64,000 nt of DNA from Thermodesulfobacteriota bacterium (GCA_965243595.1 OZ251569.1:1877907-1941906); one strand, 5' to 3'. Positions 1-64,000 are shown, counted from the first letter of the stretch. The notes: generated by a model from the sequence alone, not told the origin. Numbers and translations: made by a program.

Positions 1-2438
1 CACCCTCCGTCTCCCTCCGTACCGCCTCCATCGGAAGGCGACGGAGCGCTATCGGCTCCGCCGTCAGCCGCTCCGGCGTCGTTCGTTATCGGTATATTCC
101 CGTCTTTAACTCCGACGCCTCCCTGCGCACTCCTAAGGGACTCTCCGGACGAGACTGTCACGGTCACCCCGACTGCGCCGCTTGGAATCTCCTCGGCAAG
201 CGTGAGCGTGACGGTGTTGCCCGAAACGCTGAGACCGCTGACCTTTATGTTCTGGTATCTTCCCTCGGATACCCGATACCGAACTGCGAACGCGCCTGCG
301 GAAGGCTTCGATTCCTCGTCGAGGGCAACGCTGTAAGCAAGCACTATCATGTTCCTCGCGGCCGCGCTCACAGAAGCGCTCTCAATCCGCGGAACCATCG
401 GAGGACTGTCGACCGTCATCCCAGTCCTGGGTCCTATGTCCCCTTCCCCGCGGACTATGGGCTCCGAAAGCTCCCCGTCCGTGTTCGTGTTTTTGGAAAC
501 TATCGGAAACAGCCCCAGATAGTTTCCCTCCACGCTCGGCTTCGCGTCGTTTCCAGCGAACGACTCCACCAGGTTGACCGCGTAATTGTCCGCGTTGTTC
601 CCGCTGAACTCGGCAAGCGTCGTTCCCGACCCCCACAGGGTTATCGCATGTTTGACGAAACCTTCCCCGCCGTACCCGAGATCGTTGCCCGTCACGCTCA
701 CTCCCTTCTGGTTTCTTATCTCGATTCTCGAAGTCGGATGACAGTTCCGGTGCCGGACGACATCGAAGGAACCTACCAAGGCATTGTTGATAAAAGTAGG
801 ATTATTATTGCTGGAGTAGCTCGCGACCACGTCCCCCAGCTTGACCGGAGGCCCGTCGGGGGGCATGGGCAGCGCAGGTCCGTCGTCAGGGTTCGGATAC
901 GGGAAATTCGGCACGTAAGACTGCCATATCCTGGGCTGAAGAAGCGCCTCCAGCCGCTCAACGCTCGCGTCGCCCGGAACCGAGGGAGACTGACACCAGC
1001 CCGCTCTTCTTCTGAACTGGCCAAAGATGGTGTAAAAGTACGGATAGCCGTCGTCGGAACCCAGCAGGCGGTTGCCCGTTATCGTTATCTTGACGTCGTC
1101 CGCGTTTCCCCGAATCTGTATCTGGCTTTCCGCAAACGGACTCGCCACGGCTGGAAACGTACCGGACGCGCTTCGTATCAGGTTGTTTCCGATGGTTATT
1201 CTTCCTCCTTCCGGAGTGCCTGCGACCCAGACCGGCACGTGGGTCGTTCCCTCAATGATGTTGTCCAGAATCTCGCCCTTTCTCACCGAGTGGAAACCTA
1301 TGGCGTACTGGGTGAGTTCACTGTAGTTCTGGGGAATTCTGTGCCCGTCCCCGTCGGTAATGAAATTCCCTTCGGAATCCCTGATGAACGAGGAATCGCG
1401 CCCGATCCCTATGTTGCGAAACGTGTTGCCCGTCACGTCCACCTCCACGGAACAGTTGTCGCCTCCGGGAAAGGCCCTGCCGTGCCAACGGTTCTCCGGC
1501 TCGGCCCGCAACGACATCACGGCGACTTCCTGCGTTCTCTCGAACGTGTTGCGGACGATCTCGATGCCCGTGAGATTCTCAGAGTCGGGACACGAGTCCG
1601 CCGAGCCGTAATACCTGGGATTTATCAGGACGTGACCGAGACGGTCGCCGAGCCAATCCTGACCCACAAAGTAAACGTCCCACTTGCCGTTGTCCGAATC
1701 CCACCTGGTCGCCCTGCCGCTGTTGTCCACGGGAAAGCCGTCCTCGTTCGAAACCACCGTGTTGGGATTGTAGACCCGATATCCGGAGGACGGGTTGCGA
1801 TTTTCAAAAAAGTGGTGGAAGACCCCGTCTATATGCTTTTCGAGCTCCGACCGGGTGAGCTGCCCCGTATACCCGCTGTAGTCGTGGTCCTTGTCCGGCC
1901 TGTCGGCGGGCTCGCTCAACGCCTTTCTCGAGAGAAGAAAGCCGGGAATGGTGACGTCGCGGAAGTAAAGCTCGATCGGACCGTTAAGGGTACCCGAGAA
2001 GGGAGTTTGTATAGCCGACGACTCCCCGTCCGCGAGAACCGTGACCTTGCCGATCTCCAGGTCCCTGAACGTCAGACCTTCAACCCTGACGTCCCTGCTT
2101 CTTATCTGGATGAGAAGCTCGCCCGTTATCACCGCGTCTCCGTCCATGAACGGGTCCTTGCGAAGCGTAAGCGGACGCCGGAGGATGAGTTCCCCTATGT
2201 CGTCGTAAGTCCCCGGGGCAAACTCAATAGCATCCTCGTCTCCGACATATGTGGCCGCATCCTCTATGATCGCCTGCAGAGACTTCGGCTTGGAAGACTG
2301 CGGCGTATCCTCCGGCAGACCGTCTATGCTCGACTGAACGTTGGCCGGACTCACCTTGATCACCGCCGCCCGGGCAACTCCCGACACAAGCAGGAAGAAA
2401 ACCGCCGCACTCAGAAAACATCCCGTTCTCACACTCAT
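1..2438 (-). CDS. Secreted parallel beta-helix repeat surface protein, paralog A (C-terminal end lies beyond the window edge)
   Basis: The minus frame is open from ATG 2438..2436 towards the window edge. It was stop-checked by hand only for positions 1-120; the rest is inferred by alignment to copy B. It is absent from the ORF track because it has no stop in the window, and none of the listed minus ORFs here share its frame. The nucleotide sequence aligns with 4641-7054 and encodes the same signal peptide, MSVRTGCFLSAAVFFLLVSGVARA. Confidence 0.8.
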   Translation of the reverse strand, partial: MSVRTGCFLSAAVFFLLVSGVARAAVIKVSPANVQSSIDGLPEDTPQSSKPKSLQAIIEDAATYVGDEDAIEFAPGTYDDIGELILRRPLTLRKDPFMDGDAVITGELLIQIRSRDVRVEGLTFRDLEIGKVTVLADGESSAIQTPFSGTLNGPIELYFRDVTIPGFLLSRKALSEPADRPDKDHDYSGYTGQLTRSELEKHIDGVFHHFFENRNPSSGYRVYNPNTVVSNEDGFPVDNSGRATRWDSDNGKWDVYFVGQDWLGDRLGHVLINPRYYGSADSCPDSENLTGIEIVRNTFERTQEVAVMSLRAEPENRWHGRAFPGGDNCSVEVDVTGNTFRNIGIGRDSSFIRDSEGNFITDGDGHRIPQNYSELTQYAIGFHSVRKGEILDNIIEGTTHVPVWVAGTPEGGRITIGNNLIRSASGTFPAVASPFAESQIQIRGNADDVKITITGNRLLGSDDGYPYFYTIFGQFRRRAGWCQSPSVPGDASVERLEALLQPRIWQSYVPNFPYPNPDDGPALPMPPDGPPVKLGDVVASYSSNNNPTFINNALVGSFDVVRHRNCHPTSRIEIRNQKGVSVTGNDLGYGGEGFVKHAITLWGSGTTLAEFSGNNADNYAVNLVESFAGNDAKPSVEGNYLGLFPIVSKNTNTDGELSEPIVRGEGDIGPRTGMTVDSPPMVPRIESASVSAAARNMIVLAYSVALDEESKPSAGAFAVRYRVSEGRYQNIKVSGLSVSGNTVTLTLAEEIPSGAVGVTVTVSSGESLRSAQGGVGVKDGNIPITNDAGAADGGADSAPSPSDGGGTEGDGG

Positions 2439-2474
2439 GACTGACCCCCATTCCAGTAGAAGATTTAACCGGTC

Positions 2475-2504
2475 ATTTTACCCCCCCCCCTTGTGATTTG
2501 TCAA
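2475..2504 (-). promoter_or_regulatory. Sigma70-type promoter of paralog A: TTGACA-N18-TAAAAT with G10 in the spacer
   Basis: On the minus strand, -35 TTGACA is at 2504..2499 and -10 TAAAAT at 2480..2475. The spacer is aatcacaa plus ten G (C10 on the plus strand at 2481-2490). The start codon lies 36 nt downstream of the -10. Confidence 0.6.
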
Positions 2505-2535
2505 GAGCTGTTTACGGAATTTGTGAGTAGTTTTT

Positions 2536-4136
2536 CAATTGAGTCTGTCGGACTTTGCTAACGGACGAGGCAGATTAGCCTGATTGGAGCTGTTTGACAT
2601 CGAGAACCAGTCGTTTTGTTCAAGACGGCGTGATACCTTGGCAGTATATTGTCCGTTTTTGCGTGTGCGTTGCCGTCGATTCTCCCGTTTTTGCCTCCTC
2701 CCTCTCTAATTCGTCCTCAATGTGAACATCTTCTTCAGGTTGTAGCCTATACATACCAGACTCCACTCCCTGCTCACAGCCTTAATCCCTCGCATAAAAA
2801 ACCGGCCAAACCCCAGCACGTGTTTTATCACTCCGAACATCGGTTCCACAGTGCTTTTGCGCCTGGCGTATAACGCCTTGCCTTCCTCCGTCTCCAGAAG
2901 CTCCTTCATCTCATCCACTGCCGTCTTGTTCTTCGCTACGGCTTTGGGCGGCTTTGCCGACTTGTGACCTCTCCTCTCGTTGCGTATGGAAATCACCGGC
3001 CTGACCCCGTGCTCTGTGCAAGCCTCCACGTTCTTTTTGCTGTAGTAACCCGCGTCGGCCAAAAGATTGTCCGCCTCCCCCACCAGCCGCTCCGCCTCTG
3101 CCAGCTGCTCAAGGGCAGGCTCCATCTCCCGCTTGTCGTTGCCGTTGTGCGTCACGTGCCTGCCCACTATCATCCGGCTCTCGGTGTCCACCATCGCCTG
3201 AACGTTGTAACTCTGCTCGTATCCTCCAGTGCTCACCGACATGATCCGTGACTGCTCATCCGTAAGATTAACCCTGTCCTTCTCCGTCGGCCCGGGCTGA
3301 GGCTCCCTGGGTTTGGGGCCTGGTATCTTGCGCCCGTCGCGTCGTTCCTTGGCCCTGCGCTCTTCCATCTTCTCCTCATACTGCTTTCTCTCTCGTTCGT
3401 ATCTGTGCTCCGCTCTGCGCTCAAGCTCCCGCTTCGCGTCGCTCAAAGCCTCAAGACGCTCACTGCGACTGTTTAACTCCTCGGGAATGTCTATTCCGTC
3501 GGGACTCTCGCTGTTGTCCGCCTCCTGTGCCTTACGCATAAGCTCCCTTATCTCCCTGCGTATGCGCTTGTCCACCTTGCGTATCTGTTTCCAGCTCAAG
3601 TTCTTGCGCCTCGACGCGTTGGCCTTTATCTTCGTGCCGTCCACACTCACCGTCCCCATCTTGAGAATCCCCATCGCGTGAGCCATCACGAGAATCTGCC
3701 CGAACAACCCCTCAAGCTGCTCCAAAAACCTCTTGCGGAAACTGTTTATGCTGTCGTGGTCGGGATGGTTGTTGGCGCAGATATACCTGTACGCAAGACT
3801 GTCGTATGTAGCCTGCTCAAGCTTGCGGCTGGAAAACGTCCCCGTGGCATATCCGTAAAACAGCAAGGCCACCATCATGGACGGGTGATACGCCCTGGAG
3901 CCCCTGCCCGAATACGCCTCCGTCAAATCGCTCAGGTCCAGTTGCGCCACTATCTCCACTACGAAACGGGCCAGATGCCCTTCGGGCACGTAATCATCCA
4001 CCCTCGCGGGCAACATGCTTGGCGTGGACCGATCAAACGTAACGAATTCAGGCATGGTTCTCTCTCCTGTAGTTCTTGTGATTCTCTTATTTTACCTCGA
4101 TTGAACATAGACGCTAAAGTCCGACAGACTCAATTG
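2536..4136 (-). mobile_element. IS1182-family insertion sequence, apparently intact (1601 bp)
   Basis: Perfect 21-bp terminal inverted repeats: caattgagtctgtcggacttt at 2536-2556 is the reverse complement of 4116-4136. They bracket a single DDE transposase ORF. Confidence 0.8.
2706..4055 (-). CDS. IS1182-family DDE transposase
   Basis: 449 aa. The N-terminal region (YSGRGSRAYHPSMMVALLFYGYATGTFSSRKLE...DHDSINSFRKRF) and the C-terminal DDE region (NVQAMVD..., LLADAGYYS, YARRKSTVEPMFGVIKHVLGF) are typical of IS1182/IS5-like transposases. Confidence 0.85.
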   Translation of the reverse strand: MPEFVTFDRSTPSMLPARVDDYVPEGHLARFVVEIVAQLDLSDLTEAYSGRGSRAYHPSMMVALLFYGYATGTFSSRKLEQATYDSLAYRYICANNHPDHDSINSFRKRFLEQLEGLFGQILVMAHAMGILKMGTVSVDGTKIKANASRRKNLSWKQIRKVDKRIRREIRELMRKAQEADNSESPDGIDIPEELNSRSERLEALSDAKRELERRAEHRYERERKQYEEKMEERRAKERRDGRKIPGPKPREPQPGPTEKDRVNLTDEQSRIMSVSTGGYEQSYNVQAMVDTESRMIVGRHVTHNGNDKREMEPALEQLAEAERLVGEADNLLADAGYYSKKNVEACTEHGVRPVISIRNERRGHKSAKPPKAVAKNKTAVDEMKELLETEEGKALYARRKSTVEPMFGVIKHVLGFGRFFMRGIKAVSREWSLVCIGYNLKKMFTLRTN

Positions 4137-4480
4137 GCCGCTTTTTGAGTGAATCAATTGGCCGGTTCTGGCTCTTGCGGTGATAGATTCTTTCTTTTGA
4201 GGGAGAAGCAGTGACCCGCAGAGAGTACATAATACAGGAGAATCGGATGGAGAAGTTCGAGGAAATATGAAGAAGCTTTCACGTCGAACAAACGCGGACG
4301 CGGAACATTCAACAACATGCGTTGCGGACGGGAGTCTGCAAACGAACGCATGTTCTCCCGGCTCATCGGCGTTCACCCGCCGCGCGGTCAAACGCAACGG
4401 CCCCCGTGCTTGTCGTCCCGAAACAGGAGTTGCGGAAAACGATCTCGCAGCACAACCGTCTCCCGCGACCCTTGTTTAAA

Positions 4481-7054
4481 TTACAGGCAAGGAAAAAACG
4501 CGTTTCTCTCCTTTGAAACCGGCTTGTAAATCAGACGGCGGCCTTTCTTCTTTCTCCCGATGACGAACCCAAACGGAAGCATTACGAGCAGAAGCGTTAT
4601 GAAGCTGTTTCCTCCGCTCCCCGAAAAAGCCAGGGAACATCCCCCCTCTCCGCTAGTGCCTGCGCCTGGATCCTGCGTGCCCGGGTCGTCGGTCGTCGGG
4701 TCCGACCCTGCGACGTCCGTTACGGGTTGTTCCTGGGCACTCGCCGCGACGCCGCCCTGCTTGCTCCTTAAAGCGGCGGCTCCGTCGGGAACCGCGTAGA
4801 TCACGGTCAGGCCGCTAGTGCCGCCTGGAATCTCTCTGGGAAGCGTGAGCGTTACGGTGCTGCCCGAAACGCTGAGACCGCTGGCCTTTATATTATCGTA
4901 CCTCCCCCCGGATGCCTGATACCGGACCGTGAACGCCGAGGCTGGGGGAGGGGATTCCTCGTCAAGCGCCGCGGCGTACGTAACCACGACCATGTTCCTC
5001 GACTCGCTCACCGAGGCGCTCTCAATCCGCGGAACCATCGGAGGACTGTCGACCGTCATCCCCGCCCTAGGTCCTACGTCCCCCTCCCCGCGGACTATGG
5101 GCTCAGAAAGCTCCCCGTCCGTGTTCGTGCTTTTGGAAACTATCGGAAACAGCCCCAGATAGTTTCCCTTCACGCTCGGCTTCGCGTCGTTTTTGGCGAA
5201 CGACTCTACCAGATTGACCGCGTAATTGTCCGCGTTGTTCCCGCTGAACTCGGCAAGCGTCGTTCCCGACCCCCTCAGGTTTATCGCATGTTTGACGAAA
5301 CCTTCCCCGCCGTACCCGAGATCGTTGCCCGTCACGCTCACTCCCTTCTGGTCTCTTATCTCGATTCTCGAAGTCGGATTACAGTCCCGGTGCCGGACGA
5401 CATCGTAATTACCTACCAAGGCATTGTTGATAAAAATAGGAGTACTGCCGGAGTAGCTCTCGACCACGTTCCCCAGCTTGACCGGAGGCCCGTCGGGAGG
5501 CATGGGCAGCGCAGGTCCGTCGTCAGGGTTCGGATACGGGAAGTTCGGCACGTAAGACTGCCATATCCTGGGCTGAAGAAGCGTCTCCAGTCGCTCGATG
5601 CTCGCGTCGCCCGGAACCGAGGGAGACTGACACCAGCCCGTTCTTCTTTTGAACTGGGAAAAACGAGTGAAAAAGTATGGATAGCCTTCATCGGAACCCA
5701 GCAGGCGGTTGCCCGTTATTATTATCTTGACGTCGTCCGCGGTTCCCCGAACCTGTATCTGGCTCTCAAACTTACTCGCCACGGCCGGAAACGTACCGGA
5801 CGCGCTCCGTATCAGGTTGTTTCCGACCGTTATTCTTCCTCCTTCCGGAGTGTCTCTGATCCAGATCGGCGCGTGGGTCGTTCCCTCTATGGTGTTGTCC
5901 AGAATGTTGCCCTTCCTCACCGAGTGGAAACCTATGCCGTACCTGTTGAGTTCTCCGTAATTCTGAGGAATTCTGTGCCCGTCCCCGTCGGTAATGAAAT
6001 TCCCTTCGGAATCCCTGATGAACGAGGAATCGCGCCCGACCCCTATGTTGCGAAACGTGTTGCCCGTCACGTCCATCTCCACGGAACAGTTGTCGCCTCC
6101 GGGAAAGGCCATCGGGTCGGCCAACAACGACATCACGGCGGTTTCCTGAGTTTTCTCAAACGTGTTGCGGACGATCTCGATGCCTGTGAGATTTTCAGAG
6201 TCGGGACACGAGTCCGCCGAGCCGTAATACCTGGGATTTATCAGGACGTGACCGAGCCTGCCACCGAGAGCATCCTGGCTCACATAGTAAACGTCCCACT
6301 TGCCGTTGCCCGAATCCCACCTGGTCGCCCTGCCGCTGTTGTCCACGGGAAAGCCGTCCTCGTTCGAAACCACCGTGTTGGGATTGTGGACCAGATACCC
6401 GGAGGACGGACTGCGATTTTCAAACCAGTCGGAGTAGACCCCGTCTATATGCGCTCCGAGCGCCGATTCGGTGAGCTGCCCCGTATATTCGCTGTAGTCG
6501 TGGTCCTTGTCCGGCCTGTCGGCGGGCTCGCTCAACGCCTTTCTCGAGAGAAGAAAGCCGGGGATGGTGACGTCGCGGAAATAAAGCTCAATCGGACCGG
6601 TAAGGGTACCCGAGAAGGGACGCTCCCTAGCCGACGACTCTCCGTCCGCGAGAACCGTGACCTTGCCGATCTCCAGGTCCCTGAACGTCAGACCTTCGAC
6701 CCTGACATCCCTGCTTCTTATCTGAATCAGAAGCTCGCCGGTTATCACCGCGTCCCCGTCCATGAACGGGTCCTTGCGAAGCGTAAGCGGACGCCGGAGG
6801 ATGAGTTCCCCGATGTCGTCGTACGTTCCCGGAGCGAACTCAATAGCATCCTCCTCTCCAACGTACGTGGCGGAATCCTCTATGATCGCCTGCAGAGACC
6901 TGGGTTTCGAAGACTCCGGCGTATCATCTGGCAGACCGTCTATGCTCGACTGAACGTTGGCCGGGCTTACCTTGATCACCGCCGCCCGGGCAACTCCCGA
7001 TACAAGCAGGAAGAAAACCGCCGCACTCAGAAAACATCCCGTTCTCACACTCAT
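4481..7054 (-). CDS. Secreted parallel beta-helix repeat surface protein, paralog B, with SwmB-like Ig module and C-terminal Cys-containing membrane-anchor/sorting-like tail
   Basis: 857 aa with a signal peptide. Recurrent beta-helix rungs are visible (IEIVRNTFEK, VDVTGNTFRNIG, GNILDNTIEG, ITVGNNLIRS, IIITGNRLLG, VSVTGNDLGYGG). It also has a ...VSGSTVTLTLPREIP... module and the tail GGCSLAFSGSGGNSFITLLLVMLPFGFVIGRKKKGRR. Confidence 0.85.
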   Translation of the reverse strand: MSVRTGCFLSAAVFFLLVSGVARAAVIKVSPANVQSSIDGLPDDTPESSKPRSLQAIIEDSATYVGEEDAIEFAPGTYDDIGELILRRPLTLRKDPFMDGDAVITGELLIQIRSRDVRVEGLTFRDLEIGKVTVLADGESSARERPFSGTLTGPIELYFRDVTIPGFLLSRKALSEPADRPDKDHDYSEYTGQLTESALGAHIDGVYSDWFENRSPSSGYLVHNPNTVVSNEDGFPVDNSGRATRWDSGNGKWDVYYVSQDALGGRLGHVLINPRYYGSADSCPDSENLTGIEIVRNTFEKTQETAVMSLLADPMAFPGGDNCSVEMDVTGNTFRNIGVGRDSSFIRDSEGNFITDGDGHRIPQNYGELNRYGIGFHSVRKGNILDNTIEGTTHAPIWIRDTPEGGRITVGNNLIRSASGTFPAVASKFESQIQVRGTADDVKIIITGNRLLGSDEGYPYFFTRFSQFKRRTGWCQSPSVPGDASIERLETLLQPRIWQSYVPNFPYPNPDDGPALPMPPDGPPVKLGNVVESYSGSTPIFINNALVGNYDVVRHRDCNPTSRIEIRDQKGVSVTGNDLGYGGEGFVKHAINLRGSGTTLAEFSGNNADNYAVNLVESFAKNDAKPSVKGNYLGLFPIVSKSTNTDGELSEPIVRGEGDVGPRAGMTVDSPPMVPRIESASVSESRNMVVVTYAAALDEESPPPASAFTVRYQASGGRYDNIKASGLSVSGSTVTLTLPREIPGGTSGLTVIYAVPDGAAALRSKQGGVAASAQEQPVTDVAGSDPTTDDPGTQDPGAGTSGEGGCSLAFSGSGGNSFITLLLVMLPFGFVIGRKKKGRRLIYKPVSKERNAFFPCL

Positions 7055-7124
7055 GCCTTATCCCCTCCTCGACAGAAAAATTAAATAGAGATTTTACCCC
7101 CCCCTTAATGATGTGTCAAGAGCT
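4641..7124 (-). repeat. Tandem duplication unit B (gene plus promoter core); partner is 1-2509
   Basis: See unit A. The copy offset is 4640 at the 3' anchor, 4634 at position 1471 and 4616 at the start codons, so the copies differ by in-frame indels. Confidence 0.85.
7091..7119 (-). promoter_or_regulatory. Sigma70-type promoter of paralog B: TTGACA-N17-TAAAAT with G8 in the spacer
   Basis: On the minus strand, -35 TTGACA is at 7119..7114 and -10 TAAAAT at 7096..7091. The spacer is catcattaa plus eight G (C8 on the plus strand at 7097-7104). The SD GAGGAGGGG precedes ATG 7054. Confidence 0.6.
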
Positions 7125-7149
7125 TTGTGTGGAAAGTCCGAACATCCAG

Positions 7150-7179
7150 TTGACAGGGAAACCATTTGCCAAATACTAT
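7150..7179 (+). promoter_or_regulatory. Candidate bamD promoter TTGACA-N18-TACTAT, only 8 nt from the ATG
   Basis: TTGACA at 7150-7155, TACTAT at 7174-7179, ATG at 7188. It is divergent from the paralog B promoter. Confidence 0.45.
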
Positions 7180-7187
7180 ATGAAGTC

Positions 7188-7868
7188 ATGAAAATCCCCG
7201 CGAAAACCGTTCTGGCTCTCCTCGCCGCGCTTCTTTTCGTCTCCTGCGGCGGCAAGAAGGCGATCTACGAGGGAACCGCCGAGCAGCTTCACGACGAAGC
7301 GATCCGGGAACTCGACAAGAAAGGCCGCTTCATATTCGGCGGAACCAACTACGACAAGGTGTTCGAGATACTCAAGGAAATACAGATCAGGTACACCTAC
7401 ACTCCCTACGCCGCCCTGGCTGAACTGAGAACCGGCGACGTCTATTTCAGGAAAAGAGAGTACTCCCAGGCCGCGACCGAGTACGAAAACTTCATAAACA
7501 ACCACCCGGGCCACGAGAATCTGGACTACGCGACGTACCGGCTGGGACTCTCTTTCTACGAAACGAGGGCCGGCAAGGACAGGAACTACTCAAAGACCCT
7601 GCAGGCGATGAACTGGTTCGCTTCGCTTCGGGAGAACTACCCCGACTCTCCGTACGCGGAGGAAACGCTGGAGAAGACAAGGGAATGCAGGAAGATACTG
7701 GCGGAGAGGGAAATCTACATAGGCAAGTTCTACCACAAGAAGAAGAACTACAGGGCCGCGGTCGAAAGGTTCGAGAACGTTCTGGAAAACTATCCCGAGA
7801 CCAGGTACGCGCCCAAGGCCGCCGAACTTCTGGAAAAATCCCGAAAGAAGCTGTCTGAGAAGTCCTAG
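7188..7868 (+). CDS. bamD: Outer membrane protein assembly factor BamD (YfiO-like TPR lipoprotein)
   Basis: The lipoprotein signal peptide MKIPAKTVLALLAALLFVSC starts at ATG 7188. TPR-like repeats follow (ELRTGDVYFRKREYSQAATEYENFINNHP, IGKFYHKKKNYRAAVERFENVLENYP). The track's upstream extension from 7113 would bury the signal peptide. Confidence 0.8.
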   Translation: MKIPAKTVLALLAALLFVSCGGKKAIYEGTAEQLHDEAIRELDKKGRFIFGGTNYDKVFEILKEIQIRYTYTPYAALAELRTGDVYFRKREYSQAATEYENFINNHPGHENLDYATYRLGLSFYETRAGKDRNYSKTLQAMNWFASLRENYPDSPYAEETLEKTRECRKILAEREIYIGKFYHKKKNYRAAVERFENVLENYPETRYAPKAAELLEKSRKKLSEKS

Positions 7869-7897
7869 CGGCGGGACATCCTAATTCGAAGGACCGG

Positions 7898-8257
7898 CTA
7901 GCCGAACTTCTTCTCTATGTCTTCCTGTTCTTCCTTGCAGTTTATGCAGAGAGTGGTTTCGGGCCTGGCTATGAGCCTTTGTTCCGAGATGTCGTCCCCG
8001 CACACCTCGCAGATTCCGTAGGAACCGTCTTCGAGCCTCGTAAGCGCGTCCCTTATCTTGCGAAGCAGCTTTCTCTCCCTGTCCCTTTCCCTGAGCTCCA
8101 GAACCCTGTTGGATTCGGAAAGTGCCCTGTCCAGCGGGTCGGGGAAAGTGCTGGACCCCCTGCCCATCCTCTCCAGAGTCTCGTAGGCGATGCCTGCTAT
8201 GTCGGACATCTTCTTGAGCAGGATGGTTCTTACGGTCTCTTTCGTTTCGCTTCGCAC
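7898..8257 (-). CDS. dksA: DksA/TraR-family C4 zinc-finger transcription factor
   Basis: 119 aa with a coiled-coil N-terminus and the zinc finger CEVCGDDISEQRLIARPETTLCINC. Confidence 0.8.
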   Translation of the reverse strand: MRSETKETVRTILLKKMSDIAGIAYETLERMGRGSSTFPDPLDRALSESNRVLELRERDRERKLLRKIRDALTRLEDGSYGICEVCGDDISEQRLIARPETTLCINCKEEQEDIEKKFG

Positions 8258-8326
8258 GACGAAAATACTATATACCCGCCCCGCGCTTTTGTAAATTTGA
8301 CAAGCGGTTACAAGTTAATCTTCGAA

Positions 8327-9214
8327 ATGCGCGGAATGAATAAACTTACGGTCTCGGCGCCGGGGGAAATCACAGAAGGCGTCTGCGACCTGCTCCTCGG
8401 TCTCGGCGCGGGGGCGGTGAGCCGGGAGGAAGAGCGAAACGCGGAGTCGGTCGTCCACGCGTATTTCGACGAAAGCAAGGACATGGCAGGGGTTGCGGAG
8501 GCCGTCGGGGATTTCGCAAAGTTTCTCGGAGCGCCGGAGAACTCGCTCCGTTTCTGCGCGGGCCGCGTGGAACCGAAAGACTGGGAGAACTGGAAATCCC
8601 GCCTCGGACCGGTGAGGGTGAGCCGCCGCGTGGTCGTCGTTCCCCCCTGGGAAAAAAAGCGCGGGTACGGTCCCGCGACGACGGTGGTCGAGATAAACCC
8701 CGCAAACGCGTTCGGCACCGGGCACCACGAGACGACCAGGATATGCGCATCCTACCTGGACGAACTCCTCGCGCGGAGGAAAGGACTTTCGGTCTTCGAT
8801 CTCGGGTGCGGAAGCGGCGTTCTGGGAATCTGCTCGGCCAAGCTCGGGGCCGGCGCGGTTTTCTGCGCCGACACCGACTTTCACGCGGCCGGGGAGACGA
8901 AGTTAAACTCGAGAAGAAACGCCGTGGACTCGAGGGTAAAGGTCTGGTGCGGCTCCCTGGACGGCACGTCGGGAAAGTTCGACGTGGTGGTCTCCAACAC
9001 GTCCAGGGAGACTCTCGTATCGGTAAGGAACTCTCTGAGGGAGAGACTGCTTCCCGGGGGACGCCTCGTGATTTCCGGCATCCTGGCGACCGAGAGGGGA
9101 GAGATTGCCAGCGCGTACCGAGGCGCGGGTTATGATATAGTTAGCTGGAAGATCGACGGCCAGTGGGCCGGGGCCCTTCTCAGTCCGCGAGAAGAAAAGG
9201 AACCGAAACCATGA
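8327..9214 (+). CDS. prmA: Ribosomal protein L11 methyltransferase
   Basis: Internal ATG at 8327 of ORF 7979-9214. Motifs FGTGHHETT and the SAM-binding site DLGCGSGVL are present. The upstream part of the ORF is antisense to dksA. Confidence 0.8.
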   Translation: MRGMNKLTVSAPGEITEGVCDLLLGLGAGAVSREEERNAESVVHAYFDESKDMAGVAEAVGDFAKFLGAPENSLRFCAGRVEPKDWENWKSRLGPVRVSRRVVVVPPWEKKRGYGPATTVVEINPANAFGTGHHETTRICASYLDELLARRKGLSVFDLGCGSGVLGICSAKLGAGAVFCADTDFHAAGETKLNSRRNAVDSRVKVWCGSLDGTSGKFDVVVSNTSRETLVSVRNSLRERLLPGGRLVISGILATERGEIASAYRGAGYDIVSWKIDGQWAGALLSPREEKEPKP

Positions 9215-10260
9215 ATTCCTTCAGAACCATAGAGTGGAAAGACGACAGGGTCGTCATGATAGACCAGAGAAAGCTTCCCGGCGAGGAGGTCTACGTCGAA
9301 TGCTCCACTTTCGGGGAAGTGGCCGAATGCATAAGGAACATGGTCATCAGGGGAGCGCCGGCCATAGGAATCGCGGCCGCCATGGGAATGGCGCTGGGCG
9401 CCCGGGGACTGGGAGACGACCTGGGACGGGAGGAATTCGAGGCGGAGATGAAGAACATCTCCGAACATCTCTCCCTGACCCGGCCGACGGCCGTGAACCT
9501 CTTCTGGGCGCTCGACAGGATGAACCGTCTTGTACGCGAATCGGGAGAAGCCGGAACGAGGGAGAAGAAGAAGCTTCTCGCGGCCGAAGCCGTCGAGATG
9601 CAGAAAGAGGACCTCGAGACCTGCGTGAGAATCGGGGAGCACGGGGCGGAGCTCATCGAACCCGGGTCGGTCGTCCTGACCCACTGCAACGCGGGCGGAC
9701 TGGCCACCGCGGGTTACGGAACGGCGCTCGGGGTGATCCGGTCGGCTCACGGCGGCGGGAAGAACATAAGCGTCATATCGTCCGAAACCAGGCCGGTGCT
9801 CCAGGGAGCGAGACTTACGACCTGGGAACTTGAGCGCGACGGAATTCCCGTCCGGCTGATAACCGACAACATGGCCGGATACCTGATGAGCAGGGGGATG
9901 GTGGATTCGGTCGTGGTCGGGGCCGACAGGGTGGCCATGAACGGAGACGCGGCCAACAAGATAGGAACCTATTCACTCTCGGTCCTGGCCGGGCACCACG
10001 GCATTCCGTTCTACGTCGCCGCCCCGACCTCGACCATAGACGGCGGGTGCGCGAGCGGAGACGACATTCCCATAGAACAGAGAAATCCCGAAGAGGTGAC
10101 GCACATAGACCGAAAGCGCATAAGCGCCGAAGTGGAGGCGATAAATCCCGCGTTCGACGTAACCCCGTGGGAGAACATCGAATGCCTGATAACCGAAGCC
10201 GGGATACTGAGAAAACCTTACGCCGAATCGCTGGAGGCGCTTAAGAAGAAAGGTCAGTAA
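9211..10260 (+). CDS. mtnA: S-methyl-5-thioribose-1-phosphate isomerase (eIF-2B alpha/beta/delta-like family)
   Basis: MNSFRTIEWKDDRVVMIDQRKLP...IRGAPAIGIAAA...GADRVAMNGDAANKIGTY. ATG 9211 overlaps the prmA stop (ATGA). Confidence 0.8.
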   Translation: MNSFRTIEWKDDRVVMIDQRKLPGEEVYVECSTFGEVAECIRNMVIRGAPAIGIAAAMGMALGARGLGDDLGREEFEAEMKNISEHLSLTRPTAVNLFWALDRMNRLVRESGEAGTREKKKLLAAEAVEMQKEDLETCVRIGEHGAELIEPGSVVLTHCNAGGLATAGYGTALGVIRSAHGGGKNISVISSETRPVLQGARLTTWELERDGIPVRLITDNMAGYLMSRGMVDSVVVGADRVAMNGDAANKIGTYSLSVLAGHHGIPFYVAAPTSTIDGGCASGDDIPIEQRNPEEVTHIDRKRISAEVEAINPAFDVTPWENIECLITEAGILRKPYAESLEALKKKGQ

Positions 10261-10730
10261 CTTTCCCTTTCGATTTCTTCCTGGGCTTCCACGCTCAGCT
10301 TCGTAAAGGGCATGGCCATCAGCCTCTCTTCGCCTATCTTCTCCCCCGTGACCTCGCAGAAGCCGTATTCCCCGCTCTCGATTCTCTTTAGCGCGTCGTC
10401 TATCTGCTGGAGCTTGCTGCGTTCCCTGTTCGAAAGCGTGAGTGCAAGCTCCCTCTGCCTGTCCTCCGACGCGTGGTCGTAGAAATCTCCGACGTTGAAG
10501 CGCAGGTGGTCGGATTCCTCTCTCACCGACCTGACGACGTCCTTCAGCAGCTCCCTTCTCATCTCCGAGAGCATCTTGGTCATGCGGGAGAGAAACTTCT
10601 TGGTGTACTTCCTGGGATTGGTCTTCCTGGAAGACGGGCTCTCGGGCGTTTCGGAGGAAGGATTTTTTTCCGCCCGAACCTTTCCGGACGCGGCTTTGGC
10701 CTGAGGCCGTTTCTTGTTCGCTCTGGGCAA
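10254..10730 (-). CDS. DksA-like protein lacking the zinc-finger cysteines, with a basic Lys/Pro/Ser-rich N-terminal extension
   Basis: The C-terminus GFCEVTGEKIGEERLMAMPFTKLSVEAQ aligns with the dksA finger but keeps only 1 of 4 Cys. The start is inferred as TTG 10730 behind SD GGGAGGA, downstream of a TTGACA-N16-TAACTT promoter (10793..10766). Confidence 0.6.
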   Translation of the reverse strand: MPRANKKRPQAKAASGKVRAEKNPSSETPESPSSRKTNPRKYTKKFLSRMTKMLSEMRRELLKDVVRSVREESDHLRFNVGDFYDHASEDRQRELALTLSNRERSKLQQIDDALKRIESGEYGFCEVTGEKIGEERLMAMPFTKLSVEAQEEIERESY

Positions 10731-10894
10731 GACATTCCTCCCGGCGGTGAATATCCGAGTTTCTAAAGTTAGATTAAGAAAAATTTTTGTCAATACGGCG
10801 TCGGGAGCAGGAACAGACCGCGGGCGGCCCGTCATGTTGCCATATCGTCCCCCGCGGTTAAAATGTCCCCTTAAGCCGTTTCGGCGTCCGTCAG

Positions 10895-12454
10895 ATGAAC
10901 ATCAGGCTACCGAAAAGAGACTCCTGGGCAACCAAGACCGGACTCATTCTCGCCATGGCGGGAAACGCCATAGGTCTCGGCAACTTCCTGAGATTCCCCA
11001 CGCAGGCCGCGGAGAACGGCGGCGGCGCCTTCATGATTCCCTACTTCATAGCCTTCATAGTGATAGGAATCCCCATAATGTGGCTGGAATGGGGCATGGG
11101 AAGATACGGAGGGTCGAGGGGACACGGAACCACCCCGGGAATATTCAACCTTTTCTGGGAAAGCGGCGCTTCCAGGCTCCTGGGAGTGATAGGCCTCTGG
11201 ATACCGCTCGTAGTGGCCATCTATTACGTCTACATCGAGTCGTGGACCCTGGGATACGCCCTGCACTTCGCCCTCGGAACCCACCCCGAACTCGACCCCG
11301 GGTCGATTTCCGACGCCTCGCAGTACGTGAAGCCCTACAGCGAATTTCTCTCAAGCTACATCGGAGCGGGAGACGGAAAGATCATCTTCTCGCCCTCCTC
11401 CATGGCGATTTTCGCGTTCGTGGTGACGATAGCGGCGAACTTCTACATAATGCTCAGGGGAATATCGGGAGGAATAGAAGTATTCGTCAGGTACGCCCTT
11501 CCCCTGCTTTTCGTTCTGGCCATAGTCCTGGTGGTCAGAACCCTGACCCTGGAAACCGACTACGGAACGGCGGTCGAAGGTCTCAACTTTCTCTGGAACC
11601 CGGACTTCGAAGCGCTGAGGAACCCCAAGGTGTGGATAGCGGCCGCGGGACAGATATTCTTCACCCTGAGCCTCGGTTTCGGAGCCATAGTCGTGTACGC
11701 GTCCTACATAAAGCCCAAAGACGACGTCGCTCTAAGCGGACTGACCGCGGCGACCGTGAACGAGGCCACCGAAGTGATTCTCGGAGGCTCGCTGGCGATA
11801 CCGGCCGCCGTGGCGTTTTTCGGAACGGCGAGCGTCGTGGCCATCGCCCAGTCGGGAGCTTTCAGCCTGGGATTCGTAAGCCTTCCGGCCGTGTTCAGCA
11901 GCATACCGGGAGACCTCATGGGCGTCGAAACGGGAAGGATTCTGGGGTTCATGTGGTTTTTCCTGCTGTTTTTCGCGGGCATAACGTCCTCGGTGGCGAT
12001 ATCGTACCCGCTGGTGACGTTTCTCCAGGACGAGTTTTCCATATCGAGGCAGAGATCCGTCGTCTACACGATGTGCGTAATAATCGTAAGCGTCCTTCCC
12101 GTGATACTCATAAGCCAGGTTCTCGACGAATGGGATTTCTGGGCAGGCACCATAATGCTCGTCGTTTTCGGATTCATAGAGGTCGTCATGTTCATGTGGG
12201 TGTTCGGCTCGGAGAAGGCCTGGAACGAAATAAACTCGGGAGGGCTGATAAAAGCTCCGCGCGCGTTCTACTACATGCTTAAATACGTGACGCCCGTCTT
12301 CCTTCTCGTGCTCATAACGTGGTGGGGCTACGGCTATCTGCCGTCGATGTTCGAGGCGAGCGGATGGAACGTGTGGTTCGCCAGGCTCTACATCGTGGGC
12401 CTGTTCGTATTCCTCTCGGTTCTGACTTACGTAGCCAACAGGAGAAAAGCCTGA
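10895..12454 (+). CDS. Sodium-dependent transporter, neurotransmitter:sodium symporter (NSS/SNF) family
   Basis: 519 aa polytopic protein. N-terminal signature [20 protein letters not shown]...GGGAFMIPY. Confidence 0.85.
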
Positions 12455-12552
12455 TGGAACCCGTGGCGGCGCTGTTCATGTTCCTGTCCTGGGGGTCGGT
12501 GCTTTGCCTTCTGGCCTTCTGCCTGATGAAATTCCAGGGCGGGCCGGAATAA
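12454..12552 (+). CDS. Small hydrophobic protein translationally coupled to the NSS transporter
   Basis: 32 aa, [32 protein letters not shown], with one predicted TM helix. Its ATG overlaps the transporter stop (TGATG). Confidence 0.4.
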   Translation: MEPVAALFMFLSWGSVLCLLAFCLMKFQGGPE

Positions 12553-12651
12553 AAGCTCGGGCGACGAACCCGCCAGCCCCGTACCTTGCGGCCGTCGCGG
12601 TCGGGAGACGCTTCGTCCGCGCGCGTCCGGAGCCCGGTTCCCCTCTTCCGG

Positions 12652-13977
12652 CTAAGAAGACTCTTCGGACTTTCTCCGGCGAAACATCCTGAACACGTCT
12701 TCCAGCTGATGCAGGAGAAACATGGTAAGCAGAAAGGACGACGCGAAAAGAACCAGGGGATTTCCCCCGACGACCGCGAGCGCCACCAGGATTGCCGAGT
12801 AGTAATTTCTTCTTCCGAGGTAGCGAAGGCGCGAGAGCAGTCTCCTGAGGCCTGAAAGCTCCGCGGGGTCGATGTGCCTGTCGACCTCGAAGTAGGCGAC
12901 CAGGCTTCCCGAATCCGTGTACTTCCTTATGAAGTAGAGAGACCAGCAGAGAAACAGCGCGAAAACCGCCAGGTTGTACGCTCCCAGTCCCACCGCGACC
13001 GCGCTTCCGGTCTGGAGGTAGTACCCCAGGGGAACTCCCACCAGGAAGGAAAGAACCGTGAACTGGTCGCTTATCGTGTCGACCCACTGCCCCTTCCTGG
13101 TCTCCATGAGCTTTATCCTCGCGACCTCTCCGTCGCACCTGTCGAGAACCGTGGCTATCTGCATGAACGCGGCTCCGAGCACGGGATGTCCCAGAGCGTA
13201 CAGCGGCCCGCAGAGCACTCCGATCACGTTGATCAGAACGCTTATCATGTTCGGGGTAAGCGGGGTTCTTATGAGAAGCTTGCTGAGCGGAAGGGATATC
13301 CTGCCGTTTATTTTCCTGGCTATCCAGCCCGTGGCGGTCTTCCCGACGTGGGAAAAGATGATTCTTTCGGCTTCCTCGACGGAACCCTCCGCGTCGGAGA
13401 GCCGGTACCACTGCCCGCCGCCGATTCCGAAAGTCCTGACGCGGCCCCGCGCGGCCTCCCGGCCGAGCCAGACGTCGATTCCCGGAGCCGAGAGAATCCC
13501 GGGAACGTCGGCGCGGTCCGCGACGAAGGCTCCCGCTACGCGCCGTCCCGCGCCCGCGTAGCCGCTCGCGCGGCCGGTTTCCGCGTCGGTGTCCACGAGC
13601 GGTTCGGAATTCTCGTCGACAAGAAGGGCTATCTCTCCTTCCCCGCAGCCGCGCGAATCCCGAAGGAATTTCTCCACCGGACCGGACCCCGTCGCGCCGA
13701 AGGAAGATTCCAGAACGAGCACCCTGGCCGAATCCACGGATACGGACCCTCCCGGCGAAACCCAGTCTATCTCCGCGGAGATTCTCCCGTCGTCGAGAAG
13801 CACCCTCAGAAAATCGGCGTTGTCGGCAACTATGTGAAAGCGCTCGACCCCCGCCCTCTGGGAGTTTATCACTATTCTTTTCAGCTGGGCGACCCGGGCC
13901 ACGGACACATCGGCGAACCCGCAAAGGTCCTGTCCGTTTGTTCCCGCGCCGGAACAAAAGACGATGGCGTGCTTCAT
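12652..13977 (-). CDS. Fusion protein: degenerate nucleotidyltransferase-like N-domain plus CDP-alcohol phosphatidyltransferase membrane domain
   Basis: 441 aa. Full CDP-alcohol phosphatidyltransferase motif DRCDGEVARIKLMETRKGQWVDTISD (Dx2DGx2ARx8Gx3Dx3D) followed by TM helices. The N-domain begins VFCSGAGTN in place of a GxGxRL loop. Confidence 0.75.
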   Translation of the reverse strand: MKHAIVFCSGAGTNGQDLCGFADVSVARVAQLKRIVINSQRAGVERFHIVADNADFLRVLLDDGRISAEIDWVSPGGSVSVDSARVLVLESSFGATGSGPVEKFLRDSRGCGEGEIALLVDENSEPLVDTDAETGRASGYAGAGRRVAGAFVADRADVPGILSAPGIDVWLGREAARGRVRTFGIGGGQWYRLSDAEGSVEEAERIIFSHVGKTATGWIARKINGRISLPLSKLLIRTPLTPNMISVLINVIGVLCGPLYALGHPVLGAAFMQIATVLDRCDGEVARIKLMETRKGQWVDTISDQFTVLSFLVGVPLGYYLQTGSAVAVGLGAYNLAVFALFLCWSLYFIRKYTDSGSLVAYFEVDRHIDPAELSGLRRLLSRLRYLGRRNYYSAILVALAVVGGNPLVLFASSFLLTMFLLHQLEDVFRMFRRRKSEESS

Positions 13978-13983
13978 GAAAGG

Positions 13984-14766
13984 CTATTCGGAGGAGTCGA
14001 CGACTTTGAGAATGCCGGCCGCTCCGTATTCTTTCCTCAGGAACCTGTCGGATTCCTTTCTCGCCCTGAAAAGATCGAGAGGACAGTCGACGTCCATCCA
14101 GTAGAGGTTGCCTATGTCGAGGGGCCTGATTTCGTACCCCTTGCTTATCAGCCTGTGTATGGAGGAAATGTACCACTTGCTCTCGGCACCGGGATTTCTC
14201 ATCTCTTCCTCCACGGATCTTTTGAGCAGTTCCACTCCCGTGTCCCTGAACACCCTGATGCCCACCGATTCGGCGGAGGTTTCGCCTTTCGAGATGTTCT
14301 TGCTGATTTTCGAAACCCTGTTGCCGTCGACCACGACCTTCATGTCCTCGCCGTCGTACCTGGGCTTTCTCTTTATCGGAAGGCAGATTTTCTCGTCCCT
14401 GACGGAAAGAGCCTTGTCTAGAACGCCTATTTCGTAAACGTCGTCCCCGTTCATGACCACTATGTCCTCGTCAAATTCGCTTCTGGCTATCCACAGCGAG
14501 ACGAGACTGTTCGTGGACTGGTAGAAAGGATTGTAGAGGGTTTTTATCCTCATCCCCAGACCGTCGTAGCTTCTCAGAAAATCCTCCACCCTCTCGAAGC
14601 CGAAGCCGACGACTATAACGACTTCGTTTATCCCGCAGTCCCTTATGTGGTTTATCTGCTGCTCGAGTATGGATATGTTTCCGATGTCGAGAAGGCACTT
14701 GGGCTTGTCGTGCGTGTAGGGATAAAGCCTGCTGCCCCTGCCCGCCGCGAGTATTATAGCTTTCAT
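13984..14766 (-). CDS. Sugar/alcohol-phosphate nucleotidyl(cytidylyl)transferase, LicC/IPCT-like
   Basis: MKAIILAAGRGSRLYPYTHDKPKCLL... is a canonical NTP-transferase loop. 260 aa. It lies 6 nt upstream of the CDP-alcohol transferase gene. Confidence 0.75.
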   Translation of the reverse strand: MKAIILAAGRGSRLYPYTHDKPKCLLDIGNISILEQQINHIRDCGINEVVIVVGFGFERVEDFLRSYDGLGMRIKTLYNPFYQSTNSLVSLWIARSEFDEDIVVMNGDDVYEIGVLDKALSVRDEKICLPIKRKPRYDGEDMKVVVDGNRVSKISKNISKGETSAESVGIRVFRDTGVELLKRSVEEEMRNPGAESKWYISSIHRLISKGYEIRPLDIGNLYWMDVDCPLDLFRARKESDRFLRKEYGAAGILKVVDSSE

Positions 14767-14861
14767 TCTTGAACCCTAGAGCGTCAAGGAGGCCGCCTGC
14801 CGGAATTCCGGAAACGGCCGTCGCGAAGCACACTCTCCTCCGAAAATGCGTTTAGGGCGTG

Positions 14862-14903
14862 TTTATAACTACAAACGCCCGCTATGTCAAATAGGGGGGG
14901 GGG
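14862..14903 (-). promoter_or_regulatory. Promoter TTGACA-N17-TATAAA for the cytidylyltransferase operon, abutted upstream by a 10-nt G/C homopolymer
   Basis: On the minus strand, -35 is at 14890..14885 and -10 at 14867..14862. G10 on the plus strand at 14894-14903 lies between the panD stop (14911) and the -35. Confidence 0.5.
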
Positions 14904-14910
14904 CGGGAAA

Positions 14911-15303
14911 TCACTCTTCGGCGGCGAGCATCAGACCGTCGATTCCCGATTTCACGCTCGTTATGCCGTTCGTTTCGTCCACGTATACGAGCCTGGGACT
15001 GTGACTCGCGCTCTGCTCTTCGTCGTAGACGGCGAAATCCGCGATTATCAGGCAGTCGCCCTTCTGGGCCAGGTGGGCCGCCGCGCCGTTCACGCAGACG
15101 GTCTTCGACCCCCTGGCTCCCTCTATCACGTAAGTGGAGAAACGGTGGCCGTTGGTCAGGTTGAAGATGTGAACCTCCTCGTAGGGAAACAGGTCGGCGG
15201 CGTCCATGAGGTCCCTGTCGAGCGTAAGACTGCCCTCGTAATCCAGCTCGGCGTCGGTAACCGTGACCCTGTGTATCTTCGACTTGAGCAGCACTCTCTG
15301 CAT
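14911..15303 (-). CDS. panD: Aspartate 1-decarboxylase
   Basis: MQRVLLKSKIHRVTVTDAELDYEGSLTLD (Gly-Ser self-processing site), 130 aa. Confidence 0.9.
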   Translation of the reverse strand: MQRVLLKSKIHRVTVTDAELDYEGSLTLDRDLMDAADLFPYEEVHIFNLTNGHRFSTYVIEGARGSKTVCVNGAAAHLAQKGDCLIIADFAVYDEEQSASHSPRLVYVDETNGITSVKSGIDGLMLAAEE

Positions 15304-15314
15304 AAGCTGGTCCC

Positions 15315-16172
15315 TCAGAGCAAAACGTTGTCGATAAGCCTGGTACCCCCTATCCTCGCCGCCACGGCCACCAGGTCGCCCCGCCCGGCCGCGGTCCTGG
15401 ACTCGAGGGTTTCGGGGTCCGCTATCTCAAGATAATCAATATCATTAATTCGCGCCGCGCGCAATACCCGTTCCGCCGCGGAAAGCAGGGTCCGGCGGTC
15501 GCGGCACCCGCCTTGGAACATTCTCCCGACCTCCCGAAGGGCCCCGTTCACCGCCGCCGCCCTCGTCCTCTGCTCGGCGCTCAGGTAGGCGTTCCTGGAG
15601 CTCATGGCGAGCCCGTCGGGCTCCCGCCTGGTCGGCATCGCGACTATCTCCACGTCCATGTCGAAATCCCTGACCATCCTGCGGACGATCGCGAGCTGCT
15701 GGTAGTCCTTTTCTCCGAACACCGCGAAGTCGGGACGGACCACGTTGAAAAGCTTGAGCACGACCGTGGCCACGCCGTCGAAATGGCCCGGTCTCGCGGG
15801 ACCGCAGAGACGGTCCCCGAGCTCTCCCACGGAAACCGCGGTCTGAAATCCGTCGGGGTAGATTTCCTCCGCGGCGGGATGGAAAAGATAGTCGACCCCG
15901 CTTCGGGCCAGTTTTTCCAGATCTCCCTCGAAGTCCCTCTCGTAGCGGTCGAAGTCCTCCCCGGGCCCGAACTGGGAGGGATTGACGAAAACGCTCACGA
16001 CCGCGACGTCCGCCCTCGCGACCGCCTCGTCCACGAGGCTCATGTGCCCCGGGTGCAGGGCGCCCATCGTGGGAACGAACCCGAGTTTTCCGCGCGCCCC
16101 GGTGCAGTCGCGCGAGACCTTCTTCATCTCCGCGCAGGTTCTCACCACCGAGGGAGCCTTCCTACCGTCCAT
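15315..16172 (-). CDS. panC: Pantoate-beta-alanine ligase
   Basis: GFVPTMGALHPGHMSLV motif. The start may be the internal MKKVS. Confidence 0.85.
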   Translation of the reverse strand: MDGRKAPSVVRTCAEMKKVSRDCTGARGKLGFVPTMGALHPGHMSLVDEAVARADVAVVSVFVNPSQFGPGEDFDRYERDFEGDLEKLARSGVDYLFHPAAEEIYPDGFQTAVSVGELGDRLCGPARPGHFDGVATVVLKLFNVVRPDFAVFGEKDYQQLAIVRRMVRDFDMDVEIVAMPTRREPDGLAMSSRNAYLSAEQRTRAAAVNGALREVGRMFQGGCRDRRTLLSAAERVLRAARINDIDYLEIADPETLESRTAAGRGDLVAVAARIGGTRLIDNVLL

Positions 16173-16965
16173 AGCACTGCTTCTCCGAGGGGAAAGCTCC
16201 TTTTTTCACTTCCTCCACGTATTTTTTCGTCGCCGCCGATATCTCGCTTCCGACTTCCGCGTATTTTTTCACGAACCTGGGAAGCGGCTCCGGCGTGAGG
16301 CCGATCATGTCGTTCACGACGAGCACCTGGCCCCCGCAGTCGGGACCCGAACCTATTCCCACGGTCGGCGTCCCGAGACTTTCCGTCATCTCCCGGGCGA
16401 CTTCGGGAAACACCCCCTCGACGAGAACCATGAAGGCTCCCGCCTCCTCGCAGGCCCTCGCCAGGTTCACGAGCCTTGCCCGTTCCCTCTCGGAACCTCC
16501 CTGAACCGCGTAGCCGCCCGTCGCGTGAACCGACTGCGGACACAGTCCCACGTGGGCGATGACGGGAATTCCCGCCCTCCGGACGTGATACACGGTGTCC
16601 ACGTACGTTTCGTTCACCTCGAGCTTTACCGATTCCGCCCGGCCTTCCTTGAGGAGCCTCGCGGCGTTGCCCACGGCGTCTTCGCGGGACCTCTGGTAGG
16701 AGGCAAACGGCATGTCGGAAGAAAGGTGGGCGCGACGCACCCCCCTGGACACGATCCTCGTGTGGTAGATCATTTCGTCGAGCGTGACGGAAAGCGTGTC
16801 GGGAAGACCCTGAACGACGTTTCCCAGAGAATCCCCGACCAGGACGGCGTCGACTCCCGCCTCGTCGACTATCGCCGCCACGACGGCGTCGTAGGCGGTT
16901 ATCATGGAGATTTTCTCCCCGCGGTCCTTCATCGCGCGGAAATCCGTGGTCCTGACTTTCTTCAC
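16162..16965 (-). CDS. panB: 3-methyl-2-oxobutanoate hydroxymethyltransferase
   Basis: KISMITAYDA...LVGDSLGNVVQG...PFASY, typical PanB, 267 aa. Confidence 0.9.
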   Translation of the reverse strand: MKKVRTTDFRAMKDRGEKISMITAYDAVVAAIVDEAGVDAVLVGDSLGNVVQGLPDTLSVTLDEMIYHTRIVSRGVRRAHLSSDMPFASYQRSREDAVGNAARLLKEGRAESVKLEVNETYVDTVYHVRRAGIPVIAHVGLCPQSVHATGGYAVQGGSERERARLVNLARACEEAGAFMVLVEGVFPEVAREMTESLGTPTVGIGSGPDCGGQVLVVNDMIGLTPEPLPRFVKKYAEVGSEISAATKKYVEEVKKGAFPSEKQCYGR

Positions 16966-17005
16966 CAGCTCTGCACCTTAACCCGCCCCGGGGACGCCGG
17001 GCCCG

Positions 17006-17671
17006 TCACTCGACGTATATGCTTGCCCCGTATCCCCGTCTTCTCAGGGTCTTGCGGACTCTCTCCGCGTCCCCGCGACGGTGGAACATCCCGACCCTGA
17101 CCCTGTAGTAAGTATCCCCCCCAGCGACGAAAGATTCCACCCTGACGGGCTCGTTGACGACCCCGGAAATCTTCCTTTCGAGGGCGAGGGCGTTTTTCCT
17201 GCTGCTGAAAGAGCCCGCCTGGACGGTGTAGAGAGCGACGAAAAGACTGTCCGACCTTTTCGACGGGGTGGAGAGGACCTCGATCTTCACCTTCGCCACG
17301 CCGCTTCTTATGAGTCCCACGGCTTTCGCCGCGGCGTAGGAGAGGTCGATCACCCTGCCCTTCACGTAAGGACCCCTGTCGTTTATCCTGACCACCACTT
17401 TCCTTCCGTTGTCGAGATTGGTGACGCGCACCACGGTCCCGAAGGGAAGGGCCTTGTGCGCCGCGGTGTAGGAGTACCTGCTGAACTTCTCCCCGCTCGC
17501 CGAAGCGTTGCCGTGCTCCTTGTCCCCGTACCACGAGGCCTTTCCGTACTGGACTTTTCCCGTCGACCCCGGAGGGGAGACGGCGCGGCTCTCCCGCTTC
17601 GGCAGACCGACGAAGGGAATGCATCCGGAGAGAAAAAACAGGCACGCCAGGGCGAGATTCGTCCACTTCAT
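17006..17671 (-). CDS. rlpA: Septal ring lytic transglycosylase RlpA-family lipoprotein with C-terminal SPOR-like domain
   Basis: Lipobox FFLSGC. DPBB core GKASWYGDKEHGNASASGEKF...VRVTNLDNGRKVVVRINDRGPY. The C-terminus YTVQAGSFSSRKNALALERKI is SPOR-like. Confidence 0.8.
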   Translation of the reverse strand: MKWTNLALACLFFLSGCIPFVGLPKRESRAVSPPGSTGKVQYGKASWYGDKEHGNASASGEKFSRYSYTAAHKALPFGTVVRVTNLDNGRKVVVRINDRGPYVKGRVIDLSYAAAKAVGLIRSGVAKVKIEVLSTPSKRSDSLFVALYTVQAGSFSSRKNALALERKISGVVNEPVRVESFVAGGDTYYRVRVGMFHRRGDAERVRKTLRRRGYGASIYVE

Positions 17672-17772
17672 ACCGCCTTATTGTAACATAAATAAGGCCC
17701 GCGGGGGCGCGGGCGGGCTTGAGATTGCGCGCAACCGTAATAAAATACTGCATCCGAAGACAGGCGCGCGGA

Positions 17773-18966
17773 ATGAACCGACCCGACTACAACTTCCCCA
17801 TCATAGACAGGCTCCCTCCCTACGTTCTCGGCGTCGTGAACGAGCTCAAGCACCGGGCCCGGGCGAGGGGCGAGGACATAATCGACCTGGGCATGGGCAA
17901 TCCCGACCAGGCCACGCCGCGACACATAGTAGAGAAGCTGAGAGAGGCGGTCGGGGAGCCCAGGAACCACAGGTACTCGACATCCGCGGGACTTCCCAAG
18001 CTTCGCCTGGCGGTGGCGGACTGGTACGCGAGAAAGTACGACGTCGACATCGACCCGGATTCCGAGGCCGTGGCGACCATAGGAAGCAAGGAAGGCATAT
18101 CGCACCTGATGCTTTCCATACTCTCGCCGGGAGACGTCGCGGTGGTTCCCGACCCCACTTACCCCATACACAGCTACTCGGTGATCATAGCGGGGGGAAC
18201 CGTCCACAGCTTCCCGATGGGAGAGGACGAAGACCTCGCGGCGTCCATAGAGAAGTCGATAAGGGAAGCCCGCCCGAGACCCAAGGTTCTCATCATATCC
18301 TTTCCCAACAATCCGACCACGAAGGTCGTGGACCTGGAATTTTTCGAAAAGATCTGCGACCTGGCCAGGGAAGCGGGGCTGGTGGTGGTGCACGACCTGG
18401 TCTACGCGGAACTGTGCTACGACGGATACAGGGCTCCCAGCATTCTTCAGGTCAGGGGAGCGAAGGAAGTCGCCGTGGAGTTCTACTCGCTTTCCAAAAG
18501 CTACAACATGCCCGGATGGCGGGTCGGCTTCATGGTGGGAAATCCCGAGATCGTCTCCGCTCTCAAAAGAATCAAAAGCTACCTCGACTACGGAATATTC
18601 CAGCCCATACAGATATCGGCCATAACGGCCCTGAACGGTCCCGAGCGCCACGTGGAGAACGTCAGGGAAACCTACAGGTCGAGGCGGGACAAGCTGGTCG
18701 AGTCCTTCTCGAGGGCGGGATGGGAAATTCCCAAGCCCCCGGCCACCATGTTCGCGTGGGCGAAGATACCGCCCGAGTTCGAAAACATGGGTTCGCTTGA
18801 ATTCTCGAAGCTGCTGATAGAGAAGTCGAAGGTGGCGGTGTCTCCCGGGGCGGGCTTCGGAAGATGCGGAGAGGGTTTCGTGAGACTCGCGCTCGTCGAA
18901 AACGAAAACAGGATAACGCAGGCGGCCAGGGGAGTGAAAAAGCTGCTGCGGGGCGCGGCGGGCTGA
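17773..18966 (+). CDS. PLP-dependent aminotransferase, class I/II (AlaC/AspC-like)
   Basis: Starts MNRPDYNF at ATG 17773. Motifs LGMGNPD and YSLSKSYNMPGWRVGF (PLP lysine). A promoter-like TTGAGA-N16-TAAAAT lies at 17719-17746. Confidence 0.8.
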   Translation: MNRPDYNFPIIDRLPPYVLGVVNELKHRARARGEDIIDLGMGNPDQATPRHIVEKLREAVGEPRNHRYSTSAGLPKLRLAVADWYARKYDVDIDPDSEAVATIGSKEGISHLMLSILSPGDVAVVPDPTYPIHSYSVIIAGGTVHSFPMGEDEDLAASIEKSIREARPRPKVLIISFPNNPTTKVVDLEFFEKICDLAREAGLVVVHDLVYAELCYDGYRAPSILQVRGAKEVAVEFYSLSKSYNMPGWRVGFMVGNPEIVSALKRIKSYLDYGIFQPIQISAITALNGPERHVENVRETYRSRRDKLVESFSRAGWEIPKPPATMFAWAKIPPEFENMGSLEFSKLLIEKSKVAVSPGAGFGRCGEGFVRLALVENENRITQAARGVKKLLRGAAG

Positions 18967-18967
18967 C

Positions 18968-20848
18968 CTAGAACGCCTGGCCTATGCTCACGAATATCCT
19001 CAGCCTGCGGTCCCTTTCCGCGGCGGCGGGGTTGAGAAGGTAGCCGAAATCAAGCCTGACGGGGCCTATCGCCGTGTGATACCTGAGCCCCGCTCCGGCG
19101 GCGTACTTGAGGTCGCCCAGGTCGAAGCCGAAGCTCTCGGGATAAACGTTTCCGTAGTCGACAAAGGCCACCGCCCCTAGCTTCCTCAAAGGGGGAAAGC
19201 GCACCTCTACGTTTCCCACCATGATGGAGTTTCCCCCCAGGGGGTCGCGGGAGGAGTTCAGCGGTCCCAGCTCCTGGAACGAGTAGCCTCTCATGCTGGT
19301 GCTTCCGCCGGCGAAAAACCTCTTGAAGATCGGAACGTCGATCGGGCCGGTGGCCCCGAACGTGTTTATGTTCCCGATGGTGAACCTTTTTCCCAGGACG
19401 AAGCCGAAGGCGTCCACGTAGTGCCTGAATTCCGCCAGGGACTTGAGGTAGTCGGTGCTGCTGGAACTGGCTATCTGGAAAGGCCTTTCGAGGGAAAGCA
19501 GCGCCCGCGACCCGCGGGTCGGGTTTATGAAGCTGTTGGTTCCGTCGTATTCGAGTCCCAGGGCGACCAGGGTCATGTACACGTTGTCCCTGGCCCTTTC
19601 GGTGGGCGTTCTCACAACCTGCGAATCTATGTCGGCGTATATGAGGACCACGGAACCCGAAACGGTCAGGTCGTCCCAAAGTTCCTTCGACAGGGTGCTG
19701 TCGAAATCGTAGCTCACGCCCTCGTAGCCCGGAAAGTCGTCCCTTCTGATGTCGACGAGGAAGGAGAGGTTGGAATTGCGGCCGATGACGTGGGGCTGGT
19801 CGAGCTTGGCCCAGAGGCCGCGGGTAAGGGACGAGTAGCCGGAAGTCACCCGCAGAATCCTTCCCCCGCCGAGAAAATTCTTCTGGGTCCACGCGAGCTG
19901 CGCCCGGAACCTGTCCTCCGTCGCGTATCCCGCGCCGAGCTTGACGGTTCCGAGCTTGCTCTCGGTGACGCTGTACCGGGTGTCTATCTCGAGCGCTTCC
20001 CTGTCGTAGTCGAGATCGACGATGACCGAGCTGAAAAAACCCGTCTTGAAAATGTTCGAGCGCGATTTCCGGGTCTTTTTAGGGGAGAACACTTCCCCCT
20101 TTTCATGCTCTATCTCCCGTTCGAGAAGTCCGGTGGCGATGCTGGAATTCCCGCTGAACGTCGCGTCTCCGAAAGAGTACCGCCGGCCCGGGTCGACGAC
20201 GAATTCGACGTCGACCCCTCTTTTCCTGAGATTCACTATCGCCTCGGACTCGACCTCCGCCAGCACGTAACCCTCCCCCGACAGCATCTCCGCGATGACG
20301 ACTTTCGACTCCCGGTACTTTATCTGGGAAAAACGCCTTCCTTCCCGAAGCGGAATCGCCTTCCTCACGGCGGCCGCGTAGTCGTTCGGCCAGTCGGCGA
20401 GCACCCTGACGACGAGACTGTTCACCTCCACCGGGTCTCCCTGGTCCACCGTTATCTCTATGTCGACCTTGCGGCCCCCGTCCCTGAACGCGATGTCGCG
20501 CGTCACGGAAGAAGAGTAGTAGCCGTGATCCCTCATCAGCTGCTCTATCCTTCTTACGTCGTCTTCCAGAAGCTGCCTGTCGAACTCCGGGTCGCTCTTC
20601 CAGGGCTTTTTCGAGGGAAACGGCGTGAGCATCGATTTTTTCACCGTTCCGACGCTTATGTCCCCAAGTCCCCTTATCCTGAGCGAGGAGATGACGGCCG
20701 TCCCGTCCTTTTCCGCGTTCTGGGCCAGCGCGGCGGGGACGGAATAAAAAATCGAAGGGAAAAAGAGCCCCGCCGCGAGAAAGAAGAGGAAAAAGGCCCC
20801 CAAGCCTTTTCCCCCGCGGCTCGAAGATATAATAAAGTTCCTTTCCAT
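18968..20848 (-). CDS. Omp85-family outer membrane protein (BamA/TamA-like, short POTRA region)
   Basis: Internal ATG at 20848 gives a 626-aa protein with a signal-like N-terminus, POTRA-like repeats, a beta-barrel and the terminal ...VSIGQAF. The upstream 151 codons of the track ORF are Arg-rich junk. Confidence 0.75.
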   Translation of the reverse strand: MERNFIISSSRGGKGLGAFFLFFLAAGLFFPSIFYSVPAALAQNAEKDGTAVISSLRIRGLGDISVGTVKKSMLTPFPSKKPWKSDPEFDRQLLEDDVRRIEQLMRDHGYYSSSVTRDIAFRDGGRKVDIEITVDQGDPVEVNSLVVRVLADWPNDYAAAVRKAIPLREGRRFSQIKYRESKVVIAEMLSGEGYVLAEVESEAIVNLRKRGVDVEFVVDPGRRYSFGDATFSGNSSIATGLLEREIEHEKGEVFSPKKTRKSRSNIFKTGFFSSVIVDLDYDREALEIDTRYSVTESKLGTVKLGAGYATEDRFRAQLAWTQKNFLGGGRILRVTSGYSSLTRGLWAKLDQPHVIGRNSNLSFLVDIRRDDFPGYEGVSYDFDSTLSKELWDDLTVSGSVVLIYADIDSQVVRTPTERARDNVYMTLVALGLEYDGTNSFINPTRGSRALLSLERPFQIASSSSTDYLKSLAEFRHYVDAFGFVLGKRFTIGNINTFGATGPIDVPIFKRFFAGGSTSMRGYSFQELGPLNSSRDPLGGNSIMVGNVEVRFPPLRKLGAVAFVDYGNVYPESFGFDLGDLKYAAGAGLRYHTAIGPVRLDFGYLLNPAAAERDRRLRIFVSIGQAF

Positions 20849-21092
20849 TCTGCGCTGGGAGCGGCCCGGGCGGTGGTCCGGGAAACGAACGCGGATACGG
20901 CGGCCCCGCGAAAATAGTAACCTGATTTCCGCGTAAAACCACAGGAACCCGGCCGGCGGGCCCCAATGCGCCCCCCGCGACCTCGGGCGGGCTCCCGGGC
21001 GGGGGCGGCAATTTCCCGTCCCCCGAAGCGGCTCTCCCTGCGCCGGCTCGGGAAATATGGTAGAATTCCCGCCGGAGGGGTTTTTCGGAACC

Positions 21093-21413
21093 ATGGAATT
21101 TCTGCTTCTGATACTGTTCGTTCTTCTCGGGTTCCTGCTCGGGACGTTCATCCTCGGAAACTTCTTCTTCCTGGTCTTCATGAAGCTTCCGCAGCTGATG
21201 AGAGCCGAGCCCAAGACGCCGGTGCGCACCCTCGGGCATTTTTTCCTGGAGACGTTCGGATGGATTCTCCTGCTCGCGGCTCTAGTGTTTCTTTTCCGCA
21301 AGTACCTGCCGGGGCACGAGGTGCTTTTCTACTGCGGAATATGCGTGGCGCTGGCCTTCCACGTGGGAAGCCTGCTCAAGTTCTACGGCAAGCCGCACCC
21401 GGGCAAGAAGTGA
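21093..21413 (+). CDS. Small integral membrane protein, unknown function
   Basis: MEFLLLILFVLLGFLLGTFILGNFFFLVFM... with about 3 TM helices. It is preceded by an extended -10 TGgTAGAAT (21058-21066) and SD GGAGGGG (21074-21080). Confidence 0.5.
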   Translation: MEFLLLILFVLLGFLLGTFILGNFFFLVFMKLPQLMRAEPKTPVRTLGHFFLETFGWILLLAALVFLFRKYLPGHEVLFYCGICVALAFHVGSLLKFYGKPHPGKK

Positions 21414-21426
21414 AGGACGCCGCGAG

Positions 21427-22038
21427 CTAGCGGGGACGCGTGGAATAGTCGCCGTCCACGAACATTTCCCTGGCGGGGTCCCCCGGAGCGTTCCTTCTCT
21501 TGATTTTGAGGTCCGCGTCCGTCTTTTTCCCCAGAACGGACTTGCTCACGTATTCGAGCTTTATGGTCTTCTTGTCGGGATTGACGCTCATCAGAACCAG
21601 GGTGTCGGGAAGATCCCACCTGGTCACCTCGTAGGAAAAAACCCTGTCGCGCTTGAACGATTCGCCCAGATCCCCGCGGATGTCCGCCTCGATACGGCTC
21701 CTGGCGGACGCGAGCCCTTCCCCGTCGTCGAAACTCAGAAGAAGGGAACTGGACATGAGCCTGTCTTCGTAGAATTCGAGCAGGGTGCTGCGCCCGGGTC
21801 CCGAAGCGGGGCCGGTGGAGGAGGCGCGCAGAACCACCTTCCTGAGCTTTTTCGAGTACTTGCTGTCCGAAGCCACCTCGAGACCGAGCGTCCCCGTTCT
21901 GGCGAGAGCCTCCTTCCTGGAAATCCCGAAATCGAAACCGTGCGGGGACGCGACGTTCGCCTCGCCCCGCGCCGGAAAAGCCGGCGGAAGGAGAAGAATC
22001 GAGAAAACGAACGCGAGACCCGCTGCAGTCAAGTTCAT
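21427..22038 (-). CDS. Secreted hypothetical protein
   Basis: Internal ATG 22038 sits behind SD GGAGGG. The signal peptide is MNLTAAGLAFVFSILLLPPAFPARGEA, and the protein is 203 aa. The upstream part of ORF 21427-22419 has a non-protein-like composition. Confidence 0.6.
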   Translation of the reverse strand: MNLTAAGLAFVFSILLLPPAFPARGEANVASPHGFDFGISRKEALARTGTLGLEVASDSKYSKKLRKVVLRASSTGPASGPGRSTLLEFYEDRLMSSSLLLSFDDGEGLASARSRIEADIRGDLGESFKRDRVFSYEVTRWDLPDTLVLMSVNPDKKTIKLEYVSKSVLGKKTDADLKIKRRNAPGDPAREMFVDGDYSTRPR

Positions 22039-22134
22039 GCCGTACCCTCCCGACACCGGAGAACCCCGGTATGTTAAAGTATTCAGATTCCGGCCGCTTC
22101 GGCGGCACGGGGAATACGATACCGCAAGACCGAA

Positions 22135-22599
22135 ATGGAAACAATCATCGGAGTCATCGGAGCCTCGGCCGCAGGGGAGCGCGAAAGAACGACGGCGCGG
22201 AGGGTCGGCAGGCTGCTCGGGGAGGCGCGATGCGTCCTGCTCTGCGGCGGCGGGGGAGGAGTGATGGAATCGGCGTGCGAGGGAGCGAGGTCGGCCGGGG
22301 GAACCACGATAGGAATTCTTCCGGGGACCGAGCGCCTGGAGGCCAACGGGTTCGTCGACATACCGGTCGTCACGGGAATGGGCGAAGCCAGAAACGTGAT
22401 AGTCGTCAAGTCGAGTCAATGCGTGATAGCCGTGGGAGGGGGATTCGGCACGCTGTCGGAGATATCGTTCGCCCTCAAGTCGGGCGTGCCGGTCGTCGGG
22501 CTTGACACGTGGGGCGTCTCGGAGAAAATTATCGCCTGCGAAACCCCCGAGGAAGCGGTCGGAAAGGCCCTCGCTCTCGCGCGCGGAGAAGACGGATAG
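22135..22599 (+). CDS. LOG-family / TIGR00725-like Rossmann protein (possible nucleotide phosphoribohydrolase)
   Basis: 154 aa with CGGGGGVMESA and the LOG-type signature GGGFGTLSE (PGGxGTxxE-like). Confidence 0.65.
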   Translation: METIIGVIGASAAGERERTTARRVGRLLGEARCVLLCGGGGGVMESACEGARSAGGTTIGILPGTERLEANGFVDIPVVTGMGEARNVIVVKSSQCVIAVGGGFGTLSEISFALKSGVPVVGLDTWGVSEKIIACETPEEAVGKALALARGEDG

Positions 22600-22628
22600 G
22601 GGGGCTTTCGCCGCGCCGGAAGGAATAA

Positions 22629-23150
22629 ATGGAAGACTTGGCCAGCCACGTGAGAAAGGTCCCCGGCTTTCCCAGGGAGGGAATAGTCTTTTACGACATA
22701 ACGACCCTTCTCAAGAACGCGGAAGCTTTCCGCAGGTCCGTGGACATGATGGCCGAGATGCTCGACGGAAGGGAGATAACGTCCTTCGCCGGGCCCGAAT
22801 CCCGGGGCTTCATCTTCGCTTCGGCCCTCGCGCTCAAGCTCGGCAAGGGACTCATAGTCACGAGAAAGCCGGGCAAGCTTCCCCACTCCACGGCGAGCGT
22901 TTCCTACGATCTGGAGTACGGAAGGGCGAGCCTCGAGATTCACGAGGACGCGGTGAACGCCGAAAGCAGAATCGTGGTCGTCGACGACCTTCTGGCCACC
23001 GGAGGCACCGCGCGCGCCACGGGAGACCTCGTGGAGAGGCTCGGAGGCGCCGTGACCGGATACCTCTTTCTCATAGAGCTCGAGGGACTCGGGGGAGCGG
23101 AATCGCTGTCCCCCCGCCCCGTCTGGTCCGTGCTCAAGATGCCGGGATGA
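22629..23150 (+). CDS. apt: Adenine phosphoribosyltransferase
   Basis: FPREGIVFYDITTLL... plus the PRPP motif IVVVDDLLATGGTA. Confidence 0.9.
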   Translation: MEDLASHVRKVPGFPREGIVFYDITTLLKNAEAFRRSVDMMAEMLDGREITSFAGPESRGFIFASALALKLGKGLIVTRKPGKLPHSTASVSYDLEYGRASLEIHEDAVNAESRIVVVDDLLATGGTARATGDLVERLGGAVTGYLFLIELEGLGGAESLSPRPVWSVLKMPG

Positions 23151-23153
23151 GAA

Positions 23154-24266
23154 TTGAAGAATATAAGAGTCACAGTCGATAGAGACGGAAACGGTTTCTA
23201 CGAAATCCTGATCGGCCGGGGACTGCTGGGACGGGTCGCGGGGGACCTCGCGGAAGCCGGCGTCGCCCACTCCCTCGCGCTGGTGACCGACTCCAACGTG
23301 GCGGAGCTCTACGCGGAGGAACTTCTCGGCGACATGAGGTCCCGCTTCGCGAAAGTCGAGCTGATAGTCTTTCCGGCCGGGGAGAAAAGCAAGAACAGGG
23401 AGACGAAGTCCTTCATAGAGGACAGGATGCTCGATTCGGGATTCGGCAGGGACTCCTGCGTCGTGGCCCTCGGCGGAGGGGTGGTCGGAGACGTGGCGGG
23501 ATTCGCGGCGGCGACCTACATGAGGGGAATTCCGTGCGTGCAGGCGCCTACCAGCCTCGTCGCCTGCGTCGACAGCTCCGTGGGAGGAAAAACCGCCGTG
23601 GACACGCGTCACGGAAAGAACCTCGTCGGGGCGTTTCACCAGCCGTGGCGGGTGTACGCGGACACCGACGTCCTGAAGACGCTGGGAAGAAGGGAGCTTC
23701 GCGAAGGACTCGCGGAGATAATAAAGTACGGAGCGATAAGAAGCCCGGAGCTTTTCCGCTACCTGGAAGAGAACGTCGAGAAAGTCCACATGCTCGACGA
23801 CCGGGTTCTTCGCGACGTGATAGAGGCAAGCTGCGAAATCAAGGCGCGGGTGGTCGAGCTTGACGAAAAGGAGCGGAGCCTGAGGAAGATTCTCAACTTC
23901 GGACACACGGCGGGACACGCCCTGGAGCAGCTCTCGGGCTACGCCCTCTCCCACGGAGAAGCGATTTCGATCGGAATGGCGGTCGAGGGAGAGATCGCCC
24001 TCGGGGAAACCTCCTGGAGCGGACGGGACCAGGACAGGCTCGTGGAACTTCTGCGCAGGGCGGAACTCCCGACCGACTGTCCCCCCGACATCGACCCGCG
24101 GAAGATAACGGACGTCATGAAAATCGACAAGAAGGCCCGCGGCGGCGAAATAGAGATGGCGCTTCCCGCCCGCGTGGGGAAGATGGAAGAACGGAACGGA
24201 AACTACGGAATAAGGGTCGGCGAAGAGAAAATAGCCTCGGTTCTCGGAGCCCCGCGCGGGAAATGA
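23154..24266 (+). CDS. aroB: 3-dehydroquinate synthase
   Basis: 370 aa. GGGVVGDVAGFAAATYMRGIP..., GGKTAVD, HTAGHALE. Confidence 0.9.
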   Translation: MKNIRVTVDRDGNGFYEILIGRGLLGRVAGDLAEAGVAHSLALVTDSNVAELYAEELLGDMRSRFAKVELIVFPAGEKSKNRETKSFIEDRMLDSGFGRDSCVVALGGGVVGDVAGFAAATYMRGIPCVQAPTSLVACVDSSVGGKTAVDTRHGKNLVGAFHQPWRVYADTDVLKTLGRRELREGLAEIIKYGAIRSPELFRYLEENVEKVHMLDDRVLRDVIEASCEIKARVVELDEKERSLRKILNFGHTAGHALEQLSGYALSHGEAISIGMAVEGEIALGETSWSGRDQDRLVELLRRAELPTDCPPDIDPRKITDVMKIDKKARGGEIEMALPARVGKMEERNGNYGIRVGEEKIASVLGAPRGK

Positions 24267-24940
24267 AGCCCGAAGACCCGGCGCTCGACCTCTCCCTGTA
24301 CACCTTTCCCGTCGGCGGGGAGGAGATATTCGGCAACGGCAGGCCCGTCGCGCTCGAAATAGGTTTCGGGGAGGGAGAATTCCTCATAAACGAGGCGCGC
24401 GAAAACGAATCGAGGAACTACCTGGGCGTCGAGATCAAGGGGGGAAGATTCCGAAAGGCCGTCGGGGCCGCGAAAAAACTCTGCAGGGGAAACGCGAGGT
24501 TCGCGCACATAGAGGCCGAAATCGCTCTCGCGCAGGTCTTTCGCGAAAACACGTTCGACATTGTGTTCATAAACTTCCCCGACCCGTGGCCCAAGAAAAA
24601 ACACTCGAAGCACAGGATGTTCAACCGGCGGTTCATCGGCCTCCTCTCCGGAGCGCTCGCGGCGGGCGGGAAAACGGTAGTAAAGACCGACCAGCTGCCC
24701 TACATGGAAGAAATAGCGCGGGAATTTTGCGCAAGCGGCCTGTTTCGCTCCGCCTGCCCTCCTCCCGGTTTCACGGAGGTTTCGGGCGGCGAAGCGAAAA
24801 CGAAGTTCGAAAAACTGTTTCGGGAAAACTCGGAGAGAATATTCACGGCGACCTTCGTCAGCCCGGCGCGACGGACCGGCCGCGGGCTCCCCGTTCCCGA
24901 AGCGGCAATTGACATTAACAGTCCGCTATGTATTAAGTAG
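24263..24940 (+). CDS. trmB: tRNA (guanine-N7)-methyltransferase
   Basis: [11 protein letters not shown]... and [14 protein letters not shown]. The start overlaps the aroB stop (ATGA). Confidence 0.85.
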
Positions 24941-24974
24941 TGTCTTTTTCGCGCAGCCACGGAGGATTTCTGAA

Positions 24975-25994
24975 ATGATAGTGATAATGAAAACCGGAGC
25001 CACGGGAGACGAGATAGACAACGTCAAGTCCGTCATCAGGGAACTGGGCTATTCGCCGCATCCGATCGAGGGAGTCCTGAGAACCGTAATCGGGGTGGTC
25101 GGGGACGAGAGGGGAAAACCGGAGCACCTCGACAGCCTCAAGCAGCTCCAGGGGGTCGACAAGGTCGTTCCCGTGCTGCAGCCCTACAAGCTCACGAGCC
25201 GGGAGGTAAACGACGAAACCTCCTTCTTCGACGTGGACGGCGTAACCGTGGGGGGCGGGAAGGTTCAGATAATCGCGGGGCCGTGCTCGGTCGAAAACGA
25301 AGACCAGATCATGACGATAGCGGCTTCCATAAAGGATTCGGGCGCGGCTATGCTCCGGGGAGGAGCGTTCAAGCCCAGGACTTCCCCGTACTCCTTCCAG
25401 GGTCTCGGAAAAGAGGGACTGGAGCTTCTGGCGAAGGCGAAGGAGGAAACCGGCCTGCCGGTGGTCACTGAAATAATGGGTCCCGACGACCTGGAGCTGG
25501 TGGAGCAGTACGCGGACGTGCTTCAGATCGGGGCGAGAAACTCCCAGAACTACTCGCTTCTAAAACACGTGGGCAGGTCCGGCAAGGCCGTTCTGCTGAA
25601 GCGCGGAATGTCGACCTCGATAAACGAATTCCTGATGTGCGCCGAATACATACTTTCGGAAGGCAACAGCAAGGTGATGCTCTGCGAGAGGGGAATAAGA
25701 ACGTTCGAGACTTCGACCAGAAACACCTTCGACCTCAACGCGATACCGGTTCTCAAGGAAAAGACCCACCTCCCGGTGTTCGCCGACCCGAGTCACGGAA
25801 CCGGATACTGGCAGTACGTGATTCCCGTGACGCTCGCTTCGATAGCCGCGGGCGCGGACGGAGTGATAGTCGAGGTTCACGACAACCCCGAAACCGCGGT
25901 AAGCGACGGAAACCAGTCGCTCAAGCCCCGGACGTTCAGGACCCTCATGGAAAAGGCGGCCCCGGTGGCCGAAGCCGTGGGAAGAACCGTTTAG
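24975..25994 (+). CDS. 3-deoxy-7-phosphoheptulonate (DAHP) synthase, type I-beta with N-terminal regulatory domain
   Basis: ATG 24975 sits behind SD GGAGGA. There is an N-terminal ACT/ferredoxin-like module ([25 protein letters not shown]), then [13 protein letters not shown]...KRGMS...CERGIRTFE. Confidence 0.8.
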
Positions 25995-26617
25995 GAACCG
26001 CCCGGGCGTCCGGACACGAAAACCCTTCTGCCCTTCACCAGCAGCCTGCCCTCGCAGAAAAGCCGCACGGCCTCGGGCAGTATCCTGTGTTCCTGGGCGT
26101 GAACCTTGTCGAGCACGGTCCGTTCTGTATCTTCCTGGGAAACCGGAACCGCCGCCTGGAGAATTATGGGACCCGCGTCCACTTCCTCGCTCACGAAATG
26201 AACCGTGCAGCCGGTCTGCCTGACCCCGTATTCGACGGCCCTGGCGACGGCTCCCGCGCCGGGAAAGGACGGCAGGAGGGAAGGATGAACGTTGATTATG
26301 CGGTCGCGGAAGAGATTTATGAAGTAGGGAGTGAGTATTCTCATGAACCCGGCCAGCACCACGAGCCCCACGTCGTAGCGGTCGAGTCTTCCCACGACCT
26401 CCCTTTCGAACTCCTCCCTCGATCCGAAGTCCCCGCTGGCGGCCACTTCCACGGCGATGCCGTGCTTCTCCGCCCTGGCGACCGCCCGCGCGCCCGGAAC
26501 GTTGCAGACGACCACCGCCAGATTCGCGGATTCTATGTCCGCGTCTATTATCGCCTGGAGATTGGTTCCGCTTCCCGAGACGAAAACCGCAACGTTGGTC
26601 TTTGACATCGCAGACAC
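25991..26617 (-). CDS. purN: Phosphoribosylglycinamide formyltransferase
   Basis: [13 protein letters not shown]...[12 protein letters not shown]...[13 protein letters not shown]. Confidence 0.9.
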
Positions 26618-26647
26618 CGACGGAGAAGAAAAGAGGGGAAGAAAAAA

Positions 26648-26760
26648 AGGGCAGCTACCTACTTTCCCACTCCTGAAAGGAGCAGTATCATCGGCCTACA
26701 AGGACTTAACTTCCGGGTTCGGGATGGGACCGGGTGCTTCCCCTTCAGCATAGCCACCCT
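26648..26760 (-). rRNA. rrf: 5S ribosomal RNA (113 nt), not linked to 23S/16S
   Basis: The reverse complement reads AGGGUGGCUAUGCUGAAGGGGAAGCACCCGGUCCCAUCCCGAACCCGGAAGUUAAGUCCUUGUAGGCCGAUGAUACUGCUCCUUUCAGGAGUGGGAAAGUAGGUAGCUGCCCU. It carries the universal CCGAAC...GAAGUUAAG and GAUGAUACU...GGGAAAGUAGGU blocks. Helix I pairs AGGGUGGCUA with UAGCUGCCCU, followed by U7. Confidence 0.9.
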
Positions 26761-26769
26761 AGAATTTTT

Positions 26770-26797
26770 ATTTTACGGCGGCGGGGAAAAATGTCAA
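26770..26797 (-). promoter_or_regulatory. Dedicated 5S rRNA promoter TTGACA-N16-TAAAAT
   Basis: On the minus strand, -35 is at 26797..26792 and -10 at 26775..26770. The predicted transcription start site (TSS), about 26763, is within 2-3 nt of the mature 5S 5' end. Confidence 0.6.
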
Positions 26798-26806
26798 GGG
26801 AAGCCG

Positions 26807-28258
26807 TCAGTCCCTCCTGCATCCCTTGATGGGAAGGGCCCTTCCGAATCTCTTGAGCTTCTTTATGGCCTTTACCTCGATCTGCCTTATTCTCTCGCGC
26901 GTGACGTCGAGCTTCTTTCCTATCTCCTCGAGGGTGTACTCCTTTTCCTCGTCTATCCCGAAACGCATCTTGACCACTCCCTTCTCCCCGTTGCTGAGGT
27001 TGGTGCACAGGGCGCTGCGCATGATCTGCTTAAGCTCCCTGGTTTCGAGCATGTCGAGGGGAGAAGAGGAACTCGGGTCGGAGATGATGTCCATGAGCCT
27101 TCCGTCTTCTTCTCCTATGGGAGCTTCGAGGGAGACGGGGTCGCGGGAGACCTTCATGATCTTGACCACCTTCTTGAGGGGCATGTCCATCTCCTCGGCT
27201 ATCTCCTCCGGTCTCGGCTCCCTTCCGAGTTTCTGCATAAGCGACCTCGACACCTTGTTGAGCCTGTTGATGTTTTCGGTCATGTGAATGGGAATCCTTA
27301 TGAGGCTTCCCTGGTCCGCTATGGCGCGCGTGATGGCCTGCTTTATCCACCAGGTCGCGCAGGTGGAAAACTTGTATCCCATCCCGTGCTCGAACTTTTC
27401 CACCGCCTTCATGAGACCCATGTTGCCCTCCTGGATCAGGTCGAGAAACGGAAGTCCCCTGTTGACGTACTTCTTGGCGATGCTGACGACCAGCCGCAGG
27501 TTGCACTCGACGAGCTTCTTCCTTGCCCTCTTGGTAGCCTTCTTGGCCTTCTCGAACCTGCTCAGCACCCTCTTGAGCGAAGCGATTTCCTCCTCCGAAT
27601 ACACGTGCTCCGAGCCGTCGGCGGCCCGCTCGTCGACGTCGTCCGCTTCGCATTCGCAGCAGGCGTGCCGCATCTTGTCCAGGTGCTCCACGGCGAGATG
27701 GTATATCCTGCTGGCCTGGTTCGAAGTGAAGTCTATTTCGTCGAGAAGCTCCACGGTCCGCTCGTTGTTTTCCCTGATCTTCTTCAGAATTCCCGTCCGT
27801 TCGGCCTTGGACAGGAAGGGGGTCTTGAGCTTCTCCCTGAGCTTCTGGCTCTCGGCGAAAAGCTCCTTTATCGGGTGAAAGTTTTTTTCCGGCGAGGCGT
27901 ACGCACCTTCGTCCCCGCCCGCTTCCCCGCCGCTTTTGATCTCTTCTTCGAGCTTGAGAACCTTCTTCATCATGAAAGGGTTCTCTATTATCATTCTGGC
28001 TATTATCTTCTTGCCTTTCTCGATCTGTCTGGCTATCTCGATTTCCTCTTCCTTGGAAAGGAGAGAGTGCTCGGCAATCGAGAGTATGTAGGAACGGATG
28101 GGGTCCTGGTCGGAATCGCGGCTTCCCGCGCCTTTTCCGTACCGCCCTTCGGACTCGGACCGGGCGACCGGGAAACCCTGCGCGGGGTCGGGAAAGACCT
28201 TTTCGCCTTCCCCCGCCACGTCGTCCCCGAACCCGTCAAGTTTATCGTCGGGGTTCAA
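26807..28258 (-). CDS. rpoD: RNA polymerase primary sigma factor
   Basis: 483 aa. Region 2 [38 protein letters not shown]...[21 protein letters not shown] and region 4 [20 protein letters not shown]. It is the last gene of rpsU-dnaG-rpoD. Confidence 0.9.
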
Positions 28259-30060
28259 CTGATATTTCCTCTCATGCTTTTTTCCAGATCTCTGTACTCC
28301 CTGTCCAGATCTCTGTACTCCGTGACAAGCTTCTTTTCCAGTTCTTTGTCCGAAGAATCCCGCTGCTTCTGAATCCTGTCCCTTACATCCCTGAGCCTGA
28401 GGCTCAGATGCCTCAATTCGAGCTTCGTTACACAGTCCCTTAGAATTTTCTCCGAAGTCTTTTCGTCTATCAAATCATCCGAGGAAAAAATCAGGTCGGA
28501 TAGCAATTCCTGTGTATCAACGTTTTCAAAAGAGCTTATCAGCGAGGAAGCATCGTTAAACCCGACTTCGCTTATGCGGTCAAGAATAACCTTTAAATCG
28601 CCGTTCTCAAAATGGTTCCCGATATTTTCGATTTCCGCAACATCGGCGAGCCCGGGAAAACGCAGCAGTATCTTGAGAATCATTCTCTCGACGGCGGCCT
28701 CGCCGGAGGTCCCGGCGGCCGGGGCGAGGGAGCCTCGGTTTTTTCCCGAGCCGGAGGTTTTCACCATGGAAAGCAGCTCGGATTCCCTGATTCCGAAAAC
28801 CCCCGTTATTCTTGAGAGCGCCCTCGCTCTTTCGATCGGGTCCCTTGTCTTCGAAACGAGTTCCGCGAGAGATCTGGTCGCGTCTCGATGAGACATCTTC
28901 TTTTCCTTGTGCTTCGAGAAGGTGTCGTCGATGACAAAGTCGGAAACACTGACGGCTTTTTCCTCAAGCAATTTGGAAAATCCTTCCGCGCCGTGTTTTT
29001 CCACGTAATCGTCGGGGTCGAGACCGTCGGGAATACGGCAGATCTTCGAGGAAACCTCGCGCTCGAGAAGGATTTCTCCCGCCCGCACCGCGGAACTTAT
29101 CCCCGCCGCGTCCCCGTCGTAGACGATCACCACTTCGTCGCAGAAGCGTCGTAAAATAGTCGCATGGTCATTGGTGAAAGCCGTTCCCAGCGTGGCCACC
29201 ACGTTACGTATTCCCTTCGCGTAAAGCTTTATGAAATCCATGTAGCCTTCAACCAAAACGGCCTGTCTTTTTCTCCTGATTTCGTTTCTCGAATTGTGGA
29301 GCCCGTAAAAGACGTTCTTTTTGCTGAAGACGGGAGATTCGGGAGAGTTCATGTACTTGGGATTCTTCCCGTCGTCCTCGTCCAGAGTCCTTCCGCCGAA
29401 GCCCAGAACATGTCCGTCCATTCCGTATATGGGAAACATTATCCTGTTTCGAAACCAGTCGTAATGCCCTTTCGAATCCTTTCTGGCGGCGACGAGTCCC
29501 AGTTTTTCAAGCTCGGAAATCTCCATCTTCTTTTCCCGTGCGAACCTGACGACCGTGTCCCAGCCGTCGGGAGCAAAACCGAGTCCGAATTCCTCCACGG
29601 TTTGCGGGTCGATTCCCCTGGATTCCATGTATTTTCTCGCGGATTCGGAACCCTTTGCCGAGCGAAGACATTTGCGGTAAAGCGAGCAGACAAGCGAATT
29701 TATCTCGAAGAGCCGCTTTCTCCCCGCCGAATCCTCTTCCCTGTTTCCCGCCCGCCGGGACGCGGAAGGAAGCGTGACTCCGGCTCTTTGCGCAAGTTCC
29801 CTCGCGGCATCCATGAAGCCGATGTCGTTGTATTTCATCACGAAACCGAAGATATCTCCTCCGGCCCCGCAACTGAAGCAGTGGAAAAAGCCCCTTTCCT
29901 CGTTCACTTGCATGGAAGGATTGTTGTCGTCGTGGAAGGGACAGAGTCCCGTATAATTTCTTCCGGTCCTTTTCAGGGAGACGTAGCGCTCCACCACGTC
30001 CACTATGCTGAGCCTCGCCTTTATGTCTTCTATCGCGGACTTGAAAGAAGAATTTTTCAT
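28255..30060 (-). CDS. dnaG: DNA primase
   Basis: Zinc-binding [15 protein letters not shown]...[11 protein letters not shown], and [15 protein letters not shown]...VYDGDAAG. Confidence 0.9.
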
Positions 30061-30125
30061 CGGAAGCGGTTTTGTCGGCGACCTTCGGAAGGAATTTCCG
30101 GAAAAAACCGCGGAAGGAGGAAACG

Positions 30126-30314
30126 CTACCTTCTTTTTTTGCTTGAAACGCGTTTTTTGGCGGCGAACATCTTCTTTTTCTTCTTTTCGCTCGGCTTCTC
30201 GTAGTACTCCCTTCTTCTCACCTCGGAAAGAACCCCGCCCTTTTCAACCTGCTTCTTGAACCTCTTGAGGGCGCTGTCGATGCTCTCGCTGCTGCCTACT
30301 ATTATTCCCGGCAC
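30126..30314 (-). CDS. rpsU: 30S ribosomal protein S21
   Basis: [48 protein letters not shown], with a GTG start behind GGAGG. Confidence 0.9.
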
Positions 30315-30346
30315 GGAATACGAACCTCCAGATTTGCAGAAGACGG

Positions 30347-30375
30347 ATTTTAAAGCACGGGGGGGATATTGTCAA
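30347..30375 (-). promoter_or_regulatory. Promoter of the rpsU-dnaG-rpoD operon, TTGACA-N17-TAAAAT (spacer contains C7)
   Basis: On the minus strand, -35 is at 30375..30370 and -10 at 30352..30347. The spacer is atatcccccccgtgctt. Confidence 0.6.
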
Positions 30376-30395
30376 ACCGCGCGTTTACGAAACGG

Positions 30396-30581
30396 TCAGG
30401 AATCTTCTTTCTTCCGGGGAAATTTCCCGACCATGGAGCGGTTTTTCTCTATCTCTTCCGCTATCCGGGCCGCGTTTAGCTCCTCGCGCTCGCGGTCGTA
30501 CTCCTCTTCGCGGGACCTCTGCTCCTCGAGCCTGCGGGTCCAGGAATCGCGCCTGTTTCTGACCTCGTCTACAAGTCCCAT
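30396..30581 (-). CDS. Small highly charged coiled-coil protein (hypothetical)
   Basis: 61 aa, MGLVDEVRNRRDSWTRRLEEQRSREEEYDREREELNAARIAEEIEKNR. A weak GGAG lies upstream. There is no recognisable family. Confidence 0.3.
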   Translation of the reverse strand: MGLVDEVRNRRDSWTRRLEEQRSREEEYDREREELNAARIAEEIEKNRSMVGKFPRKKEDS

Positions 30582-30621
30582 CGCATCTCCGCCCTCGCGT
30601 CTCTCCCAGTCCCCGCCGCCG

Positions 30622-31587
30622 CTAGTCGATATCGGCCGAGGATATGGTTACGAATTCCACCCTTCCCGCAACTTCCGGCAGGTACTGCGAGAGCGCCTCT
30701 ATGGTCTGCGGATAGGGATGACCGATTCCCACCGCCATTCCGTTCTTCTCGGCTATTTTCACGAGCCGGTCGATCTGTTCCACGGTGTAATCCTTTCCCC
30801 TGTCCGCCTCGTCTATGAAAACGTCCCTCCTGAGAACCTTCACCCCGAGATTCCTCGCGACCCGGTAGCCCACGGAATCGGCGGTGGTGAGACTGTCGAC
30901 GAAGTAAAATCCCCTGGCGCCGATCTCGTCCATCACCACTCCCACGAGCTTTTCGTTTTCCATGAACTTCGAGCCCATGTGGTTGTTGACTCCGACCGCG
31001 CCGGGAACCGCGAGGATGTTTTTCCTGAGTTCCTCCTTCAGCCGGCTTATGGGGTAGCCCACCAGCAGAACCCCCTCTCCCGCGTCGTCCGCCGTGTAGC
31101 CCGAAGAGTACTTGGGCTCCATGGGAAGGTGAAGAATCACGTCCATGCCGTTTTCGCGCGCCTCGCGCGCCGCGTAGCCCGAATGCGGAAGGTAGGGAAG
31201 CACGGCCATGTTGAGCGGAAAGTTCATTTCGACGAGCCTGTCGACCGACTCCCTGTCGTTGCCGAGGTCGTCGATCACGAGAACGACCCTGGGTTTCGGG
31301 CCGGTCTCCACCGCGGCTTCTTCCTCCCGCTGGACATCGTCCGGCGACGCGGCCTCCGGCTGCGGCGGAACTTTCCTCTCCGCCGCGGATTCCGCCTCCG
31401 GCGCGGGCGCCTCCGCGGCGTCCCGCGGCCCGTCGTAAACGAACCTCTCGACGTACCGGAGGCCGAAGACCGAAAAGGCGAAGAAGAAAAGCAGAACGAA
31501 GGCCGCCCGGACGAGCCTGGGAGCGGTTCTTCCCCCGCCCGTCTTTCGCGAAGCCGTCCTTTTTCCCGTCCGTTTCCCGTCGCTCAA
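30622..31587 (-). CDS. Divergent polysaccharide deacetylase family protein (YibQ-like)
   Basis: N-terminal TM helix, then VVLVIDDLGN...MAVLPY...HLPMEP...NNHMGSKF...FVDSLT..., typical of the YibQ family. Confidence 0.75.
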   Translation of the reverse strand: MSDGKRTGKRTASRKTGGGRTAPRLVRAAFVLLFFFAFSVFGLRYVERFVYDGPRDAAEAPAPEAESAAERKVPPQPEAASPDDVQREEEAAVETGPKPRVVLVIDDLGNDRESVDRLVEMNFPLNMAVLPYLPHSGYAAREARENGMDVILHLPMEPKYSSGYTADDAGEGVLLVGYPISRLKEELRKNILAVPGAVGVNNHMGSKFMENEKLVGVVMDEIGARGFYFVDSLTTADSVGYRVARNLGVKVLRRDVFIDEADRGKDYTVEQIDRLVKIAEKNGMAVGIGHPYPQTIEALSQYLPEVAGRVEFVTISSADID

Positions 31588-31602
31588 GCTTCCCGCGCCT
31601 CC

Positions 31603-32736
31603 TCACATGCGCCTTACGACCTCGAGGGCGCTTGCGAGCTGTGGGTCTTCCCCGTCACCCCCGCCGCCCTCGACCACGACGTCCGGCTCTATTCCCCTGT
31701 CGCCTATGGCGTCTCCGCTTGGCGTGAAGAACCTGGCGGTCGTTATCTTCACTCCCGCTCCTCCGCCCAGCTCCATTATGGACTGCACGGAGCCCTTGCC
31801 GAACGTCCTCGTGCCCACCAGCTTCGCCCTTCCGTTCTCCCTAAGCGCCCCGGCGAGCACCTCGGAAGCGCTCGCGCTTCCCCCGTTGACTATCACGGCG
31901 ACCGAAGGCGCGGATATCTCGGTTCCCTTTCTCGCGAAATACTCCCTGGAGGAATGGGGAAACCTTCCCCTGACGTTGAGGATCAGCCCGTCGTCCATGA
32001 ACATGTCGCAGAGCGCCAGGGCCTGTTCGAGCAGTCCCCCGGGGTTGTTGCGAACGTCCACCACGAGTCCCCCGAGCTTCTCGCCGTTTTCCGTCTCGAG
32101 CTTCTCGTAGGAGCTCAGAAACTCGTCGGCCGACCTTCTGTGGAACTGGGAGAGCTTTATGTAGCCCACGTTCTTTTCAACCAGCCGCGACTCGACGCTT
32201 CTGAGCCTGATCATCCGCCTCACTATCGCGAAATCGCGGACGTCCTCCTCGCCATCCCTTCTGACCGAGAGAGTGATCCGGGTGCCCTGCCTGCCCCTTA
32301 TGAGGCCCAGAGCCTCCACGGCGTTGGTCTTGTCCATGTCGCGTCCGTCTATGGAGACGATCACGTCCCCGGGCTTCATGCCGGCTTCCTCGGCGGGACT
32401 TCCCTCGATCGGCGATATGACCGTGAGAAGCCCGTCGCGGACGGTGATCTCTATTCCGACTCCCTCGAATTCCCCCATGGTTCCTATCTCCAGGTTCCTG
32501 AGACTGTCGGGAGACAGGTACGCGGAGTAGGGATCCAGCGAATCGAACATCCCCCTTATCGCGCTTTCCGCAAGCCGCTCGGAGGAGACCTCGTCCACGT
32601 AGTTTTTCTCTATGATGCTCAGCGCCTTGGCGAAATCGGAAAGCCCCCTGTAGGTCTCCTCCCTGGCGAACAGGGAGGATGAGCAGAGGGAAAGGACCGC
32701 GAACGCGCATACGGGGAGAAAACGGAATCTCGTCAT
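31603..32736 (-). CDS. ctpA: Carboxy-terminal processing protease (S41, PDZ-containing)
   Basis: Signal peptide, PDZ (GSPAEEAGMKPGDVIVSIDG), and the catalytic region VIVNGGSASASEVLAGAL...GTRTFGKGSVQ. Confidence 0.85.
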   Translation of the reverse strand: MTRFRFLPVCAFAVLSLCSSSLFAREETYRGLSDFAKALSIIEKNYVDEVSSERLAESAIRGMFDSLDPYSAYLSPDSLRNLEIGTMGEFEGVGIEITVRDGLLTVISPIEGSPAEEAGMKPGDVIVSIDGRDMDKTNAVEALGLIRGRQGTRITLSVRRDGEEDVRDFAIVRRMIRLRSVESRLVEKNVGYIKLSQFHRRSADEFLSSYEKLETENGEKLGGLVVDVRNNPGGLLEQALALCDMFMDDGLILNVRGRFPHSSREYFARKGTEISAPSVAVIVNGGSASASEVLAGALRENGRAKLVGTRTFGKGSVQSIMELGGGAGVKITTARFFTPSGDAIGDRGIEPDVVVEGGGGDGEDPQLASALEVVRRM

Positions 32737-32861
32737 GGGAATCTACGCGCTCTACTCTACCTGAAAGAAACCGTTTTTGGACAGCGCGCGCGGAACCGCT
32801 TATTCTTTCTTGATGAAAGAGGCGGAATAGGATAGCTTTAGGGAAAAGCCGGGGAGCGAAC

Positions 32862-33080
32862 ATGTCCACACTTTTTACCGGAATACTGTCGGGATTCTTC
32901 AAAAGCTACATATTCGACCTCCCGGAAGTGTCGAGGGAGTGGTTCGTGGGAAAGAGAATCCTTTTCCACGCCGCCGCGCTGCTCATATACGCGTTCGCGC
33001 TGATAGTGGCCATGATAGTGTTCGTGACCGTCGCCTTCATCGCCTACCCGGTGTCGCAGGTCTACAAGGTTTTCAGCTGA
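32862..33080 (+). CDS. Small membrane protein, unknown function
   Basis: 72 aa with two hydrophobic helices (AAALLIYAFALIVAMIVFVTVAFIAYPV). A candidate promoter TTGATG-N17-TAGCTT and SD GGGGAG lie upstream. Confidence 0.45.
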   Translation: MSTLFTGILSGFFKSYIFDLPEVSREWFVGKRILFHAAALLIYAFALIVAMIVFVTVAFIAYPVSQVYKVFS

Positions 33081-33121
33081 GACGACGGCTCTCCTCCCGG
33101 GCGGGAAAAGAAACTTCCGCA

Positions 33122-33868
33122 ATGGAAAAAAATTCCGATATTTCCTCCCCCGGCCGTCTTCCGCGGCACGTGGTCGTGATAATGGACGGCAACGGAAGGT
33201 GGGCCAGCCGCAGGAACTTCAGCAGGCTCGTCGGACACAGGGAAGGAATGAAATCCGCGCGGTCGGTGGTGCGGGCGGCCAGGGAGATCGGAATAAGGTA
33301 CATAACCCTCTACGCGTTTTCCGCCCAGAACTGGAACAGGCCGGCGGAGGAGGTCCGCGCTCTCATGGACCTGCTCAGGCATTACCTCGAAAACGAGTGC
33401 GAGAAGCTGCTTTCGGAAAACATAAGGCTAAACGCCATAGGAAGGCTCTCGGACCTTCCGGCCGACGTGAGGGAGCTTCTGGAACGCGTGATGAAAGCCA
33501 CGGAGAAATGCGACTCCATGACCCTCACCCTGGCGCTGAGCTACGGGGGCAGGGAAGAGATAATCGACGCCGTGAACGCGATAGTGGCGCGGGGAGAGAA
33601 ACGGACGGTGACCGAGGAGGATTTCGAGAAGTTTCTCTACACCTCCCGCCTGCCGGAACCCGACCTGCTGGTGAGAACGGGCGGGGAGATGAGACTTTCG
33701 AACTTTCTTCTCTGGCAGCTCGCATACACGGAGATGTACGTCACCAGGACGCTTTGGCCGAACTTCAGGAAAAGACATCTGCTCAAGGCCGTGGCCGCCT
33801 TCCGGGCCAGGGAGAGGAGGTTCGGTCTCACGGGAGAGCAGGTGCGCGGAGAAGGGGAGGAGGATTGA
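33122..33868 (+). CDS. uppS: Undecaprenyl diphosphate synthase
   Basis: Internal ATG 33122. HVVVIMDGNGRWA...YITLYAFSAQNWNRP...LLVRTGGEMRLSNFLLWQ. Confidence 0.9.
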   Translation: MEKNSDISSPGRLPRHVVVIMDGNGRWASRRNFSRLVGHREGMKSARSVVRAAREIGIRYITLYAFSAQNWNRPAEEVRALMDLLRHYLENECEKLLSENIRLNAIGRLSDLPADVRELLERVMKATEKCDSMTLTLALSYGGREEIIDAVNAIVARGEKRTVTEEDFEKFLYTSRLPEPDLLVRTGGEMRLSNFLLWQLAYTEMYVTRTLWPNFRKRHLLKAVAAFRARERRFGLTGEQVRGEGEED

Positions 33869-35022
33869 AGAAGGTTTCCGTGCTGGGGTCGACGGGCTCG
33901 ATCGGGTCCCAGGCGCTCGAGATAATACGCGGGTTCCCGGAAAAATTCGAAGTCGCGGGACTCTGCGCGGGGAAAAACGCGGCCCTCCTGGCGAGGCAGG
34001 TGAGGGAATTTCGCCCCCGGGTGGTGTCGGTTGCCTCGAGAAAGGACGCCGAGGAGATAAGAAAAATCGCCGGGCCCGAAACGCGGGTGCATCACGGGGA
34101 CGAGGGAAACCTCGCGGTGGCCTCCCACGGGGACTGCGACCTGGTCGTGTCGGCCATGGTGGGATTCCGCGGCCTGGAACCCACGCTCGCGGCCGTGCGG
34201 GCGGGAAAGGACGTGGCGCTGGCGAACAAGGAGTCCCTGGTGGTGGCCGGGGAGCTTCTGGTTTCCGAGGCGCGCCGCCGCAAAGCGGCCCTGCTTCCCG
34301 TCGACAGCGAGCACAGCGCCATCTTCCAGACGCTTCGCGAAAGGGACCGCGGATTTCTCAGAAGAATTCTCATAACCGCCTCCGGGGGACCGTTTCGAAC
34401 GACTCCGAAGAGGGACCTCGGGAAAGTCACCGTCTCCCAGGCGCTTCGCCATCCGACCTGGAAAATGGGGAGAAAGATAACCGTAGACTCCGCCACCCTC
34501 ATGAACAAGGGATTCGAGATCATCGAAACGAGGTGGCTTTTCGACGTCCCGCCCGAAAAGATATCGATCTGGGTGCACCCGCAGAGCGTGGTGCATTCCA
34601 TGCTCGAGTTCACCGACGGCTCCTTCGTGACGCACCTTTCGTCTCCGGACATGAAGATACCCATAGGGTACGCGCTCTCTCATCCCGCGCGCCTCGACAT
34701 GGGAAACGGCCCGGCCTCGCCCGCCGACTTCCCCGACATCACGTTCGAGAGGCTGGACACCGGCAAGTTCGAGGCGCCGGAGATGGCGGCCGAGTGCCTG
34801 AGGATGGGCGGCACATACCCCGCGGCGCTCAACGCGGCCAACGAGGTGGCCGTCGAGGCGTTTCTCCGAAAGAGGATAAGGTTCACCGACATAACCCGCG
34901 TCGCGAGGGAGACGCTCGAGCGTCACGAGCCGCTTGACTCGAACCGGCTGGACAATATATTAGAGGCGGACGCGCGGTCCAGGAGCATCGCCGCCTCCCT
35001 GGCGGACGGACGGCCGCTTTAA
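33865..35022 (+). CDS. dxr: 1-deoxy-D-xylulose 5-phosphate reductoisomerase
   Basis: TTG 33865 overlaps the uppS stop and is preceded by a GGGGAGGAGGA-type SD. VSVLGSTGSIGSQAL...LANKESLV...PVDSEHSAIFQ. Confidence 0.9.
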   Translation: MKKVSVLGSTGSIGSQALEIIRGFPEKFEVAGLCAGKNAALLARQVREFRPRVVSVASRKDAEEIRKIAGPETRVHHGDEGNLAVASHGDCDLVVSAMVGFRGLEPTLAAVRAGKDVALANKESLVVAGELLVSEARRRKAALLPVDSEHSAIFQTLRERDRGFLRRILITASGGPFRTTPKRDLGKVTVSQALRHPTWKMGRKITVDSATLMNKGFEIIETRWLFDVPPEKISIWVHPQSVVHSMLEFTDGSFVTHLSSPDMKIPIGYALSHPARLDMGNGPASPADFPDITFERLDTGKFEAPEMAAECLRMGGTYPAALNAANEVAVEAFLRKRIRFTDITRVARETLERHEPLDSNRLDNILEADARSRSIAASLADGRPL

Positions 35023-35024
35023 CC

Positions 35025-36599
35025 ATGGGTACAATCCTAGCCTTTATCTTCGTAATAGGAATTCTCGTGTTCTTCCACGAGCTCGGGCATTTTCTGCTCG
35101 CGAAAAGAAGCGGGGTCAGGGTCGAGAAGTTCTCCCTCGGATTCGGTCCCAGGCTTCTCTCCTTCACCAGGGGAGAGACCGAGTACATGGTCTGCGCCCT
35201 TCCCCTCGGCGGTTACGTGAAGATGTACGGGGAAGGAACGGAGCGAAACGTCATAGTCGAAAACGCGGGAGCGGGAGAATCGGGGCTCCGCCCGGGAGAC
35301 AGGATCACGTGTATAGAGGGGGTGGACATAAGGGAGCACGGGAGCTGGAAGGAAATTCTCGGACGGCTGGAGGGGCGTAGGGAGTTTCGGGTTGAGAGGG
35401 ACGGAGCGATTTTCCGCGCCTTGCTCGACCGCTCCTCGCTCGGAGGGGTGGAAGCCTACTGCGACGGGGAGTACCGGCGGGGTTTTTCGAGCAAGTCCCT
35501 TCTTGACAGGTTCCTGATCGTGGCCGCGGGACCCGCGATGAACTTCGCGATTCCGTTCGTCTTCATGCCTCTCGCGTTCATGTTCGGCATAAGCGTTTCG
35601 GAACACCTCGAGAGTCCCCCGGACGTAACCTACGTGGAGAAGGACTCTCCCGCCCGCGCCGCGGGATTCGCCGAGGGCGACAGGATACTGAGAGTGGACG
35701 GAAAGAAGGTCGGCACGTGGAGAGACGTGGAAATGATCGTCCATTCGAACCCCGATTCGCTGCTCGAGTTCGAGGTTCAAAGCGGCGGGGAGAGAAAAAC
35801 TCTCGCCCTGCGCGGCGAGGTGTCCCCCGAGGGCAGGGTCGAAACGGGCTTCGCCAGGCCCATCGCCCCGGTCGTGGCGGAGGTGTCCGCGGGCCGCCCC
35901 GCGCACAGGGCCGGCATACGTCCCGGCGACAGGATAAGGACCATAGACGGGGCGGCCGTATCGAGCTGGCAGCAGCTCTCCGACACGATAGCCGAAAGCG
36001 GGGGCCGCTCTCTCGACTTCACGGTCTCCAGGGACGGAGAAGACTTAAGCATAAGCGTCGCGGCGGAGATGGACGGGACGCTCGGACGCTACCTGGTGGG
36101 CATCGCCCCCCGCATGGAGACCGCGACCAGGAAGTACGGATTTTTCGAATCGATAGCCAGGGGCGTCGGCGAGGCCGCGCGCATGACGGTCGAGATAACC
36201 GTTCTCTTCTTCGGTTTTCTCTTCAAGCTCGTCACGGGAAACATAACCCTGGCGACCGCGGGGAAAACCGTCGCCGGACCCCTTCTCATAGCCAAGGTGT
36301 CGGGCTCGGCCGCCCAGAGCGGCATATCGAACCTTCTGCAGTTCACCTCGCTAATAAGCGTGAACCTGGCCCTCATAAACCTCCTCCCCATACCGATGCT
36401 CGACGGGGGGCACCTGCTCTACATGGGCATAGAGAAGATAAGGAGAAGGCCCCTCGGAACGAGGACCCTCGAGATAACCCAGCGGATCGGGTTTTCGTTC
36501 CTCGTCTTCGTCATGGCGGTGGCCCTGTACAACGACGTGCTTCGGATGCGGGAAGACATATTCTCGCAGTTCGACAGACTTCTCGATCTTTTCCGATAG
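35025..36599 (+). CDS. rseP: RIP site-2 metalloprotease RseP (PDZ-containing)
   Basis: HELGHFLLAK (HExxH), PDZ segments, and the C-terminal NLLPIPMLDGGH. Confidence 0.9.
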   Translation: MGTILAFIFVIGILVFFHELGHFLLAKRSGVRVEKFSLGFGPRLLSFTRGETEYMVCALPLGGYVKMYGEGTERNVIVENAGAGESGLRPGDRITCIEGVDIREHGSWKEILGRLEGRREFRVERDGAIFRALLDRSSLGGVEAYCDGEYRRGFSSKSLLDRFLIVAAGPAMNFAIPFVFMPLAFMFGISVSEHLESPPDVTYVEKDSPARAAGFAEGDRILRVDGKKVGTWRDVEMIVHSNPDSLLEFEVQSGGERKTLALRGEVSPEGRVETGFARPIAPVVAEVSAGRPAHRAGIRPGDRIRTIDGAAVSSWQQLSDTIAESGGRSLDFTVSRDGEDLSISVAAEMDGTLGRYLVGIAPRMETATRKYGFFESIARGVGEAARMTVEITVLFFGFLFKLVTGNITLATAGKTVAGPLLIAKVSGSAAQSGISNLLQFTSLISVNLALINLLPIPMLDGGHLLYMGIEKIRRRPLGTRTLEITQRIGFSFLVFVMAVALYNDVLRMREDIFSQFDRLLDLFR

Positions 36600-36626
36600 A
36601 ACGCCGCGGGGCGAAAGGAGCGTACG

Positions 36627-37052
36627 ATGGCGCACAAGGACAGCGACGAGATACTCAGGGTGAACGGCCTGTTTTACGAGGCCCTGGGCACGCGGGACCT
36701 CGATCTCATGGACAAGGTCTGGACGAAGGACTCGAGGTCCGGCTGCGTTCACCCGGGATGGACGGCCCTTCGGAACTGGGAAGCGATAAGGCAGAGCTGG
36801 GAGAGCGTCTTCGACCCCCAGGACCAGGTCGACATAAGCATCTCCAACGTGACGGTCGACGTGAGAAACGACGTCGCGTGGGTCACGTGCCTCCAGGAGA
36901 TGATATACATAAAGAGGGAGCCGGTGATGTTCAACCTCTCCCAGTCGACGAACATATTCGAGAAGAAAAGCGGGCGGTGGTCGATGATCTTCCACCACGC
37001 CTCCCCAGTTCCCGTGCAGGGCTACGAGCCGGACAACAAGACCATACAGTAG
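36627..37052 (+). CDS. NTF2/SnoaL-like fold protein
   Basis: 141 aa. ...LFYEALGTRDLDLMDKVWTKD...CVHPGW...W.. pattern of the nuclear transport factor 2 superfamily. Confidence 0.6.
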   Translation: MAHKDSDEILRVNGLFYEALGTRDLDLMDKVWTKDSRSGCVHPGWTALRNWEAIRQSWESVFDPQDQVDISISNVTVDVRNDVAWVTCLQEMIYIKREPVMFNLSQSTNIFEKKSGRWSMIFHHASPVPVQGYEPDNKTIQ

Positions 37053-37141
37053 GAACTCTTCCGCGGGTCCGCCCTCCGGCCTTCTTCCCGGGCGGAAAGC
37101 GGTGCGAATACGGCGCGGCGGGACCGCCGAAGACCGCCCGG

Positions 37142-37672
37142 TCAGTCCGTCTTTTTTCTTTCGAGGTAGGACCGCGCGCCCAGACGCTCGAGCTCCGCGG
37201 CCTTTCTTTCGACTTCCGAAGAAAGCTTCTTCCTGCGTTCGAGCAGCTTTTCCAGGAGCCCGGGGTCGCCCGCGGAGAGAATCTCGACGGCCAGGATTCC
37301 CGCGTTTCTCGCGCCGCCCAGGGCGACCGTGGCCACGGGAACGCCGGCCGGCATCTGCAGTATGGAGAGCACCGAGTCCCACCCGTCGATCGAGTTCGAG
37401 GACCTTATCGGAACCCCTATCACGGGAAGGGGGGAGACGGAGGCCACCATTCCGGGCAGGTGGGCGGCTCCCCCCGCCCCCGCTATTATCACCCTGATTC
37501 CCCTCATGTGGGCGTTCGAGGAGAAGTCGAAAAGCCGTTCGGGGGTCCTGTGCGCCGAGACTATCGTCGTCTCGTAGCCCACGCCGAACTCCTCGAGCGC
37601 CTCGCACGCTCCCGCCATGACCTCGAGGTCGGAATCCGAACCCATGATGACGCTCACCGCGGTAGTCTTCAC
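37142..37672 (-). CDS. purE: N5-carboxyaminoimidazole ribonucleotide mutase
   Basis: [12 protein letters not shown]...VSAHRTPE...[16 protein letters not shown]. Confidence 0.9.
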
Positions 37673-38820
37673 GCTATCGCCCTCAGGTTGTCCTTTATGA
37701 ACCTCGCCTTCTCGAGAGCCCTCGAGACGTCGCTTTCAAGCACCGTCACGTGTCCCATCTTCCTGTAGGGCTTGGTTCGGGTCTTGCCGTATATGTGAAA
37801 CTTCGCCCCCTCGACTTCCATGCAGTCGCAAAGCCCCTCGTACCTGACGGCGCCCTCGAAGCCGGGCTGGCCCAGTATGTTGATCATGACCGACGGGGTG
37901 GTGGTCCCGGTGCTTCCGGGAGGAAGGCCGAGAACCGCCCGAAGGCACTGCTCGTACTGCGAGGTGCGGGCCGCGTCGATCGTGTGGTGTCCGCTGTTGT
38001 GGGGCCTCGGGGCGGACTCGTTTATCAGCATCTCCCCGTCTCTGGAAAGAAACATCTCGACGGCCAGCAGGCCGCACATGTCGAACGCCTCTATCGTGCG
38101 CTCGGCGAGACGGCTCGCCTCCTCGGCGCGCTCACGGCCGATGTCGCAGGGACTCACGAGGAACTCCACTATGTTGGCCCTGGGGTCGAACATCATCTCG
38201 ACGGGAGAAAAGCACCTCGTCTCCCCCGCCGGGTTCCGCGACACTATGACCGATATCTCCTTTTCCACGTCGACCAGGTCCTCCACGACCGATTCTCCCT
38301 CGAGGAGATCTTCTAGATCGGCCTCGGTTCCGACCACCCGCACCCCCCTTCCGTCGTAACCCGTCCTCGAGAGCTTCTGGACGAACGGAATCCTTATGTC
38401 TCCCCGCGCCTCGGCCGCCGCAATCTCCTCCTTTCCCTCGAAAACCGAAAAATCCGCCGTGGGAAGTCCCCGGGACGCGTAGAAGCGCTTCTGCCTGGCC
38501 TTGTCCTGTATGAGCTCCACGGCCTCGGGCTCGGGTCTCACCACCACTCCACGTTCCCGCAGGCGAAAAAGCGCGGGCAGGTTCACGTTCTCTATCTCTA
38601 TGGTCAGGAAGTCGACGTTTTCTCCGAAACCGCACACGTCCTCGAAGTTCCTGAAGTCGCCCCGCAAGAACCGGGTGCACACCGCCGCCGCGGGACAGTC
38701 GGCGGAGGGGTCGAGCACGTACGTGCGCAGGTTCCACCTGCTGGCCGCGAGGCAGAGCATCTTTCCCAGCTGCCCTCCCCCCAGAATCCCAAGCCTCACT
38801 TCTCCCAGATCGGAAACCAT
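37669..38820 (-). CDS. purK: N5-carboxyaminoimidazole ribonucleotide synthase (ATP-grasp)
   Basis: Internal ATG 38820. [14 protein letters not shown]..., ATP-grasp core. The stop overlaps the purE start. Confidence 0.85.
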
Positions 38821-38837
38821 AGCGTCGCCCGCGCCCC

Positions 38838-39491
38838 TCAGTCTATCACGGAAAAAAGCTCCATGGGAGTCTCTATCAGGTGCTTCGCCCCGTTTTCGCG
38901 AAGCTCCTCTCCCGTGCGAAATCCCCAGAGAACGCCCACGGGAAGCATGCCCGCGCCCACGGCCGTCATCATGTCCACGCCGGAGTCCCCTAGGTAGACC
39001 GTCTGCGAGGAACCGACCCCGAGCTCCCTGGATATCCCGAGGGCTCCCGACGGGTCGGGCTTCCTGGGAATCTCCTCCCTCTGTCCGACGACCGCGTCGA
39101 AGCTCCAGTCCGAGAGCAGCTCCTCCACGTACTTTTCCGCGAATCCGTGGGGCTTGTTGGTGAGAATGGCCTTTTTCATCCCCCTCCTGGAAAGCTCGTC
39201 CAGAAGTTCCGGTATGCCCTCGTAGAGCTTCGTCTTGACGTTGAACCTCTCGCCGTAGATGCGGTTGAAGTCGCCGAGGCACCGCTCCACCGCCTCCTCG
39301 CTGCGCTCCTTTTCGGGAAGCGCCCTCTCCACCATGGTCGCCGTCCCTCCGCCTATGAAATACCTGAAGCATCCGACGTCGCGGGGGGGAAAACCGTTCA
39401 TGCCGAGCGCCCTGTTCACGGCGTCCGCGAGGTCGTCGAGGGAATCTATCAGCGTTCCGTCAAGATCGAATACAACCGCTCCGTAGCTCAT
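38838..39491 (-). CDS. HAD-superfamily hydrolase (phosphoglycolate phosphatase-like)
   Basis: Internal ATG 39491. VVFDLDGTLIDS...LTNKP...YLGDSGVDMM. Confidence 0.8.
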   Translation of the reverse strand: MSYGAVVFDLDGTLIDSLDDLADAVNRALGMNGFPPRDVGCFRYFIGGGTATMVERALPEKERSEEAVERCLGDFNRIYGERFNVKTKLYEGIPELLDELSRRGMKKAILTNKPHGFAEKYVEELLSDWSFDAVVGQREEIPRKPDPSGALGISRELGVGSSQTVYLGDSGVDMMTAVGAGMLPVGVLWGFRTGEELRENGAKHLIETPMELFSVID

Positions 39492-39627
39492 CGTCCTAGG
39501 CAGAATTAAATAACCAATATGAAAAGGGAAGACAATTCCCGCCGCCGCGGGCGGCGAAGACCGCTCGGCGGGAAAACGGGTAGAATTCAGGCCCTCCCGG
39601 CCGGAACGGGGGTCCCGGGTTTTCCGC

Positions 39628-40968
39628 ATGAACTCGAAGAATCTCTCCATAACGGTAATCGGCGGCGGACTCGCAGGAGTCGAGGCGGCGAGGCAGATCG
39701 CCGGGTTCGGAATCCGCGCGAGGCTCTACGAAATGAGGCCCGCGAAAACCACCGCCGCCCACAGGACCGCGGGACTCGCCGAGCTTGTGTGCAGCAACTC
39801 GCTCAAGTCCCGCTCGGCGGAGAACGCCTCGGGAATACTGAAAAGGGAGATGAAGGAGCTCGGTTCGCTCGTGATCGAGGCGGCCGAGGCGTCGAGCGTT
39901 CCCGCGGGAAAGGCGCTCGCCGTGGACAGGGAGGCGTTTTCCCGCCACGTGACGCGCGAGACGGAGCGAAACCCGCTCGTGGAGGTGATAAGGGAGGAGG
40001 CGACCGGGATACCTCCCGGCGGTGACGAAATCGCGATAGTGGCCACGGGCCCGCTCACCTCGCAGGACATGTGCCGGGAAATCTCCTCGCTCACCGGGTC
40101 CCGCGGGCTTTACTTCTACGACGCCATCTCCCCGATAATCGACGCCGGGAGCGTGGACATGTCCAGGGTCTTTCGGGGGTCGAGGTACGGCGCCGCAGGA
40201 GAGGGAGACTACGTGAACTGCCCGCTTTCGCGGGAAGGATACTACGGGCTCGTGGACGGCCTGCTCCGGGGAGAGAAGGTCGAGCCCAGGGATTTCGAGA
40301 AGGCGGTCTACTTCGAGGGCTGCATGCCGGTCGAGACGATGTGCGGGAGGGGAAGGGACGCCCTGCGCTTCGGCCCCCTCAGGCCCGTGGGACTTCCCGA
40401 CCCGGGGACGGGAAAGACTCCCTTCGCCGTCCTGCAGCTGAGAACCGAAAACAGGGAGGAGACCATGTACAACATGGTGGGTTTCCAGACGAGGCTTCGC
40501 TACCCCGCCCAGAGGGAGGTTTTCAGAAAGATTCCGGGCCTGGAATCCGCCGAGTTTCTGAGGTACGGAAGCGTGCACAGAAACACCTACATAGACTCCC
40601 CCCGGCTGCTCGGGAGGGACCTCTCGCTCAGGTCCAGAGGAAACGTCTTTTTCGCCGGACAGATAACGGGAGTCGAGGGATACGCGGAGTCCGCCGCGAC
40701 GGGAATCGTGTGCGGGATAAACGCCGCGAGAAAGGCCCTGGGGCTTGCGCCCGCGCTGCCGGGGGCGGAAACGGCCGTGGGCTGCCTGCTCGGGCACGTC
40801 TGCTCCGACACGGGAAGGGAGTTTCAGCCCATGAACGTAAACTTCGGCCTCTTCCCCGGGGTTGAGGGAAGGATGTCCCGCAGGCGGCGGCGCGAGATCG
40901 TGGCGCGAAGGTCCCTCGAGGGCATCCGCGAATACGCGCACGCGGCAAGAAGTCCCGGCGGTGTTTGA
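39628..40968 (+). CDS. trmFO: Folate-dependent tRNA (uracil-5)-methyltransferase TrmFO
   Basis: VIGGGLAGVEAA...CSNSLKS...FAGQITGVEGYAESAATG, 446 aa. Confidence 0.85.
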   Translation: MNSKNLSITVIGGGLAGVEAARQIAGFGIRARLYEMRPAKTTAAHRTAGLAELVCSNSLKSRSAENASGILKREMKELGSLVIEAAEASSVPAGKALAVDREAFSRHVTRETERNPLVEVIREEATGIPPGGDEIAIVATGPLTSQDMCREISSLTGSRGLYFYDAISPIIDAGSVDMSRVFRGSRYGAAGEGDYVNCPLSREGYYGLVDGLLRGEKVEPRDFEKAVYFEGCMPVETMCGRGRDALRFGPLRPVGLPDPGTGKTPFAVLQLRTENREETMYNMVGFQTRLRYPAQREVFRKIPGLESAEFLRYGSVHRNTYIDSPRLLGRDLSLRSRGNVFFAGQITGVEGYAESAATGIVCGINAARKALGLAPALPGAETAVGCLLGHVCSDTGREFQPMNVNFGLFPGVEGRMSRRRRREIVARRSLEGIREYAHAARSPGGV

Positions 40969-41001
40969 TTCCCGCGTTTTGATGGTAGTATCTTGCCCGT
41001 C

Positions 41002-41889
41002 ATGACCTATCAGGAACTCATCCTGGCCCTCCAGGACTACTGGGCGTCTAGGGGCTGTCTCGTGGCGCAGCCCTACGACACGGAAAAGGGGGCCGGAACG
41101 TTCAATCCCGCCACCTTTCTCAGGTGCCTCGGCCCCGAGCCCTGGCACGCGGCGTACGTGGAGCCTTCCAGGAGGCCGACGGACGGGCGCTACGGGGACA
41201 ATCCCAACAGGCTCCAGCACTACTACCAGTTCCAGGTGCTGATCAAGCCATCTCCCGACGACATACAGCAGCTCTACCTCGAAAGCCTCAGGTCCTTCGG
41301 AATAGACCCACTGGAGCACGACGTGAGGTTCGTCGAGGACGACTGGGAGTCTCCCACCCTCGGGGCCTGGGGACTCGGCTGGGAGGTGTGGCTCGACGGC
41401 ATGGAGATAACCCAGTTCACCTACTTCCAGCAGGCGGGCGGAATAGACCTCGACCCGGTGTCGGCGGAGATCACCTACGGAACGGAGAGAATAGCGATGT
41501 ACCTGCAGGAGGTCGAAAGCGTCTACGACCTGGAGTGGACCGAGGGCGTGACGTACGGGGAGATGCATCACCAGAACGAGGTGCAGGCGTCCAGGTACAA
41601 CTTCGAGGAGTCCGACCCCGGGATGCTTCGGGAGCTTTTCGGAATGTACGAGGCGGAATGCCGCTCGCTCGTGGAAAAGGACCTTCCCCTTCCCGCCTAC
41701 GAGTACTGCCTCAAGACCTCCCACACGTTCAATCTCCTGGACGCGAGGGGAGCGACGGGGGTGGCGGAGCGGGCGTCGTACATAGGCCGGGTGCGGGCGC
41801 TTGCCAATCTCTGCGCGTCCTCCTACCTGCGGACGAGGGAGAAGCTGGGATTCCCCCTCCTGAAGAACGACCCATGGAAAAAGAGCTGA
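41002..41889 (+). CDS. glyQ: Glycine-tRNA ligase alpha subunit
   Basis: [19 protein letters not shown]...[25 protein letters not shown]. An extended -10 TGgTAGTAT lies at 40983-40991. Confidence 0.9.
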
Positions 41890-43961
41890 TACTGGAAATC
41901 GGAACGGAGGAGATACCCGCGCTGTTTCTCGCCGGGGCGGCCGCCGACCTGCGCTCGATCCTCGAAGGGGAGCTTCGGGACGAGGGCGTCGGGTTCGGGG
42001 AAATCGAGGTTCTCTACACGCCGAGGAGGCTCGCGGCGAGGGTGAGCGGTCTCGAGAGAAAGCAGGAGGACCGCGTCTCGGAAAGCTTCGGACCGCCGGT
42101 GCGCGCCGCGTTCGACGAGAAGGGAAAGCCCACGGCCGCCGCCCTGGGTTTCGCGAGATCCCAGAAAGTCGACGTCGAGAAACTGGTCGTCGCCCGAAGG
42201 AACAACGGAGAGTTCCTCTGCTCAAGGAGAGTCTCGAGGGGAAGGAAGACCCCGTCGGTGCTGCGGGAGCTGCTTCCCCGGGCGATCGCCGCGATTCCCT
42301 TCAGGAAATCCATGAGATGGGGCGCGGGAAAGACCGTGTTCGCGAGACCCGTGAGGTGGATATCGGCCGTCTACGAGGAAAAGACCGTCGGGTTCTCGGT
42401 GGGAGACGTGGAGAGCTCGAACGCGAGCTTCGGCCACAGGTTCACATCCCCGAAGCCGTTTCGCGTGAAAAGCTGGGCGAAGTACGTCGAGGCTCTCGAG
42501 AAAAAAGACGTGATACTCGACCCGGAGAGAAGAAAGGAGATAGTGAGAAAAAACGCCGCGCGGGCGGCGAAAAGAATCGGGGGAACGGTGGACGAAGACC
42601 CCGGGCTGCTGGAAACCGTCGTGAACCTGGTCGAGCACCCCACGGTGCTCGTCGGAGGGTTCGAGAGCAAGTACCTGCGCCTGCCCGAGGAAGTGCTGGC
42701 AAGCGTCATGAAGACCCACCAGAAGTACTTTCCCGTCCGCTCGGAGAAGACCGGAGAGCTGCTCGCGAACTTCGTCTTCGTCTGCGGAACTCCCGTCGCC
42801 GACGGCCGGGTGGTGGTCAGGGGAAACGAGAGGGTCATAAGGGCGAGGCTCAGCGACGCGGAATTCTTTTTCTCGGAAGACGCGAAAAAGGACCTGGAGA
42901 GCCGCGCCGGCGATCTCGATTCCATGGTGTTTCTCTCCGGCGTGGGAAGCTACGGGGTGAAGGTCGGACGCATGAAGGCGCTCGCGAGGGAGCTTTTCGA
43001 AAATCCCGACCTCGAGCGCGCCGCCGAACTCTCGAAATCCGACCTCGCGACGCAGATGGTGTTCGAGTTCCCCGAACTCCAGGGAGTGATGGGCAGGCAC
43101 TACTCCCTGATCGGAGGGGAGAAAAAGGCCGTGGCCGCGGCCATAGAGGAACAGTACATGCCCCTTTCCAGAAACGGCGACCTTCCCCGGACGAAAACCG
43201 GCGCGCTGCTGAGCGTCGTCGACAAGATCGACAACATTTCCTCCTGCTTCGCCGCCGGGCTGGCTCCCACGGGATCCTCCGACCCCTACGCCGTGAGGAG
43301 AAACGCGCTGGGAATGATAAGAATCTGCATAGAGAAAAAACTCGACCTCTCCCTCTCCGACGCCTTCGCGAAAAGCGTCCGGCTGGTCGCCGGGTCCATG
43401 GACGGGGAGAAGAAGGGGAACCGCCGGCCGGAGGCCGACGTCGAAAGGGAGATCATGGAATTCGTGTCCGGGAGATTCAGGAACCTCATGACGGAATCGG
43501 GCTTCGGCGGAGGGGTCGTCGAGGCGGTCGCGGCGGCGGGCTTCGACAGTCCCCTCGACGCGTACAGGAAAACCAGGGCGCTCGGGAAGTTCGCGGGCCG
43601 CCGGGACTTCGCGAAGCTCGCCACGGGATTCAAGAGGGTTTTCAACATAGCGAAGGAAAGACCCGCGGCGAAGCTCAGCGAAGGGCTCCTGGAACGCGGG
43701 GAGGAAAAGGAGCTCGCCCGGGCGCTCGCGGGCGCGAAAGAGGCGGTGGCGCAAAGGATCTCCGTTCCCGGCAAGGTCCCCGGCGAGAGGGACTACCTCG
43801 CCTGTCTCGAGTCCCTCAAAACGCTTTCCGCCCCGATAGACGGCTTTTTCGACGCGGTGATGGTCATGGACGAGGACGAGAGGACCAGGAACAACCGCCT
43901 CGCCCTTCTCGGCGAAATAAAGGACCTGTTTTTCCGGATGGCCGACTTCTCGAAGATATGA
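41874..43961 (+). CDS. glyS: Glycine-tRNA ligase beta subunit
   Basis: ATG 41874, [18 protein letters not shown]..., 695 aa. It overlaps the glyQ end by 16 nt. The track ORF 41124-43961 is an upstream read-through of this frame. Confidence 0.9.
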
Positions 43962-44006
43962 CGCGCGACCCCGGAACTTGAGATAAGCCCGGGTTGGTGT
44001 ATCGTA

Positions 44007-44207
44007 TTGTCCGAGATGTTCGGACAACTAGGCATATGGGAACTCGTGGCCATTCTGGCCATTCTGCTCCTCATCTTCGGCCCCAGCAGGCTCGGGGACA
44101 TCGGCTCTTCCCTGGGCAAGGGAATAAGGGGATTCAGAAAGTCCATAAGGGAAGACGAGACCGCCGAGACGGCCGGGGGAGACGGCGGGGCGGACACGAA
44201 AGGCTAG
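44007..44207 (+). CDS. tatA: Sec-independent translocase protein TatA/E
   Basis: FGQLGIWELVAILAILLLIFGPSRLGDIGSSLGKGIRGFRKS. The likely true start is ATG 44016. Confidence 0.85.
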   Translation: MSEMFGQLGIWELVAILAILLLIFGPSRLGDIGSSLGKGIRGFRKSIREDETAETAGGDGGADTKG

Positions 44208-44213
44208 CGGGAC

Positions 44214-44639
44214 CTATCTCTTCCGGCGCGGCCTCGCGAGTTCCACCAGCACCCCGTTCATCGACCGGGGGTGTATGAAGGCGACTTCCGCGCCGTAGGC
44301 TCCCGCCCTGGGATGCTCGTCTATGAGCCTCGCGCCCTTTTCCTCGAGCCTTCTGAGCGAAGCCTCCACGTCGTCCGTGAGAAAGCACAGGTGGTGAATC
44401 CCCTCCCCCCTTTTTTCGAGGAACCCGGAGACCGGCGAATTTTCGTCCAGGGGCTCGAGAAGCTCTATCGCCGTGCCCTCGCCGCCGGGGGGAAGCAGCA
44501 TCGAGGTTCTGACTCCCTGGTCGGCCACGACCTCCCTGTGGGCGACCCGAAGTCCCATCATGCCCGAGTAGAGCTCCTCCGCCCTCGCTATGTCCCTCAC
44601 GGCTATGGCCACGTGATGAAGAGAACCGTTCTTTTCCAA
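44214..44639 (-). CDS. mce: Methylmalonyl-CoA epimerase (VOC/glyoxalase fold)
   Basis: TTG 44639 sits behind [21 protein letters not shown]...GIHHLCFLTDD...VAFIHP. Confidence 0.75.
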   Translation of the reverse strand: MEKNGSLHHVAIAVRDIARAEELYSGMMGLRVAHREVVADQGVRTSMLLPPGGEGTAIELLEPLDENSPVSGFLEKRGEGIHHLCFLTDDVEASLRRLEEKGARLIDEHPRAGAYGAEVAFIHPRSMNGVLVELARPRRKR

Positions 44640-44662
44640 TGCTGCGCCCTCCCCGACGCCGG

Positions 44663-46153
44663 TCAGGAAACCCGCCGCTCGGCGACGCTGAACTTCCCGG
44701 GAGAATCCCCCGTCTCCCTGAACCTTATCCTGACTCCCCTCTCCCTCTGAATCCTCCTCACCGACTTTCCCTCTATCTCCCGAAGCTTCGCTATCACGCC
44801 CCCGTCGGCGCACACGGTGAGTTCCTCCACGCCCGGGTCGTCCGCGCGCCGGGCAAGGTCCCTCAGTATCTCGTAGCAGACGGTGTGCGCGGACTTGACC
44901 CTGCCGCTTCCCCCGCACGCGTCGCAGGCCTCGGTAAGATCCGAGAGCACGCTTTCCCTCACCCTGCGCCTGGTGAGCTGCACGACGCCGAAGGCCGATA
45001 TCCCCTGGATGGTGCTGCGCGCCTTGTCCTTTTTCATCTCCTCGAAAAAAAGCGACTCTATCTTCCTTCCCGACTTCTGGGACCGCATGTCTATGAAGTC
45101 GATCACTATGATTCCCACGAGGTTGCGGAGCCTTATCTGCCTGGCGGCCTCCACGGCCGCTTCCCTGTTGGTCTTGAGTATGGTCTGTTCGTGGGCTTCC
45201 TCCCCCACCAGGCGGCCGGAATTCACGTCTATCACCGTAAGCCCCTCGGCCTCGTCTATGACCAGGTACCCGCCGGACTTCATCCACGCCTTCCTGCGGC
45301 ACATCTTCTCTATCTGGCTCTCGATTCCGTATCTCTCGAATATGGGCTCGCTCCCGTCGTAGAGGTCGACCCTGAAATTCCCCCTGCCTATCCCGTCGGA
45401 AAAGTACTTCGATATCTCGGCGTGGGTCTTCTGGGAATCCACCGTGATCTTCTTCAGGCCGTTTCCCATGACGTCCCTCACCACCCTCACCGAGACGCTC
45501 GACTCCTCGTATAGCCTGCGCGGGGGTCCCGGGGACTCGTACTTCTTCCTTATTCTCCTCCACTTGGCGGCAAGCGACTTCATCTCGGCCCTTATGTCCC
45601 CCTCCTCGGCCTTCCCGCACGCGGTCCTGAGTATGAACCCCATGTTCCGCGGCCGCTTCTCCATCATCTCGGAGAGCCTCTTTCTCCGCTTCGCGTCGGT
45701 TATCTTGCGGGAAACGCTCACCGCGTCCGCCGTCGGAAGCAGGACTAGGTACTTGCCCGGAAGTCCCACGCGGCAGGTGAGCTTGGGTCCCTTGGTTCCC
45801 GTGGGTTCCTTGACGGCCTGGACCATGACCTCCTGTCCTTCGCGCAGGACCTCCTGTATGGGCTGGCGGTTTTTCCCCGAAGGCCGCGGCGCGTCCCCCT
45901 CTTCCAGGAAAAGCTCGCTCAGAGACTCCTCGTACACGTCCTCGGCGGAGAGAAACCCGGACTTGCCCGTTCCTATGTCGACGAAAGCCGCCTGCATGCC
46001 GGGAACTATCTTCTCCACCTTTCCCCTGTACACGCTTCCGGACATGGAAGAGCCGTTCTTTCTCTCTATGAAAAGCTCGCTGAGCCTGCTCTTTTCGAGC
46101 ACCGCTATCCTGGTCTCGCCGGAGAGGGAATTGATGACAAGTTGAGTATGCAT
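44663..46153 (-). CDS. rng: Ribonuclease E/G family (RNase G-like)
   Basis: S1 domain GSVYRGKVEKIVPGMQAAFVDIG, then the catalytic core ...GGYLVIDEAEGLTVIDVNSG...IIVIDFIDM. Confidence 0.85.
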   Translation of the reverse strand: MHTQLVINSLSGETRIAVLEKSRLSELFIERKNGSSMSGSVYRGKVEKIVPGMQAAFVDIGTGKSGFLSAEDVYEESLSELFLEEGDAPRPSGKNRQPIQEVLREGQEVMVQAVKEPTGTKGPKLTCRVGLPGKYLVLLPTADAVSVSRKITDAKRRKRLSEMMEKRPRNMGFILRTACGKAEEGDIRAEMKSLAAKWRRIRKKYESPGPPRRLYEESSVSVRVVRDVMGNGLKKITVDSQKTHAEISKYFSDGIGRGNFRVDLYDGSEPIFERYGIESQIEKMCRRKAWMKSGGYLVIDEAEGLTVIDVNSGRLVGEEAHEQTILKTNREAAVEAARQIRLRNLVGIIVIDFIDMRSQKSGRKIESLFFEEMKKDKARSTIQGISAFGVVQLTRRRVRESVLSDLTEACDACGGSGRVKSAHTVCYEILRDLARRADDPGVEELTVCADGGVIAKLREIEGKSVRRIQRERGVRIRFRETGDSPGKFSVAERRVS

Positions 46154-46247
46154 GAAGCGCCGGGCGGACAAGCGTCCGTTTCCGTAAGTATAACGCAAAC
46201 CGCGCGGGGCGGGAAACCCAGCGGCGCGGCCGCGCGGGCGCGGCGGT

Positions 46248-46661
46248 TCAGCCGCCCCGTCTTCCCATCTCCGCTATCGCGTCGTAATGCTCCTTTTCGA
46301 GCCGCATGACGGAGAGGCGGCTCTGCTTCACCAGGGCGACGTCCCGGAGTCTCGGGTCGGCCTTGACGCTCTCAAGCGACACGGGGCTGGGGAGGGTTTC
46401 CACGGGTTCCAGGTCGACCGCCACCCACCTGGGGTCGTCGGTCGTGGGATCCTGGTAGTGCTCCCTTCTCACCCTGGATATTCCCACGACTTCGAGACCC
46501 TCGTTGCTGTGGTAGAAAAGAACGGGGTCTCCCTTCTTCATGCTCCTCAGGTTGTTCCTGGCCTGGTAGTTTCTCACCCCGTCCCAGTAGGTCCACCCGT
46601 CGCGGACGAACTCCTCCCACGAGTACTTGAAAGGTTCGGACTTGACGAGCCAGTGGTTCAC
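46248..46661 (-). CDS. EVE (PUA-like) domain protein
   Basis: MNHWLVKSEPFKYSWEEFVRDGWTYWDGVRNYQARNNLRSMKKGDPVLFYHS. Confidence 0.8.
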   Translation of the reverse strand: MNHWLVKSEPFKYSWEEFVRDGWTYWDGVRNYQARNNLRSMKKGDPVLFYHSNEGLEVVGISRVRREHYQDPTTDDPRWVAVDLEPVETLPSPVSLESVKADPRLRDVALVKQSRLSVMRLEKEHYDAIAEMGRRGG

Positions 46662-46831
46662 GGCCCGGTAATTATAGACGGCGCGGAGCGCGATTGCCAG
46701 AGCCGGGCGGCGGGGAAGTTCCGCGGGATCCGTATTTTACCGGGCGGAGCGGTCAGGTATTTTTACACCCCTTGCCCGCCGCGTCCCGCGGGCGGCTTCG
46801 CGCGGGGCGGGCGCGGGAAGGAGACTTCGCG

Positions 46832-47554
46832 TTGACGATCATCCCGGCCATAGACATAAAGGACGGAAACTGCGTGCGGCTGGTCAGGGGGCGGGAAGGC
46901 ACCGAGACCGTGTTTTCCGACGACCCGCCGGAGACGGCCAGGAGGTGGGAGGCGTGCGGGGCGAAGTGGATTCACGTCGTCGACCTAGACGGGGCCTTTC
47001 GCGGAAGCCCCGCGAATTTCGCCGCGGTGGCGGAAATAGTCCGGTCGGTTTCCTCGAGCGTCCAGGTGGGAGGGGGAATAAGGGACATGGCGGCGGCGGA
47101 GAGATACCTCGAGGCGGGCGCGCGGAGGCTGATACTGGGCACCTCGGCATTCACCGACCGGGAGTTTCTCGGGGAGGCGTGCCGGAGGTTTCCCGGAAAG
47201 ATCGCCGTGGGAGTGGACACTAGGGGAGGAAGGGTGGCCCTTCGCGGATGGAAGGAGGTCACCGACGCGGACGTCGGGGAGACGACCCGGGAGTTCGCCG
47301 ATGCGGGCGTCTCTCTCGTGATACGCACGGACATCGACCGCGACGGCACGATGGAGGGAGTCGACGCGGACTCGATAAGGAGCTTTCTCTCCGAGTGCGC
47401 CCTTCCCGTTATCGCTTCGGGCGGAATAGCGTCGGTCTCCGACCTCGAGGAGATAAGCTCCGTGGGAGACGGGAAGCTGCTCGGGGCGATTCTCGGAAAA
47501 TCGCTTTACTCGGGTTCGATCGATCTTGCGGAGAGCATAAGAAGGTTCGGGTAG
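46832..47554 (+). CDS. hisA: ProFAR isomerase HisA
   Basis: TTG 46832 sits behind GGAAGGAG. IIPAIDIKDGNCVRL...VVDLDGA...GGGIR. Confidence 0.85.
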   Translation: MTIIPAIDIKDGNCVRLVRGREGTETVFSDDPPETARRWEACGAKWIHVVDLDGAFRGSPANFAAVAEIVRSVSSSVQVGGGIRDMAAAERYLEAGARRLILGTSAFTDREFLGEACRRFPGKIAVGVDTRGGRVALRGWKEVTDADVGETTREFADAGVSLVIRTDIDRDGTMEGVDADSIRSFLSECALPVIASGGIASVSDLEEISSVGDGKLLGAILGKSLYSGSIDLAESIRRFG

Positions 47555-48313
47555 ATGGTTTCGAAAAGAATAATACCGTGTCTCGACGTAAAGGACGGGC
47601 GGGTGGTCAAGGGCGTGCGCTTCGTGAACCTCAGGGACGCGGGCGATCCCGTGGAAGCGGCCAAGAGGTACGGCGAGGAGGGGGCCGACGAGATAACCTT
47701 TCTCGACATCACGGCCTCCCACGAGAAGAGAAAGACGATGATAGACGTGGTCGAGCGGACCGCGGGCGAGGTGTTCGTCCCCCTTACCGTGGGAGGGGGG
47801 ATAAGGACGGTGGAAGACGTGAGGGCGCTTCTGCTCGCGGGGGCGGACAAGGTCGCCGTGAACACCGCGGCGGTTGCCGACCCCGGTTTCGTGAGCAGGG
47901 CCGCCGGGAGGTTCGGAAGCCAGTGCGTGGTGGTGGCCGTAGACGCGAGGCGAAACGGCGGCGGGTGGGAGGTGTTCACCCACGGCGGAAGGAAACCCGC
48001 CGGCCTGGACGCGCTCGAGTGGGCCCGCAGGACGGAGGAGCTGGGAGCGGGAGAGATACTTCTCACCAGCATGGACAGAGACGGCACGGAGGACGGCTAC
48101 GATCTCGAGCTCACCGCGGCGGTGTCCTCGGCCGTCGGCATCCCGGTCATAGCCTCCGGGGGCGCGGGCAGGCTCGAACACCTGCTCGAGGCCGTGGAGA
48201 GGGGCGGGGCCGACGCCGTGCTCTGCGCGTCGATTTTCCACTACGGCAAGTACTCCATAGGCGAGGCCAAGGAGTTTCTCTCGGAAAAGGGAGTGGCGGT
48301 GAGAACGCTTTAG
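47555..48313 (+). CDS. hisF: Imidazole glycerol phosphate synthase cyclase subunit HisF
   Basis: [17 protein letters not shown]...TVGGGIR...SMDRDGT...ASGGAG. Confidence 0.9.
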
Positions 48314-48329
48314 GGGAGGTTCGGGAATC

Positions 48330-49373
48330 TTGCTGGTACGGCGACAGACCGAAGAAAACGAAAAGAGACTGCTTTCCCCGCTCGCGACCCCGAGCGGCGA
48401 ATCGAGGGGAAGAGCCGTCCCCGAAAAGGAGTGCTCCATAAGGACGTGCTTCCAGAGAGACCGCGACAGGATAATACACTCCAAGGCGTTTCGCAGGCTC
48501 AAGCACAAGACCCAGGTGTTCATCTCCCCCACCAACGACCACTACCGCACGAGGCTCACTCACGTGATAGAGGTCTCGCAGATAGCCAGAACGGTCTCGA
48601 GGGCGCTCATGCTCAACGAGGACCTCACCGAAGCCATAGCCCTGGGCCACGACATAGGACACACCCCCTTCGGCCACTCGGGCGAGGAGGGACTCGACGA
48701 GGTCTTCCCCGGGGGGTTCAGGCACGTCCGCCAGAGCATGAGAGTGGTGGAGGCGCTCGAGCGCGGCGGGCGGGGACTCAACCTCACGTTCGAGGTGAGG
48801 GAAGGAATCGCGAAGCACTCCAAGGGGTGGGGAAAGGAAGGAATAGACACCGAGGACAACAGGCCGGGGACGATGGAGGGCCAGGTGACCAAGATCTCCG
48901 ACCTGGTCGCCTACGCCAACCACGATCTCGACGACGCCGTGCGCTCGGGAATAATCGCCGCCGGGGACGTTCCGCCCCGCTGCGTCTCGGTTCTGGGAAA
49001 CACGGCCTCGGAGAGGGTGAACACGATGGTCGCGGACATCGTCGAGCACACCGCGAAAAGCGGGGAGAGAAGGGTAGTCATGAGCGACGGGGTTTTCGAC
49101 GCCCTCATGGGTCTTCGCGTGTACCTCTACGAAAACGTCTACGTGAGCGAGCGGCTCCTCGAGCTTCACGAGAGGGCGAAAAAAGTCGTAAGGGAGCTCT
49201 ACGGGTATTTCTGCGCGAACGAAAAGGTCTTCCGCGAAACCTGCGGGATGCCCGCGAGGGAGGAGGATTCGCTCGAGAGGGCGGTGTGCGACTTCATAGC
49301 CGGGATGAGCGACCTCTACGCGCTTTCCCTGTACGAAAAGATATTCCTTCCCTCCCAGTGGAACAGGAGCTGA
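48330..49373 (+). CDS. dGTPase-like HD-domain phosphohydrolase
   Basis: FQRDRDRIIHSKAFRRLKHKTQVF...YRTRLTHVIEVSQI...GHDIGHTPFGH. Confidence 0.8.
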   Translation: MLVRRQTEENEKRLLSPLATPSGESRGRAVPEKECSIRTCFQRDRDRIIHSKAFRRLKHKTQVFISPTNDHYRTRLTHVIEVSQIARTVSRALMLNEDLTEAIALGHDIGHTPFGHSGEEGLDEVFPGGFRHVRQSMRVVEALERGGRGLNLTFEVREGIAKHSKGWGKEGIDTEDNRPGTMEGQVTKISDLVAYANHDLDDAVRSGIIAAGDVPPRCVSVLGNTASERVNTMVADIVEHTAKSGERRVVMSDGVFDALMGLRVYLYENVYVSERLLELHERAKKVVRELYGYFCANEKVFRETCGMPAREEDSLERAVCDFIAGMSDLYALSLYEKIFLPSQWNRS

Positions 49374-49404
49374 GAAACGCGCGGCGCGCGAGCGAGGAGA
49401 CGGT

Positions 49405-50241
49405 TTGCCGATAAACCTGGGAACAGCGCCCTTCCTAAACGCCCGCCCCCTAGTCCACGCTCTCGAAAGAGACGGCGCCGGGGGCGGGTTCAACGTGATG
49501 TACTTCGAGCCCTCCGTTCTCCGCGGGAAGCTCGACGAGGGAGCGGTGGACGTGGGACTCGTTCCTTCGGTCGAGCTTCTGCGGGGCGGCGGACTCGTCG
49601 TCCTGCCGGGCATCTCCATATCCTCTTTCGGAAAAGTCGACAGCGTCGTGCTGGCTTCGAGAAGGGACGTGGAGTCCGTCAAAGCGGTCGCCGTCGACAG
49701 CGGGTCGAGAAGCTCCGCGGCCCTTCTCAGGATCGTTTTCGAACTTTTCCTCGGCGTCTCGCCCGAGTACGTCGCGAGGGAGCCCGGAAACGGATTTTTC
49801 GACGGCGTGGACGCGGGAATGCTGATAGGCGACCGAGGCCTCAGGGCTCTTCACCGCGGCCTCGCCGACTTTCCCCTGACCTACGACCTCGGGGAGATAT
49901 GGACCGCGAAGACCGGCCTTCCCTTCGTGTACGCCGTGTTCGCGGCGAAAAAGGGAGTTTCTCTGGGCGACTGCCCCGGGCGGTTGTTGTCGGCCAGGGA
50001 GCAAGGAGAGGGTCTCGTTTCCGAAATAGCGGAGGCGGAGGCGGAGAGACTGGGGCTCGGCAGGGAGCAGTGCGCCACCTACCTGGGAAACAGGATAAGG
50101 TACGGCCTGGGCGGGCGGGAAATCGAGGGACTAATGAGGTACCGCGAGCTTCTGGCGAGCCTCGGGGAGATTGAAGCCGGAGGCGGAATCGAGTTCTACG
50201 CGGACTCTCCCGAAGCGGAGAAACAAGGACAAGGAGAATAA
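49405..50241 (+). CDS. mqnA: Chorismate dehydratase MqnA (futalosine pathway)
   Basis: TTG start behind GAGGAGA. INLGTAPFLNARPLVHAL... and PFVYAVFAAKKG, typical of the MqnA/VitK2-biosynthesis family. Confidence 0.75.
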   Translation: MPINLGTAPFLNARPLVHALERDGAGGGFNVMYFEPSVLRGKLDEGAVDVGLVPSVELLRGGGLVVLPGISISSFGKVDSVVLASRRDVESVKAVAVDSGSRSSAALLRIVFELFLGVSPEYVAREPGNGFFDGVDAGMLIGDRGLRALHRGLADFPLTYDLGEIWTAKTGLPFVYAVFAAKKGVSLGDCPGRLLSAREQGEGLVSEIAEAEAERLGLGREQCATYLGNRIRYGLGGREIEGLMRYRELLASLGEIEAGGGIEFYADSPEAEKQGQGE

Positions 50242-50243
50242 GG

Positions 50244-51077
50244 ATGGAAAAACGCATCATGAGACTGGGCCACAGCCCGGACGCGGACGACGCCTTCATG
50301 TTCCACGGCATAGCCAGCGGAAAGGTGTCTTCGGAGACGATCGACTTTGAGCATGTCGTAGAGGACATACAGTCGCTTAACCGGAGGGCGCTTGCGGGAG
50401 AGCTCGAGGTCACGGCGATTTCCGCCCGCGCGTACCTGGGCGTCCAGGACCGCTACAGGATTCTTTCCTGCGGAGCCAGCATGGGAAAGGGCTACGGCCC
50501 CGTGGTGGTTTCGGGGAAAAGGCTCCCCGACCTTCGGGGAAAGACCGTGGCCGTGCCCGGAGAGCTCACGACCGCCTACCTTCTGCTGCGCATCTACGCC
50601 GACGGTTTCGTTCCGGTGGAAGTTCCCTTCGACCGGATCATCGACGAGGTGCTCGAAGGAAAGGCCGACGCGGGACTCCTCATACACGAGGGACAGCTCA
50701 CGTACCGGGATTTCGGTCTCGAGCTCCTGCTCGATCTCGGAGCCGAGTGGGCGGCGGAGACCGACCTTCCGATGCCGCTCGGGCTGAACGTCCTGCGAAG
50801 GGACGTCGGCGGCGGACTCGACGCGGAGGTTCTCCGCGTTCACAGGGAAAGCATAGAGTACGCGCTTTCCAACACGAAAGAAGCGCTCGACTACGCCATG
50901 CGCTTCGGAAGGGGGATGGACGAGGACACCGGGGAGAAGTTCGTTCTCATGTACGTGAACGAATGGACGAGAGACCTCGGAGAGAGCGGAACCGGGGCGC
51001 TTGAGCTCCTTTTCGAAAAGGCATGGAAGAAGGGACTGATACCGCAGAAGGGAAAGCTTGACATTCTCCGCGCCTGA
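50244..51077 (+). CDS. mqnD: 1,4-dihydroxy-6-naphthoate synthase MqnD (futalosine pathway)
   Basis: RLGHSPDADDAFMFHGIASGKV...EDIQSLNRRA resembles the MqnD SPCPNDTF-type N-terminus. It lies adjacent to mqnA. Confidence 0.7.
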   Translation: MEKRIMRLGHSPDADDAFMFHGIASGKVSSETIDFEHVVEDIQSLNRRALAGELEVTAISARAYLGVQDRYRILSCGASMGKGYGPVVVSGKRLPDLRGKTVAVPGELTTAYLLLRIYADGFVPVEVPFDRIIDEVLEGKADAGLLIHEGQLTYRDFGLELLLDLGAEWAAETDLPMPLGLNVLRRDVGGGLDAEVLRVHRESIEYALSNTKEALDYAMRFGRGMDEDTGEKFVLMYVNEWTRDLGESGTGALELLFEKAWKKGLIPQKGKLDILRA

Positions 51078-51206
51078 AAATCCCCGACGCGCCATGTCCG
51101 TTGTGGATTTACGGGGAGGTTTTCTGTTATAATGGTTGTTCGGATTTGAATCGCCGCGACGGCTGACGGTCCCGGCGGAAAACATTCAAGGGAGGAGCAT
51201 TTGGAG

Positions 51207-53741
51207 ATGAAGGATCATTCTCGCTTTTACGCGGCCGCGGGACTCTTCGCGGTCGTTTCGTTTTTTATTCTGCTTACCACGACTTTGAGCGCCGTGGCGG
51301 GAGGGGCTCCCCAGGCCCAGGCCGCGGCCGCTTCGCAGGACGAAGAAATCTCGGCCGAGCGGGGTTCCTCGACCGACGGAAATTCTTCGGCCGACCGGAA
51401 TTACCCGGCCGACGGCTCGAGCGCGCTGCTCCCCGGCGCCTACGGTCTCCAGAAGATGATAGTGACGGCCACCAGGAGGGAATCCGACTTGCGGGACCTG
51501 GCTTTCTCGGTGAACGTGCAGTCCGAAGAGGATCTTCAGCGCCTGAACACCGCCAACATAGAAGAGCTTGCGAACAACGTGGCGGGACTTTCCATACAGA
51601 ACCTCGGGCCCGGGCAGAGCGTCGTGAACATCCGAGGCGTTTCCTCGGGACAGATTGTGCGCGACCAGCCGGGGGTGAAAGAACAGGTGGGAGTCTATCT
51701 TGACGAAACCCCGATCTCGCTTTCGCTTTTCACTCCCGACCTCGACCTGTTCGACCTCAACCGCGTTGAGACCCTGAGAGGACCGCAGGGCACGCTTTTC
51801 GGCTCCGGCTCCATCGGCGGCACCGTGCGCTACATAACCAACCAGCCCAAGCTCGGCGTGGTCGAAACGAAGTCTGAAGTCGATATGAACCTAGTCGGCG
51901 AAGATTCGTTCGGAGGTCACCTCAAAAGCGCCTTCAACGTTCCGCTCGGGGAGACGGCGGCGATCCGCATGGTCGCCTACGGGACGAAATACGCGGGCTT
52001 CATCGACGCGCTTCGCGAAACCGGAGGAACGACAGAGGACATAAACGACGGCAGGCGCTTCGGCGGCCGCCTGGCTCTGCTTTTCAAGCCGACGGACAGC
52101 ATCTCGATCACTCCGCGCATCGTCTACCAGAACATAGACATGGACGGCTTTAACCGCGACGAGGTGTTTAACCTGTTCGCCAACCCGCACACGGAATCGA
52201 ATGGGACTCCTTCCCGTCCTCCTGTTCAACTGGGCAAGCGCCAGCAGCACCTGCTGCTCGACGAGGCGTTTGAGGACGAGACCCTTATTGTAGACACGGT
52301 GGCGGAACTGGAACTGGACCCGGTCAGCGTCAGATACATGTTCAGCTACACCAAGCGCGACATACTGGTCAGCCGCGACGCGAGCGCGCTTTCTGGAAGC
52401 GTAAGCGTCGATCTTAATTTTGATGACGAGGCGCTTCTGCCTTCCAACCTGCGCGACACGACCGACCTCAAGCAGATGACCCACGAAGTGCACTTCAGTT
52501 CAAACAACGAGAGTATCCTTCAGTGGCTGGGCGGCGTGTTCTACTCGAAGACGGACCGCGACTACCGCCAGGCCCTTCCGACTCCAGGGTACGACGCTTT
52601 CGTGGATGAAGCACGAGGAGCGGGAACCTCGGACTCTCTTCGAAACGGCATCGCGGACACGGACTCACCATATAATTCCTACCTGCCGTACGACATAAGA
52701 CAGGTCGCTCTGTTCGGCGAGTCGACACTTACGCTTCTCGACCGTCTGGACCTGACCGCCGGTCTGCGGTGGTACGACTGGAAGGAGAACCGCTCCTTTA
52801 CCTCGGGCGGCCTTTTCTCAAACAGCGACACCCAGAGCGACGAGACGAAGTCAAACGGCTTCACACCCAGATTCATGGTCAACTACGCGGTTACCGATCA
52901 AGTCTCCGTAAACGCGCAAGCCTCAAGAGGATTCCGGCTGGGTGGAGTCAACGACCCGATCAACAGGGATCTCTGCCGAGGGTCAGACATCCAAACCTTC
53001 GGGAACTTCAAGAAGTATGACGATGAAACGCTCTGGAACTACGAATTCGGCGTAAAGTCGTTCTTCGAAAACGTAACGGTCAACGCGTCGGCGTTCTACA
53101 CCAAGATCAAGGACCTGCAAATCAGCATGGATGCCGGCACCTGCTCTTCCCGTATTTCCTTTAACGTGCCGAAGGCGCATACGGTGGGTACGGAGCTTGA
53201 ACTTCAGGCATACCTGACGGACGCCCTGCAGATATCTTTCGCCGGCAGCTACGTAAAGGCCGAATTTGACAGTACCGTAACGAACGCCGACAACGAAGTC
53301 ATCGGCGGCATAAAAGACGGCAACCGTCTGCCGTCAACGCCCGACTGGCAGTTTTCCGCGGCCGCCACTTACACTTTTCCGGGCATCATGAGGGCGGACG
53401 AAAGCTATCTCACCGCCGCCTGGCAGTACGTGGGCGAGCGGATCACGCAGTCTGGCGACCAAGTTGAAGGCGCGGGAACGTTCCTGCACAATTTTCCCGG
53501 TTTTGCGGGCATGGCGGAGGGTGATGCAACGACCTTGGATCTGGAACTGGATCCGTACCATCTCGTCAACCTGAGCACGGGTCTGGTTTACGGGAACCTG
53601 GAATTCATGCTCTACGTGAAGAATCTCACGGACAAAAACGCACGGCTCTCGTTCGACCGCGAACGCGGCGGACGGGCCCGGCTCTCATACAGGGTGATTC
53701 AGCCCCGAACGTTCGGTCTGGTCACGCGCATGTACTTCTGA
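51207..53741 (+). CDS. TonB-dependent outer membrane receptor
   Basis: Signal peptide, plug domain (IVTATRRES..., NIRGVSS..., VETLRGPQGTLFGSGSIGG), a long barrel and the terminal ...TRMYF. Confidence 0.85.
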   Translation: MKDHSRFYAAAGLFAVVSFFILLTTTLSAVAGGAPQAQAAAASQDEEISAERGSSTDGNSSADRNYPADGSSALLPGAYGLQKMIVTATRRESDLRDLAFSVNVQSEEDLQRLNTANIEELANNVAGLSIQNLGPGQSVVNIRGVSSGQIVRDQPGVKEQVGVYLDETPISLSLFTPDLDLFDLNRVETLRGPQGTLFGSGSIGGTVRYITNQPKLGVVETKSEVDMNLVGEDSFGGHLKSAFNVPLGETAAIRMVAYGTKYAGFIDALRETGGTTEDINDGRRFGGRLALLFKPTDSISITPRIVYQNIDMDGFNRDEVFNLFANPHTESNGTPSRPPVQLGKRQQHLLLDEAFEDETLIVDTVAELELDPVSVRYMFSYTKRDILVSRDASALSGSVSVDLNFDDEALLPSNLRDTTDLKQMTHEVHFSSNNESILQWLGGVFYSKTDRDYRQALPTPGYDAFVDEARGAGTSDSLRNGIADTDSPYNSYLPYDIRQVALFGESTLTLLDRLDLTAGLRWYDWKENRSFTSGGLFSNSDTQSDETKSNGFTPRFMVNYAVTDQVSVNAQASRGFRLGGVNDPINRDLCRGSDIQTFGNFKKYDDETLWNYEFGVKSFFENVTVNASAFYTKIKDLQISMDAGTCSSRISFNVPKAHTVGTELELQAYLTDALQISFAGSYVKAEFDSTVTNADNEVIGGIKDGNRLPSTPDWQFSAAATYTFPGIMRADESYLTAAWQYVGERITQSGDQVEGAGTFLHNFPGFAGMAEGDATTLDLELDPYHLVNLSTGLVYGNLEFMLYVKNLTDKNARLSFDRERGGRARLSYRVIQPRTFGLVTRMYF

Positions 53742-53777
53742 ATCAAGGGAGCGGCCATCGTGCCGCCCGACAGTCTC

Positions 53778-53824
53778 AAAGCCCCGAACGGCGTTTTCCG
53801 CGACGCACGTTCGGGGCTTTTTTC
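53778..53824. terminator. Bidirectional intrinsic terminator between convergent genes
   Basis: aaagccccgaacg (53778-53790) pairs with cgttcggggcttt (53808-53820). It is followed by a T-run on the plus strand and preceded by an A-run. Confidence 0.6.
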
Positions 53825-54896
53825 ATGGACGGAGAACCCGTTCTCCGCGAGCCTTCCCGATAAAATCCAGCAGAAAACCGACCAGGTTTCGAAACTCCTT
53901 TTCCCGAACCTTCGGCATTCTGAGCCTGTCGCTTATCTCGACCTGTACAGCCGGAACGGAAAACCGCCTGGCGGCGAACTTCGCCACGGTCATCTGCCTC
54001 GCGGCCGGGAACACGTCGGGACTTCCTGCCCGGATTCCGCGTTTTTCCGCGGACGCGTAGAACCGTTCGAGAACATCGGCGTTTCCCAGAAGAAACTCTC
54101 CGTCCTCGCCCACGCCGGGAAAAATATCCTCGGGCCTCTCGTTGCCGGTGCCGTGGAGGTCCACGACAAGCTCTATCTTCCTTTCGGAAATAATTTCCCC
54201 GACGGAGTCTTTGAAACCGCAGTCGTCCCTGTAGTTCGGGTCCGTTTTCTGCCGCCTGTTCGCGTAAAGACAGTGGCAGCCCAGGGCGGAATGCAGTATC
54301 GTCCCGAGCGCCGCCGTGTAGAACTCGTGGCGCTTCGGCTTTCCCGTTCTCACGTGGACGGTGGAATGGGGACAGGTGACCAGAACCGGAATCTCGCCTT
54401 CGAGAAAAACCGTTTCCTCGCGGGCGTCCCCGGGCTCCATCCTGTAGTAGCGCTTGTGGAGGTCCTCAAAACCCGCGGCGAAGGAAAGAGGGTCCTTCCT
54501 GCAAAGGCTCGGACCGAAAAGCCAGTTGCCGCTCGCGGAGAGATCCTCGTCGCGAAGCGTCTTCCTGATCCTCGGGCCCGCTTGGTAGACGTAGAAGAAA
54601 TCCCCTCCGCGGCGGAGGACCGATCTTGAAAAAAGTCCCTCGCGGATTCCCTCGACGCGGTCGATCCGCTCCATGAATCCCTCGCCGTCATCCGGAAGAG
54701 CGTAGAGCTCTCCCCGGATTCCCGGGGAAGAAGTTCCGCCGAGCACGCAGGCAGGATAGCCGAAAGGGGTCAGGTAGAGAGCCCCCGGAACCTTCATCGC
54801 CCTCATGAACCTGCACGGCTCGAGATGACCGCTTCTCGCCTCCCCCTTGCGAAGGGTTCCGTAAACGAAAAGCGCTTCGGGGCGGGACCCGTTCAC
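53823..54896 (-). CDS. Fusion protein: gamma-glutamylcyclotransferase-like (AIG2/GGACT) N-domain plus N-formylglutamate amidohydrolase-like C-domain
   Basis: GTG 54896 overlaps the upstream stop (GTGA). The N-domain is ALFVYGTLRKGEARSGHL...GELYALPDD...IDRVEG. The C-domain is VLVTCPHS...DPNYRDD...VVDLHGTG. The 139 upstream codons of the track ORF overlap the amidohydrolase gene and are Arg/Gly junk. Confidence 0.65.
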   Translation of the reverse strand: MNGSRPEALFVYGTLRKGEARSGHLEPCRFMRAMKVPGALYLTPFGYPACVLGGTSSPGIRGELYALPDDGEGFMERIDRVEGIREGLFSRSVLRRGGDFFYVYQAGPRIRKTLRDEDLSASGNWLFGPSLCRKDPLSFAAGFEDLHKRYYRMEPGDAREETVFLEGEIPVLVTCPHSTVHVRTGKPKRHEFYTAALGTILHSALGCHCLYANRRQKTDPNYRDDCGFKDSVGEIISERKIELVVDLHGTGNERPEDIFPGVGEDGEFLLGNADVLERFYASAEKRGIRAGSPDVFPAARQMTVAKFAARRFSVPAVQVEISDRLRMPKVREKEFRNLVGFLLDFIGKARGERVLRP

Positions 54897-56155
54897 GGCC
54901 GGCCCGATCCGCTTCGGCGGGATTCTCCCCCGCGGAGAAATTCCCCCCTCACCATGGAGAAAACGACGTCCTCCGGCTTCGAGTTCACCACCGCGCGGTA
55001 CGGGTCGGAGGAGGCCGCTTCGCCGCACTCCACGCAGACGATGTCCGCGTCCTTTCCGGCCTCGAGGCTTCCCGTCCTCTCCTCGATGAAAAGAGCCCCG
55101 GCTCCTCCCAGGGTGGCGAAGCGGACGGCCAGGCGGTCGCCCCGCCCGACTCCCTGCCTCTCCATCATGTCGCGGGCGGCTCTCATCTCCCCGAAAAAAT
55201 CGAGGTCCTCGTTGCTCGAAAGTCCGTCGGTTCCGAGACCCACCCTGTCCAGTCCCGCCATAAGGCGCATGTCGGGCTCCCCCACGCCTATAAAGACGTT
55301 GCTTCTCGGACACAGAACCACTCCCATGTCCCTGCCGCGAATCGTCTCCGCGTCCCCCGCGCCCGTCTGCACCACGTGGACGGCCGAGAGCTTCACGCTT
55401 CTCTCCCCCGCCAGTCCGTCGATATAGCTAACCGGCGTCGGAGAAGCGGGCCTCGGAAAACTTTCTTTCCCCATGAGAGGAAATATCCTTTGCTCGAAGC
55501 CGTTGGGGGCGTTTCTCAGAAACAGGGCCTCGTCGGGACTCTCGCCTAGGTGCGCGCCCAGCGGGACGCCGGTTTCCGCGGCCCTTCGGAACGCGGCCCC
55601 GAAAAGCCCGGGACCGCAGGAATAGGGAGCGTGGGGAAAAAGCCTCTCCTCGTAAAGATCCCCCGCCGCGAGTTCGAGGGAGGACACGTCGGGGAGATGT
55701 CGGTCGAAAAGCTCCAGAAACGCCACGGCCCTTATTCCCGAGTCCCCGAGAATCCCCCTCCCTGGGGAACCGAGGGAGCATATGTCCCCGACGGTCGTGA
55801 CTCCGCACGAAATCGTGTCGCGAAGCCCCCGGCGAACCGACTCCCTCACTAGGTCGTCGTCCGCGCGGGCGGACCTGAGAGCCATCATGCGTTCGAGCCA
55901 CCCGGTGAAACCTTCGAAATCTCGGATCTTTCCCCCGGTCCAGCCGAGCTCCAGGTGGGTGTGCGCGTTTACGAACCCCGGAAGGATCACCGAGCCCGGC
56001 GCGCCTGTTTTCCGAAAACCCGGGTAAGCCGCCGCGAGGCGCCGGGCCGTCCCGACGGCCGCTATGCGGCCGCCCTCCACGGCGACCGCGCCGCCCTCCA
56101 CGGGCCCGGAACTTACCGGAAGAACGACATCGGCTGTAAGAAGGATTCCGTCCAT
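54893..56155 (-). CDS. Amidohydrolase-superfamily deaminase (MTA/SAH- or aminodeoxyfutalosine-deaminase-like)
   Basis: 420 aa. LPGFVNAHTHLELG (HxH metal site), ...HLGES..., ...GLGTDG.... Confidence 0.75.
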   Translation of the reverse strand: MDGILLTADVVLPVSSGPVEGGAVAVEGGRIAAVGTARRLAAAYPGFRKTGAPGSVILPGFVNAHTHLELGWTGGKIRDFEGFTGWLERMMALRSARADDDLVRESVRRGLRDTISCGVTTVGDICSLGSPGRGILGDSGIRAVAFLELFDRHLPDVSSLELAAGDLYEERLFPHAPYSCGPGLFGAAFRRAAETGVPLGAHLGESPDEALFLRNAPNGFEQRIFPLMGKESFPRPASPTPVSYIDGLAGERSVKLSAVHVVQTGAGDAETIRGRDMGVVLCPRSNVFIGVGEPDMRLMAGLDRVGLGTDGLSSNEDLDFFGEMRAARDMMERQGVGRGDRLAVRFATLGGAGALFIEERTGSLEAGKDADIVCVECGEAASSDPYRAVVNSKPEDVVFSMVRGEFLRGGESRRSGSGRP

Positions 56156-56195
56156 GCCCGTCCCGCGGGAGCCGGGCGCCCCGCCCGCCGCGACG

Positions 56196-57062
56196 TTACG
56201 AAGGTAGGTCTCTCAGCCTTCGAAGAACATCCCCGCTCAGCGTTCCCGAGAAGACCTCCTCGACTTCGCCCCGCATCGTGATCGACCAGTCCTCCGCCAC
56301 GCTTACGTCGAGCCGCCCGCCCGGCATCAGGACCCCGACGCTTCTTTCGGTCAGACCCGACTTCACGCACGCGGCAGCCACGGCGCAGGAACTGCTTCCC
56401 GAGGCGAGCGTGTAGCCCGCACCCCGCTCCCAGATGAGAATGCGCACGCTTCGCGGAGAAAGCACCCGGGCAAACTGGACGTTCGTCCTGTTCGGAAAAA
56501 CGGGATGGTTCTCTATCTCGGGACCGAGCTTTCTCAGCAGGTCCTCTTCGAGCCCCCCGACGAAGACTACGCAGTGGGGATTGCCGACGGAGACCGCCGT
56601 GAACTCGAGCTCGCCCGAGGAAAGGCGAAGTTTCTCCCCGACCGCTTCGTCTTTCCCGATGTCCACCGGTATCCCGGCGCAGGAAAAAACCGCCCTGCCC
56701 ATCTCGACCGTGACCCGGCGGACCTTTCCGTCCTCGGTCTCGACTTCGGCCGCGACCAGACCCCCGGGGGTGTCTATGGAGAAGGTCTTTCGGGAAGCGT
56801 GTCCCTTTTCGTAGAGGTACTTCGCGAAGATGCGGAGTCCGTTTCCGCTCTTTTCCGCCTCGCTTCCGTCGGGATTGAGTATCCTGAGTCCGAAATCCCC
56901 CCTGCCCGGGGGGACCAGCAGAAGTATCCCGTCCGAACCCACCCCGTAGTTCCGGTCGCATATGAGCCTGACGGCGGCGGGGCCGAGCTCGAAATCGATC
57001 TCGGCCCCGTCGATGACGACGTAGTCGTTTCCCAGCCCGTGCGATTTGACGAATCGGTTCAC
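56196..57062 (-). CDS. dapF: Diaminopimelate epimerase
   Basis: FVKSHGLGNDYVVID...NPDGSEAEKSGNGLR...ERGAGYTLASGSSSCA. Confidence 0.85.
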   Translation of the reverse strand: MNRFVKSHGLGNDYVVIDGAEIDFELGPAAVRLICDRNYGVGSDGILLLVPPGRGDFGLRILNPDGSEAEKSGNGLRIFAKYLYEKGHASRKTFSIDTPGGLVAAEVETEDGKVRRVTVEMGRAVFSCAGIPVDIGKDEAVGEKLRLSSGELEFTAVSVGNPHCVVFVGGLEEDLLRKLGPEIENHPVFPNRTNVQFARVLSPRSVRILIWERGAGYTLASGSSSCAVAAACVKSGLTERSVGVLMPGGRLDVSVAEDWSITMRGEVEEVFSGTLSGDVLRRLRDLPS

Positions 57063-57101
57063 GGCCCCGCGCGCCCCGGGAAAACGTACGGTTGAAAGCC
57101 C

Positions 57102-57305
57102 CTAGTCTTCAAGAATGAAGGTGATCCTCACGTGGGCCCTGTACTCGGCGATGCGCCCGTTCTCTATGTGGGCGTTCATCTTCGTAACCTCGATCCCGGT
57201 AAGTCCCCTTATGGTCTTGTTTGCCCTGTCGAGAGCCTCCTGCACGGCGTCGTCCCACGACTTTTCCGACGATCCTATCACTTCGGTCACTCTGGCTACT
57301 GCCAT
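57102..57305 (-). CDS. Dodecin-family flavin-binding protein
   Basis: ATG 57305 sits behind GAGGAGGAG. MAVARVTEVIGSSEKSWDDAVQEALDRANKTIRGLTGIEV... Confidence 0.8.
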   Translation of the reverse strand: MAVARVTEVIGSSEKSWDDAVQEALDRANKTIRGLTGIEVTKMNAHIENGRIAEYRAHVRITFILED

Positions 57306-57407
57306 ACGACTCCTCCTCAAAACAGTTTCTGGTCCCGCTCGGGGGGATATATTATAACGCCGCCCGCGGTTTTTTGTAGCCCGCCGAGAGGAAAGACCCC
57401 GAGCGGG

Positions 57408-58211
57408 CTATCCGAACCTGTGCTGCCCGGGAAAGACGTATCCCACCGCGAACGTCACCATGACTATGCAGAATCCCGCCACGGCCCAGGCCGCGGCGCG
57501 CCTTCCCCTCCAGCCGAGCGAGAGACGGCCGTTTATCAGAAAGGCGTAGAGAACCCAGGTGACCGTGGACCACGTCTCCTTGGCTCCCCACGTCCAGCTA
57601 TCGCTCCATATCTCCCTGGCGAGCACGAAACCCATCACGAGGCTCGCGGTCAGGAGCGGAAAACCGATCAGGAGACTCAGGTGGTTTATCCTGTCGAGGG
57701 TGGTGAGGGAGGGAAGCTTCTTGAGGTGGCTTCCGATCCTCTTGGACTTGAGCCGGCTTTCCTGGAACATGTAGATCAGCCCCGCTATGAAAGACATGGC
57801 GAAAAACGCCTCGCCGAGAAACACGGAAAATATGTGGGCGACTATCCAGGGATTGCCGAGAGTCGGGTCCTGGGCGATGATTCCGCTCGGAATGATCAGG
57901 TAGGGGACGGTGCCTATGAACGCCACGGGGAGGGCGAAAGCTCCGAGCACCGGGGTCCTGAACCTGGCCTGCGATACCAGAAACGCGAGAACCAGGAGCC
58001 ACGAAAAGATGAAAAGCGGCCGGGAGGCGTTTCCCGCGAGCGTCTCTCCCCGCAGGAGAAAGCCCGCGAGCAGGGCAGTGTGTCCTACCGCGCCCGCCGC
58101 GGCCAGCCACAGTCCCGCGCGGGAGATTTTTCCTTTCTGCGACCACAGGTACGTTCCGTAAATAAGGGAGGAGAGGAAGTAAAGGGCGGAGATGGCGTAT
58201 ATGACCTTCAT
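57408..58211 (-). CDS. Cytochrome c assembly protein family membrane protein (CcsA/HemX-like)
   Basis: Internal ATG 58211, 267 aa, about 8 TM helices, with a W-rich segment WSDSWTWGAKETWS. The upstream 339 codons of ORF 57408-59228 are antisense to prfA. Confidence 0.75.
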   Translation of the reverse strand: MKVIYAISALYFLSSLIYGTYLWSQKGKISRAGLWLAAAGAVGHTALLAGFLLRGETLAGNASRPLFIFSWLLVLAFLVSQARFRTPVLGAFALPVAFIGTVPYLIIPSGIIAQDPTLGNPWIVAHIFSVFLGEAFFAMSFIAGLIYMFQESRLKSKRIGSHLKKLPSLTTLDRINHLSLLIGFPLLTASLVMGFVLAREIWSDSWTWGAKETWSTVTWVLYAFLINGRLSLGWRGRRAAAWAVAGFCIVMVTFAVGYVFPGQHRFG

Positions 58212-58261
58212 CGGGATATATTCTATTGCCGGGACCCGGCAAATACAAATCCGCCCGGGCT

Positions 58262-59350
58262 TCAGCCTCCGGGCGGATTCTTCAGGCTTTCGGCCTGGAA
58301 ATGGGCCGCCAGGGGCCCCAGCAGCGGGTCGAGTTCCCCTCCCAGGACGGTCTCCACCTTGTGCACTGTAAGACCGATCCTGTGGTCGGTTATTCTTCCC
58401 TGGGGAAAATTGTAGGTTCTTATCTTCTCGCTTCTGTCCCCGCTTCCGACCTGGGTCTTCCTGGTCCGGGAAATCTCGTTCGTCCTTCTGCGCTCCTCGA
58501 TCCCGTAGAGCTTGGAGCGGAGCATCGCCATGGCGTGGGCCCTGTTTTTCTGCTGCGAGCGGTCGTCCTGACACTGGACGACGATGCCCGTGGGAACGTG
58601 CGTTATCCTTATGGCGGAATCGGTCTTGTTCACGTGCTGCCCCCCGGGCCCCGAAGACCGGAAGGTGTCGACCTTGAGATCCCTCTCGTCTATCTTCACG
58701 TCCACCTCGTCGGCCTCGGGCAGCACGGCCACGGTGGCCGTCGACGTGTGTATCCTTCCCCCCGCCTCGGTCGAAGGAACGCGCTGCACCCTGTGAACGC
58801 CGCTTTCGTACCGAAGGGCTCCGTAGGCCTCCCCGCCCTCTATCTTCGCCACGAGCTCCTTCACGCCGCCGATTCCGGTTTCGCTCGCGGTTATCATCTC
58901 GATCTTCCAGCGGCGGTTCTCGCAGTACCTCGAATACATCCTGATGAGGTCCGCCGCGAAAAGCGCGGCCTCGTCCCCTCCCGCCCCGGCGCGGATCTCG
59001 AGAAAGACGTTTTTTCCGAGATTCGGGTCCCTGGGAAGGAGAAGCGTCCTGAGTTTCGATTCGAGCTCGCCCTTTCTCTCTTCCAGCGCGGAAAGCTCCT
59101 CGCGCGCGAGGGACGCAAGCTCCCTGTCGTCGAGCAGCGCGCGGTTCTCCTCCGCGTTTCGGGCCACTTCCTTCAGTTCCCCGTAGACCGAAACCACGTC
59201 CTCGATCTCCGAACGCTCCTTCGAGCACCTGATTATGTCGGCGGGAGAGATGTCGGGGTCGCCGAGGTTTTTTTCCAGCTCGAAGAATCTTTTCTCGAGG
59301 TCCTCGAGCTTCGCGAAAAGCGCCTCGTCGTCTATGGGGTTGGGCGTCAT
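58262..59350 (-). CDS. prfA: Peptide chain release factor 1
   Basis: GGQHVNKTDSAIRITH (GGQ) and RVQRVPSTEAGGRIHTS. The start is ATG 59350 or TTG 59365. Confidence 0.9.
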   Translation of the reverse strand: MTPNPIDDEALFAKLEDLEKRFFELEKNLGDPDISPADIIRCSKERSEIEDVVSVYGELKEVARNAEENRALLDDRELASLAREELSALEERKGELESKLRTLLLPRDPNLGKNVFLEIRAGAGGDEAALFAADLIRMYSRYCENRRWKIEMITASETGIGGVKELVAKIEGGEAYGALRYESGVHRVQRVPSTEAGGRIHTSTATVAVLPEADEVDVKIDERDLKVDTFRSSGPGGQHVNKTDSAIRITHVPTGIVVQCQDDRSQQKNRAHAMAMLRSKLYGIEERRRTNEISRTRKTQVGSGDRSEKIRTYNFPQGRITDHRIGLTVHKVETVLGGELDPLLGPLAAHFQAESLKNPPGG

Positions 59351-59447
59351 GGCGGGAAGTTCCAAGGCGGACGAAGACTCGAGAACGCGACTAGGGCATG
59401 CAAGATCGTTTCTTGAGTTTTCATCCTCGTTCGACAGTTATCACCGA

Positions 59448-60404
59448 TTAGAAATCATGGTCGTGCAACCGCATCTCGCTAAAGAGCGAGCTTTCAAAAT
59501 TATCGGCAACCGAACGAATTCTTTCGGAAGCGACCTCGTGATAAGCTTTTTCCGATTCAATTCCAATGAACTTTCGTCCGAGATTGTAAGCGGAAACCAG
59601 CGTTGAACCGCTTCCGCAAAAAGGATCGAGTACGACGTGGTCTTCGCTTGTGGTCAGTTCAATCAGCGCCTTCATCAGCTTCAGCGGCTTTTGCGTCGGA
59701 TGCAATCCCGTATCGTTTTTCGTCGCCGCGACGGAGATGCAGTTGTCGGGCGCATGCGTATATTTCAGGAAACCCGTTTCGTTAAACGCGCCGGTTTCAT
59801 GTTCCAGCATATTATCCGCGATCGTCCCGCCGATGGCGTATGGTTTGGAAAACCAGAGTATCGGCTCGAAAACCGGCCTCAGATTTCCGACTCTCCAGCC
59901 TTCCCATCTCTCCCTGTTAAGCTCGTCGCCTCTTTTCTCGTAAACGACGGAAATCCTCTGCGCCCTGTGCGGCGCTTTCTCCTTATGCCATGCGATTATG
60001 TCTTTGTAGGTGAAACCTGCGTCTTCAAACGCGCAAACGCAACGATGCGCCAGCCTTCTCCCCGCAAATACAATTGCGCTGCCGCCCGGCTTTAACACGC
60101 GGAGCCATTTCGCCGTCCATTCCATGCACCATTCATAATACTGCCTCGGTATCTGTCTGTCCGCTTCCGACCACCCGTTCAAGGGTTTGCCTCTTTTTTT
60201 GAACACGGGCCCCGCTTTCTGCTGAGCGGGACTATTGCCCAGATATGCCGAATTCGTGTTTTCGTGAAGCACGTCCCATTCATCGACTCCAATACCGTAA
60301 GGAATATCGCTTAGGATAAGGTGTACGCTTTCATCGGGAAACGAATCCAGTTCCTCGATGCCGTCGGCGTTTATCACGGTATTTATTTTGTCTTCGAATT
60401 TCAT
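59448..60404 (-). CDS. Beta-class site-specific DNA methyltransferase (N6-adenine or N4-cytosine), solitary
   Basis: Motif IV LILSDIPYG lies near the N-terminus. HPTQKPLKLM and motif I VLDPFCGSGSTLV lie near the C-terminus. The GC content is visibly lower than the flanks. Confidence 0.85.
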   Translation of the reverse strand: MKFEDKINTVINADGIEELDSFPDESVHLILSDIPYGIGVDEWDVLHENTNSAYLGNSPAQQKAGPVFKKRGKPLNGWSEADRQIPRQYYEWCMEWTAKWLRVLKPGGSAIVFAGRRLAHRCVCAFEDAGFTYKDIIAWHKEKAPHRAQRISVVYEKRGDELNRERWEGWRVGNLRPVFEPILWFSKPYAIGGTIADNMLEHETGAFNETGFLKYTHAPDNCISVAATKNDTGLHPTQKPLKLMKALIELTTSEDHVVLDPFCGSGSTLVSAYNLGRKFIGIESEKAYHEVASERIRSVADNFESSLFSEMRLHDHDF

Positions 60405-60601
60405 GTTTGTTCCTACGGCAGCAATTCTTCGCGAATCAACATTTCAAGTTCCTTGAATTCCATTTTCCCGTTTGCATACCGTATATGGCGCAGGACGCCA
60501 AACACGCCTTACCCGTTACGGCTCCAGCTTTGAAACGCGACCACGGATGAAAAACTGACGGTCTAAAGAATACCCGATTTGCCTCTCCGAAACCGAAGTC
60601 C

Positions 60602-60629
60602 TTGCAATAATCCGGTCAGGGCATATAAT
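60602..60629 (+). promoter_or_regulatory. Promoter TTGCAA-N16-TATAAT, 7 nt upstream of the zapB-like ATG
   Basis: TTGCAA at 60602-60607, TATAAT at 60624-60629, ATG at 60637. No SD is possible in the gap. Confidence 0.5.
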
Positions 60630-60636
60630 CTTGTTC

Positions 60637-60846
60637 ATGGAATCGCTGGAGATTCTTGAGAGAAGAATCAGAGAGTACGTAGACAAAAACGCCAAGACCG
60701 CCGAGCAGAACCGCAGCCTCACAGAAGAGGTCAGGGTTCTCAGGGAGAAAGTCGCCGCGCTTGAGAGCGAGAAGGAAAGTCTCAGGACGCGCGTCGACGG
60801 CATGATAGGAACGATCGAGCAGCATCTGGGCGAAGAAACGGCATGA
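60637..60846 (+). CDS. Small coiled-coil protein, ZapB-like
   Basis: MESLEILERRIREYVDKNAKTAEQNRSLTEEVRVLREKVAALESEKESLRTRV. It overlaps the zapA start (ATGA). Confidence 0.6.
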   Translation: MESLEILERRIREYVDKNAKTAEQNRSLTEEVRVLREKVAALESEKESLRTRVDGMIGTIEQHLGEETA

Positions 60847-61190
60847 AAGACACGGTGAAAGTGGTCTTTTTCGGAAAGGAATACTCGATCGTCACCGACG
60901 CGGAGCAAAGCTACGTCCTGAAAGTCGCAGACTACCTTGAACAGAAGGTGAAAGAAGTGACCGCGGGCGACGCCGCGGTCTCCATTTCGCCTCCCGTTCT
61001 GATGGCTTCTCTCGAGATCATCGACGATTTCTTCTCCTTAAAGAGGGAATTCGATGAATTCAAGAGAACCGCTGACGAGAAGACAAGAGACCTGGTCAGG
61101 ATCCTCGAGACGCCGGGAGCCGGCAATGAAGCCCCCCTTGCCGGAAAAGATCCTCAAGACCCTTTCGGGGCGAGAGAAAACGGCATCTGA
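60843..61190 (+). CDS. zapA: Cell division protein ZapA
   Basis: VKVVFFGKEYSIVTDAEQSYVLKVADYLEQKVKEV is typical of ZapA. Confidence 0.8.
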   Translation: MKDTVKVVFFGKEYSIVTDAEQSYVLKVADYLEQKVKEVTAGDAAVSISPPVLMASLEIIDDFFSLKREFDEFKRTADEKTRDLVRILETPGAGNEAPLAGKDPQDPFGARENGI

Positions 61191-61821
61191 CGGCGGCCGC
61201 GTTGGTCCGGAGGTCTTCCCGAAACGCCGCGAGGGCGACTCCCACCACGCGCGAAAGGCATACATAAGAAAAAAGCTTCTGGAGAGGAGAAAGGGACTCT
61301 CCCCTTCCCTCCGCCGGTCGCTGTCCCGCCGCGTCGCCGAATTCCTTTTTTCCTCGGAGGCTTTCGCGCGGTCCCCGTGCGTGGCCCTGTACTTTCCGGC
61401 GAACGGCGAAGTCGACACCCGCGAGATATTCGAAAAATGCGTCAAGCTTGGGAAAAAGGCTTTCTTTCCCAAAACGCGCGGCGCCGGGCTGGTTTTCCTG
61501 AGGGCCGAGAGCCTGGACGACCTGCGCCCCGGCGCGTTCGCCATTCCCGAACCCCCCGAGGGCGGCGAGCCCATGGACCGCGAAGGACAGGCGCTCGTGC
61601 TCGTGCCGGGAGTCGCCTTCGACGTCTCGGGAAACAGAATCGGTTACGGAAAAGGTTTTTACGACAGGTTTCTCGAAGACATTCCGAGGCGGAACCGTTT
61701 CGCCCTGGCCTACCGGTTCCAGGTGCTAGACGGCGTCCCTTCGCTCGAAACGGACGTCGGGGTAGGCAGCATAATCACCGAAGACGGGGTGATGGCCTGT
61801 CGCGAGAAACAAGGAGACTGA
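61126..61821 (+). CDS. 5-formyltetrahydrofolate cyclo-ligase
   Basis: IRKKLLERRKGLS...ALYFPANGEVD...VPGVAFDVSGNRIGYGKGFYDRFL. The only in-frame start is ATG 61126, which overlaps zapA by 65 nt, so the start is uncertain. Confidence 0.75.
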   Translation: MKPPLPEKILKTLSGREKTASDGGRVGPEVFPKRREGDSHHARKAYIRKKLLERRKGLSPSLRRSLSRRVAEFLFSSEAFARSPCVALYFPANGEVDTREIFEKCVKLGKKAFFPKTRGAGLVFLRAESLDDLRPGAFAIPEPPEGGEPMDREGQALVLVPGVAFDVSGNRIGYGKGFYDRFLEDIPRRNRFALAYRFQVLDGVPSLETDVGVGSIITEDGVMACREKQGD

Positions 61822-61822
61822 C

Positions 61823-63370
61823 ATGCAGATACTGATATTGACACTGATGTTCGCGCTGGGATTCGGCGCATGTTTCGCATACAGGACGATCATGGAGAGA
61901 AACGCCGTCCGAAAGAGCGAGAACCGCTCCCGTCTCATAATGGAGGCGGCGGAGAAAAAGGCAGAGGAGACGAGAAGCAGGGCCGAGCAGAAGGCGAGAA
62001 AGCTCGTGAAGGACAAAAACTCCCAGATGCAGAGAATGGCAAGCGAGAAGAAAAGAGAATTTTCGGCCGCGGAGCAGAAGCTCAAGTCCAGGGAGGACGC
62101 CCTGAGGAAAAAGACCGAAGCCGCCGACAGAAAGGAGGCGGCGCTCGGGAAAACGGAGACCGCGCTCGAGGAAAAAGAAGCGGAGCTCGGGAAAAAGCGG
62201 GCGGAGCTTGAAGAAAGCATAGAGGAGATAAAGGGAAAGATCGAGAACATGGCGGGCCTCACCAGAGAGCAGGCGAAAGCCGAGCTCGTCGGACTGGTCG
62301 AGGACGAGGCGAGGCACGAGGCGGCGAGAAGACTCAAGCAGATAGAGGAAGACTGCAACGCCGAGGCGGAGCAGAAGGCCAAGAACATCATCTCCCTAGC
62401 CATACAGAGATACTCCGGCAGGTACACGAGCGAGAAGACGGTATCGGTGGTCAATCTTCCGAGTGACGACGTCAAGGGCCGGATCATCGGACGGGAGGGA
62501 AGGAACATAAGGTCCATAGAGCTCAGAACAGGGGTGGACGTCATCATCGACGACACTCCCGAAACGGTGGTGATCTCGTGCTTCAATCCCATCAGGCGGG
62601 AAATCGCGAGAATCTCCCTTGAGAGGCTCATAGCGGACGGGAGAATTCATCCCGCGAGAATAGAGGAAGTGGTGGGCGAAGTCGAGAAGGAAATAGAAAA
62701 GGAGCTTCAGAAAGAAGGCGAGAACGCCCTTTTCGACCTCGGAATAAGCGGAATGCACCCGGAGCTTGTGAACAAGCTGGGAATGCTCAAGTACAGGACG
62801 AGCTACTCGCAGAACATACTCAACCATTCCATCGAGGTGGGATTCATCTGCGGAATGCTCGCCGCGGAAATCGGCTACGACGAAAAGCTCGCCAAAAGAG
62901 CCGGCCTTCTCCACGACATAGGAAAGGCGGTCGACCACGAAGTCGAAGGCTCCCACGTGGACATCGGAGCGAACATAGTGAAAAAATACGGCGAGCCGCC
63001 GGAAGTCGTGGACGCTCTGGAGAAAACCCACGACCCCCAGCCCCAGGGAGTGCTGCCGCTTCTGGTGCAGGCCTCGGACGCCATCTCCGCCGCCAGGCCC
63101 GGGGCCAGGCGCGAGACGTACGAAAACTACATCAAGAGAATCGAGAGCATAGAAGGCGTCGCGAGCTCCTTTCCCGGAGTCGAGAGATGCTACGCCATCC
63201 AGGCAGGCAGGGAAGTGAGGGTGATAGTCGAAAGCGACCAGGTAAGCGACGACGAGGGAGCGGTTCTCTCGCACGAGATAGCCAAGAAGATAGAAAAGGA
63301 AGTCGTCTACCCGGGACAGATAAAAGTCATGGTGATAAGGGAAAGCAGGGCGACGGCCTACGCGTCCTAG
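61823..63370 (+). CDS. rny: Ribonuclease Y
   Basis: N-terminal TM helix, a long coiled coil, KH (KGRIIGREGRNIRSIE) and HD (LLHDIGKAVDHE). Confidence 0.9.
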   Translation: MQILILTLMFALGFGACFAYRTIMERNAVRKSENRSRLIMEAAEKKAEETRSRAEQKARKLVKDKNSQMQRMASEKKREFSAAEQKLKSREDALRKKTEAADRKEAALGKTETALEEKEAELGKKRAELEESIEEIKGKIENMAGLTREQAKAELVGLVEDEARHEAARRLKQIEEDCNAEAEQKAKNIISLAIQRYSGRYTSEKTVSVVNLPSDDVKGRIIGREGRNIRSIELRTGVDVIIDDTPETVVISCFNPIRREIARISLERLIADGRIHPARIEEVVGEVEKEIEKELQKEGENALFDLGISGMHPELVNKLGMLKYRTSYSQNILNHSIEVGFICGMLAAEIGYDEKLAKRAGLLHDIGKAVDHEVEGSHVDIGANIVKKYGEPPEVVDALEKTHDPQPQGVLPLLVQASDAISAARPGARRETYENYIKRIESIEGVASSFPGVERCYAIQAGREVRVIVESDQVSDDEGAVLSHEIAKKIEKEVVYPGQIKVMVIRESRATAYAS

Positions 63371-63458
63371 GGACGCGGCGTAGGAGGCCGTGGTATATTA
63401 CACCGCAGATTCCGACCGTGAATAATCCGAGATACGGAATCCGCCAAGGAGGACCGGA

Positions 63459-63908
63459 ATGCCGCGAAGCAGCGACGAAATGAAAAAAAGCCTCGAGCAG
63501 TTCAACAGGGAAGCGCTCGACTTCATGCTCGAGAACCAGAGCAGGATCATGTGCGCGATCGTATACGCGCTGTCTCATCTCAACCAGCCGCTCATAGCCG
63601 GATACCAGCGCTACTTCAACCAGAACGTGATTCTCAAGTACGACTCCAAGGCGGTGTTCGCCCACAATCCCGACCTGCCCGACTTTCTCTGCGCCTATTT
63701 CATCCTCGCGAAAGACCCCGAGGACGCAGACCCGAAGGAACTTCTCGAAGATTCCAGAATATACGTGAACAACTTCATGGAATTCAACCTGGAGATAATT
63801 TCGGGAATATCCGCCTTCATATTCGACGTAAAGACCGGCGAGATACTCGAGAGAACGGACAAGGGGAAAAAAGAAAGCCTCGAGTGCGTGGAGTTTCTGA
63901 ACATCTGA
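63459..63908 (+). CDS. Hypothetical protein, no recognisable family
   Basis: 149 aa with protein-like composition. SD AAGGAGGA lies upstream of the ATG. The GC content is lower than the preceding genes. Confidence 0.5.
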   Translation: MPRSSDEMKKSLEQFNREALDFMLENQSRIMCAIVYALSHLNQPLIAGYQRYFNQNVILKYDSKAVFAHNPDLPDFLCAYFILAKDPEDADPKELLEDSRIYVNNFMEFNLEIISGISAFIFDVKTGEILERTDKGKKESLECVEFLNI

Positions 63909-64000
63909 ACGCTTTTCCGAAGAAAAGAACCGTAATTCAGAACCTTTCCATCTTCGATTTCTTCAATGTGAAGTAGCACTCGTTAACACATTCAGCTATC

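Follow-up and report, generated by a model that had tools for sequence, protein, structure and literature searches.

Poly-G tracts in the promoter spacers of a multigene beta-helix protein family as candidate phase-variable switches in Thermodesulfobacteriota

The run of ten G residues upstream of paralog A, one of two related genes in the 64,000-nucleotide stretch of Thermodesulfobacteriota DNA analysed here (the window), is probably the variable part of a sigma-70-type promoter spacer, through which slippage would bring about phase variation of a secreted beta-helix protein. That a homopolymer in the promoter spacer may act as the phase-variable switch of a surface protein had been proposed in a first-pass annotation of this DNA, and the comparative data now give the proposal support, in the form of a layout found in 21/21 promoters and of length differences between orthologous tracts.

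Results

Anatomy of promoters A and B

Direct reading of the minus strand at 2475-2504 bore out the first-pass description of TTGACA and TAAAAT hexamers enclosing a G10 run in an 18-nt spacer, and the sister gene was confirmed to have the same hexamers, with G8 and a 17-nt spacer, at 7119..7091. The elements of the two promoters are as follows.

2475..2504, minus strand: promoter A, TTGACA-aatcacaa-G10-TAAAAT, spacer 18 nt (direct read)
2504..2499, minus strand: -35 hexamer of promoter A, TTGACA (direct read)
2490..2481, minus strand: G10 tract of promoter A, GGGGGGGGGG (C10 on the plus strand), the proposed slippage-prone element
2480..2475, minus strand: -10 hexamer of promoter A, TAAAAT (direct read)
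7119..7091, minus strand: promoter B, TTGACA-catcattaa-G8-TAAAAT, spacer 17 nt (pattern scan)
7119..7114, minus strand: -35 hexamer of promoter B, TTGACA (direct read)
7104..7097, minus strand: G8 tract of promoter B, GGGGGGGG (direct read)
7096..7091, minus strand: -10 hexamer of promoter B, TAAAAT (direct read)

Promoter A is the top-scoring sigma-70-like site, with 11/12 matches, and its -10 hexamer is separated by 36 nt from the ATG of paralog A at 2438. The ATG of paralog B, at 7054 on the minus strand, lies 3' of promoter B. When the upstream regions of the paralogs were aligned, the homology between A and B was found to start approximately 10 nt upstream of the -35 hexamer. A conserved motif, CCGKTNRAWTYT, directly follows the -10 hexamer in all family promoters, at the predicted transcript start (2455-2474 and 7070-7090 in the window, minus strand), and could be a candidate regulator site or a leader element.

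Promoter B stands back to back with the bamD promoter (7150-7179, plus strand), and this layout is kept in the related locus L041. The true start of bamD appears to be the ATG at 7188 on the plus strand, giving a protein of 226 aa with the lipobox FVSC. Since this ATG lies only 9 nt past the -10 hexamer of TTGACA-N18-TACTAT (7150-7190, plus strand), the bamD mRNA is probably leaderless. Two DksA/TraR-type zinc-finger genes (7898-8257 and 10254-10835, both minus strand) are located less than 3 kb apart, and both are present in L041. The presence of genes for BamD, PrmA, DksA, PanC/PanD and similar proteins in the window indicates a bacterium with an outer membrane.

The region between the two paralogs is occupied by a mobile element.

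2536..4136, minus strand: insertion sequence with perfect 21-nt terminal inverted repeats (2536-2556 and 4116-4136)
2706-4055: DDE transposase (Pfam DDE_Tnp_1 and DUF772)

One end of the insertion sequence is 31 nt upstream of the -35 hexamer of promoter A; the element is context and lies outside the switch. In L040 and L054, family genes likewise have transposase genes as neighbours. Two open reading frames of 598 aa antisense to the paralogs (648-2444 and 5288-7084, plus strand) were considered and rejected as shadow reading frames that arise from codon usage, because codon-shuffled controls gave equally long stop-free stretches.

The probable housekeeping promoter of the organism

A scan for TTGACA-N15-19-TAAAAT found four sites in the 64-kb window against 0.00 expected from 100 shuffles. 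Two of these are unrelated to the family, one at 26797..26770 (5S rRNA) and one at 30375..30347 (upstream of rpsU-dnaG), so that the scan recovered both of the TTGACA-N16/17-TAAAAT promoters that the first-pass annotation had assigned to 5S and rpsU. The 5' end of the 5S rRNA, as delimited by the Rfam match, follows 9 nt after the end of the -10 hexamer at 26797..26770. With TTGACA and TAAAAT standing before 5S rRNA and rpsU, the hexamer pair is very probably the housekeeping promoter of this organism, as judged from the sequence.

The spacers of these promoters are AT-rich at first and then G/C-rich (TTTTTCCCCGCCGCCG for 5S and ATATCCCCCCCGTGCTT for rpsU), and the family promoters are built likewise, which may be a lineage-wide promoter trait. 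The 5S rRNA gene itself (26646-26797, minus strand) is solitary and has its own TTGACA-N16-TAAAAT promoter; no 16S rRNA, 23S rRNA or tRNA gene was found anywhere in the 64-kb window. In the rpsU-dnaG promoter (30347-30375, minus strand) a C7 run is present within the 17-nt spacer.

Chance expectation for G/C runs

The window has a GC content of 59.8% and contains exactly three G/C runs of at least 8 nt (2481-2490, 7097-7104 and 14894-14903), compared with an expectation of 5.8 for independent bases and of 2.7 for an order-3 Markov model. For runs of at least 10 nt, two were observed and 0.5 and 0.18 were expected from the same two models (P = 0.115 and 0.015, respectively). The idea that G/C runs are enriched in number was rejected, since the count is not above the composition-based expectation, and on the same ground the earlier remark that a 10-nt homopolymer is highly unusual for this window is a weak argument. 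As the run count is within chance, the signal resides in the placement of the run inside the spacer and in its conservation in homologs. The same annotation had reported three runs of at least 8 nt, all of them in promoter regions; its count is correct, but the third run lies outside the spacer and is not conserved.

14894-14903, minus strand: C10 run, between the panD stop codon, which it directly follows, and a -35 hexamer 3 nt downstream

The promoter beside this run, TTGACA-N17-TATAAA, precedes a gene pair for an NTP-transferase and a CDP-alcohol phosphatidyltransferase. Two relatives that are 93% identical here (L055 and L056) keep the promoter and lack the tract, reading CCCGTCCGCCGGGCT in its place, and the run was for this reason rejected as a conserved switch. 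Being not conserved, it is weak as support for a general rule of promoter tracts, and it may be incidental.

The gene family and its product

The two paralogs were delimited by translation.

1..2438, minus strand: coding sequence of paralog A (P0002, 847 aa at full length), which runs off the window start
4481..7054, minus strand: coding sequence of paralog B (P0001, 857 aa)

The reading frame of paralog A begins with MSVRTGCFLSAAVFFLLVSGVARAAVIKV at 2438 and encodes a signal peptide, MSVRTGCFLSAAVFFLLVSGVARA/AV, followed by a beta-helix body, an SWM/Ig-like repeat and a C-terminal anchor signal. The proteins of paralogs A and B are 84% identical, and their coding sequences hardly differ over the first approximately 50 nt, of which the first approximately 40 nt are conserved in relatives as well. 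Paralog B gave a Pfam match to SWM_repeat (1.9e-07). The AlphaFold2 model of this protein is a parallel beta-helix with a mean pLDDT of 67.8 and core blocks at 80-92, and thus has the fold that characterises the corresponding class of carbohydrate-active or carbohydrate-binding proteins; a Gly/Asp/Thr-rich region of the protein is of low confidence. Foldseek related the model to PL6 alginate lyases, chondroitinase B, GH110 galactosidases and phage tailspikes (5z9t, 7o84, 1ofm, 8yk3 and 2vbk) with probabilities of 0.9-1.0 and TM values of only 0.2-0.36. Weak matches to NosD, in the N-terminal part, and to Chondroitinas_B were seen in family proteins. No Pfam or NCBIfam enzyme family was above cut-off for the family proteins, and a profile search against PDB sequences returned nothing at E <= 0.1.

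The C-terminus has a family-wide layout of an invariant G-G-C-x-L-A (GGC[SA]LA), a hydrophobic helix and a K/R cluster, which resembles sorting signals of the exosortase or rhombosortase type. An NCBIfam scan at E <= 1, with the full proteins and with the last 79 residues, gave no match to a sorting domain (PEP-CTERM, GlyGly-CTERM, MYXO-CTERM and similar). In paralog B the C-terminus (4481-4650, minus strand) continues for approximately 20 extra residues past the basic cluster. The model and the sequence features of the family protein are most simply read as those of a secreted, cell-anchored surface protein that would bind or cleave glycans, and we infer a surface location for the products of both paralogs.

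The family gene is a hotspot of divergence. Between window 4481-7054 and L041:6001-8565 the identity in 300-nt windows is 57-92%, compared with 95-99% for the neighbouring genes, and it is lowest at the 3' end of the family gene. The family is also narrow, with 52 proteins at E <= 1e-5 among 5.8 billion clusters. Loci from the sample of one relative contain at least 10 family copies, arranged in tandem on two contigs, and both of these multi-copy contigs share 100%-identical stretches with OZ242012.1. A scan of genome contigs with a single protein as query found no relative, and with the family alignment as query it found six loci in one MAG (OZ242012.1). Exact-protein look-ups with paralog B and with the bamD reading frame as first delimited gave no record. 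The 64-kb window holds no family paralogs other than A and B and no notable tandem repeats. Tandem arrays combined with a surface-type product are the usual look of contingency genes, and suggest that the family belongs to them.

Family-wide comparison of promoters

Homolog DNA was taken from seven other assemblies, and all G runs of at least 7 nt were listed in the window and in loci L040-L054, together 253 kb of DNA in which some loci overlap. Identical DNA was removed before promoters were counted, L042 being 100% identical to L043/L047 and L049 to L044, and therefore not independent. In the core family, 21/21 distinct promoters have the form TTGACA-N6-9-G8-13-TA[AG]A[ACG]T, and the start codon is placed 32-43 nt 3' of the -10 hexamer in each of them. 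All copies have a perfect TTGACA, and in all 21 the G run is uninterrupted; this invariance is partly inherent in how the sites were collected, yet no core-family gene with a visible upstream region lacked the run. The mean majority-base frequency is only 0.62-0.66 in the 12 nt upstream, in the part of the spacer that is not G and in the 20 nt downstream. The proteins encoded behind these promoters are down to approximately 50% identical to paralog B, and the retention of an uninterrupted homopolymer across such protein divergence implies selection on the run itself. The distributions of run and spacer length among the 21 promoters are as follows.

Run length, number of promoters: G8, 1; G9, 7; G10, 9; G11, 2; G12, 1; G13, 1
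Spacer length, number of promoters: 15 nt, 4; 16 nt, 3; 17 nt, 2; 18 nt, 5; 19 nt, 5; 21 nt, 1; 22 nt, 1

The run length centres on 9-10 whether the remaining part of the spacer is 6, 8 or 9 nt, and since it stays near this value whole subgroups of the family have spacers of 15-16 or of 18-19 nt. Such off-optimum subgroups could represent a mutational equilibrium in which most copies are off, or could mean that something besides the spacing to TTGACA matters.

Only two G runs of at least 8 nt in the 253 kb are untied to family promoters, namely window 14894-14903 and L045:3842-3851, and three further runs of this length stand upstream of distant subfamily genes. Some of the distant subfamilies (approximately 41-43% identity) have ordinary promoters and no tract, and the most remote paralog (28% identity) is without a tract as well. 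Other distant subfamily genes have TTGACA-AAT-G9/10-TCGGG-TACYTT after a (GT)n repeat, with a second, canonical promoter approximately 50 nt further downstream, and a (GT)n repeat at the -35 hexamer is likewise found in some outer family members. At L046:2790-2830 and L050:7820-7850 the (GT)n repeat abuts the -35 hexamer and is followed by AAT-G9/G10, with the second promoter, TTGACA-N17-TATTAT, approximately 50 nt downstream. The C10 run at L045:3842-3851 falls within the coding sequence of a family paralog; the segment around it does not align to the counterpart of this gene in a related strain, and translational phase variation could take place at the run. Metagenome contigs were also scanned with GCTCTTGACAMATCA-N9-20-TAAAAT, and the 39 loci obtained were all chance look-alikes of a promoter with no G tract.

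The constancy of the run near 9-10, whatever the remaining spacer, would also be expected if it were a fixed promoter element, that is a G/C-rich spacer block favoured by RNA polymerase, the length of which drifts neutrally. The 5S and rpsU promoters, with their spacers of the same AT-rich and then G/C-rich build, point in this direction too. A preference for composition does not, however, require an unbroken homopolymer, and the run is unbroken in 21/21 promoters while its neighbours vary. Spacers of 15 and of 21-22 nt are moreover hard to square with a constitutive promoter of the sigma-70 type, and indels are denser in the tract than in its flanks, as described below. We therefore regard a fixed element as an unlikely explanation.

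Length differences at orthologous tracts

Tract length in related strains had been named by the first-pass annotation as a check on its proposal, and it differs at 4/6 orthologous promoters whose flanks are 96-98% identical (for the window and L041, the flanking genes are 95-99% identical and the two are collinear over 8.2 kb). The six pairs are given below.

Window promoter B and L041: G8 with TAAAAT (spacer 17 nt) and G13 with TAGAAT (spacer 22 nt)
L053:3646 and L047:1174: G12 and G9
L053:16056 and L054:16996: G9 and G10, the only internal indel in a 230-nt alignment
L050:7841 and L046:2820: G10 and G9, with a 14-nt (GT)n difference abutting the -35 hexamer in strains that are 98% identical
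L053:6598 and L047:4109: G10 and G10
L053:9952 and L042:5953: cG9 and G10, an edge substitution

In the four differing pairs an indel falls in the tract, or within approximately 10 nt of it, and the background of gap openings in the same alignments is 0.2-0.6 per 100 nt. By our own calculation, 4/6 against this background corresponds to a binomial P of approximately 2e-4.

All of these length differences are between assemblies and are taken from consensus sequence, in which a homopolymer may be wrong by approximately one base, especially at the 7-16x coverage of L053 and L054. It could accordingly be argued that the tract is real and of constant true length and that the differences are consensus errors of the assemblies: several relatives come from low-coverage assemblies (7x, 12x and 16x) whose contigs have names of the form ctgN_Nx, and the one-base differences between G9 and G10 are within plausible error. 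With 3 and 5 bases, the differences between G9 and G12 and between G8 and G13 exceed what such errors can explain. Furthermore, the scaffold-style PANK22-1 assemblies (L041, L051 and L052) also give G9, G10, G11 and G13, which means that length variation is not confined to assemblies whose contigs are named in the long-read style, and two strains show a 14-nt difference in the adjoining (GT)n repeat as well. Consensus error as the source of all the variation is thus very unlikely.

That the tract is instead a regulator site, or part of an activator-dependent promoter under protein control (MerR-like, or with the -35 hexamer replaced as in Bordetella fim), is likewise very unlikely in spite of 18-19 nt being the commonest spacer class (10/21) and of the conserved CCGKTNRAWTYT after the -10 hexamer as a possible factor site, because a homopolymer lacks the dyad symmetry that MerR-type operators require, the perfect TTGACA in all copies leaves no need for a -35 surrogate and spacers of 15-22 nt fit no single fixed geometry; a regulator may, for that matter, act alongside slippage, and a CRP homolog is reported to do so at the T. 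pallidum tpr genes (PMC7864442).

Proposed switch mechanism

In the reading that we prefer, slippage in the spacer of a sigma-70-type promoter, the homopolymer would gain or lose one G by slipped-strand mispairing during replication. Each such step would alter the distance between TTGACA and TAAAAT by 1 bp and their relative angle by approximately 36 degrees. The promoter would then be strong at a spacer of 17 nt, weaker at 16 or 18 nt and essentially off at 15 nt or less and at 19-20 nt or more. In the window, paralog B (G8, 17 nt) would have the optimal spacer and be fully on, and paralog A (G10, 18 nt), one step off, would be reduced; the copies of the relatives at 15, 19, 21 or 22 nt would be off. 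With a tract of its own for each family member, every paralog could switch independently, heritably and reversibly, and a population would be a mixture of cells with different combinations of surface proteins.

For the poly-G promoters, we infer their use, their effect on expression, the rate of switching and its reversibility. Spacers spread over 15-22 nt are consistent with most family copies being off the optimum; the many spacers of 15 or 19 nt are also consistent with the spacing to TTGACA not being what counts.

Discussion

Phase variation by homopolymers in promoters is textbook knowledge for Neisseria, Treponema, Mycoplasma and Bordetella, all of them cultured pathogens. In Mycoplasma hyorhinis, the vlp genes form a family of surface proteins with a poly-A tract in each -35/-10 spacer, and the independent switching of the members gives a combinatorial surface. 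This is the closest analogue in overall logic to what is proposed here. The vlp system differs in having poly-A, in encoding lipoproteins of a wall-less bacterium and in the size-variable repeats of its coding regions, whereas the family described here has poly-G and no such repeats were seen in it. In Bordetella, the poly-C tracts of the fim2 and fim3 promoters, which control a surface structure, are located at or upstream of the -35 hexamer or an activator site. The promoter of Neisseria opc has a poly-C tract of this kind too, and its position has been described (PMC7864442). Both opc and fim2/fim3 resemble the C10 run at 14894-14903 and the tracts of the distant subfamilies, which are outside the canonical spacer. 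Their tracts alter the geometry between activator and polymerase, while the main tract here is inside the canonical spacer.

The porA gene of N. meningitidis has a poly-G tract in the spacer of a sigma-70-type promoter, the length of which sets the expression, with an experimentally established optimum at 17 nt (PMC7864442). The likeness to the present promoters is that of a G homopolymer in the promoter spacer of a surface protein. However, porA is a single porin gene of a host-restricted pathogen, whereas we describe a multigene beta-helix family with tracts up to G13 and spacers of 15-22 nt, known from sequence alone. In Treponema pallidum, tp0126 has poly-G between the -35 and -10 hexamers, and it has been established experimentally that transcription is best at 17 nt (PMC7864442). 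Promoter poly-G tracts of 7-11 G are also found for each of the T. pallidum genes tprE, tprG, tprJ, tprF, tprI and tprL, and vary within and between isolates (PMC7864442). The tpr genes are comparable to the present family as paralogs of which several members have a promoter poly-G of their own. They differ in that the tpr tract is just upstream of the transcription start and not clearly in the spacer, in contrast to the tracts inside the spacer here, and the tpr products, beta-barrel proteins of the outer membrane, have no relation to the beta-helix family. Promoters A and B share with the porA, tp0126 and vlp type a homopolymer of at least 8 nt between recognisable -35 and -10 hexamers, and, as in that type, the tract is polymorphic between close strains with conserved flanks.

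For a neighbouring housekeeping gene, the nearest named homologs belong to Candidatus Dadabacteria and Thermodesulfobacteriota, and the NCBI taxonomy lists Dadabacteria as a class within Thermodesulfobacteriota. The genomes of the lineage are 2.1-2.3 Mb. The contig names of several relatives (ctgN_Nx_c or _l) look like those of metaMDBG, a circumstantial indication that is consistent with sponge-holobiont assemblies; sponge-holobiont projects with PacBio HiFi data have employed this assembler and described Dadabacteria MAGs (PMC12648040). A literature search linking Dadabacteria and phase variation found no paper. The mechanism that we propose is thus a known one, and the comparative data support the instance as new, namely a multigene beta-helix family that would be switched by poly-G spacers in an uncultured Thermodesulfobacteriota/Dadabacteria lineage.

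We lean, with some reserve, towards the wider reading that this small-genome lineage of Thermodesulfobacteriota (within or close to the class Candidatus Dadabacteria) may maintain a repertoire of dedicated contingency genes, in which tandem, fast-diverging beta-helix proteins with private poly-G switches would make up a combinatorial surface. To our knowledge, nearly all known phase variation based on simple sequence repeats comes from cultured, host-adapted pathogens, and this reading, if true, would extend it to an uncultured environmental or symbiotic lineage. If the switch is confirmed, the tract length per read would be a marker, readable from sequence, of surface heterogeneity at the population level. 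It would also be a warning to annotators and assemblers that such tracts are biologically variable and not errors to be removed by polishing. For the organism itself, confirmation would mean that the beta-helix proteins are an interface under fluctuating selection, from phage, host or grazers.
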